From positions 1 to 32,227 of IMG/VR virus record IMGVR_UViG_3300008255_000316: a stretch of DNA of 32,227 nucleotides; one strand, written 5' to 3'. The notes under the pieces were generated by a model. That model ran no database searches. It had not been told where the DNA came from and saw only the letters and a list, made by a program, of their open reading frames with translations. The position numbers were made by a program, and so were the translations under genes. Every line of letters starts with the position of its first letter. Positions within the stretch are counted from its first letter, which is position 1. Below are positions 1 through 32,227 of this stretch, one piece after another. This DNA comes from a virus. Taxonomy: Duplodnaviria; Caudoviricetes.

Positions 1-99
1 GAATTTCTCGTGCTTAGGGAACCGATCAATAATCGGAAAGAGGTACTCAATAAAATCTTCAGCTTTATGCCACAAGACAAAATTACGTGTTACAGACAA
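1..99 (-). CDS. avd: DGR accessory variability determinant Avd (four-helix-bundle family), N-terminal 33 codons, truncated by window edge
   Basis: Not in the ORF track. TTG start at 99 with GGAGA 6 nt upstream. Reads MSVTRNFVLWHKAEDFIEYLFPIIDRFPKHEKF, matching the Avd/four-helix-bundle N-terminal pattern (L-x-x-K...FPKxEKF). Lies directly after the Mtd-like gene. Confidence 0.85.
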   Translation of the reverse strand, partial: MSVTRNFVLWHKAEDFIEYLFPIIDRFPKHEKF

Positions 100-128
100 A
101 ACAGATCTCCAGATATCAGATTACAGAT
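93..128 (-). repeat. Five spaced (A)TCTG units spanning the mtd stop codon (candidate IMH/3' cis element of the DGR)
   Basis: Minus strand reads aATCTGtaATCTGatATCTGgagATCTGttttgTCTGta. Plus strand has CAGAT at 102, 110, 117, 124 and CAGAC at 93. Confidence 0.5.
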
Positions 129-250
129 TGTCACAGGCCAGCCGCGACCCAATGCTTGTGCCCAGACTCCACGGAACGTAGTTCGCGAGCACAGCGCGGG
201 ACCCGGCCTTCACGCCGCTGTACCAGTACGCGCCAGCGATGTAGGTAATC
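121..250 (-). repeat. Putative DGR variable region (VR) at the 3' end of the adhesin gene
   Basis: C-terminus AGAYWYSGVKAGSRAVLANYVPWSLGTSIGSRLACD fits the CLec VR scaffold G-x-W-x-x-G-x-x-AGSR...PW...IG-x-R. Positions that are typically Asn in template repeats hold NNC/NNT codons (TAC, TAC, AGC, CTC, AAC, TAC, GTT, AGT, AGC). No template copy seen in this window. Confidence 0.75.
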
Positions 251-1311
251 AGGCCGGTGGCATTAGGCAAATAAGCCTGGCCTTTCCCTGCACCAAGTAC
301 GTTCTGCCAGGCGAAGCTGGTGGTATCGTGACGGTTGGACAGCTCATCAAGCCACTCATAAACATTGCCAACAGCGTCAACGATATTGAACGCCGAGATG
401 GCGGCGGGCTTGATGCCGGTGGCAGGATCGTGCGCTCCGGTGGAATTGTTCACTCGGCATCCAGTTCGCGCCCTGGCGCTGTTGGTGGTTTTTGTCCAGC
501 CGTAATCGTCCGCCCCGTCCTGCCCCTGGGGGTTACCGAAGGCTGACTTGATCCACTCGCCGTAGGTAAGAAGCCGCTTGTCTGCTCGCGCAGCCAGCTC
601 CCCGAAGGTGTACCAGTTCATGCCTTCGGTACCGGTAACGGGAACCTGACCATACTTCGACTGCAGGCGGCCGGTGGCAATGTGGAGTCCGTTGCTGCCG
701 CTTTCAAAGGTAATGGATTCCGCCGCGCTGGAGAGATAAATATCCACCCAGATATGACCGATCTTTACCATGCCCTCGGGGCTGCATTTGGGCCGGTTCT
801 GAAGGTCCCACACGGAATTGGGTATGATGCCGGTTGTGACGTTATCTTCCCAATCAATAGCCCCGGAGCCGAACCGGGTGCCTTCCGAGTCAACCGGCAC
901 CCAGAGGCCGTCGGTGCTTACTTTTCGGATGTACCCATAATGAAAGCCGCCGATTTTCCGACTGTTGTCGGCGCTATACCCGGCCGGGAAAGTGGTGTTC
1001 AAGCTGATGATGAACTGGCCATCGGCGCCGTCGTCCACAAGGTAAACGTAGTAGTCCTTGCCGACCTCAAAGGAACCGGTGTCAAGGTCTGCGTCCGAGA
1101 GCTCTACATCCGCATCCAAACGGAAGCTCTTCCACTGGGCGTTGTAGAGGGTGAGGGTCGTCCCCGCCTTGACCGTGATAATGTTCGCGGTATAGGCGAA
1201 GGGGTTTTTCTTTTCCAGTATCCTGTCACTGCGGACAAGCACGTCCATCATGCCGGAGAAAAGCGCGGCATCGGCGTCGGTAATATTGTCCTGTATAAGT
1301 CTTGCTATCAT
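121..1311 (-). CDS. mtd: Major tropism determinant-like tail adhesin (Mtd N-terminal region + FGE-type C-type lectin domain)
   Basis: 396 aa. Motifs LDTGSFEVGKDYYVY, NSRKIGGFHY, PEGMV, WVDIYLSS, KRLLTYGEW, DAVGNVYEW and terminal IGSRLACD. Last gene of the tail module. Confidence 0.88.
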   Translation of the reverse strand: MIARLIQDNITDADAALFSGMMDVLVRSDRILEKKNPFAYTANIITVKAGTTLTLYNAQWKSFRLDADVELSDADLDTGSFEVGKDYYVYLVDDGADGQFIISLNTTFPAGYSADNSRKIGGFHYGYIRKVSTDGLWVPVDSEGTRFGSGAIDWEDNVTTGIIPNSVWDLQNRPKCSPEGMVKIGHIWVDIYLSSAAESITFESGSNGLHIATGRLQSKYGQVPVTGTEGMNWYTFGELAARADKRLLTYGEWIKSAFGNPQGQDGADDYGWTKTTNSARARTGCRVNNSTGAHDPATGIKPAAISAFNIVDAVGNVYEWLDELSNRHDTTSFAWQNVLGAGKGQAYLPNATGLITYIAGAYWYSGVKAGSRAVLANYVPWSLGTSIGSRLACDNL

Positions 1312-1321
1312 TTGTTTCTCC

Positions 1322-1603
1322 TTATCCTAACTGGTTGACCATAAGGTCGATTTCGGCCACCGAAAGCCCGGAAGCTGCCAAGGCGGAACCGGGGTCTTGA
1401 ACCACTTCAAAGTCTTCCGGGGTCTGTTCTTCGGGATCAGCCGGAGCTGACTCTTTTAGCACCAGCATGGTTCCGGTGTTCTTTAGTGACGAGAGACGGG
1501 CTGAGAGCATAGACTTGTAGTGGGCGTCTCCCTTGGTCATGGCGTACTGATGAGCATTCAGCCAGTCCTGTTTTGTGTTGAATACATTGGGTATTCCCTT
1601 CAT
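1322..1603 (-). CDS. Small phage tail-region protein (possible fibre adaptor/chaperone)
   Basis: 93 aa; RBS AAGGAGG; start overlaps upstream stop; lies between tail fibre-like gene and mtd. Confidence 0.7.
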   Translation of the reverse strand: MKGIPNVFNTKQDWLNAHQYAMTKGDAHYKSMLSARLSSLKNTGTMLVLKESAPADPEEQTPEDFEVVQDPGSALAASGLSVAEIDLMVNQLG

Positions 1604-2457
1604 TAGATTTCCTCCTTGCGTATGAATAGATCAACCGGAACAGATTCCCGGCCGCCTACTGCAAATTCCCCTACGGGGCTTGTGCCAACTTTGATTTTGG
1701 GAGCACCGAGGACTGGGGTTTTGTAGGGGTAGCTGTCATGATACAGGTACACCTTCACCACTGTTTCGATACTCTCCACTCCGAGACTGCGAACAAAAGG
1801 CCATGAGCCAATCAACTGAGCCTTAACGGAATAGGTTCCGTCGGCAAGCCCAAGAGATGCGAAGGACAGCTCTTTGACGCCATCTGCATCTACCGCTATC
1901 CGCTTTACCGCCTCTCTGTCCAACAGATCGAGGAGAGAGACTATCCTGCCCCTTCGGGCATAATCCGGTACAAGCTCCTCAAAAGGCGTGGCGGAATCTA
2001 CCAGGATATCCGCGATGATGATGCCATCCCCTTCGTCCGGCCGCACGGCTCCTTCCAGGCTTCCTGATGCTCCTGGAACAAGCTCAAGAACCATACTTTC
2101 ATCGTTGTACAGATCGTGGCGCTGATTGTTGTCGTCGTACACATCGCCGTAACTATTCCGGACAAAGCTGGCCACCAGAGCCAGCCATTTATACTGACCG
2201 GCGGCGGGGCGCGCTATGTCTGCCAGACTGACGGTAACAGGATCTTCCGATTGTACCGCCCGCCCGGTTTCGTCAAACCCGAGACCCGGGCTTACCTGCG
2301 CCGTGTCGCCGGTTATTGACAGGGCAAAGCCGTAAGCCACCCCTTTACCGGCAAGGGCGGCGGCGATGGTTTTATCTGCCTTTTCCACGGAATCCTGAAG
2401 ACCGTTAAAATGTATGTCCTCGGGATACATGCCCTGCACAAATTGAATTTTGTCCAT
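1603..2457 (-). CDS. Proximal tail fibre / baseplate-attached protein
   Basis: Start revised to ATG 2457 (GAGGAGG RBS, TAATG overlap with upstream stop). N-terminal G-V-x-x-G...V-S-P-G-x-x-x-D-x-x-G-R pattern is typical of fibre N-termini; follows baseplate wedge genes. Confidence 0.65.
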   Translation of the reverse strand: MDKIQFVQGMYPEDIHFNGLQDSVEKADKTIAAALAGKGVAYGFALSITGDTAQVSPGLGFDETGRAVQSEDPVTVSLADIARPAAGQYKWLALVASFVRNSYGDVYDDNNQRHDLYNDESMVLELVPGASGSLEGAVRPDEGDGIIIADILVDSATPFEELVPDYARRGRIVSLLDLLDREAVKRIAVDADGVKELSFASLGLADGTYSVKAQLIGSWPFVRSLGVESIETVVKVYLYHDSYPYKTPVLGAPKIKVGTSPVGEFAVGGRESVPVDLFIRKEEI

Positions 2458-3236
2458 TACGAACACCTCCTCTCTATTGATTCTTCGAGTATTTCATCAA
2501 GCCGGGACTGAATGGCGGAGACGCAGTCAGGGCTTTGGGTTTTTACAAGGACGAGGGGGTCAGCCCCGTGGATTATTCTGGTAAAGCCAAGCATGGCATA
2601 GCCGAGGCGAAAACCATCATCCGGCAAGAGCTCAACAGTCGCGGAACAGATATCTTCCAGCTGCCGAGCAATCCAGGTGGAACCTCCAAGCTTGCGCAGC
2701 AAGTCAATTCCTGCGGGAGACACCGGATTAAAGACCCATGGCAGAACATGGATTTCAATGTCCGGATCGAGAGACGTATCCAGAAAGGTGTATATCCAGT
2801 CCTCTTCCTGGGTCGTCATGTCCCGCACCTTCACATACAGCCTAAACCCTCCGCCCAAGGGTGAAGCGCCCAGCGGCGAGTATCCGACACGAAAGCCTAT
2901 TTTCGGATACTCCAAAAGGGAATACCGGCCTGGTATAAGCTGGTCCAGAAACTCCTTGACAAACCCGCGCATCCCTTGCCGCTCCAGATAGTACGCGGCT
3001 GCCGACACCCGATCCTGGTAGGCGGCATCGGTGTCGAAGGGAAAGCGGGGTATGGATAAGGCCGCTCCATGACGGGCCACATCGTCATTGCTTGCTGTAA
3101 GAGGGAAAAATGCCTCCAGGGACTTCTGCCCGTCGGCGGCCATACGGGCAGTGACTCGACCGATTAGCCGGTAAAGGGTGGAGCGGTTCTTCTTTGTATG
3201 CCCCGGCGGCCGGAGCTTATCTATTACATCCTGCAC
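2457..3236 (-). CDS. Baseplate wedge protein (Mu gp48 / P2 gpI-like position)
   Basis: 259 aa immediately after baseplate J; G-x-x-L-x-I-x-R...D-T-D-x-x-Y-x-x-R-V motif. Confidence 0.6.
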   Translation of the reverse strand: MQDVIDKLRPPGHTKKNRSTLYRLIGRVTARMAADGQKSLEAFFPLTASNDDVARHGAALSIPRFPFDTDAAYQDRVSAAAYYLERQGMRGFVKEFLDQLIPGRYSLLEYPKIGFRVGYSPLGASPLGGGFRLYVKVRDMTTQEEDWIYTFLDTSLDPDIEIHVLPWVFNPVSPAGIDLLRKLGGSTWIARQLEDICSATVELLPDDGFRLGYAMLGFTRIIHGADPLVLVKTQSPDCVSAIQSRLDEILEESIERRCS

Positions 3237-3237
3237 G

Positions 3238-4290
3238 TCAAACCACCTTTGTTACCGTGACTGTTCCCGGGACTATCAGCTCATTTTCTCCGGCTTCTAT
3301 ATCCCTGGCCGGGGATATAATCTCCAGGGAATCAAGCACCAGATCTACCCACGGCTCGGTATAAAGCTTTCTGATTTCAAGCTTCCCCTCGATGCCGAGG
3401 GAAATGATGTACTGCCGCAGGACAAGCTCTACTTCCGCCTCGGAATAATCGCCACCGTATTCAACTTCCACATCGCAGATGATTGCCTCCGGAGCACGAA
3501 CAATAAGATCGCGGCACACAAGACCGTAGGCGTCCAGGGCATCCCTTACGATGGTAAGCAGCGCCGACGAGGGCAGGCCTTCAACCGAAGTGATCAGGAC
3601 ATCCATGGAGCCAAACCCCCGGGGAGTGCGGATAACCTTGGCGCTTACCACCCCGGTAACAGTTGCGGCAATGTATTCATACTTTGACGGAGGATTTCCT
3701 TCGCCGATGCTTTTCCACTTGTCCTTGATTCGCGAACGCAAAGAGGCGTCCGTCTCCTCGTCTGTTCCAAGAGTTTCTGTCCATTCTTCCGGCACCGAAA
3801 GAGACGAGAGCCCCTGAATCACACTAGTAGCGCGCAGCGAGGTTCCCGGAGTGAGATTGTAGACACTGCCCTCAAGCTCAGCCTCCACGGGTATTACAAA
3901 GGCCCCGGCGTAAAAAAGGGTGTCAGATGTAACCTTAAAGCGCAGGGCCGTTCCTTCGGTAATTATCCATGTTCCCTTTTTGATTTTGCCGTCATCAAAT
4001 GCCTGGCCCGCAAAACTGCCCGCCGCCTTGACTGCTTTTTTCCGGGTTACACCGACAAGCATTCCCCACAGAGAAAGCCAGAAACCTGTGGCTGTATCCA
4101 GATTCGCCTGCTTATACACAGGATTGATATACGACACATAGGCGGCGGAGGCGGTTCTGGCGAGCACTTCAAGAAAGGCCCGCAGAACCCCCACGCTTTT
4201 CATGTTGGTAAGGCCTGTCTCTTCTTTGCCCCACTGTATAATTTCTTCCCGAATTTCTTCTTCGCTTTTATCTATCCAGCTATCAGACAT
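3238..4290 (-). CDS. Baseplate J/gp47 family protein
   Basis: 350 aa; LDTATG..L..WG..VGVTRK, G-x-x-YN, GTDEETDASLRSR, VTGV-x-x-A-x-V-x-x-x-PRG-x-G motifs. Confidence 0.92.
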   Translation of the reverse strand: MSDSWIDKSEEEIREEIIQWGKEETGLTNMKSVGVLRAFLEVLARTASAAYVSYINPVYKQANLDTATGFWLSLWGMLVGVTRKKAVKAAGSFAGQAFDDGKIKKGTWIITEGTALRFKVTSDTLFYAGAFVIPVEAELEGSVYNLTPGTSLRATSVIQGLSSLSVPEEWTETLGTDEETDASLRSRIKDKWKSIGEGNPPSKYEYIAATVTGVVSAKVIRTPRGFGSMDVLITSVEGLPSSALLTIVRDALDAYGLVCRDLIVRAPEAIICDVEVEYGGDYSEAEVELVLRQYIISLGIEGKLEIRKLYTEPWVDLVLDSLEIISPARDIEAGENELIVPGTVTVTKVV

Positions 4291-4293
4291 ACC

Positions 4294-4665
4294 TCACTCT
4301 CCTTTCCCCAGGTCAAAGTCCAGAGTCTCCGGACTTACCGCCGCCAGCGGGGTAAACTCCAGGCGGTAGGTCTTACCGTCGGTCAAGGCAGTAGCCTTCA
4401 CTGACGAAGGCTCAACCCGTTCATCCTCAATGGCAACGCGCTCAAGCTCGGCAACCACTGCGGCAGCGTCGCTCTGAGAGTCGTTTAGCATCAAGAGCAT
4501 CGAGCTGCCTGCAGCCTTGTCCCATCCAAGGGCCCCCGGTGCAATCTTCAGCTCCTGGTCAATGTCCTGGGCAATACAGGCAGGCCCTGAAACCAGTTCA
4601 ATATCCCCGTCGGGGGTAAATACGATGTCGTCATCGACCAGAAGCATGTCTGTTCCGTAATCCAT
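4294..4665 (-). CDS. Baseplate protein, gp25/gpW/Mu gp46-like
   Basis: 123 aa; DGDIELVSG...QDI...G...DERV pattern; directly upstream of baseplate J. Confidence 0.7.
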   Translation of the reverse strand: MDYGTDMLLVDDDIVFTPDGDIELVSGPACIAQDIDQELKIAPGALGWDKAAGSSMLLMLNDSQSDAAAVVAELERVAIEDERVEPSSVKATALTDGKTYRLEFTPLAAVSPETLDFDLGKGE

Positions 4666-4901
4666 CAGGTAATACCTCCTTGCCCGTTTCCAACCACAGG
4701 GTAAGGCCCGGCAGTTCCGGTGACAGTGGTTTGCACCATGGCGTTTGTTGTAATATGGGCGACAATCTTTTCGGCGATGATCCGGGCGAACTCTTCGGCG
4801 TAATCCTCCACGGTCATTCCTTCATCCCCGCTAAACCCGCTTTCCCAGAAGGTGATCAGAGCGGGCTTTAATTCGTTCTTCAAGACTGTTGAATCAAGCA
4901 T
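4665..4901 (-). CDS. Small baseplate-region hypothetical protein
   Basis: 78 aa; GAGG RBS; stop overlaps next start. Confidence 0.7.
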   Translation of the reverse strand: MLDSTVLKNELKPALITFWESGFSGDEGMTVEDYAEEFARIIAEKIVAHITTNAMVQTTVTGTAGPYPVVGNGQGGIT

Positions 4902-4907
4902 AAAACC

Positions 4908-5474
4908 TCACTTTAAAAGACCTGCTATTTCTTGCTTTATGGCCTGGAGCTTCTGCACCGACACCGGAGATACTACATGCTGGGGCGGCGCCCCCTGGGT
5001 CTGAATGGCCGATATTTCATCAATTAGCTTTTCCAGAATCGCTTTCAGGCTCTGGGTTTTGGTCTCGAAGAGAAACAGGGAATCCACGTCAACCCCTAGC
5101 CTTAAGCCGTCGCCATCGGTAATCACGAGCTGATCCTTGGCGAACTCGCCCGCCTGGTACTCATCTGACCAGATTCCCGCAACAAACGGATAGGCCGGGT
5201 TCCAACCGATAAACGAGACCACAACCAGGGTATTCTCCGGCGGGACGGCATACAAACCTTTTCCCTTCTGTCCTACCCATATCGGGGATATGGGAACCTC
5301 GGCGATCACTTGATCCGTCTCTTCAAGGCTTCCGGGGGTAAGGATGCGCACATCCACCGAGTAGGCGGTTTTACCCGGGCCTTCGTGGGCCTTAACCACC
5401 TTTCCGATGGCCGGGGCCGAACGGTGAGGAAGCAAGGCGCCAAGCAGGTTCCGCAGGATATCTTCTGTCTGCAC
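4908..5474 (-). CDS. Baseplate spike (gpV/Mu gp45-like)
   Basis: 188 aa; OB-fold-like VPI..W.G...GLYAVP..NTLVVVSF...P..PFV; follows hub gene. Confidence 0.72.
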   Translation of the reverse strand: MQTEDILRNLLGALLPHRSAPAIGKVVKAHEGPGKTAYSVDVRILTPGSLEETDQVIAEVPISPIWVGQKGKGLYAVPPENTLVVVSFIGWNPAYPFVAGIWSDEYQAGEFAKDQLVITDGDGLRLGVDVDSLFLFETKTQSLKAILEKLIDEISAIQTQGAPPQHVVSPVSVQKLQAIKQEIAGLLK

Positions 5475-5477
5475 GCT

Positions 5478-6230
5478 TTACTCCTTCACCCTGATGGCCA
5501 GAAACGACCGGCGAGCCGAAAGAACAAGCTCGGTTCGAGCAGCGATCAAGGACGCTCCGTCAACCTCAAGGCTCTGGCTATGGCGGAAGGCGGCCGGAAG
5601 CGTCATAATCCTTTCCGGCCTTTTTTCTATAATGGTTCTGCCGGTTTCAAGGCTCAAAGGATCGCCTGAGTTTACGGCGCTGTCATCTATAGTTCCGAAA
5701 CGGAAGATGTTTTCAGCATCAAAAAAATAGCGCAACCCGGAATAACCGAAGGTCTTCAGGGTCTCTATAAGGGAGGCAATAAGATCCACGGCGGATTTCT
5801 CGGCATGGGAGAACCGGGGAACCTCCACATCTGGACAGGTCACATCCCTGCCGGTAATTCCTGCCGCATCAAGGATATCTGAAAGAATGACCCCGGCGGT
5901 TTCCTTGCGGTAAGCGGTAGCCAGGGCCGTGTCAAAGAGATTCTTGTATCCGTCGGCAAGACTCAGCTTCCGGGCGCTCCCGTAAACTTTGGCGTCGTAG
6001 ACCTGGCCGGTAAAAAGCACAGCAGTTTTCACAGGGGTCTTCAAGGAAACAGCCACCTCATCTCCGGCTTTTCCCAGCTCAACGGAGGAAGGATACTCAA
6101 GCTCACAGATAGCCGCCGGTAAGCTTTGATCTGTCACCAGGCGGAAGGAAAGAGGTCGTTTTGTTATTCTCTGGCCGGAAAGCGATACCTCAACCTGCAC
6201 AAGCCGCCGCTTCTGTTCAGAACTGCTCAA
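5478..6230 (-). CDS. Baseplate hub (Mu gp44 / P2 gpD-like)
   Basis: 250 aa; LFTG.V, T...ILSDI...AG, YFFD....FRFG motifs; synteny. Confidence 0.7.
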   Translation of the reverse strand: MSSSEQKRRLVQVEVSLSGQRITKRPLSFRLVTDQSLPAAICELEYPSSVELGKAGDEVAVSLKTPVKTAVLFTGQVYDAKVYGSARKLSLADGYKNLFDTALATAYRKETAGVILSDILDAAGITGRDVTCPDVEVPRFSHAEKSAVDLIASLIETLKTFGYSGLRYFFDAENIFRFGTIDDSAVNSGDPLSLETGRTIIEKRPERIMTLPAAFRHSQSLEVDGASLIAARTELVLSARRSFLAIRVKE

Positions 6231-6780
6231 GACGGGCCTCCATGGCGCTTAGCCTTCGCTGCATCTGGGCGGATACCCGGGGCTCCTGAACAGCCGCTTC
6301 GGTGGCATCCGCCTGGGCTGTGGCAGCCTGGGTCTGTCGCTGTTGGGTGGCGGCCACAGTGCTTTCGTGCTCCACGAACTGCAGGTTTATCTTGATTTTT
6401 TGTTTTCCCCTGGACTCGACGCTTTTAAGGTCGGAGAACAGAAGCTTGCGGATTCCCCAGGCAGAAACCATGGGATGCTGCAGAACATACAGTTCCGGGC
6501 CGCCGTCATCAGCCACTTTCTTGAATACCCCGGTCACTTTCGCCAGGCTATCGTACCGGCTCATCCCTTTGCCGGGGTCGTCAATCAAGGTGAGGGAAAT
6601 GCTTAAATCCGCATCTCCCCAGCCGTGTACGGTTCTGGTGGCCCCGCTAGATCCCTGCATGGAAGAGCTTTCCATACTCAATGCTCCGCCGATTTCCACG
6701 GAGTCCAGAATCCCGGGAAGGGCTTTCGGCGGCGAGCCAATCAAGATCAGGCCGTTTTCGGTATCTACAGAAAGTATCAT
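6217..6780 (-). CDS. Tail tube initiator / tail-associated protein
   Basis: 187 aa directly after tape measure, with overlapping start/stop; beta-rich with I-x-L-x-F-x-E motif. Confidence 0.6.
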   Translation of the reverse strand: MILSVDTENGLILIGSPPKALPGILDSVEIGGALSMESSSMQGSSGATRTVHGWGDADLSISLTLIDDPGKGMSRYDSLAKVTGVFKKVADDGGPELYVLQHPMVSAWGIRKLLFSDLKSVESRGKQKIKINLQFVEHESTVAATQQRQTQAATAQADATEAAVQEPRVSAQMQRRLSAMEARLEQF

Positions 6781-9287
6781 ACCGGTACCCCCTGGGGCCG
6801 CTCGACCATGTGCATGATCTGGCGGATAAAGTCATAGGCGTTCTCGAAGTCTTCGGACTGCACATACAGGTTTTGTATGGTCACCTGAGAGGGCCGGGCA
6901 CGATCGTCGGAAGTATCCCGGCCTTCGGGAATGGTATATTCACCGGAGGGGGCAGCCGAAGCGAACACCTGGCTTGCCCGCTGCTCAAGCGCCGAAGGGT
7001 CCATACCCCGGGCAAAGGTATTGGTCAGAGCCCGGCCGGAGGCGCTGAGGCGGGACAAGGGGCCTTCGTCTGCGTCGGAGTGAGGCATCTGGGAATCAAT
7101 GCCGCGCAGCGAATTGCCGAAAGCGGAGGCCGGAGCGGAGGCGTTAGACTGAATGCCCTGGGCAAAGGCGTCGTTCATCTGGGAGCCCGATTCCTTGGCA
7201 CCGCCGAAAAGGCCGCCGAAGAAATCGCCGATGCCGCCAACAACGCCACCGACCTTGTCAACGATTCCGCCCACCACATTGGTAATGCCGCCGAAGATGC
7301 TGGATATGCCGTCAAAGATTGCCCGGAATGGTGCAAGGAAAAAGTCGATAATTCCCGACACCCAGTCTACGAATCCGGTAATTACTCCCTTGACCCCTTC
7401 CCACAGATTGGCGAAAAACCCTTTGATTCCTTCCCAGGCGGATTGAAATCCGCCGACCATACCGGTCCATAGATTAGCGAAAAACTCCTTGATGGAATCC
7501 CAGTGCTTAATCACCAGAGCGGGAATTCCGATGAACGGAAAGAACAGGGCCACCGCCCCGAGCACCCAGTCGGAGGCGCCGAATATGACGCCCTTGATCC
7601 ATTCCATGCCTTTCTGGAAAATCCCGACCAGCCAATCCCAGGCGGAGGTGAAGGCGCTTTTTATACCTTCCCACATGCGAGAGAAGAAACCGGAGACCTT
7701 GTCCCAGTGCTTAATCAGGAGATACGCCCCGCCGACAATAAGGGCCACGGCACCCACAACAGCCAGAATCGGCCACATGGTCGCCCAGAGACTAGCCCCG
7801 AAGGCGGTGGTAGCTCCGGTTGCCGCTCCGATTCCTCCGGTAGCCCCAGCGCTGGCTGCTCCGAAGGCGCCGGTTCCCCCCGATGCGGTGGCAGAAGCTC
7901 CGCCGATGCCGAAAAGACGGAAGATAAATCCACGGGCAAGACCACTCACCATTTTAAAGGGAGCTCCAAGAAGGGAAAGAGAACTTTTAAACAGCTTCGC
8001 AATTCCCCCGGCGTTCTGAATGTTCGCGGTCAACACCGAGAGCTGGGCGGCGGTGTTCAAGGCTCCCGAGCCCATGTTCAGCATAGCCTTGGCGCCTTCA
8101 CCGACAAAGGCGGTTATTTTTGAAACCGCCGGGCCCACCGGACTCTCCATGATGGGCGCCGCCACGTTCTCCAGAAAGCCGATCTTCATGTCCACAAAGA
8201 ACCCGCGTATCTGGTTTATATCCCCGCCTATCTGGGCCTGCAAAGAACCGGAGGCGGCTTCCAGCCTGGCCATCTTGGCTTCTATGGATTCCAGCTGTAC
8301 CCCCCGGGCCTGCTCGGTTACCCCTTCGAGGCCGCTTTTGTAGGTGTCGGCGAAGCTGGAAAAACCATCCTGGGTCAGGGCGATTGCGCCTTGCAGGGCT
8401 TCGGTAGACCCAAGAGCACGGGCCATGGCATCAGAGCTACCGCCCAAGGCGGTACTGATCATCCCAAGGGATTCAGCCAGACCATACTGTTCCAGCATGG
8501 CCGAGCCGGATTCCATACCCATGGACTGGAGTAGCCGGTTTAAAGTTTCGTTGGGATTGAGCAGACTGGTAACGGCCGCCCGGAGTTGTGTTCCGGCAGC
8601 GCTGGCAGTCTGGCCTTTGCTGGTGATGTAAGCCATGGACGCACCTACCTCGTCAAAGCCAATTCCTACCGAGGAGGTGAGCCCGGCAATAGGACTCATG
8701 GCGGAGACAAACTCGTCCATGGAGCCGACACCTTTTCCTACGGTGGCGGTAAAAACATCGGCGGCAAAGTTCGCCTGATCTGCGGAGAAATTATAGGCAT
8801 TCATGACCTTAATAAGACCGCCGGTGGCGGTTCCAAGGTCTGCCTGGCCTGCTTCGGCCAACGCCACGGAGGCTTCAAGGGTTGCCATTCTGGCCGATAC
8901 ATCGGTGACACCGCTGGCCACGTCGTAATAGGCCGCCGCCACCTTTTCTGGCCCCGCAATGGCCCGGCCGCCCACCGAAAGAAGTTCCCGGCGCAGGCCG
9001 TTCATTTCCTCGGCGGTGGAGCCGGTAACAGCCTGAATGTTCCGCAGGGAGCTGTCCAGGGTTCCGGCGATCCGGGCAGGCTGATCCAGGGCGTTTGACA
9101 AAGCCTGGCGCATGGGGTCGGTCATGGCGGTCATCATGGACAGGTCGGCGGCCATGCGGTTCATTTCCTGATTCTCGTTAATTTCCCCCATAGCGGACTT
9201 CATGCCCGCAAAGGAGTTCTGGGCCTGCTGGAACCCGGAAGAGAACGCGTCTTTGAACATTAATGTAATGGAACTGGTAAAGTTCAC
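6777..9287 (-). CDS. Tail tape measure protein (TP901-like core)
   Basis: 836 aa, Ala/Gly-rich; AGTQLRA core motif, hydrophobic segments, W/F-periodic repeats, C-terminal PHSDADEGPLS motif. Confidence 0.95.
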   Translation of the reverse strand: MNFTSSITLMFKDAFSSGFQQAQNSFAGMKSAMGEINENQEMNRMAADLSMMTAMTDPMRQALSNALDQPARIAGTLDSSLRNIQAVTGSTAEEMNGLRRELLSVGGRAIAGPEKVAAAYYDVASGVTDVSARMATLEASVALAEAGQADLGTATGGLIKVMNAYNFSADQANFAADVFTATVGKGVGSMDEFVSAMSPIAGLTSSVGIGFDEVGASMAYITSKGQTASAAGTQLRAAVTSLLNPNETLNRLLQSMGMESGSAMLEQYGLAESLGMISTALGGSSDAMARALGSTEALQGAIALTQDGFSSFADTYKSGLEGVTEQARGVQLESIEAKMARLEAASGSLQAQIGGDINQIRGFFVDMKIGFLENVAAPIMESPVGPAVSKITAFVGEGAKAMLNMGSGALNTAAQLSVLTANIQNAGGIAKLFKSSLSLLGAPFKMVSGLARGFIFRLFGIGGASATASGGTGAFGAASAGATGGIGAATGATTAFGASLWATMWPILAVVGAVALIVGGAYLLIKHWDKVSGFFSRMWEGIKSAFTSAWDWLVGIFQKGMEWIKGVIFGASDWVLGAVALFFPFIGIPALVIKHWDSIKEFFANLWTGMVGGFQSAWEGIKGFFANLWEGVKGVITGFVDWVSGIIDFFLAPFRAIFDGISSIFGGITNVVGGIVDKVGGVVGGIGDFFGGLFGGAKESGSQMNDAFAQGIQSNASAPASAFGNSLRGIDSQMPHSDADEGPLSRLSASGRALTNTFARGMDPSALEQRASQVFASAAPSGEYTIPEGRDTSDDRARPSQVTIQNLYVQSEDFENAYDFIRQIMHMVERPQGVPV

Positions 9288-9502
9288 TTCTTGCCGCCTC
9301 CCAGCGCCTTATAGATGGCTTCCTGCATGACACCCACCTCGAAATCCCGCATGATTCGCGCCTCTTCGTAGCGCTCCATCAACTCCTCAAGCCCTGAGTG
9401 TGAAACATCAGCGCCCAGAAACCGCCTGATAAACAGGCGGATTCTGGTAATGCTGACTACAGTTTCCGGCTCTTGACCGTAACGTTGGCCCCGAAGAAAG
9501 GG
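9284..9502 (-). CDS. -1 frame extension of the tail assembly chaperone (gpGT-like)
   Basis: Not in ORF track. Open -1 frame ...SITRIRLFIRRFLGADVSHSGLEELMERYEEARIMRDFEVGVMQEAIYKALGGGKK* whose TGA overlaps the tape-measure GTG. Slippery heptamer C CCT TTC at 9502-9496. Confidence 0.7.
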   Translation of the reverse strand, partial: PFLRGQRYGQEPETVVSITRIRLFIRRFLGADVSHSGLEELMERYEEARIMRDFEVGVMQEAIYKALGGGKK

Positions 9503-9798
9503 CTGATTGCCTCATCAATGAAGCGGCCATAGGCAGCCGGATAGTCCCGCACCTTCTCGATAATCGGGGCCGGATCGGGGTGAACGATCAGGGACTGGAG
9601 GATATTGAGGTTTGCCACCATGGGGCTGCGCTGAGCCGCCTTCTGGTGGGCCTCAATGTCCGCCGTAGTGGGTTTGCGGTAGAGAAACTCTACCTCATGC
9701 AATACATCCGCCTCGTCGTTGAAGGACACGGAACCTTCATACAGGCCGGAAGGGTATTCCTTTTTCAGGTTGTCAAGCTGTTCTTTATCAATCTTCAC
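9457..9798 (-). CDS. Tail assembly chaperone
   Basis: 113 aa between tube and tape measure; Y-R-K-P-T motif; AAGGAG RBS. Confidence 0.8.
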   Translation of the reverse strand: MKIDKEQLDNLKKEYPSGLYEGSVSFNDEADVLHEVEFLYRKPTTADIEAHQKAAQRSPMVANLNILQSLIVHPDPAPIIEKVRDYPAAYGRFIDEAISPFFGANVTVKSRKL

Positions 9799-9829
9799 GC
9801 TCTTGCTCCTTGCGTTTTATTCCCCGGCC

Positions 9830-10264
9830 TTAGTTGGGAATGTAGGCCGGGCGTCCGTTGGTAACGATGGGTGCGGTGAGCACCCCTTTCAACGGGATGT
9901 TCAGGTTCTTGTCTCCCTTGGAGGCGGAAAAGTCCCGCTCGGTAAAATGCACCATCAGAGAGTCTGTCACCGGCTGCTGTCCCAGATGGCCGTAACTGAC
10001 CACAATGGGAATGGGGGGCATGTTGTAGAACCCGCCGTTTGAAGCGGCGTAGGCGTCTACCTTGTCGAACTCGTGACGGGATATTTCAATCTCGCACTCG
10101 CCGGAATACTCACCCCTACCGATACCCACCGGCAGGTTGTGCACCCCGGTGATAACCTCGTCATCTTTTTTGTCCTTGTAGGATATGCTTTCCAGCATCA
10201 CCACCATACCGGTGGGCAGAAGGACTTTTACCGACTCGAAGTCGTAGACGTTTCCGTTAATCAT
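9830..10264 (-). CDS. Tail tube protein
   Basis: 144 aa after sheath; INGNVYDF...ISY....E...G....PVGIGRGEY..E pattern. Confidence 0.85.
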   Translation of the reverse strand: MINGNVYDFESVKVLLPTGMVVMLESISYKDKKDDEVITGVHNLPVGIGRGEYSGECEIEISRHEFDKVDAYAASNGGFYNMPPIPIVVSYGHLGQQPVTDSLMVHFTERDFSASKGDKNLNIPLKGVLTAPIVTNGRPAYIPN

Positions 10265-11673
10265 GCTTCACCTCCCAGGGCCGGATTGCTGAAGGCAATC
10301 TCGTTCTCGATGTACGCAACCTTGCCCAGGGGCACGATGCGCACTTTGGTATTGATTTTCTTGGTGGACAGGATGTTCTGTCCGTCGGGGACAATCACAT
10401 AACCGTCGGAAATTTCGCCGTTGGTTATCATGATTTTCAAAGGATTCTCACTCTGGGCAACGAGCATCTCTATGCCCTCGGGGCTTCCGTCGGCCCCGAC
10501 CTTGACCGCATCGTTCACCCAGACCAACTGGGCGGTGCGAACCTGACGGCAGGCTTTGTCCATAACCCGGCGGCGTTCCACCAGATCGAAGTCGCTGCCT
10601 TCCTCACTCATGATCTGGCCGCTGGTCACGTAGATTCCGGAAAGGCCGATGATGGTTCTGGCGGTCACGTAGCCTGCGTTTTTCAGGCTTTCGATGTGGC
10701 CGTCGTTGATTCCAGCAGGTGCCAGAGCAGTGGCGGCGGTAACCGAACCGTAGCGTACGGCATCAGGGCCCTGGTGAACGTTCCGGGAAGCAAGCTTGCC
10801 ACAGTAAGTTCCAATGAGCCCCCGCACATCCACCTGGCCGGAGGCGTCGGCTTCTTCTATCCATCCGGCACACACCTGCAGCCGGGTGGAGGCCACGGTG
10901 CCTCTCTCGGTAGTCGTCAGGGCGGTTACCCACTCGTCCACCGATTCGGCGGAGGTTTTGTACCGGGCCTGGGCGATGAAAAAGAGATACTGGTAAATCT
11001 CGGCGGCCCCTTCTGCCTTGGTGGCCAGGGCAGCCCAGAGGGCGGCATCGGAGACGCCTGCCACGGCGATCCACTCGATGTCGAGCTTGGCTTCCAGAAT
11101 AGTATCGATGGCCGCCAGGACTTCTGCGTTGCTGGCCGCAGGGGCGGTGGCAGTAAAGGAGAAGGTATCTCCCGCATCGAAAGTCCCTGATACCAGATTA
11201 AACTGGAGGGTAATGCCGGTTCCCGGAATGAGGTAATTGCCGCCGGAATCGGGCACGGTCAGCCGCTTCCCGGCCAGGCCGTCCACGGTAACCCGGAAAG
11301 TTGCCGCGTTGAGTTCTCCGGTGGTAAGAATCTCCACCTTGATGTCGTATTCGTTTCTGGGGTCTCCGGACACGCTTACCGATCCGGCGCCGGTATTCTC
11401 CGCTCCGGGAGTAACTGCGGAAAGGGTTCCTGCGACGGTTCCTTCCAGAGACACGGCGTACACCGTGGTTTTAGCAATGGACAGGGCGCTTACCAGCAGA
11501 TCCCGCAGGGGCCCGTCTCCTATTTTCTCTTCCACCTGGTCGGGGGCGGTAAAGGCCAGAATGCCTTGTCCGTAGAGCCCCCCCACACCGACAGCGGCAA
11601 AGCGTCCGGTGGCATCGGCGCCGAGAACACCCATGGCGCCATCTTTAATGGTATTTTTCACACCTGGTAACAT
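10261..11673 (-). CDS. Tail sheath protein (DUF2586-like)
   Basis: 470 aa; MLPGV..TI.DG..G start, G.GPL, L..AGY.T.R...G..GIYV, SDF..VERRRVMDKA.R, VRIVP.G. Confidence 0.88.
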   Translation of the reverse strand: MLPGVKNTIKDGAMGVLGADATGRFAAVGVGGLYGQGILAFTAPDQVEEKIGDGPLRDLLVSALSIAKTTVYAVSLEGTVAGTLSAVTPGAENTGAGSVSVSGDPRNEYDIKVEILTTGELNAATFRVTVDGLAGKRLTVPDSGGNYLIPGTGITLQFNLVSGTFDAGDTFSFTATAPAASNAEVLAAIDTILEAKLDIEWIAVAGVSDAALWAALATKAEGAAEIYQYLFFIAQARYKTSAESVDEWVTALTTTERGTVASTRLQVCAGWIEEADASGQVDVRGLIGTYCGKLASRNVHQGPDAVRYGSVTAATALAPAGINDGHIESLKNAGYVTARTIIGLSGIYVTSGQIMSEEGSDFDLVERRRVMDKACRQVRTAQLVWVNDAVKVGADGSPEGIEMLVAQSENPLKIMITNGEISDGYVIVPDGQNILSTKKINTKVRIVPLGKVAYIENEIAFSNPALGGEA

Positions 11674-11918
11674 TAGTTTCTACCTCCCATGGGGGCGCTT
11701 AAAAACGCTTTTACAGCATTCTCGAACTCCTCCCGGCTGACCCGCTTTCCGCTGGACCAGTTTGCTTTCTGCATCACCGCCGCCAGAATCGGTGCGGTAA
11801 CCTTTTGTTTCTTTGCATGCTCTTCCACGGTGGGAAGGGCCTTTTTCGGCGCTTCCTTGATTTGCTGTTTTACCTCGGGTTTTACCTCCGGTTTATCAGT
11901 CTTGGTTTGTTCGGCCAT
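11673..11918 (-). CDS. Small conserved phage protein preceding the sheath
   Basis: 81 aa; AAGGAGG RBS; W..GKRVS.EEF..AV..FL..P motif; TAATG overlap with sheath start. Confidence 0.75.
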   Translation of the reverse strand: MAEQTKTDKPEVKPEVKQQIKEAPKKALPTVEEHAKKQKVTAPILAAVMQKANWSSGKRVSREEFENAVKAFLSAPMGGRN

Positions 11919-11935
11919 GATTCCTCCTTGCGCTT

Positions 11936-12442
11936 TTAAGCGCTTTCTTCCGGCTGTACATCGATCTCGTCGATGGTGGGCACAACGCCCTCTTCCAGTG
12001 CCGCCGGGGCGGTAAACCGGATTTCTGCCACCGACAAAAACAGCTTTGCCGTGTTGCCGGTATGATCCGAGTGTTCCTCGGCGGCTATCTCAACAGTCCC
12101 GGCGAAGTCGTCATATTCCCAGCGGCTGGGGATGGCCGGAACAATCCGGGAAAAGAGCTGGTCTGCCATCTCCTCCCCCTTGGCCCAGCAGCGCATCAGG
12201 ATGGGCAGTACCCGGTTCCCCCGTACATAGCGCTGTTTCCAGAACCCGTCGGCATCGTCGTAATACCTGACCGTCCGGGCCTCGGCGCCGTCAAAGGCCC
12301 CGGGGTTTGAGATCAGGGAGACCAGGGGAAACTTGCGGGCCATGATGGCCCGGGACTCTTCCTCCGCAGAGCGCACGACGGTAGCCTCCGGAGACCGGGC
12401 GGCCACCACGGCGGCCAGCAGGTTCTTGGCTTCGGTAATCAT
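11936..12442 (-). CDS. Putative tail terminator / neck protein (Mu gp37 position)
   Basis: 168 aa; overlapping start/stop with upstream gene; call rests mainly on synteny. Confidence 0.55.
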   Translation of the reverse strand: MITEAKNLLAAVVAARSPEATVVRSAEEESRAIMARKFPLVSLISNPGAFDGAEARTVRYYDDADGFWKQRYVRGNRVLPILMRCWAKGEEMADQLFSRIVPAIPSRWEYDDFAGTVEIAAEEHSDHTGNTAKLFLSVAEIRFTAPAALEEGVVPTIDEIDVQPEESA

Positions 12443-12915
12443 GCCTCACCTCCTGCGGCCATGCCGAGTTTTTCCAGTATTGCCGGGTCGTTCAGGATTC
12501 TCCGGTCAAAGTCCGTCGGCACCCCCATGTACGGCCGGGCGGGAATAAGGACTTTCTGTCCTCTTCCGGCCTTGCCGCCTTTCTGGTGGATGCGGGCATA
12601 GACCATGTTTGAACCGTAAATCACCGAACCATCCCCGAAGGCCTCCCAGGAGAGCGACCGCTTGAGCTGCCCTCCTGCGTTCAATATGGGCCGGACAGAG
12701 CCGTTCTTCCGGGGCCGCTTCAGCGGCTTCCAGGGCTGCCCTGTCACCGGGTCTTTTTCTTTCTCGAAGGCCTCTTTGCTGATATAATCCAGCTCGGCCC
12801 CCGCAAAATCGGCTATCGCCTTCAGGTCAGGCATGGCGGCTTTGCTCAAAGCCTGCAAAATGGCCTCAAACTCCCGCTCGTTCCAGGTGACCTCTACTCC
12901 CGCGCCTGCCATCAA
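12439..12915 (-). CDS. Virion morphogenesis protein (Mu gpG / phage tail S family)
   Basis: F..E.DP.TG.PWKPL, IL..GG.L..S, GSN..YARIHQ.GG, IPARPYMG motifs. Confidence 0.9.
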   Translation of the reverse strand: MMAGAGVEVTWNEREFEAILQALSKAAMPDLKAIADFAGAELDYISKEAFEKEKDPVTGQPWKPLKRPRKNGSVRPILNAGGQLKRSLSWEAFGDGSVIYGSNMVYARIHQKGGKAGRGQKVLIPARPYMGVPTDFDRRILNDPAILEKLGMAAGGEA

Positions 12916-13331
12916 TAAGCCTCCAGATCAAGGCGAGCTCTGGAGGATACCTGAACATTCCCGGAGGGAGGCAGAGAGGTTTCCCCCTCTTCCGCATAGC
13001 CGGGAATGCGGTACTTACCTTCGGCCACCTTCTCCAGATAACGCCGGGCGCTTTTGGCCTGCTCGACAATGCCTTTAGAACCGTCGTCATTGGCCATCAG
13101 GCCGTATCCGTTAATCAGGTTCAGTCCGGCAAGGTCGATGGCGTACTTGCGAATATTCGCAGGAGGCGGGTCCAGGGGCACCGGATACCCGCCGGAAAGC
13201 AGGTACCCGTCAATTTCGGCCCCGGCGTTGGCTATGGCCCTGTCCGCGGTATCAGGGTCAAGACGGCTCCAGCCGTTTATGTTGTCTTCGCCAAAGGCGT
13301 TGTACAAATCTTCCACCGTGCAATAGGCCAC
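12912..13331 (-). CDS. Head-tail adaptor, Mu gp36 / DUF1320 family
   Basis: MAYCTVEDL, AI..A.AEIDGYL...Y.VPL, DLA, A.RYLEKVAEGK motifs. Confidence 0.9.
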   Translation of the reverse strand: MAYCTVEDLYNAFGEDNINGWSRLDPDTADRAIANAGAEIDGYLLSGGYPVPLDPPPANIRKYAIDLAGLNLINGYGLMANDDGSKGIVEQAKSARRYLEKVAEGKYRIPGYAEEGETSLPPSGNVQVSSRARLDLEAY

Positions 13332-13359
13332 GCTTTTACCTCCTTATTGGCGAGTGCTC

Positions 13360-14328
13360 TTAGAGCACGTCCTTGATGGTATAGATCAGGTCGGGAGCTA
13401 CCACCAGCTCGGTCACGTCGTGGGCCACCTGCACGTACTCGCCGCCCAGGATTCCGCCGTCTTCCTCTTCCCATGTGCGCACTACATAACCGGTGTTGTC
13501 TGCCTGAGGGTAGTTGACCATCAGGGTCTTTCCGGCGCAGGGCTCGTCCCACACATCGCTGGTGTAGGCCATGACCACGTTGGCACCCCAGATTCCCGAA
13601 AGACTCACGGACTTGGAAGCGTTACGCTTGCCGAAGTCGGCCTTGCCCTTGGCAATGATGACCCGGTCTATGCGGAAAAGCTTGGCGAGGTTCGCCTCGT
13701 CCACCTTCTTGATCAGGTTGGCTTCGCCCAGCTTGTCGATAAGCCGGGGATGGAACTCGATGGCGTCATAGACCGCCTCGGGAATCACCATCAGGTTGGG
13801 CCGGTAGAACAAGTTGGCGATGGCGTCGATGATGGCGCCATAGGGGTCGCCTCCCGCCGAATCACTGGCGGCGGCCCACTTGTTGGTTTTGGCGGTGCCG
13901 GTTCCGCTCAAGGTGGCGGAGCGTCCGGACAGGGCGAAGATGGTTTCGGCGATGCGCTTCTCCTGGGCAAGCTCCAGCTTGCTGGAAAGAAGCTCGGTTT
14001 TCCGCTTTTCCCACAGCTTGAAAGGGCCGTCCATAAAGGACAGGTCTGCTTCGTCGATGAAGCTTTTCAGGCCGTAGCGGCTGGTGGCGTAGTTGGCCAT
14101 TTCGCCGGAAGCGGCAAACTCGTTGGCCCGGCTTCGCTCTCCGGCCATGGTAACGTCGGGAACCTTGAAGGCGGTTTCCGCACTGAATATGGCGTACTTG
14201 CCCGAGGGCTTACCTACAGGAACCCGGGGGAAAATCAGGGGGGCAACAAGCCCCTCCCGAACCTTGGTTGAATGGTCGCTTGCGAGATTACTCAGAAGCG
14301 GGCTGACGTATCCTAATTCTCTAGGCAT
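13360..14328 (-). CDS. Major capsid protein
   Basis: 322 aa; P.LSNLA, A..IFPRVPV...SGKY..F, E.RIA, KW....GDP, RPN.MV, IWG, Y.IKDV; position after protease and decoration genes. Confidence 0.88.
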   Translation of the reverse strand: MPRELGYVSPLLSNLASDHSTKVREGLVAPLIFPRVPVGKPSGKYAIFSAETAFKVPDVTMAGERSRANEFAASGEMANYATSRYGLKSFIDEADLSFMDGPFKLWEKRKTELLSSKLELAQEKRIAETIFALSGRSATLSGTGTAKTNKWAAASDSAGGDPYGAIIDAIANLFYRPNLMVIPEAVYDAIEFHPRLIDKLGEANLIKKVDEANLAKLFRIDRVIIAKGKADFGKRNASKSVSLSGIWGANVVMAYTSDVWDEPCAGKTLMVNYPQADNTGYVVRTWEEEDGGILGGEYVQVAHDVTELVVAPDLIYTIKDVL

Positions 14329-14342
14329 GTTCTAAATCCTCC

Positions 14343-14729
14343 TTATGCCGGTACGGTAACGCTGCCGCGTTCCACGATCATGTCCACGTATTCCCCGGCA
14401 GAACCAGACTGCAGGAAGGTACCCGCCACGGCATGCTGGCCGGCGGCGGTGGTGGTGTTGATAAAAGTCCCGGTGGTGTTTGTCTTCAGGGAAGCCTTGC
14501 TTCCTGCGGTGACGCTTCCGCCCGCCTGTACCTTGGCGATTCCCGACAGGACAATACCCACCTGGTCGCCCGCTTCCTTGGCCAGATTGGCCTCAAAGGG
14601 ATAGACCCCGATAAAGCTGCCGCTTCCCCCGGATCCCGGGGCTTTTACCTGATTTTCCGCCGTGCCCTGAACAACTCCGCATCCGGGGTTGATGGCGCTC
14701 TCGGCGTTATAGGCTCTTCGTTCGCTCAT
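14343..14729 (-). CDS. Capsid decoration/cement protein (DUF2190-like)
   Basis: 128 aa, Gly/Ala-rich; G.A.V.AGG.V.AG, A.G..LQS..AGEYV; lies between protease and capsid. Confidence 0.75.
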   Translation of the reverse strand: MSERRAYNAESAINPGCGVVQGTAENQVKAPGSGGSGSFIGVYPFEANLAKEAGDQVGIVLSGIAKVQAGGSVTAGSKASLKTNTTGTFINTTTAAGQHAVAGTFLQSGSAGEYVDMIVERGSVTVPA

Positions 14730-15703
14730 AACTCTTCTCCTTCTTCAAAAAGTTCAGGGCTTTGGGCATAGAGCCCCTCGGCCGCCTCGGCAAAACTTGC
14801 CAGTTTCTTTTCGGCCTGGAAGGCCTTGATTTTCGCAGTCAGGGCGGGGGTCCCGGCCTGGGCGGCGGGAGCCTTTTTCTTGTCCGCCGCATGGGTACCG
14901 GTCAGATCGACCTTGGTTTCCATCTGGTCGAACAGGGCCCGCATCTGGCTGCGCTCTTCCTCGGGAAGCCGGGCATCCAGTTCCACCGCCTTGTCGAACA
15001 GGGCGGGAGACAGTTTCCCTTCGTCCTTAAGCTTTCCATAGAAGCCCTGCGCCTCGGTTTTCTTCGTGGCGCCCTTGAGCTCGTCGTTTTCCTTGCGGAA
15101 GGCGGCAAGCTGTTCGTTGGTCTTTGCAAGCTCGGCTTGCAGTTTTTCAACTTCACCCATCTTCTCTTCCTCCTGTAGCTGGGTTTGATCCTGCCGTCCT
15201 TCCGACGACAATGTTCCAAATTCCTCCGCGCTCACCCTTCGGGTAAATGCGGCTATGTGCTCTTTTTCGTCCACCGTGTTCATGGTGCCTCCGGACAGAA
15301 GCCCGAAAAGGCTCGGCAGCTTGGTGGTGGATATGGCCGGGGTATCCCGCCCCAGAAGGGCAACCGCCCGTAAATAGGGAGGCTGGCCGAAGTCGATCTT
15401 GTCGAACTCGAATATCTCCGAAGAGACGTAGCGCAGCTTGTTCTCGGCCATGGCCTTCTTGGCCTCGGCGGAAAACTCCGGGATGTCGGCATACACCTTT
15501 CCCGCACCATCCATCCGCAAGGCCTTTACCCAGCCGTGGGCAAACTGGCTCTCGTCGGTATCGGAATAAAACCGGTGGCCGATGACCACCGCCGCCTCGA
15601 TGCCCCGCTCGGGATCGTAGGCGTCCACCATTTTCTGTACCCGCTCCTTGGGCCAATCGCCCTGGGGATACTTGCCGCTCTTAAAAATCATGATTTCAGG
15701 CAT
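14726..15703 (-). CDS. Prohead protease/scaffold (Mu gpI/Z-like)
   Basis: IGH, AHGWV, RYVSSE, L.AVALLG..PAI motifs. C-terminal coiled coil with an internal RBS+ATG (GGAGGAAGAGAAG-ATG, MGEVEKL) like the Mu Z scaffold. Confidence 0.88.
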   Translation of the reverse strand: MPEIMIFKSGKYPQGDWPKERVQKMVDAYDPERGIEAAVVIGHRFYSDTDESQFAHGWVKALRMDGAGKVYADIPEFSAEAKKAMAENKLRYVSSEIFEFDKIDFGQPPYLRAVALLGRDTPAISTTKLPSLFGLLSGGTMNTVDEKEHIAAFTRRVSAEEFGTLSSEGRQDQTQLQEEEKMGEVEKLQAELAKTNEQLAAFRKENDELKGATKKTEAQGFYGKLKDEGKLSPALFDKAVELDARLPEEERSQMRALFDQMETKVDLTGTHAADKKKAPAAQAGTPALTAKIKAFQAEKKLASFAEAAEGLYAQSPELFEEGEEL

Positions 15704-15877
15704 ATTCCACTCCTTTTCTGTCCGACAACGGGAAAACGCTATCTTTAAGGCCTTGGAAACACCCTTTAAATTGCTTTAATTCCCGTTTAAATTTGATTGA
15801 TAGGGGCAAGGTGGTACTTGGACACCTTTTCCCGCTTTCCCGCCCCTCTACGGCCTTCCTCGTGCGTATAGTGTTTT

Positions 15878-16480
15878 TCATATATTACCCCCATACACCA
15901 CCGCAAAGGGTTTCACGTTCCGGCGGTACTCAGCTTCATCCATCCGGCGGTTAAATCCGTTGCCGTCGGGAAAACGGGCAGGCCAGGGATCGTTGAAGAT
16001 GATTTCCCGCTTCTCATCGTCCCACGCTATGGCGGCAATGTAGTGGCCTGGCTGTTTCAGGCAGAGCTGCACCGCCTTACCCTGGCGCAGAAACAGGGCG
16101 ACCTTGTCCATGGCACTTACCCAGATAAAGGTAGCCGCCACACCAAAGACCGCCGAAACCGCCACGGGGTAGAACTGGGGAATCTCGTTGCCGTACCAGT
16201 CCGCCGGGTGGGTTTCGGGCCGGGCCTTCTCCAGTTCCTCGTAGTTGCGGGGGTCGTTGAAAAAGTCCATGAGCACTTCTTCTGCCTGGGGTCTGTAGGC
16301 TCCGGGGCAGGTGATATCCACCTGGTGACCCATGGCGGCTATACAGCCCACGGCGGCGGTGGGGCCGCAGGAAACAAGCCACCCTCCGTCGGAGCGCTTG
16401 CGCAAGATTTCCTCGGTTGGGTTGTTGTGCTGGACGTAATACCGGTTACGGTCGTTCCAGAACTTTGCGCCAGTGATCAT
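15878..16480 (-). CDS. C39-like cysteine peptidase (candidate endolysin)
   Basis: 200 aa; YYVQ...SCGPT, GHYI, FNDPW give the Q/C/H/D papain-like set; AAGGAGG RBS. Confidence 0.8.
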   Translation of the reverse strand: MITGAKFWNDRNRYYVQHNNPTEEILRKRSDGGWLVSCGPTAAVGCIAAMGHQVDITCPGAYRPQAEEVLMDFFNDPRNYEELEKARPETHPADWYGNEIPQFYPVAVSAVFGVAATFIWVSAMDKVALFLRQGKAVQLCLKQPGHYIAAIAWDDEKREIIFNDPWPARFPDGNGFNRRMDEAEYRRNVKPFAVVYGGNI

Positions 16481-16491
16481 TCCCGGCCTCC

Positions 16492-16520
16492 TTGATTTCC
16501 TTCCGAAGAAGGGGTATATT
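16492..16520 (+). promoter_or_regulatory. Sigma70-type promoter, antisense to the late operon
   Basis: TTGATT (16492-16497) - 17 nt - TATATT (16515-16520), directly before a structured RNA. Confidence 0.7.
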
Positions 16521-16525
16521 TACCT

Positions 16526-16629
16526 ATGTGGTGACCGCCAAGGACCCTAATAGAAGCCGGGCCTTGCCGGAGCAATCCGGTCTGGAATGCAGAGGGTTTG
16601 AGTCCCTCCGGGCGGTTACCATACTTTTT
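16526..16629 (+). ncRNA. Structured tRNA-like small RNA antisense to the 3' end of the MuF gene
   Basis: Closing stem TGGTGACCGCC (16529-39) / GGCGGTTACCA (16611-21); hairpin CAAGG-A-CCC...GGG-CCTTG; CCGGA-GCAA-TCCGG GNRA hairpin; T-arm GAGGG-TTTGAGT-CCCTC; T5 run at 16625-29. Confidence 0.7.
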
Positions 16630-17857
16630 CATACGGCAACCCTTCGTGATGATTATCAATCCATCCCATCGTTCGTATCTGCAAGGCTGTGTTCTGATTC
16701 TTCTGTCGGAGAACCACGGTCAAGGCCTTGCCGTCACCAGTGTCTTTCACAAAGTGAAACTCCCTCCCCAGCCGGGGATAGTGGGGCTCGCTGTTTTCAT
16801 AGATTTTTTCAGGGCTTTGAAGGGTCTGATAAAGCTCTTCAAACTGCTCTTTCAAAATCTTCTGAGCGGCTTCCTTGTCTGCCGTCCCATGATATAAATC
16901 GCTATCGGTAGCCATAATTTTCGAGTCCTCAATCCCGGCCTTTCTCATGGCCTGGTATCGCTCGGACTCAAGGTTCCCCACTTGATAGTTAATTTGCTGG
17001 GGCACATAATCCTTTTCATTCATCCGGTCCAGCAGGGTGGCAAACTCACCCTGGGTAAGCCGGGTGTTGTCCATGTCGGCGCGGTAGCGGTCTACCACAT
17101 GCCGCAGGGCGCTTCTGCCGTCGCTCATTCTGGCATTTGCCAGATTGGTGTAGCGGCTGAAGTTCGGAGCCAGGGCTTCCCGTCCCGGGTTGTAGCGCCA
17201 TTCCTCGAGGGTGAACTTGTCCCAGTTCACTGGTGAGCCGTTTGACTCGATCATGGCCGGGGGGTTGCCCGAGGGGCCGGAGGAGACAACTTCCACGCCT
17301 TCCCGTTCTGCCCCCGATTCGCTTAAGGTAACAACCGAACATTCACAGCCCCAGCCGTTGGGCGGGCGGTGGGTGTTCCAGAAGGGGTCGTCGTAGCGCA
17401 GAGCCTTGTCGTGCATGGCCACATGATCCTGTCTGCGGTTCTTTCCCACCAGCTTAGACTTGTACACCCAGATGGGCCGAAGCTCGGCGCCTCGAAGTTG
17501 CTGACGGTACCGGCCCGCCTCATAGGCGGTGCGCATGTTCACGTGGTAGATCAGCTTCGTTCTCCAGTTGATGTACCCTTCATCATCCGGGCCCTTGTCG
17601 GCCCTGCCGTACCAGCCCTTCTTTTCCATCAAGCCCCTAAGGCCCTTCTGGAAGGTTTCGTAGCTCTCGCCCCCGTCCATGGCCTTGTTCATAAGGCCGA
17701 AGATGTCATCCAGCACGGCGGCATCCCGGGAATGGGCGACGGTAAAAGCGTGGGCGTGTTCGCCCCACTTCAAGTCGTCCCAGTCTTCGGTTTCCACCAC
17801 GGCCTTGCGCGAGAGATAGCGCCGGGCCTCTGCCGGATCGGGGATACGGTCAGCCAC
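16616..17857 (-). CDS. MuF/gp30 head morphogenesis protein with C-terminal putative BECR-fold (PBECR-like) RNase domain
   Basis: AFTVA, N.RTAY.AGRY.Q, R..H..MH, DDPFW....PPNGWGCECSV, W.YNPG (MuF domain). Then ~170 aa extension with LYH...L.SPEKIY...FVK...VVLR...IRTM. Confidence 0.85.
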   Translation of the reverse strand: MADRIPDPAEARRYLSRKAVVETEDWDDLKWGEHAHAFTVAHSRDAAVLDDIFGLMNKAMDGGESYETFQKGLRGLMEKKGWYGRADKGPDDEGYINWRTKLIYHVNMRTAYEAGRYRQQLRGAELRPIWVYKSKLVGKNRRQDHVAMHDKALRYDDPFWNTHRPPNGWGCECSVVTLSESGAEREGVEVVSSGPSGNPPAMIESNGSPVNWDKFTLEEWRYNPGREALAPNFSRYTNLANARMSDGRSALRHVVDRYRADMDNTRLTQGEFATLLDRMNEKDYVPQQINYQVGNLESERYQAMRKAGIEDSKIMATDSDLYHGTADKEAAQKILKEQFEELYQTLQSPEKIYENSEPHYPRLGREFHFVKDTGDGKALTVVLRQKNQNTALQIRTMGWIDNHHEGLPYEKVW

Positions 17858-19523
17858 GGGCAGCTCCTATCTGGCTTCCCGCGTAGCGCAGGTTGTCAAT
17901 AATCTGCGAAAGTTCCGCAGCAGAAAGGCCGCTATACGCAGACGCAAGTATCTCAAACGCATCCTCAAAAGTCGCAGCCTTAGCCGCAGCGTCGAGGAGC
18001 CGGTCAATGGTCGCATCGGTTTCCTCCTGCCCCTTTTTTAAAAGGGCGGTTTCAAAATCTCCGGTCAGCCGGTCGTCCTTCTCCCGGGCCCGGTCTTCCT
18101 TGTCCGCAAACAGCCGGGGCAGAAGGCCGAAAAGTCCGCCGGGCTTTTTCTTTTCCTGGCTGCCGGAGGCAACCGGAAGCGGTGGGGCGGTGCCGTCCTG
18201 GCATCCGCATCCGCAGTCTTCCAGGTGCTCGGATTCCGGGATAAGGGCCGAAGGGGCGCGGCTGAAGGCGGCCTGCGGCTCTCCCGGATTAACCAGGTCA
18301 AAATCATCCTCGGGGATTCCGTATTCCCGGGCGATATAGCTTTTCTTGGGGCGGAAGCCCAGGGCAAAAAGCTTGGTGTCCCGCTCGGCCCGGTCGTCCT
18401 GCAGGTCTTCATCCTCGGCAAAGACGAACGCCGGAGGTTCTACCCCGGGGCCGTAGTTGTAGAGGGTGAACACCGCCGCCAGGCGGTTAAAGGCGGAAGC
18501 CACCCGGCGCCGGTCGGCGGCGGCCAGATCATCCCGCACCTGGTTGTGGGTCTGGGCGGCCGCATAGCTGCCGGTTTTGCCTATCTCGGTAGTCAGGGTC
18601 TGGCCCAACACGGCCTTGGAAATTTCGGAGTTGGCCATGGTGATGTACTCGGCGTACACCGAAGAGCTGGCGGCTTTGCCTTCAGCCCCCTCGATGGTAA
18701 TCTCCGATCCTTCCGGGGCAATGGCCACCGCGTCGGCCACCATGGATTCCAGGGCGTGAAGCAGCTCCGCCTTGTATTCGTTACCGGCGTTGTTGGGATA
18801 CTTCCCGTACAGGAAGGCCCCGCCGTATTTTTCCACAAACACGGTCCACCAGCGAAAGCCGTTCTTCTTGAAGGTCACCGGCCAGAAGCACTTGGAAAAC
18901 ACCTTGTCCCCGTAGGGGTTGGCGTAGCTGGGGCGGTGACGCACCAGAAGAAAGCGGTTCTCGGGAACCTCTTCGGGGGCGGTAAAGCCGGTACGGAACA
19001 CCAGCCGGTTGTCCTGGTCAAACTCAAACCACTGGGGAGGCTTTCCCACAATGTTGCCGATTCCCCATTTCTCCCCGTCAGGGCTCCACAGCACTTCCAG
19101 GGGCGAATAACCGTAAGCCACGGCATCCATCATCTCTTCGATAATCCGGGGCACGTCCAGGGCTTCCAGCTGCCGGGCGAACTCGTCGGCCGCCTCCTGC
19201 TGCTTTGTTCCTTCGGCCCCGGCTTCCATATACCACTCGGCTCCGGAGACGGCGGCACAGCGGACGCTCCACACGCTTTCCAGATGGCTGTCGGTCAGAA
19301 GCTCCTGCAGGGCGCTGATGCCTCGGCCCATCTTTCGCAGTACCGGGTCGGGATCGGGCAGCGTCCGCATAAGGCGGACAAACTCGTTGGCCCGGGCCCG
19401 GGTGGCAAAATGGTCACCGGCGGCAAGGTTAACCTCCGGCCGGTCGGCCAGGCTTCCTTCCTGTTTTTCTTTAGCCGGGGCGGTGGGGCCCCAGTTGCTG
19501 TAGTTCCGATTCTTCCGTGCCAT
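17850..19523 (-). CDS. Portal protein (Mu gp29 / DUF935)
   Basis: DSHL, DAV.YGYS.LEV.W, NPYG, F.EKYG....GKY, N.EISKAVLGQTLTT, GSYAAA.TH..VR motifs. Confidence 0.95.
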   Translation of the reverse strand: MARKNRNYSNWGPTAPAKEKQEGSLADRPEVNLAAGDHFATRARANEFVRLMRTLPDPDPVLRKMGRGISALQELLTDSHLESVWSVRCAAVSGAEWYMEAGAEGTKQQEAADEFARQLEALDVPRIIEEMMDAVAYGYSPLEVLWSPDGEKWGIGNIVGKPPQWFEFDQDNRLVFRTGFTAPEEVPENRFLLVRHRPSYANPYGDKVFSKCFWPVTFKKNGFRWWTVFVEKYGGAFLYGKYPNNAGNEYKAELLHALESMVADAVAIAPEGSEITIEGAEGKAASSSVYAEYITMANSEISKAVLGQTLTTEIGKTGSYAAAQTHNQVRDDLAAADRRRVASAFNRLAAVFTLYNYGPGVEPPAFVFAEDEDLQDDRAERDTKLFALGFRPKKSYIAREYGIPEDDFDLVNPGEPQAAFSRAPSALIPESEHLEDCGCGCQDGTAPPLPVASGSQEKKKPGGLFGLLPRLFADKEDRAREKDDRLTGDFETALLKKGQEETDATIDRLLDAAAKAATFEDAFEILASAYSGLSAAELSQIIDNLRYAGSQIGAARG

Positions 19524-21058
19524 TATTCATACCCCCGCAGTACCGCCGCCGCCCGCCGGGGGCTTGCGGTGGTAGGCATTCCTGCCCGGCGCTTTCTGGC
19601 TGCCTCAAGCAGCTTGCGCACCACCCCTTCCAGGGCGTCGGGGCCGTCCTTGTATTCCCCGTCGGGAAACTGGAGAAGCTGGTCAATCAGCTCCTTCTGG
19701 TCCGGGTCTTCCCGGTAAAACCTGATTACCCCGTTTTCGATGGGAGCCGACAGGGTTCCCTCGATGCGGGTGTCTTTATGTATGGTGTTGGTGGCTGCCC
19801 GGTAGGGAATGTGGTACCCCTCGGTCTCGGCCTTACGGTCAAGTACTTCACCAAGAAGAGCCTGGCCGCCGTTGTCCTCGTAAAACATCCAGGTGGGGTT
19901 ACAGCTGGTGTACACCTGGTACATGCCGTCTACCATCCGGGAAACCGACTCCTTGCGGATGCGGGCCTTGAGGATATAGATAATCCCTTCCTCGGTGATT
20001 CCGGCGCAGACCGTGGCCTTGTAGCAATGCTTCTCCTCATGCTTGACCGAGGGGTCTGTCCAGCTGAACACGTAGGGAAAACGCAAGGATATAAGCTCCT
20101 CGGGGTGGTAACCCTTTATGGAGTCTTCCCGGAATATCTTTTCATCCAGAGCCATAGGAACCAGCAGGTACTCCTGGTTGTAGGCGGTGGTGCCTATGGT
20201 TCGTTTCAGCCGGGCAAGCCGGGTGGGCGGGAACTGCTCTTTCCAGGCAGGCCTGCCCCGTTTTTCCGCCGGGTACTTGTAGGTCTTTACCGGCTGTACA
20301 TCGTCCGAGCCCTTTTCCAGGGTACTTGCCACACACTGGGTGTTTAAGGGGGTGGCCACGATTACCGCCGAATAGCTGGAAGCCAGGGCGGGAATCAAGT
20401 CCTGCATGACCCACTCCACGGTGGATCGGACAAACTTCCGGCTCTTGGCCCTCTGGCGGCTCTGGATATCATCCAGGCGCACGTAGTCCGGGCGGGCCGG
20501 GCCGTGAACGAACCCCCGGGGGTCTTGCCCGATGGAGATAGCCCGCACCAGGACGCTTTTGCCTCCCGAGCCGGGAACCTCGGCCACAAAACGGTTAAGA
20601 GCGGGTTTCTGGGCGCCGGGGATAAACTCCCCGAAGTCGTTTATAAGCCGGGGGTTGTACATCAGTTCAAGTAAAAGCCTGCCGGTGAAGGCGGCGGATT
20701 TCTCTTCGTTGTAGCTGGAGAAGATCATAAAGCTTCTCGTGCCGTAGGCTATGGCATGCACCGGATCCAGCAGGGTAAAGAAGGTACTCTTTCCCGAACC
20801 CCGGAAGGCCTGCAAAAGCACCGGCTCGTTTTCGGTTTCGCGGATCTTGTTCCATTCCTTGTGAAACTTGGAAAACTCATGAGGCACGTAGGCGGGGAAA
20901 TAGGTGCGGGCAAACTCCAGAAGGTCGTTTTTACACTTCTTTTTCCGCTCTTCCCTGGCTTTGGCCGAGTTATCCAGAAACGAGGGGCGGGAGAGGATTT
21001 CTTCCTTAAGCTCATTCCAGGCAGTTTCAAGCTGCTTTAATGTCTTTATTTCCCGCAT
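19523..21058 (-). CDS. terL: Terminase large subunit
   Basis: AFRGSGKST Walker A, RPD...LDD Walker B, QEY, DPS, K..RI, QL.QFP....DGPDALEG nuclease motifs. Confidence 0.95.
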   Translation of the reverse strand: MREIKTLKQLETAWNELKEEILSRPSFLDNSAKAREERKKKCKNDLLEFARTYFPAYVPHEFSKFHKEWNKIRETENEPVLLQAFRGSGKSTFFTLLDPVHAIAYGTRSFMIFSSYNEEKSAAFTGRLLLELMYNPRLINDFGEFIPGAQKPALNRFVAEVPGSGGKSVLVRAISIGQDPRGFVHGPARPDYVRLDDIQSRQRAKSRKFVRSTVEWVMQDLIPALASSYSAVIVATPLNTQCVASTLEKGSDDVQPVKTYKYPAEKRGRPAWKEQFPPTRLARLKRTIGTTAYNQEYLLVPMALDEKIFREDSIKGYHPEELISLRFPYVFSWTDPSVKHEEKHCYKATVCAGITEEGIIYILKARIRKESVSRMVDGMYQVYTSCNPTWMFYEDNGGQALLGEVLDRKAETEGYHIPYRAATNTIHKDTRIEGTLSAPIENGVIRFYREDPDQKELIDQLLQFPDGEYKDGPDALEGVVRKLLEAARKRRAGMPTTASPRRAAAVLRGYE

Positions 21059-21537
21059 TAAAACATTCCTTTACGGGTGGAGTAATTTACAAGCTCGTTG
21101 TAAATCGCATCCCAATAGGGTTCCATCTTGGCCTTCAGTTCCGGTTGGTTCTCCGCCAAATAGCTGTTGGCCACCTTGATAAGGTCGATGGCCACCCCCA
21201 GATACTGGCTGCGCACATCGATCTTCTGCATGACGCTGATATGCTTGGAAATGGCGTCGGCAATCTTGGGGTCGGAGAGCAGCTCCGGATTAGACTTGAT
21301 CTGCACCAGCCAGGCTTTCACGCTCTCGGCGTACATACCCACCATTTCCCGGGGGCTCATGTTGTAGATGCGCCGCTGCACATCCCAGTCCAGGGCCTCG
21401 CCCCGCTCGGCCGACTCAGACTTCCAGCGGTAGACGGTGCCCTCGTTCACCCCAAGCTCGACGGCGATTGCCGGGCAGGTCATGGAAGAACGCACATAGA
21501 GCCTCTCAGCCTCGTCCCGTTTATCCGGCAGGGCCAT
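21058..21537 (-). CDS. Terminase small subunit-like HTH protein (Mu gp27 / DUF1804)
   Basis: A..LYV....T...IA..LGV...TVYRWK......WD; immediately upstream of terL. Confidence 0.85.
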   Translation of the reverse strand: MALPDKRDEAERLYVRSSMTCPAIAVELGVNEGTVYRWKSESAERGEALDWDVQRRIYNMSPREMVGMYAESVKAWLVQIKSNPELLSDPKIADAISKHISVMQKIDVRSQYLGVAIDLIKVANSYLAENQPELKAKMEPYWDAIYNELVNYSTRKGMF

Positions 21538-21947
21538 TATTTACCCCCCAGGAATCCGGCCACCAGGGTGGCGGCGATTCCCATTAAAAAGGTCAGGACG
21601 GCAATTCCGCCCATGGCCGATATGATCTTCTTGGAGAGGGCATCGATGCTCTTGTGCATCTCGGTAATCTGCCGCTCGGCGGCATCCAGGCGCATGGCGA
21701 GCATGGAGATTCTGCCTTCTATGGCCTGGGCGTAGTCTTCTTTCAGATACTGTCTGATGGAAGCAAGCCCTTCGGTTAAACTTTTTTCGTATGCGTCCAT
21801 TCGCTCCCGCAGGTACTCGTACTGTTTGGCAATTACGGCGAACTCGGCGGTGTGCTCATGGTGAAAAGAGCAGACCGACGGGGCACTCTCCCGCTTGATT
21901 GGTGTTTCTTTCGGTTGTCCGGTCTGTGCCGTCCGTCTGGCTGCCAA
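21537..21947 (-). CDS. Coiled-coil protein with C-terminal transmembrane helix
   Basis: 136 aa; GAGGAG RBS before TTG; hydrophobic IISAMGGIAVLTFLMGIAATLVAGFL tail; lies between lysis and packaging genes. Confidence 0.7.
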   Translation of the reverse strand: MAARRTAQTGQPKETPIKRESAPSVCSFHHEHTAEFAVIAKQYEYLRERMDAYEKSLTEGLASIRQYLKEDYAQAIEGRISMLAMRLDAAERQITEMHKSIDALSKKIISAMGGIAVLTFLMGIAATLVAGFLGGK

Positions 21948-21948
21948 A

Positions 21949-22245
21949 TTACTTCTCCTCGTAAAAATCCAGCACCGCTTCTGCCTGAGCCATATAGCGG
22001 CGCATTTCTATAATGTTGCGCTCCAGGGCGCGGTAGTTCTCGTAAGATAGCCACAAGCCGCCGTCTTTCTCTTCAAAGACCACCGGTTCTTCTACCGGGG
22101 GCAGGGGCCGGGGCGGTGCAAGCTTGTCCAGCACCGCCTGAACGTCTGCCTCAGGAGGGCTTTTTACGCTCTGGCACGCCGAAAAGAGCGTTAGCCCGGC
22201 GGCCAAGACCAGCATCATCGGTAGATGCCAGGTTCTGTTTTTCAT
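21949..22245 (-). CDS. Lipoprotein, putative o-spanin (Rz1-like)
   Basis: Start revised to ATG 22245 (AAAGGAGG RBS). Signal MKNRTWHLPMMLVLAAGLTLFSA-C lipobox, Pro-rich linker; overlaps the i-spanin gene by 95 nt. Confidence 0.75.
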   Translation of the reverse strand: MKNRTWHLPMMLVLAAGLTLFSACQSVKSPPEADVQAVLDKLAPPRPLPPVEEPVVFEEKDGGLWLSYENYRALERNIIEMRRYMAQAEAVLDFYEEK

Positions 22246-22453
22246 CTGCTGCCTCCTTTTCCGCTTCCAGGGTGCCGTCCAGAGCACGCTGAAGGTATTC
22301 TGCCTTTCTCTCCACCTGCCAGAAGGCTTCGTGGAGCCGCAGGTTTTCGTTCCACTGCTCTTTGATCTTTCTGGATTGTCTGCGCAGGATGAGAACCAAA
22401 CCTGCGCAGGCGGCAAGCAGGACGGCGATAATTATCAGTACGGCGGTGGTCAT
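22151..22453 (-). CDS. Putative i-spanin (Rz-like)
   Basis: 100 aa; single N-terminal TM helix followed by coiled coil; overlapped by a lipoprotein gene. Confidence 0.72.
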   Translation of the reverse strand: MTTAVLIIIAVLLAACAGLVLILRRQSRKIKEQWNENLRLHEAFWQVERKAEYLQRALDGTLEAEKEAADEKQNLASTDDAGLGRRANALFGVPERKKPS

Positions 22454-22884
22454 GCTCCGGCCTCCGTAAGCTTTTCCTTGCCGCTGGCGGCGGCGGCCTT
22501 CTCGCCCTTGTGCATACCCACATAGACGGCGGACAGGGCTCCGGAGAAGGTAATCACCTCTTCCACCGGCAGGGCGGCGGTCTCGGGGGCGATGGCCCGG
22601 ACAATGAGCACCTCGGCGATAAAGAAGAGCCAGACAATGGTTATCCAGAGCATCCGGTCACGGATGGCAGGTATATAGGGAAAGCCGAACTCTCCCGACG
22701 GGGCCTTGATGGCCTTTATGATGTTGGAGGATTTGCTGATGCCAACGTAGGCCAGGGAGATGTAGCCGGTAAGGTTTACAATGTCCGCCAGGGGGAGCTG
22801 CGGGCTTATAACAGCCTGCAGGGCCACGGCGGCGGCAAGAAATACCAGCCAGATAAGCAGAATCCACAAGGTTTTATGGGGCAT
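22450..22884 (-). CDS. Four-TM membrane protein, putative holin
   Basis: 144 aa, first gene of the late operon, AAGGAGGT RBS; two similar 2-TM halves. Confidence 0.6.
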   Translation of the reverse strand: MPHKTLWILLIWLVFLAAAVALQAVISPQLPLADIVNLTGYISLAYVGISKSSNIIKAIKAPSGEFGFPYIPAIRDRMLWITIVWLFFIAEVLIVRAIAPETAALPVEEVITFSGALSAVYVGMHKGEKAAAASGKEKLTEAGA

Positions 22885-22910
22885 AAAGCACCTCCTTAAA
22901 AATCAAAATA

Positions 22911-23038
22911 GAGGCGGGGGAAGCACGAAGGCGCGGTAAAGGAGCGACCCGAAACCCGCACCCCCGTGTGAGACGCCTCCCCCCGCCAAGGGGTTGTGAC
23001 ACAGTTGCGGGCTTTGCACCCGCCGCTGGCCTGTGAGT
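22911..23038 (-). promoter_or_regulatory. Structured leader of the lysis/late operon
   Basis: CACAG/CTGTG stem enclosing GCGGG-TGCAAAG-CCCGC hairpin; long GGCGGGGGGAGGC/GCTTCCCCCGCC stem followed by TCTATTTTGATTTTT. Confidence 0.5.
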
Positions 23039-23078
23039 ACTTTGAAGATAAAGCAGGTAAGTCTTTAATAGCAAAGAA

Positions 23079-23109
23079 GATATTTGAGAAATATTCCTGA
23101 GTCAGGAAA
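23079..23109. promoter_or_regulatory. Dyad sites upstream of late operon (candidate Mor/C activator or repressor operators)
   Basis: Perfect TTCCTGA-G-TCAGGAA (23095-23109) and adjacent ATATTT-GAG-AAATAT dyad in an AT-rich spacer. Confidence 0.45.
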
Positions 23110-23118
23110 TTGCATTGT

Positions 23119-23155
23119 AAATAAGAAAAGCCCCCGCCGGTTACGACAGGGGCTT
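23119..23155 (-). terminator. Intrinsic terminator ending the antirepressor operon
   Basis: AAGCCCCTGTCG-TAAC-CGGCGGGGGCTT hairpin followed by TTCTTATTT on the minus strand. Confidence 0.75.
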
Positions 23156-23193
23156 GTAAAACAGGGTGCGGACAAATTGTCCGCTATTGCTCC

Positions 23194-23400
23194 CTACAGG
23201 CAGGAGGCTTTAGGTGAGTCTATGTGTTCCAGGGCGGCTTCCATGCGGGAGAGCTCTTCGTCCAGAAGTACGCTTATCCACGGCAGGGTCAGCTCCTGAA
23301 GCTTTCGCTCATCGGCGGAAGCGCCCAGAAGGTCGGCCACCGCCTTTATCTTGTACACGCTGGAAGACAGGCTGTCTACCGGCTCGGGGGCGTTAGGCAT
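23194..23400 (-). CDS. Small helical protein coupled to the antirepressor
   Basis: Start revised to ATG 23400 (GGAGG RBS, overlaps antirepressor stop); 68 aa. Confidence 0.65.
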   Translation of the reverse strand: MPNAPEPVDSLSSSVYKIKAVADLLGASADERKLQELTLPWISVLLDEELSRMEAALEHIDSPKASCL

Positions 23401-24043
23401 GGGAGGCCTCCGCTTCCAGGGGCAGGGCCAGCTGGATGGTTTTCTTAAAACCAACCGGGGACAGATACCCGGCGGCCTGTTCGTACAGTTCCCGGGAAAA
23501 CTGTTTTGCCCAGTATTTGACGTTTGAGTCGCTCACATCCAAAAGCTTACCGATGTCCGGGGCGGTCAGGGGAGGCTGAACGGAAAGGAGATAGAACAGT
23601 TTGTTGATTTTTGCCGGGTGCCATTCGGGGCTTGCCGAAAAGCGGTTGTAGATGTACCCGATAACCGCGCAGGCTTCCACCTGCTCGATGCCCAGCTCCT
23701 GCATGCGGGTGTACAGCTGCCGGGCCTTCTTCTCCACGCCAATAAAGTAGCGGCGGATGCGCCGCCCGGCCTCGTTGTTTTCCAGCATGGCCAGCTCTTT
23801 GGCCATGTCCAGGGAGAGGGAATACTCGGTGGCCGGACGGCCGCCGGAGGGGTTTTCCCCCGATTTGGGGAAAACCTCGTAGTCATCGCCCTCGGTAAAC
23901 TCGTACTGGTCAATGCGGTTTTTCAGCCAGGTAGTGAAATCCCGTCCGACTTCCAGAGCGCCGTGGAGTCCGCGGCCGTCCACCCATTCGGTTCCGTTCC
24001 GGTATTCTACGGCTACCGGTACGCCGTGTGCAGTTGTGTTCAT
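23393..24043 (-). CDS. antA: AntA/AntB-family antirepressor with C-terminal HTH
   Basis: VDGRGLH.ALEVGRDFTTWLK.RI..Y.F.EG.DY, GGRP..EY.LSLDMAKELAMLENNE.GRRIRRYFI..EK. Start revised to ATG 24043 (GGAGGT RBS). Confidence 0.92.
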   Translation of the reverse strand: MNTTAHGVPVAVEYRNGTEWVDGRGLHGALEVGRDFTTWLKNRIDQYEFTEGDDYEVFPKSGENPSGGRPATEYSLSLDMAKELAMLENNEAGRRIRRYFIGVEKKARQLYTRMQELGIEQVEACAVIGYIYNRFSASPEWHPAKINKLFYLLSVQPPLTAPDIGKLLDVSDSNVKYWAKQFSRELYEQAAGYLSPVGFKKTIQLALPLEAEASHA

Positions 24044-24083
24044 TGAACACCTCCGTAAGTTTTTGTCTTCGGGGCATAAAAAA

Positions 24084-24147
24084 CCCCGAGCGTTGACACG
24101 GCACTTACGTGGCCGCCGCGACCTCACGGTATCGCGACACTCGGGGG
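24084..24147 (-). ncRNA. c4-like antisense RNA (P1/P7 c4, P4 CI type)
   Basis: Closing stem CCCCGAGTG/CGCTCGGGG, GTGA-tetraloop hairpin, and a hairpin displaying CGTAAG followed by GTGTCAAC. These are complementary to GTTGACAC-AAAA-CTTACG (24246-24229) and to GACA-AAAA-CTTACG overlapping the antA RBS (24067-24054). Confidence 0.85.
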
Positions 24148-24249
24148 GCGGATACACCGCCATCTTGCTTCTGCTACATCGTTAGGGCATAAAAAATGCC
24201 GCTGGTGCTTTCGGGTGCGGTCGGCCCGCGTAAGTTTTGTGTCAACTAC

Positions 24250-24279
24250 ACCATAAACCACGGCGGGCGCTTTTGTCAA
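24250..24279 (-). promoter_or_regulatory. Sigma70-type promoter for the c4-antA unit
   Basis: TTGACA - 18 nt - TATGGT immediately before the first target site. Confidence 0.7.
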
Positions 24280-24416
24280 GCGGGATCTGTGTACACCACC
24301 CCGCAGCGTCTGCATACGTGGTGGGTCTTGCCCAGGTGCTCCCAGGTAGAGCAGGGCTTGTGCCCGAAGCGGCGGCATATCCACATCTTGATTCTGGTTA
24401 TAAGGTCTTCGCCCAT
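24276..24416 (-). CDS. Small Cys/His zinc-binding prophage protein (DUF1660-like)
   Basis: Not in ORF track. AAGGAGG RBS; MGEDLITRIKMWICRRFGHKPCSTWEHLGKTHHVCRRCGVVYTDPA (46 aa) with C-x3-GH...C-x-RCG. Confidence 0.7.
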   Translation of the reverse strand: MGEDLITRIKMWICRRFGHKPCSTWEHLGKTHHVCRRCGVVYTDPA

Positions 24417-24496
24417 GGGGGCCTCCTTGTAAGGGTAGCCTCCGCTCCTTCCGATAATGGTAGCACGGGCAACCAGCCCGAAAGGAGCGAAGCGCT

Positions 24497-24676
24497 ATGG
24501 AACAGTCTCTCAAAGAACTGGCGATGGAAATCGCCAAGATGGTAGTTTCGGTAAATCCGGAATACGTCAACCTGAAAAACGGTTTTGTCACCGGAACAAC
24601 CATCATCGACCTGCGCCGGGATATCCTTGACGCCCTAAAGAAGGACGCCGAGGAACATCCCGACTACTACGATTAA
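24497..24676 (+). CDS. Small opposite-strand (moron-like) hypothetical protein
   Basis: Not in ORF track. AAAGGAG RBS; MEQSLKELAMEIAKMVVSVNPEYVNLKNGFVTGTTIIDLRRDILDALKKDAEEHPDYYD (59 aa); fills the gap between two minus-strand genes. Confidence 0.7.
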   Translation: MEQSLKELAMEIAKMVVSVNPEYVNLKNGFVTGTTIIDLRRDILDALKKDAEEHPDYYD

Positions 24677-24876
24677 GCGAGATTGATCGCTTCCCCCGGA
24701 ATGTGCAGGGTAAACACGACCGTTCCTTCCGTATCTATGGACAGGTCGCTATACCAAGCCTTTAGGCCGCTATCCCGAATCAGTTTCAGGGCAGTATTCG
24801 CCCTGTCTGCGCCTTCGGTAATGCGTTCTTCCGGCTGGTACTTCCGGGGGTCTTCTTTGCTCATTCTGGCATTCAT
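24673..24876 (-). CDS. Hypothetical protein
   Basis: 67 aa; TAGGAGGT RBS. Confidence 0.7.
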   Translation of the reverse strand: MNARMSKEDPRKYQPEERITEGADRANTALKLIRDSGLKAWYSDLSIDTEGTVVFTLHIPGEAINLA

Positions 24877-25041
24877 CCGATACCTCCTAAATATTACCGC
24901 CTGATTCCCCGGCGGCCCGGTAGGGAAATAGTTAAAGGGCTTGAATTGGCGGTTTATCCCAACGCCTCGTTTTACGTCGCCCCCCGACGTGCTGGTTTAT
25001 CCGGTCTTTGCCAGCCTGTAGCACTGCGCCGGTGCTAAAAT

Positions 25042-25121
25042 TGGAGCCGAGGGGATTTGAACCCCTGTCCCGAAGCGTTCCCCTGTAGGGTATTTCGCTC
25101 CGGTCGAACCCATCCGGCCCC
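25042..25121 (-). ncRNA. Minimal tmRNA-like RNA consisting only of the tRNA-like domain (80 nt)
   Basis: GGGGCCG-GATGGGTTCGA-CCGGAGCG-AAATACCCTACAGGGGAA-CGCTTCGG-GAC-AGGGG-TTCAAAT-CCCCT-CGGCTCC-A. Has a 7-bp acceptor with G3:U70 and discriminator A, stemless D-loop with GG and TTCGA, 8-bp helix 2a, GAC linker and perfect T-arm. Confidence 0.88.
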
Positions 25122-25151
25122 GTTCGGTGCATCACTTTGCACCGGTTTGCA

Positions 25152-25826
25152 TCACCCTAAGTTCTCCTTAATGTGATTTATCTCCTGTTCTTCCAAAGCT
25201 TTTTCATATGTTCTCGGAAAATGCGTTTCCCAGAACCTTGGCAGGTAGTCAAGCAGCTTCCCAATCTTGAGTTGTTTGCCGATTGCTCGCATCAACACAA
25301 GATGCGGCAGCAATACCACTGGATCACCCCTGTGCTCTACCCTGATGATGTCTCTATAGCAAATCCCAGCGGCCCGCATCGTTCTTTTTCTGAACCACCA
25401 CACCGGCGGGCCGCCAAAGGCGTAGCATGCCGGGCCGCCATTGAAAGTCAAAGATCCATACTTATAAGCGGAAATCACCGTGGTAATTTCGGCATAAGCA
25501 GCCCCCTGGGAATATCCTGAGAATACTACCTGGGCGGGGTAATGTTTTTTTATCGTCCCGGCAGTCCAACCCCAAACCCGGCGCATGGAATGCACAAATC
25601 CCCTGTGACCCCATATCCGCTTTCCGGCAATCCGGAACGATGGGGACGGCGGGAAGAATTCGAGGTTTATTTTCCAGTCTGTTGCAGAAACAGAGCCCTG
25701 GAAAAAGATGTAGAGAGTATTGCTTTTTATATCAAACCTGTACTTAGCTTGTATGTCCCGCTCTTCGTCGATGGTCTCCCATAGACCTGAGCAGGTTTCC
25801 TTGTAAAAACCCAGTAAGCCGTTCAC
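25152..25826 (-). CDS. Class 3 lipase (alpha/beta hydrolase)
   Basis: FQGS....DW..NL, GHRGF, SGYSQGAA nucleophile elbow, YAFGGP.V, R..H.GDPV..LP, C-terminal His. Confidence 0.88.
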   Translation of the reverse strand: MNGLLGFYKETCSGLWETIDEERDIQAKYRFDIKSNTLYIFFQGSVSATDWKINLEFFPPSPSFRIAGKRIWGHRGFVHSMRRVWGWTAGTIKKHYPAQVVFSGYSQGAAYAEITTVISAYKYGSLTFNGGPACYAFGGPPVWWFRKRTMRAAGICYRDIIRVEHRGDPVVLLPHLVLMRAIGKQLKIGKLLDYLPRFWETHFPRTYEKALEEQEINHIKENLG

Positions 25827-26095
25827 TTCGACTCGCTCCTTTTCTTCAAATGTTCCTCAAACATGGCCGTAAGGCTCAGCTGGGCCGGGCCGTCGGCATT
25901 CCTGTATTCTTCAAAGCGGCCTTCAAACTCGCCGAAGGTGCAGCAGGGGTTGTGCGCCTGGAAGGCGTGCCAGGCTTTTAAGACAAGCTCGCCGCCGTGT
26001 TCCTTGGCCATACGCACCGCAACTTCCTGCTCGTCCGCTTCCAGGTTCCAGTCAAAGGGAGCCTGCAGGCGCCGGAAATACTCTTCCTTCTTCAC
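25823..26095 (-). CDS. Hypothetical protein
   Basis: 90 aa; GTGA overlaps at both ends. Confidence 0.7.
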   Translation of the reverse strand: MKKEEYFRRLQAPFDWNLEADEQEVAVRMAKEHGGELVLKAWHAFQAHNPCCTFGEFEGRFEEYRNADGPAQLSLTAMFEEHLKKRSESK

Positions 26096-26337
26096 GAGTT
26101 TCCCTGGTAATGGATAATCGACCGGATATGGCTGATCGAGTATCCGTGCTTCACCGACAGATCCCGGTACCGGGCTCCTTTTTCGTACTCTGCCCGGATG
26201 GCCCGGTGCCGCTCGTCGGTCACCACGCTCTTGGGTATGTAAAGAGTCGATCCGGCAAAGACCTCGGCCACTTTCATGGCGGCATCTTCGCCGATAAGCT
26301 CTTTTAATAACTCGTAAGAATCGTTTTTACTCTCCAT
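26092..26337 (-). CDS. mor: Mor/C family transcription activator
   Basis: LIG.DAA.K....FAG..LYIPK...R...IR..Y..G....DL..K.GYS...IR.II. Start revised to ATG 26337 (TGATG overlap with upstream stop). Confidence 0.88.
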   Translation of the reverse strand: MESKNDSYELLKELIGEDAAMKVAEVFAGSTLYIPKSVVTDERHRAIRAEYEKGARYRDLSVKHGYSISHIRSIIHYQGNS

Positions 26338-26571
26338 CAAACATCCTTGAATAACCATTGTTGCCGCTCCTCACGGAGGATGTGCAGGGCTTCGGCCAAG
26401 TCATCCTCAATCTTCCCGATCAGGTTCCCCTGGCTCTTTACCCGCAGGAGAAGATCGGCGGTGTCCCGGCGCATAAGCGCGCAGGATTCAGCTGCTTCAC
26501 CCAGCCGGTCCGGTTCAAACAGACTCATCTGCGCCGCCCGCGGGGGGGGTGTCAGCCTTGCGCCGTTTCAT
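26337..26571 (-). pseudogene. Small coiled-coil gene apparently frameshifted at a C8 tract
   Basis: RBS-supported ATG at 26571 is one base out of frame with the 26337-26528 ORF. A C7 allele would give MKRRKADTPPRAAQMSLFEPDRL... Confidence 0.55.
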
Positions 26572-27046
26572 GATTCAGCCTCCCGCCGGTTGCCGGGTCG
26601 TAGCCTTCGGCAATCATCATTTTTTCCAGGGCAAGAATCACCTTGCGCCCCAGGGCCGCATTCATAAATCGGGGATGATCCACATGGGTAATCCGGCGCA
26701 AGAAGGCCCTAAGGGCTGCTTCGTCCTTGTTGCGGGCGCAGGTTTTCCACATCACCTCTATTTTTGCCCGCTGGTCCTTGGTACAGCCCCAGTCTTCTTT
26801 CCACCGGGGGCGGCTGGTGGTCTTGCCTTCTTTCTTCCAGCTCTGAAAGCCTAAGCCTGCAAAGCTTTCCATAATGGCCCGGAACTGGTCTTCATATTCC
26901 AGCTCCCGGGCGCTGTCGATGCCCGCCGCTCCAGAGAGAAGAGCGCGGTAATTCTCGTCGCTAAGGCCCGTCTTGTTCTTGGCAACGTGAATCAGGGCCA
27001 TCTTGCTTTTCTTGTTGGTGATCATGGCACGTTGTGTCCTTGGCAC
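26552..27046 (-). CDS. gemA: Mu gp16/GemA family regulatory protein (DUF1018)
   Basis: ALIHVAK...GLSDENYRALL...G..S..EL, LGF, Q..KI..MW, L..F..R, VI.ALEKM motifs. Confidence 0.9.
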   Translation of the reverse strand: MPRTQRAMITNKKSKMALIHVAKNKTGLSDENYRALLSGAAGIDSARELEYEDQFRAIMESFAGLGFQSWKKEGKTTSRPRWKEDWGCTKDQRAKIEVMWKTCARNKDEAALRAFLRRITHVDHPRFMNAALGRKVILALEKMMIAEGYDPATGGRLNHETAQG

Positions 27047-27073
27047 CTTTCCCCTCCCGTTTTGTGTTTTGCC

Positions 27074-27265
27074 TTACCCGGCTTCGTTTCCGAACCCGGT
27101 AAGCTCCTGTTTTTTGGCAAACCCCGGCCGCAGGGCCAGCAGGGTCACGTCGTAGACCTCCGGCAGATCGTAGATCACCATCTTCACCTCTTCGGCGAGG
27201 TCGAAGGGATCAGCCTCTCTGCCTTCGTCCCGGATTTCCACCCGGAGCACTACGTCAATCTTCAT
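27074..27265 (-). CDS. Hypothetical protein
   Basis: Start revised to ATG 27265 (AAGGAG RBS); 63 aa. Confidence 0.65.
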   Translation of the reverse strand: MKIDVVLRVEIRDEGREADPFDLAEEVKMVIYDLPEVYDVTLLALRPGFAKKQELTGFGNEAG

Positions 27266-27386
27266 GCCTGCGCTCCTTCTGGTACGGATCGTCATGATCC
27301 ATCATTCCAAGCAGATAAGGTCCGAAGGCGAGGATCGAGAAAAACAGCATCACAATTCCCATTACCAGACATTCAAAAATACTCAC
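27255..27386 (-). CDS. Small single-pass membrane protein
   Basis: GTG 27386 with AAGGAGG RBS; 43 aa with one hydrophobic helix. Confidence 0.6.
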   Translation of the reverse strand: MSIFECLVMGIVMLFFSILAFGPYLLGMMDHDDPYQKERRHED

Positions 27387-27411
27387 TTCGACCCTCCTTC
27401 TAATTACTGGC

Positions 27412-27479
27412 TGCTCATCAGGCCCGGGGCGCCACCGCCCGGGCGACGACCGGCCGCTTTCACGGCCCGCCGTTTCGCA
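27412..27479 (-). ncRNA. Type II hammerhead ribozyme
   Basis: TGC-GAAA-CGGC-g-GGCCG-TGAAAG-CGGCC-g-GTCG-TC/GCCCGGG-CGGTGGCGC-CCCGGGC-CTGATGA-GCA. Full core (CUGAUGA, GAAA, GUC) with stems I, II and III all paired. Predicted cut between 27445 and 27444. Confidence 0.92.
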
Positions 27480-27494
27480 TTGCACGGCAAACAA

Positions 27495-28007
27495 TCAGGC
27501 TATCTGCTCCTTGAGCAGTTCCTTGTTTACCTCCTCCCGGTTGGCCTCGCAGAAGAAGCCGTCCTTGACCTTTCGGACAGCGTCCACCTGGGCAAGCTGT
27601 TCATCGTCCAGGGTAGCCATAGCCTCTTTGTCCGGCTCTTCCTTAATCCGGATAAACTGGACCATGTTCAACTTTTTCAAGAGTTCCAGGGTGGTCTTTC
27701 GTACACTGATGGACGTGCTCTTGCGGTAGCCGAAGATGCCGAAGGTAAGTTCTACGGTCTTCTTGTCCTTAAAAAGATCCTCACGGTTGTACTCGGCATA
27801 CGCTCCCAGCAGGGCCGAAAGATCGGTAATCCGCTTGCGGATCGGTTCGCCTTTCTTGGCCGCGTCTCCCTTGATCTCGCTGATCAGCTTGTGAGCCTCC
27901 GAGTCGATAGCTTCGATTTCCCGCTCCAGAAGTCCGATTTCCTTCAATACCAGGTTCGCGTCCTCCAGATTGTTGATCTTTGCTACCTTTGGTTTTAATC
28001 GCGCCAT
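27495..28007 (-). CDS. gam: Mu Gam-like host-nuclease inhibitor
   Basis: Start revised to ATG 28007 (AAGGAGG RBS); YAE.NR..LF...KT.EL.FG..GYRKS, FIR.KEEPDKEA, D.FF.E motifs. Confidence 0.92.
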   Translation of the reverse strand: MARLKPKVAKINNLEDANLVLKEIGLLEREIEAIDSEAHKLISEIKGDAAKKGEPIRKRITDLSALLGAYAEYNREDLFKDKKTVELTFGIFGYRKSTSISVRKTTLELLKKLNMVQFIRIKEEPDKEAMATLDDEQLAQVDAVRKVKDGFFCEANREEVNKELLKEQIA

Positions 28008-28162
28008 GTCAATCCTCCTTGCGCTTTTGATTTGCTTATTTCTACCCGGCGGGCCAGGGCGCGGCCTTTGAGCCACAACCCCAGCCTTATCAGGGTCAGC
28101 GACCCTGTCCGTTCTCCCAAGTCTTTCAGGGCTATGGCCCTGCGGTACATCCATCCTGTCAT
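27995..28162 (-). CDS. Small basic hypothetical protein
   Basis: ATGA overlap with upstream ORF; GGAAGG RBS; 55 aa. Confidence 0.6.
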   Translation of the reverse strand: MTGWMYRRAIALKDLGERTGSLTLIRLGLWLKGRALARRVEISKSKAQGGLTWRD

Positions 28163-28644
28163 GTTTTTTCCTTCCATTTTCTTGCCATCATCCGATAATC
28201 TTCGTATGAGCACACTCGAAAGTTATTTGAAGGGATTCCAGCGGCTTTCCGAAGAAATCGTTCAATCATTTTCACAAAGCGATATACAAGAGCTTTGGGA
28301 ACAGTTATCAAACACCAACCCACCAGCCCTGATTTCCAGCCTTCTCTCGGACCTGGAACGTATAAACCGGTACCTTTTAGCAACGCCGTCAAAGCGGTCT
28401 CGCGATGCCGATTTACGTAGCGCCGAAGTTCTTCTTCGCTATAAAGCGTACCTGGGTTTACAACTTGCAAACACTGTACTGGAGCGCACTGACACCATCC
28501 GTTTTCAGGTTGATCGCTCACATCGCGGGATCGCTGTTTCTGTGCTGGAGGTTGTTGCAGATCTTCTACACTTGTATTTCGTTCAACTCTGGCCATTTGA
28601 GTGGTATCGAGAAACCCCATTTCCTTACTGGAAGCAGTTTCCAT
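28159..28644 (-). CDS. Hypothetical protein following MuB
   Basis: 161 aa; strong AAGGAGGAG RBS; stop overlaps the next start. Confidence 0.6.
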   Translation of the reverse strand: METASSKEMGFLDTTQMARVERNTSVEDLQQPPAQKQRSRDVSDQPENGWCQCAPVQCLQVVNPGTLYSEEELRRYVNRHRETALTALLKGTGLYVPGPREGWKSGLVGWCLITVPKALVYRFVKMIERFLRKAAGIPSNNFRVCSYEDYRMMARKWKEKT

Positions 28645-28646
28645 AA
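28206..28646 (+). CDS. Possible antisense overlapping helical protein
   Basis: 146-aa open frame with amphipathic-helix composition; GATAAT 6 nt before ATG (leaderless-type); no RBS. Confidence 0.35.
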   Translation: MSTLESYLKGFQRLSEEIVQSFSQSDIQELWEQLSNTNPPALISSLLSDLERINRYLLATPSKRSRDADLRSAEVLLRYKAYLGLQLANTVLERTDTIRFQVDRSHRGIAVSVLEVVADLLHLYFVQLWPFEWYRETPFPYWKQFP

Positions 28647-28655
28647 TTCTCCTCC

Positions 28656-29585
28656 TTATCTCATCAACAATTCACCGGCGGTAGATACCACATCCACGTC
28701 CGGGTTTTCCAGCCGGTTTATGCCCATGATCTGGTGCACCCGGCCCATAAGTTTTACCAGTGTGCGCACCGAACCTCCCGCCATGGCGGTAAAGGCGTTC
28801 ACCGCTTCCTTGTCCAGGTTCTTCCAGACTCCGGAGAGGATCTTCACCGCGTCGGCCTTGTTCATGCGGCCAACTTTCAGAAGCACGCCCACCCGGCTGG
28901 CCAGCTGTTCATGGTCGTTGCGCAGGTTCCGCAGCTTGTATTCCAAACGGGGAAGCCCCGCCAGCACCACGCCGGTCTTGGCTTTGTCGTTGATGATCCG
29001 GCGCACCAGTTCCAGGGATGAATCGGAAAGGTAGTCGGCCTCGTCGATTATCAGCACCGCATCCCGCTCGCGCAGGGTGTCGATGATTCTGCCGATAACC
29101 ACGGTCATACCGCCCTTAGGGTCTACACCGACGGCGCGGGCAATCTCGACAACCAGCACATTCTTGGTAAAGCTGGGGTCAACTTCCACCAGAAAGGCGC
29201 TATGGCTTTCGACCTCGTAGCGGCGCAGGGCGGTGGTCTTGCCGGTTCCCGCGTCGCCCACGATAACGGCGATGTCCGCATCGTCCTGGGCAATGGATAC
29301 GGCCCTTCTGACCTGATCCAGCACGGTTGTTTCGGCGGTGGGAATCTCCACCTTTTCCAACCTGCGGGCTTCCCGCTTAAGCCATGCCTCGATCTTCTCT
29401 TCCAGAGTCCGCACATTGCCGTTGTAACTGCGGCTTTTGTAGGCGGATATTACTCCGGAGGAATATCCCAGGGCCTGGGCTGCCTTACTCTGACTGATCT
29501 TTTTCCCCTCATCGGGGGTGCCGACCAGTTTAAAGAACCGGGTGTACAGCTCTTCGTTGTATCCGGTATCCTCTTTTTTGCTCAT
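28656..29585 (-). CDS. MuB-like transposition AAA+ ATPase with N-terminal HTH
   Basis: SQSKAA..LGYS..VIS.Y....Y.G, GDAGTGKT, LIIDEADYL, GVVLAG.PRL, QLASRVG motifs. Confidence 0.95.
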   Translation of the reverse strand: MSKKEDTGYNEELYTRFFKLVGTPDEGKKISQSKAAQALGYSSGVISAYKSRSYNGNVRTLEEKIEAWLKREARRLEKVEIPTAETTVLDQVRRAVSIAQDDADIAVIVGDAGTGKTTALRRYEVESHSAFLVEVDPSFTKNVLVVEIARAVGVDPKGGMTVVIGRIIDTLRERDAVLIIDEADYLSDSSLELVRRIINDKAKTGVVLAGLPRLEYKLRNLRNDHEQLASRVGVLLKVGRMNKADAVKILSGVWKNLDKEAVNAFTAMAGGSVRTLVKLMGRVHQIMGINRLENPDVDVVSTAGELLMR

Positions 29586-29642
29586 ACTCGCTCCTTGTAT
29601 GTTTGCCTATTCATATCCGCCCCAACGGAGCGGAAAAAAACC

Positions 29643-31655
29643 TTAATCATCAGTATCGAAAATTCCCTTTAATTTGCGCTTATGGGGTTTCTGCCTGGGC
29701 AGTTCAAGAATGAGGCCTGCCCGCTGGGGTTTGCCGTTATCGTCCGGCATAATCGGCCCGCCGTTTACCACCTGGATGATTTGCTCTTCCGGATACTCTG
29801 GAGACCTGTTCTCCTGGGACTCCTCGGCCAGAAGCTGAGCCGGACTCTTTACCTTGCCCTTAAGAAGAGATTCCTTGGCTTTGCCGTATTCCTTTATTCG
29901 CTCCCTGTGAGCCTTTTCAATCTTCCGCCGTTTTCTGACATTCTCTTCCGCCACGCCGGTGTCTTTAAGTACGTTGTTGTGGGCGTAGTACAGAAAGGTG
30001 CGCTCGGGCAGTTTCCAGATACTGACGGTTCCCACGTCGTCCAGGCTTCGGCGAACTTCCACCTCCTGCCCGATGTGTTCCAGCATTTCCTGTGTGTAGT
30101 AGTCGATACCGTCTATCACCACGCCTGAACGGGAAACGGTTCTGGGCTCCCGGCGGGTCATGATGTACAAGCGGAAGGTTTCGCTCATCACCCGGCGCTC
30201 AAAGAGGTTTTCTTCAAAGACCTGGAGCGGGGTTTTCCCGTCCATGCCGTCGCCGGAATGCTGCCACTGGGTGTTGAACCACTTCACGAACTTACCGAAC
30301 TCTTCCCGCAGCTCTTCCAGTGTCAGCTTTACTTCTTTTTTGTTGCGCCCGTTGATGTTTCCCCAGTAAAGTTTCACCTCATCGGGCCGGTCGGCGGTGT
30401 TTGACCCTACATAGGTCTCCATCCGTTTGCTGAATAGTTCGATAACAGTGCCGAACCATCGCTCTATAGGTTTTGCCTGGCCTCTGTAAGCCTCGGCAAA
30501 GTGGATAGCCGTACCGCTTTCATAGGCAACGCCTGCCGCAAGATCCCAGAAGGCGCTGTCGTCTTTTATCTTCCGGCTTTTCCACGTGTCTCCGGCAAAC
30601 CAGTAAGCTTTGAAGTCTTTTCCGTTATCAAGAATCAGGTTCTTGAAGGGGCCGTAATCCCGAAGGGTTGAATCCCATGCCCGGAGGATGGTCAGGGTTG
30701 ATGGAATTACATCGATATGCCAGCCAGTTACGGTTCTGGAGCGCAGGTCTGCAAAGGCGGTGACCCAAGGGCGCATGATTTTTCCATCGTGCTTGATGAC
30801 AAAGTCAAAATTGTGATGGTCGCCGTTACCCCAATCCATGGAATTAAAGAGGCTGTAATCCCTTTTTACATAGGGATCAAACTTGTCGTGATAGGCTTTT
30901 TCACCTTCACGGTAATACACTTTTACCGGACGGGGAATCTCGTTGGTAACATAGCGGTACACCATGTGATAGTTGATTTCCCTGTCTATAAGGTTAAGAA
31001 GGTCCCGCCAGACGGCTTTGCACTTCGGCTTGTTCTTGTCCAGATACAGAGCGCGGATAAGTTCTTTCTCTTCTTCGCTCATGGATGCCCCGTTTCCGCC
31101 CCGTTTTACCGGGTACTGGGGGGCCAGCCCGGCAAGGCCGTGCTGTTCATAGGTTTCAAGCCAGCGGTAAAAGCTCTGGTATGTGGTTACATTGCCGAAT
31201 CCTCCCAGTTTCTCTTTCAGCTCCGGCACGGCCACCCCCGCCTGATAGGCGTTAATAAAATCCTCTACAGACAGCCCCGAACGTTCTCGGGCCATGATGA
31301 CCTGTTGGCGAAGGGATGCTATATGCAGTCTGTGCTCGGGTATCTGATCCAGCGGCGCGGGCTTTTTTACTTTTGCGCCTCGCCCCGAATACATGGGCAG
31401 ACACACTTTCTTATCCGGGCGTTCCGGCACAGCCAGCTGAGCCCGCAGCCCGTCCAAGGAGGTCTTCATGCTTACCGCATAGGCCAGCTGTACATCCTCG
31501 GGCAGATCGGCCAGGCGGTAGCGGTATTGCTTGCCGCCATTGGCTTCAAAGGCTCTTCGCTGCCAACTCTCTTTGTTTGCTCTTTTGTTTACCGCTCTTC
31601 TTGTTATATTGAGAGCCTCAGCAATTTCAGAAGCTGTGAGCCAATGTTTAATCAT
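29643..31655 (-). CDS. MuA-like DDE transposase
   Basis: N-terminal Mu HTH (WLTASEIA...AVNKRA.KE.W...YRLADLP), GLAGLAP, catalytic GDHH.FD / DNGKDF / KPIERWF, and H-x-G...TP. Confidence 0.96.
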   Translation of the reverse strand: MIKHWLTASEIAEALNITRRAVNKRANKESWQRRAFEANGGKQYRYRLADLPEDVQLAYAVSMKTSLDGLRAQLAVPERPDKKVCLPMYSGRGAKVKKPAPLDQIPEHRLHIASLRQQVIMARERSGLSVEDFINAYQAGVAVPELKEKLGGFGNVTTYQSFYRWLETYEQHGLAGLAPQYPVKRGGNGASMSEEEKELIRALYLDKNKPKCKAVWRDLLNLIDREINYHMVYRYVTNEIPRPVKVYYREGEKAYHDKFDPYVKRDYSLFNSMDWGNGDHHNFDFVIKHDGKIMRPWVTAFADLRSRTVTGWHIDVIPSTLTILRAWDSTLRDYGPFKNLILDNGKDFKAYWFAGDTWKSRKIKDDSAFWDLAAGVAYESGTAIHFAEAYRGQAKPIERWFGTVIELFSKRMETYVGSNTADRPDEVKLYWGNINGRNKKEVKLTLEELREEFGKFVKWFNTQWQHSGDGMDGKTPLQVFEENLFERRVMSETFRLYIMTRREPRTVSRSGVVIDGIDYYTQEMLEHIGQEVEVRRSLDDVGTVSIWKLPERTFLYYAHNNVLKDTGVAEENVRKRRKIEKAHRERIKEYGKAKESLLKGKVKSPAQLLAEESQENRSPEYPEEQIIQVVNGGPIMPDDNGKPQRAGLILELPRQKPHKRKLKGIFDTDD

Positions 31656-31682
31656 GTCTCACTCTCTTCGCCGGGGAAGCTA

Positions 31683-31691
31683 TGGTATGAT
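31683..31691 (+). promoter_or_regulatory. Extended -10 promoter for the divergent gene
   Basis: TG-G-TATGAT, followed by AAAGGAGGT RBS and ATG at 31713. Confidence 0.55.
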
Positions 31692-31712
31692 GGACCAAAG
31701 GAGGTCTTTTTC

Positions 31713-32227
31713 ATGGGTATATTTTCCGGCTTGTCAAGTGATGTCCGCGCAGCTCTTATATCTTCCGTTATTACCTTTACCGGCGTCATTATCAACATCC
31801 TGCTACTTCTCCTCAAAGACCGGTTCAATAGAATTCATGCCGTATTCAATGAGCTGCGGAATCATAGAATTAAAGCGCACGAGAATATTCACCGAGTGGT
31901 TACCGAAGTTCTCACGGATATTGAAACGGGCCTTGTCGAGGATGGTAAGGGCACGGCAGAAGCGATCCTTTCGCTCGCCATGGATAAGGTTCTCCCAGAA
32001 GTCGCCGCTAACGGGCTCTGGGCCGACGAGCTTGTTATAGCTCGTGCTTACGTCCTTGCTGAAGCGGTCTCCAAGTTGATTAAAATCAAGCGAGGGCCGC
32101 TTACGCCAGACAATAAAAAAGAGATAGAGGCTAAATTTAGCAATATCTACCTGGCGCTTGCAGAAGCTTGCAGGAAAAAATCTGGCGTGTATTTTCTCAA
32201 CAAGAAGATGAAAAAATTCACCAAGCA
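31713..32227 (+). CDS. Membrane-anchored hypothetical protein (3' truncated by window)
   Basis: Not in ORF track. AAAGGAGGT RBS; MGIFSGLSSDVRAALISSVITFTGVIINILLLLLKDRFNR..., open for 171 codons to the edge; single N-terminal TM helix. Confidence 0.8.
   Translation, partial: MGIFSGLSSDVRAALISSVITFTGVIINILLLLLKDRFNRIHAVFNELRNHRIKAHENIHRVVTEVLTDIETGLVEDGKGTAEAILSLAMDKVLPEVAANGLWADELVIARAYVLAEAVSKLIKIKRGPLTPDNKKEIEAKFSNIYLALAEACRKKSGVYFLNKKMKKFTK

Follow-up and report, generated by a model that had tools for sequence, protein, structure and literature searches.

MuF polymorphic toxins, in which a MuF head domain is joined to a C-terminal enzyme domain within the head module of a temperate phage, are described as having protein immunity, and a small ORF follows 89.4% of 191 MuF toxin genes (PMC5576092). 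The available part of that report leaves proteobacterial MuF extensions without known domains unexplained. The PBECR and MuF_C domains have an active site that consists of a histidine plus a serine or threonine, and the portion of their description available to us names no RNA partner or antitoxin (PMC5512222). tRNA is the usual target of colicin-like BECR enzymes (10.64898/2026.08.28.747851); for PBECRs it has been suggested that they may avoid tRNA, with mRNA or CRISPR RNA as targets instead (PMC5512222). The locus described here shares the protein architecture and genomic setting of MuF polymorphic toxins, but differs from them in having an antisense RNA in the gap behind muF and a variable next gene.

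A MuF protein with a predicted nuclease domain

The window, which is the whole 32,227-nucleotide stretch of viral DNA that was analysed, is a Mu-like phage with genes for a transposase, a MuB-type ATPase, Gam, GemA, terminase, portal, MuF, and head and tail proteins, and its named relatives are Spirochaetia and Treponema. The muF gene (16616..17857, minus strand; a 413-aa ORF) is preceded by the portal gene and followed by genes for the head maturation protease and the major head protein. Residues 56-175 match the Pfam family Phage_Mu_F (PF04233) above its cut-off (E 6e-15), and the protein matches PHROG 220, "minor head protein and DNA pilot". By its PF04233 domain and its position between portal and head genes, it belongs to the MuF proteins. 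A preliminary description of this DNA reported that the MuF has a C-terminal extension and is followed by a 135-bp gap, and both hold: the gap spans 16481-16615, and the next gene occupies 15878-16480. Elsewhere, the left end of the window has a tail gene (121-1311, minus strand) that is Mtd-like and includes an FGE-sulfatase-type domain, and the early region contains a gene resembling class 3 lipases (25152-25826, minus strand). Just downstream of the Gam gene is a type II hammerhead ribozyme (27405-27480, minus strand) that scores 54 bits, above the gathering score.

The extension had been proposed to adopt a BECR-type nuclease fold, and the models and profiles point the same way. An AlphaFold2 model of residues 235-413 (16619..17155, minus strand) has a pLDDT of 95.7, and its secondary structure follows the BECR topology, with a helix and then a four- to five-stranded sheet. 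A VIA search against 48,161 solved chains puts chains of RelE/ParE/HigB, colicin or CDI type in all of its first 24 rows, with Z at or below 4.8, and the likeness to solved RNases is modest (Z 3-4.8). The Foldseek comparison that had been suggested as a check is divided: neither the full-length nor the domain model matches an entry in the PDB at E 0.001 or below, but MuF C-terminal and polyvalent nuclease proteins are matched among the viral models of BFVD, six of them at E 0.001 or below. The sequences of solved structures, searched with our domain alignment (A2), gave 0 matches.

Profile comparison aligns the tail to MuF_C-type tails with a probability of 95.7, and places its histidine opposite that of the MuF_C clade. 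The Pfam model PBECR2 scores the window tail below threshold (E 0.041; 14.5 bits against a gathering cut-off of 27.1) and reaches E < 0.01 in 4 of 77 homologues, and the window domain lies below the Pfam cut-offs of all three subfamilies (PF18810, PF18812 and PF18819). His323 (16889..16891), the predicted catalytic histidine, is invariant in 77/77 aligned homologues, and Thr396 (16670..16672) in the last core strand, the predicted second active-site residue, is at least 90% conserved, a pattern that matches the PBECR site of PMC5512222. The MuF tail is thus predicted to be a PBECR-clade domain of no assigned subfamily, and a ribonuclease.

A tRNA-shaped RNA antisense to the muF stop codon

A promoter and a small structured RNA had both been described on the opposite strand of the gap. 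The sigma-70-type promoter-like site TTGATT-17-TATATT is located at 16492..16520 on the plus strand, matches the consensus at 9/12 positions, and has an equivalent with identical spacing and at the same distance in 28 of 31 distinct loci. Taken alone the sequence is weak, as three such sites occur in 2.5 kb versus 1.1 in shuffled sequences. Its -35 box partly overlaps the ribosome-binding site of the next gene on the other strand, and in three homologous loci (L011, L013 and L086) the two are apart.

The predicted RNA is ~95 nucleotides in length (16528..16621, plus strand). Folding of 16528-16635 is more stable than expected (z = -3.87; 0/200 shuffles were equally stable) and reproduces the structure that had been drawn, namely a 12-bp closing stem, two hairpins of which one has a GCAA loop, the GAGGG-TTTGAGT-CCCTC arm, and a 3' end overlapping the muF stop codon. 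When aligned to homologues, the closing stem becomes an extended acceptor-like stem (16528..16540, paired with 16609-16621) in which 87.8% of cells are paired and 8/12 pairs exhibit double-sided changes. A D-arm-like hairpin follows (16545..16561), in which tRNA positions 18 and 19 are represented by G16553 and A16554, and then an arm at the anticodon position (16562..16585) that ranges from 9 to 41 nucleotides in homologues and has no conserved loop. The T arm (16592..16608) consists of 5 bp and a 7-nucleotide loop, with U16598 and U16599 at tRNA positions 55 and 56, and 96.7% of its cells are paired. The GCAA tetraloop is present in the window, but is not kept in homologues.

The 3' strand of the RNA is antisense to the muF stop codon (16616-16618) and to Trp413, whose complement is CCA (16619-16621). 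The preliminary description had the stem ending in ACCA. A CCA is indeed encoded, but it is paired in the predicted fold, is present in only 24/30 aligned copies, and tracks the last MuF codon, becoming CCG where that codon is Arg. The ACCA end is probably not free in the primary transcript. The T5 run that was noted (16625..16629) is present, is antisense to MuF Glu/Lys codons, and is T-rich in most homologues, and might be a 3' end signal; a terminator scan of the window calls none there, so both ends of the RNA are inferred.

Neither ARAGORN nor Rfam calls the window RNA, and ARAGORN calls no tRNA at this position in any of 27 loci. No Rfam family, whether of Y RNAs, C4, the DUF3800-associated motifs or others, matches the RNA at its gathering score in the window or in 20 MuF loci. 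We considered that the antisense RNA might be a mini-tmRNA, as the D loop of three copies hinted, and rejected this identity because Rfam does not match it. The phage does carry a separate mini-tmRNA at 25039-25121 (minus strand; Rfam tmRNA, 65 bits) that is missing the mRNA-like domain and represents a second tRNA mimic. Its DNA has no match in five related, incomplete records. A TLD-only gene similar to it is reported in mycobacteriophage DS6A and, in the available part of that work, may titrate SmpB (PMC4131195).

Conservation beside homologous domains

Close loci were drawn from viral, metagenome and genome collections. Two that are interrupted by a host gene inside the domain (L093 and L094) and one fragment (L113) were dropped. 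The RNA is found antisense at the muF stop in 39/39 of these loci, which represent 31 distinct sequences including that of the window, so the structure is conserved next to homologous domains as had been anticipated. It is single-copy in 38/39 loci. Among 30 aligned copies, 83.8% of stem cells are paired, versus 72.9% in shuffled alignments and 27-51% with slid partners, and the stems contain 104 double-sided changes, a number matched by 0/500 shuffles. The arms are arranged in the order of a tRNA: a long acceptor-like stem, a D arm, a third arm, a linker and a T arm. The acceptor-like stem has 11-12 bp versus 7 bp in tRNA, and the two pairs adjoining the CCA are often open (11/30 and 12/30 copies).

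Contacts between the D and T loops could be compared in the 19/30 copies that have an 11-nucleotide D loop. Position 6 of the D loop (tRNA position 18) and T-loop position 55 are G·U in 5 copies and A·G in 14 (19/19), and position 7 (tRNA position 19) and T-loop position 56 are G-C in 10, A-U in 8 and U-U in 1 (G-C or A-U in 18/19). These are the top two among 77 D-by-T column pairs, and all four combinations of their states are seen. On an RNA tree built without the D and T loops, the elbow states change 3 and 4 times, with only 1 and 2 changes forced by strong branches. In these alignments the two position pairs swap together as in the tRNA elbow, and it is the tRNA shape that is kept; decoding features are not.

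A covariance model of the RNA (R1) was trained on 29/39 loci, and the remaining loci are near-duplicates of training rows. In 150 genomes of the same phylum, R1 has one strong match, which is beside muF, and no strong stand-alone copy; of its weaker matches, the 14 that were fetched, all but two places, are host tRNAs. In a set of 72 other loci the model finds L039 (E 1e-5) and L032 (E 0.09) and no others; the two were held out from training, and each match lies exactly across the muF stop in antisense. R1 missed two distant members of the home cluster, L014 and L166. A degenerate DNA pattern scan for the RNA returned three contigs, all already in the locus set.

The one locus with two copies (L008, 429-625) has unlike RNAs in tandem under one promoter-like site, and of these the distal one shares 87% identity over 69 nucleotides with the RNA of another locus, L002. 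Such unlike copies in tandem resemble orphan immunity arrays. The similarity of RNAs is correlated with that of the nucleases (Spearman 0.47-0.60), a correlation that is already predicted by linkage alone. Two loci with similar nucleases (L006 and L007) have different RNA subtypes, which argues against a strict cognate code between nuclease and RNA.

The downstream gene

No convincing immunity gene had been recognized after muF, and the homologues bear this out. The next gene in the window (15878..16480, minus strand) encodes a 200-aa Peptidase_C39-like protein (Pfam E 5e-4) that is likely a cell-wall hydrolase. The corresponding genes in homologues, for 12/13 proteins scanned, belong to five unrelated families, namely C39 peptidase, DUF261, M15 peptidase, pesticin/lysozyme and amidase; the thirteenth is the host gene that interrupts L093. 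At all listed close loci except the truncated L093, the gap is 129-222 nucleotides long and is followed by genes of these five families. The product of the next gene is therefore probably not an immunity protein but a cell-wall hydrolase, and the slot after the RNA is probably the lysin slot of these spirochaete phages, freely swapped among families. The small conserved downstream ORF that is typical of MuF toxins with protein immunity is missing at window-type loci.

Two loci with other MuF tails (L015, which has an ADP-ribosyltransferase, and L016) have short overlapping ORFs of 68-76 codons after the muF stop, which as expected would fit protein immunity.

A sister clade and joint loss of RNA and active site

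A wider set of MuF loci, which included the best 80 matches from each of three broad scans, comprised 363 usable loci that reduced to 203 non-redundant ones. Among these 203 listed loci, the tails form four clusters (50, 47, 43 and 17 members) and 14 singletons, and there are 32 short MuFs. Among the matches listed, an antisense promoter-like site occurs in 14/50, 16/47, 13/43 and 15/17 loci of the respective clusters, in 2/14 singletons and in 0/32 short MuFs, and a gap of at least 80 nucleotides (or no long ORF found) follows 139/157 of the non-redundant tails in the four clusters.

The cluster of 43 is a sister clade of MuF_C domains that includes phage Mu, and it has an RNA at the same place that is more canonically tRNA-like. 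Its RNAs have a GG in the D loop and UUCGA in the T loop, and their covarying stems are 83.1% paired (0/500 shuffles). They encode no CCA and scarcely overlap coding sequence. One such RNA is present in 173/5,426 E. coli genomes, where it is often mislabelled as a tRNA: RefSeq gives this E. coli prophage copy as tRNA-OTHER on 13/25 of the records listed. Together with the gaps counted above, this makes the pairing a common one. A model of the sister-clade RNA (R2) has weak held-out matches beside the muF stop in L039, L226, L153, L154 and two home-clade loci; it matches nothing at the stop where the MuF is short or has no His, and does not match the window RNA. In a single contig set for one sister-clade locus (L069), read depth is flat and breaks with foreign ends at the muF stop, and strand and level are not readable from it. 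Seven raw-read runs gave 0 reads at this locus, and neither result bears on transcription.

In the sister clade, the gap is associated with the predicted catalytic histidine. Among the matches listed, it is found in 33/35 loci that have the histidine and in 1/8 loci that do not (Fisher p 8.5e-6). On a quick tree this distribution needs 7 changes, 6 of them forced by well-supported branches. Judged from these sequences, the histidine and the gap disappear together in at least 6 lineages, Mu among them. Mu, MuM16-1, JBD30 and Bhz63 have neither the histidine nor the gap, and Pmp9 and B3 have both. Mu's domain was independently considered inactive (PMC5512222, in the part available). In two His-bearing loci (L172 and L369), and probably in a third (L298), the RNA is displaced behind an inserted gene, with the displaced copies ~180-400 nucleotides away, and L226, which was scored as tight, has two RNA copies by eye. 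The real exceptions to joint loss are L118, which has the histidine and no gap, and L376, which lacks the histidine and keeps the RNA.

A crude detector of the RNA architecture did not reproduce the association (15/35 His-bearing versus 1/8 His-less loci, p 0.22; p 0.53 in another tail cluster), so the histidine test rests on gap size and by-eye reading. This hand-written cloverleaf detector is insensitive and noisy. Outside the home clade, folding z-scores do little to separate the groups.

A second conserved RNA motif, likewise antisense after the muF stop, is found with another tail cluster (L022, L077, L176, L189, L212, L227, L248, L253, L299, L313, L359, L383 and L393). By eye, in alignment A9, tracts in its D and T loops appear to change together as a kissing pair of 4-5 bp; automatic parsing of these loops is noisy, with 3.0 nucleotides for a copy's own pairs versus 2.6 for mismatched ones (permutation p 0.011). 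MuF proteins with core PBECR2 tails (L020, L035, L036, L046, L047, L049, L058, L067 and L068) are followed by antisense promoter-like sites and structured stretches that are not tRNA-like, and that probably represent further RNA families. In phage B3, a tiny annotated hypothetical ORF (ORF34; L161, 1840-1938) fills the RNA gap, and may be a misannotated antisense RNA.

Possible functions of the RNA

The explanation that we consider somewhat probable is that the tRNA-shaped RNA is an antitoxin for a virion-packaged predicted tRNase, and takes the place of an immunity protein. The steps by which this might work are given in order of falling certainty. The domain would be an active tRNase resembling colicin D. 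The RNA would be transcribed in lysogens, and shortly after the DNA enters a cell, from a host-type promoter of its own, with no need for translation. Its tRNA shape would occupy the nuclease, and the long paired acceptor stem and scrambled anticodon arm would exclude it from translation and make it a poor substrate. Finally, MuF would be packaged and delivered with the DNA, such that a cell would be protected if it contains the intact genome of the phage and poisoned if it does not.

The antitoxin reading is favored because the RNA is tied to an intact nuclease site, retains the shape of a tRNA but no decoding features, is served by a promoter-like site of its own, and resides where an immunity gene is expected, and also because colicin-like BECR enzymes mostly cut tRNA. 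Against it stand the low Z scores, the empty Foldseek search of the PDB, the exceptional loci L118 and L376, the null result of the detector, and the few elbow swaps that are forced on the tree. The suggestion that PBECRs avoid tRNA, made in the accessible text of PMC5512222, argues against a tRNase in particular. The joint loss of histidine and RNA fits a substrate or cofactor RNA equally well.

Such a role is the first alternative to weigh. The RNA could be a substrate or cargo of the nuclease that is trimmed or carried, and whose mature form decoys a host tRNA-cutting defence or, as a cofactor, aims the nuclease. An enzyme whose purpose is to process the RNA should be lost together with it, and the 3' end, with no clear terminator, may need cutting. 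Sister-clade RNAs also have canonical D and T loops, which would suit host tRNA-binding enzymes. However, the promoter-like site opposes the late genes, so the RNA would be made when MuF is not, and there is no variable unpaired segment of constant length that could serve as a guide. Moreover, His-bearing loci rarely lose the RNA (1 clear case in 35), an asymmetry that is expected of an antidote. We regard this alternative as unlikely.

Quite unlikely, in our judgement, is that the RNA acts in cis as a type I-like antisense repressor, by pairing with leaky late mRNA at the 3' end of muF and causing its decay, with the fold needed only for stability or processing. Across the gap, complementarity between the RNA and the late transcript is complete, and the RNA reaches over the stop codon; its link to an active domain also agrees with this role. 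A conserved tertiary elbow is nonetheless unnecessary for pairing, sister-clade RNAs barely reach the coding sequence, displaced copies persist at a distance, and the second copy in L008 is heterologous.

It has also to be asked whether RNase P exposes the ACCA and the RNA is then charged, as a cleavage-resistant tRNA or a ligand of EF-Tu. A CCA is encoded in most copies, removal of a 5' leader could free ACCA on a stem of 8-9 bp given the often open pairs near it, and the tRNA-OTHER label of the E. coli prophage copy is in keeping with this proposal. But the CCA follows the last codon of MuF and is absent from the sister clade, the anticodon arm varies widely in length and has no conserved loop, and ARAGORN's calls number 0 in 27 loci, all of which make a charged RNA highly improbable.

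The chance that the gap encodes a tiny sense-strand immunity peptide, for which the window has a 32-codon frame (16622-16524) with an ATG overlapping the end of MuF, or that the RNA is an unrelated passenger, is close to negligible: the frame ranges from 5 to 265 codons in 31 loci, lacks a usual start codon in 7 and has indels that ignore it, for which lack of conservation we rejected the peptide, and the 150 genomes hold no strong copy of the RNA away from muF.

If the antitoxin reading is extended to the other families, a broader picture can be drawn, which we offer tentatively and which as a whole is doubtful. It would be a widespread poison and antidote borne by phage heads, in which MuF delivers a tRNase and the incoming DNA at once transcribes a neutralising tRNA-shaped RNA, without translation. 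The poison would act on cells that degrade the incoming DNA or carry no prophage, and lysogens would be immune and able to accumulate antidote RNAs from other phages. The partner RNA fold would differ among PBECR families, from the canonical tRNA elbow to longer kissing D and T loops. The antitoxin reading offers an answer to why many MuF proteins have a nuclease-like tail and no immunity gene, and to why the domain of phage Mu itself is catalytically inactive. This reading is directly testable, since cultured phages supply natural pairs, with B3 having the module and JBD30 and Mu lacking it.

Comparison with known systems

Our literature search, which covered mostly open literature, found no paper that describes an RNA beside MuF or PBECR genes; the supplements of PMC5737381 and PMC10690425 may list these motifs without a function. 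From the sequence comparisons, the pairing of protein and RNA is real and conserved, and is apparently undescribed in the literature searched.

The RNA motifs associated with DUF3800 are a parallel, as these dissimilar structures are each tied to one protein domain, occur in either orientation and, in the available part of their description, have no assigned function (PMC5737381). They differ in the protein domain concerned, and their Rfam families match neither the window nor the 20 MuF loci. The Y RNA YrlA is also similar, in that it is a tRNA mimic of ~100 nucleotides with D and T arms that is encoded beside the gene of its protein partner and also occurs in phages (PMC4201824). However, in YrlA, whose partner is Ro60, the arms are permuted such that an acceptor-like loop separates T from D (PMC4201824, in the part available), whereas the window RNA has the canonical order of arms, adjoins muF and has no match in Rfam. 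With tRNA itself, the window RNA shares the cloverleaf and, by prediction, the contacts between D and T loops, and its model cross-matches host tRNAs, but it has no 7-bp acceptor stem with a free CCA and no conserved anticodon arm.

Type III antitoxins form pseudoknots, are co-transcribed from a position upstream of the toxin and are cut by a MazF-fold toxin. The proposed logic of the window system is that of ToxIN, CptIN and TenpIN, in which, according to the available parts of the reports, a structured RNA directly inhibits an endoribonuclease (PMC8860590, PMC12283969). These antitoxins are described there as tandem repeats, whereas the MuF-associated RNA is nearly always a single cloverleaf. 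The RNA also differs from them in lying downstream, on the opposite strand and behind its own promoter-like site, and its partner is a BECR domain fused to a virion protein. Thus, the idea of a type III-like pair, which the preliminary description had put forward, stands insofar as a conserved tRNA-shaped RNA is tied to the domain and is lost jointly with its histidine, but location, strand, copy number and toxin fold all speak against formal membership. On the best reading, the pairing would work like a type III antitoxin without being a member of that class. If this is true, tRNA mimicry would be an added form of antitoxin, and RNA an added form of immunity for polymorphic toxins carried in virions.

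What the first reader, a model, noticed from the sequence alone, without database searches (positions are those of the whole stretch)
25042..25121. Phage-encoded mini-tmRNA: complete tRNA-like domain, no mRNA/tag domain
Seen: the tmRNA 5' signature (GGGGCCG..GG.TTCGAC) and 3' signature (GAC-AGGGG-TTCAAAT-CCCCT-CGGCTCC-A) are joined by an 8-bp helix (CCGGAGCG/CGCTTCGG) capped by only ~18 nt. Every helix pairs, G3:U70 and discriminator A are intact, and CCA is not encoded. Known: these are the AlaRS identity elements and the SmpB-binding elbow of tmRNA. Bacterial tmRNAs normally carry hundreds of nt with pseudoknots and a tag ORF at this point; tag-less versions are known to me from some mitochondria. 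Integration scars in ssrA keep only one end, and Mu-like phages do not use such att sites. Inference: a functional RNA that is alanylated and either titrates SmpB/EF-Tu to block host trans-translation, acts on stalled ribosomes without adding a degradation tag, or decoys host tRNA-targeting defence nucleases.
Basis: partly seen in the sequence, partly recalled or inferred. Interest (0 to 1): 0.92.

Follow-up and report, generated by a model that had tools for sequence, protein, structure and literature searches.

The report
Phage tag-less mini-tmRNA in Mu-like virus
This Mu-like phage carries an 80-base gene with only the tRNA-shaped end of the bacterial ribosome-rescue RNA (tmRNA) and none of its tag message; it belongs to a conserved family seen in many viral contigs, already described from one phage, and likely lets the phage compete with the host's rescue of stalled ribosomes.

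Summary
Real. On the minus strand (25121 to 25042) lies an 80-nt tmRNA tRNA-like domain whose tag region is replaced by an 18-nt cap (Rfam tmRNA 65 bits, 290 model positions missing; ARAGORN misses it). It is not a decayed ssrA: 81 distinct viral sequences keep G3:U70 and A73 although the search did not ask for them, and their variable pairs covary. It shares the architecture of the one published phage case, the 'TLD only' tmRNA of mycobacteriophage DS6A, reported to inhibit host tmRNA in E. coli. The closest prophage relative sits in a Spirochaetales genome that has its own full ssrA and smpB; 0 of 36 carrier viruses encode SmpB. Best reading (0.5): an alanylated RNA that takes host SmpB and EF-Tu and competes with tmRNA at stalled ribosomes, adding alanine instead of a tag. 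No expression or binding is shown. Particular to this phage group: two relatives carry a second, oversized tRNA-like RNA right behind it, which this window lacks. The scan noted this family before on other DNA (263 notes). New member of a known but unsurveyed kind.

The parts
25042..25121 (-). Tag-less mini-tmRNA (TLD-only), 80 nt to the discriminator; CCA would be added by the host
   Evidence: 84.4 bits with model R1 built from 26 other viral sequences
25115..25121 (-). Acceptor stem 5' strand (G1, G2, G3), pairs with 25043-25049
25042..25049 (-). Acceptor stem 3' strand with U70, and discriminator A73 (25042): alanine identity elements
   Evidence: invariant in the family
25104..25114 (-). 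Stemless tmRNA-type D loop, the predicted SmpB contact
   Evidence: motif kept in 28 of 29 distinct sequences found without asking for it; SmpB contact with the deformed D arm from PMC3985003 passage
25070..25103 (-). Helix H2a (25096-25103 with 25070-25077) closed by the 18-nt cap (25078-25095) that stands where the pseudoknots and tag frame normally are
   Evidence: covariation
25050..25069 (-). GAC connector and T arm
25125..25144 (-). 7-bp leader hairpin ending 3 nt before G1; the ~33-nt leader is kept in L134 and L128 although the gene upstream differs in L134; processing or regulatory role inferred
25042..25045 (-). Junction of an apparent ~204-nt deletion: relatives L134 and L128 carry here a spacer and a second ~158-nt tRNA-like RNA ending in the same four bases
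25152..25826 (-). Lipase class 3-like accessory gene directly upstream, same strand; replaced by an unrelated ORF in L134, so not a fixed partner
26092..26358 (-). Mor-family transcription activator; marks the middle region in which the RNA gene lies, ahead of the antirepressor, lysis and head genes

Best explanation
The element is a phage gene for a tag-less tmRNA head that is likely cut out of the phage early/middle transcript, likely given CCA and alanine by host enzymes, likely bound by host SmpB and EF-Tu, and would then compete with host tmRNA at ribosomes stalled on broken mRNAs. Having no message of its own, it would accept the stalled chain, add alanine and append no degradation tag, while tying up SmpB that tmRNA needs. 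The net effect would be a dominant-negative brake on trans-translation during infection, sparing phage proteins from tagging. Shown here: sequence, structure, conservation, covariation, genomic setting, absence of a phage SmpB. Inferred: transcription, processing, charging, SmpB binding, ribosome entry, benefit to the phage.
For: Alanine identity under selection: G3:U70 81 of 81 and A73 82 of 82 distinct viral sequences, none of these positions being in the search pattern. tmRNA-specific D loop kept in 28 of 29 distinct sequences from a pattern without it. Covariation in all four helices (95.2% cells paired against 71.2% shuffled, 0 of 500 shuffles; slid controls 39-52%). No SmpB in 36 of 36 carrier virus records; the genome holding the closest prophage has smpB and a full ssrA. 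Same architecture as DS6A, of which two papers say that it, or a similar molecule, inhibits host tmRNA in E. coli (PMC4131195, PMC11915505; passages). TLD plus SmpB makes polyalanine without mRNA in vitro (PMC3929946 passage), so ribosome entry is possible. A tmRNA whose resume codon is a stop does not support lambda-immP22 growth (PMC2862035 Table 4), so a head without message is not a working substitute in E. coli. 9 of 90 distinct family genes have a same-strand tRNA within 20 nt, as expected for tRNA-like processing.
Against: No transcript or biochemical data. The reported inhibition held whether or not the molecule was chargeable, so that assay does not explain the invariant alanine marks. 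One complete carrier phage (G012) also has a 392-nt full-length tmRNA with a plausible tag frame, hard to square with plain inhibition. Some phages need trans-translation to grow. No sigma-70 promoter was found within 24400-25500. L128 breaks one H2a pair. More distant Mu-like relatives (L400-L403) lack the gene, so it is dispensable in this group.
Confidence: 0.5

Rival explanations
1. Tag-less rescue: the charged RNA with SmpB frees nonstop ribosomes by template-free alanine addition (one or several residues), after which ArfB or peptidyl-tRNA hydrolase releases the chain. It helps phage translation instead of blocking rescue.
For: Invariant alanine identity; polyalanine synthesis by TLD-SmpB in vitro; alanine tails work in rescue in the RqcH pathway (PMC11633108 passage); the presumed host genome has a 155-aa ArfB-like frame besides RF1 and RF2; co-occurrence with a full tmRNA in G012; tag-less organellar tmRNAs are kept with SmpB; lambda-immP22 needs charging and recycling more than the tag.
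Against: The DS6A-type molecule was reported to inhibit tmRNA; a resume-to-stop tmRNA fails to support phage growth; only 1 of 36 carriers encodes a Pth2.
Confidence: 0.25
2. Decoy for defence proteins that cut or sense tRNA or tmRNA (elbow, acceptor stem, CCA tail, or SmpB-like domains).
For: Two close relatives place a second anticodon-atypical, oversized tRNA-like RNA directly behind it; family members sit in phage tRNA arrays; defence systems with SmpB-like domains are predicted (PMC10542128 passages) and Cas12a3 grips T arm, acceptor stem and CCA (PMC12851939 passages).
Against: A generic decoy would not need both the tmRNA D loop and fixed alanine identity; no recurring defence or anti-defence neighbour among 71 flanking proteins scanned (71 chosen from 551 flanking frames); none of the oversized-RNA loci printed had a TLD nearby (output partly cut).
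Confidence: 0.17
3. Non-functional relic: an internally deleted host ssrA, an attachment-site scar, or part of the overlapping 67-codon frame 24932-25135.
For: The gene is patchy among Mu-like relatives, and the region is a hot spot of exchange.
Against: Both ends present in standard order; sequence unlike the ends of the host ssrA in the genome of the closest prophage; compensatory changes across a family of median 67% pairwise identity; insert length 26-33 nt in 78 of 82; the overlapping frame is shifted by the 1-nt difference in L134.
Confidence: 0.03

Closest known systems
'TLD only' (CDS-less) tmRNA of mycobacteriophage DS6A (JN698994.1 28478-28560; Mao et al. 2009, not read; cited through PMC4131195 and PMC11915505 passages)
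   Same: One-piece head of about 80 nt with alanine identity, H2a, A-rich internal loop and 3-bp tetraloop cap; no encoded tag; phage-borne; no phage SmpB. DS6A's cap is the commonest cap among the viral sequences (14 of 81).
   Different: Different sequence and cap loop (UACA); temperate Mu-like phage of a probable spirochaete; tandem with a second tRNA-like RNA in relatives; closer to the consensus D loop and connector than DS6A (84 against 56 bits).
Standard one-piece bacterial tmRNA (SsrA, Rfam RF00023)
   Same: Acceptor stem, G3:U70, A73, stemless D loop, H2a, connector, T arm.
   Different: No pseudoknots, resume codon or tag frame; 80 nt against about 360; an extra gene beside the host's full ssrA.
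CDS-less organellar tmRNAs (jakobid mitochondria; Mallomonadaceae plastids)
   Same: Loss of the mRNA-like domain with the head retained (passages).
   Different: Those are the organelle's only tmRNA; this is a viral accessory gene in cells that keep a full tmRNA.
RqcH/RqcP alanine tailing
   Same: Would add alanine without a template (only under the rival reading).
   Different: RqcH is a protein acting on split 50S subunits with tRNA-Ala; here an RNA with SmpB would act on 70S ribosomes.

Membership tests
tmRNA (RF00023, functional trans-translation RNA) | tRNA-like domain with G3:U70, A73, stemless D loop, T arm | tested here: met
tmRNA (RF00023, functional trans-translation RNA) | mRNA-like domain with resume codon, tag frame, pseudoknots | tested here: not met
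   290 model positions absent; ARAGORN no call. Not filed as a trans-translating tmRNA.
Permuted two-piece tmRNA (RF04321) | acceptor piece upstream of coding piece | tested here: not met
   standard order; only 20 bits, below gathering 47
DS6A-type TLD-only tmRNA | complete one-piece head, 65-95 nt, H2a capped by a short hairpin, no tag | tested here: met
   one model scores window 84.4 and DS6A 55.8 bits, host ssrA ends and tRNAs 34 or less
DS6A-type TLD-only tmRNA | carried by a phage in addition to the host's ssrA and smpB | tested here: met
   Mu-like genes; genome G001 of the closest prophage has full ssrA and smpB; the window's own host is not known directly
DS6A-type TLD-only tmRNA | expressed RNA that inhibits host tmRNA | not testable with these tools
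   no RNA data on the element
Canonical tRNA-Ala | D stem and anticodon stem-loop | tested here: not met
   no D stem, 4-nt terminal loop that varies across the family; ARAGORN no call
ssrA attachment-site fragment | one gene end only, identical to host ssrA, next to an integrase | tested here: not met
   both ends; unlike host ssrA ends; internal position in a transposable phage

The most novel reading that the evidence does not exclude
Hundreds of phages encode a message-free tmRNA that, with host SmpB, adds alanine to stalled chains on 70S ribosomes without a template: an RNA-driven alanine-tailing route that replaces tagging in infected cells. In this Mu-like group it is one of a tandem pair of anticodon-independent tRNA mimics.
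Probability: 0.2. Interest if true: 0.85.

Novelty: new member of a known kind. Interest (0 to 1): 0.55.

Why it matters
The literature I could search treats the tag-less phage tmRNA as a single curiosity (DS6A). It is instead a conserved family: about 270 stored IMG/VR stretches match one strict pattern, in unrelated phage types, prophages and tRNA arrays, and default ARAGORN overlapped only 4 of 90 distinct genes, none as the 80-nt unit. Whether phages block, bypass or borrow trans-translation is open; an 80-nt RNA is easy to transcribe and test in purified translation, and the family supplies natural variants. If it is an inhibitor it is a natural antagonist of a pathway pursued as an antibiotic target; if it tails with alanine it is a new rescue route.

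Tried and rejected
Expression: no RNA holder listed for window 24600-25400 apart from one doubtful run with a small share; laid on L134 5100-6450 it covered only 70 nt downstream, not the RNA: no evidence either way. BLASTN against GenBank phages gave only T-arm matches. Search of the order of G001 held 2 genomes and found only G001. The metagenome scan returned one contig of the window's own length, and L136/L398 is 99.95% identical to the window: not counted as independent. Dropped rows: 10 of 121 pattern matches without a closed acceptor stem (L008, L044 and L100 are permuted tmRNAs), L026 (1-nt shift); L122, L125 (permuted tmRNA pieces) and L123 (imperfect stem) among the 14 genome hits; 87 of 120 loci closed no acceptor stem. 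MAFFT alignment A1 was out of register and not used for pair counts. In one search the number of pairs with double changes (14) was reached by 69 of 500 shuffles, so that one measure is not informative. Gordonia GodonK, Streptomyces Wakanda and Pseudomonas SM1 hits are not family members by the model (26 bits or less at the hit). No conserved protein partner: neighbours cluster by phage type (head, replication genes). A separately encoded tag piece was not seen. The weak sRNA-Xcc1 match (19 bits, E 4.8) was rejected. Mao et al. 2009 and Ranquet et al. 2001 were not held; the latter is known here only as a title in a reference list.

Full report
Observation. The element lies on the minus strand, 25121 to 25042. 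Rfam's tmRNA model matches both ends with 290 internal positions missing (65.2 bits, E 1.3e-24), and the minimum-energy fold is the expected one: acceptor stem with G3:U70, stemless D loop, 8-bp H2a, an 18-nt cap, connector, T arm and discriminator A, with no encoded CCA. ARAGORN finds nothing in the window. The window is a Mu-like phage record; the RNA gene is co-oriented with all phage genes, between a lipase-like accessory gene behind the Mor activator and the antirepressor, lysis and head genes. No sigma-70 promoter was found nearby, so co-transcription and tRNA-like processing are inferred.

A conserved family. A pattern made only of the D-loop end, a 20-50 nt gap, connector and T loop returned 120 IMG/VR loci, about 270 estimated in all. 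With the window's own copy, 111 of 121 matches closed an acceptor stem, giving 82 distinct sequences. After dropping one shifted sequence, 81 of 81 have G1-C72, G2-C71 and G3:U70; A73 is in 82 of 82. These positions were not in the pattern, though my script favoured a GG start when placing the 5' end. Variable pairs covary: acceptor pairs 4-6 and T pairs 1-2 pair in 81 of 81 (shuffle maxima 46-57), H2a pairs 1-4 in 75-81 of 81 (maxima 47-57). On an ungapped subset of 26, 95.2% of cells pair against 71.2% in shuffles (0 of 500) and 39-52% in slid controls; the 3-bp cap stem covaries too. A second pattern without the D loop gave 29 distinct closed heads from 33 of 120 loci, 28 of which keep the tmRNA D-loop motif (18 exact; partly the same contigs). 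Median pairwise identity is 67%. This refutes decay.

Precedent. Passages of PMC4131195 and PMC11915505 describe the 'TLD only' tmRNA of phage DS6A and say that it, or a similar molecule, inhibits host tmRNA in E. coli, whether or not chargeable, perhaps by titrating SmpB. The DS6A sequence has the same layout and the family's commonest cap. A model built from 26 other viral sequences scores the window 84.4 bits, DS6A 55.8, an unannotated gene of cultured Streptomyces phage pSt2308 76.4, and host ssrA ends, tRNAs and a permuted piece 34.3 or less. Nine literature searches showed no survey of the family; the library lacks most subscription papers and I read no supplements. Earlier notes of this scan report the family on other DNA many times; none was found for this phage's relatives.

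Relatives and host. The genome scan gave 14 hits. Two are near-copies: a prophage in an uncultured Spirochaetales genome (L134, 84-97% identical over most of its 12 kb) and a short contig in a genome labelled Desulfobacterales (L128). The host is therefore probably, not certainly, a spirochaete. That genome has a full ssrA with a normal tag, smpB and an ArfB-like frame, and its ssrA ends differ from the phage RNA. Full-length tmRNAs were also found in 3 of the other 4 genomes and 3 of 5; the rest are incomplete assemblies. The RNA and its leader hairpin persist while the upstream gene is swapped. Both relatives carry, 35-40 nt downstream, a second tRNA-like RNA of about 158 nt with acceptor, Leu-type D arm, T arm and a multibranched middle; the window lacks it, the junction falling in the four bases shared by both 3' ends. 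More distant Mu-like relatives lack the TLD. It is an accessory module.

Mechanism. None of 36 carrier virus records encodes SmpB (most are fragments, 8 IMG/VR records at least 90% complete), so the partner must be the host's. Retention of the tmRNA D loop points to SmpB, and invariant G3:U70/A73 to charging and EF-Tu delivery; this goes beyond passive titration, which did not need charging. TLD with SmpB makes polyalanine without mRNA in vitro (PMC3929946 passage), so such an RNA can cycle on ribosomes. A tmRNA that cannot resume translation fails to support lambda-immP22 (PMC2862035 passages and table). Together these favour a charged competitor that suppresses tagging (0.5). Against it: one complete phage carries both forms, and some phages depend on rescue; tag-less rescue by alanine addition remains open (0.25). 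A decoy role (0.17) gains from the tandem mimic and from arrays (9 of 90 genes within 20 nt of a same-strand tRNA; many loci had only 300-nt flanks). That tmRNA affects Mu prophage repression I know from a title in a reference list and recall only.

Papers seen: passages only of PMC4131195, PMC11915505, PMC10542128, PMC9004378, PMC3929946, PMC3985003, PMC4174442, PMC11662646, PMC10085705, PMC10690425, PMC12851939, PMC2862035, PMC11633108; none in full. Helix and position names (H2a, G3:U70, A73) follow usual tmRNA and tRNA numbering and are recalled.

Verdict. Observation confirmed; interpretation partly supported. A new member of a known kind whose breadth seems unpublished and whose function is directly testable. 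Interest 0.55.

Noticed in passing
L134 5793-5950 (-) and L128 4404-4562 (-); absent at window 25042: Second, ~158-nt tRNA-like RNA directly behind the mini-tmRNA: acceptor stem, Leu-type D arm, T arm, discriminator A, multibranched middle with a 7-nt loop resembling a UAU anticodon loop; Rfam tRNA only 22.8 bits.
   Followed up: partly
L271-L390: A pattern for Leu-type D arm plus T arm 80-110 nt apart matches about 790 IMG/VR stretches; 78 of 113 distinct matches close an acceptor stem around highly variable middles, i.e. a large class of oversized phage tRNA-like RNAs (output partly cut, a few are tandem tRNAs).
   Followed up: partly
window 27405-27480 (-): Type II hammerhead ribozyme (54.1 bits) between gam and the next gene, kept in L134; association of ribozymes with Mu-like phages is in print (PMC10085705 passage).
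   Followed up: partly
window 24922-25041 (-): 120-nt non-coding segment present in the window and L134 but not L128; 70 nt of it occur almost unchanged in an unrelated sequence context in a contig of run X1. Possibly another mobile RNA or regulatory module.
   Followed up: no
L393 1191-1268 (PV588686.1 33356-33436): Unannotated mini-tmRNA in the tRNA region of cultured Streptomyces phage pSt2308.
   Followed up: partly
G012 C1 46486-46567 and 77588-77979 (L011, L404): A complete 124-kb phage with both a mini-tmRNA and a full tmRNA whose likely tag is unusually long, 27 residues.
   Followed up: partly
L126 3324-3393 (G041): 70-nt mini-tmRNA beside an amino-acid-kinase-family gene in a Saccharibacteria assembly in which no full tmRNA was found; the assembly is only 0.5 Mb.
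   Followed up: partly
L134 4393-4462 (-): c4-2-like RNA (35.6 bits, under gathering) near the start of the antirepressor gene in the relative; not found in the window.
   Followed up: no
window 121-1311 (-): Tail protein with Mtd and FGE-sulfatase-like domains, the type varied by diversity-generating retroelements (link recalled); the record ends just beyond it.
   Followed up: no
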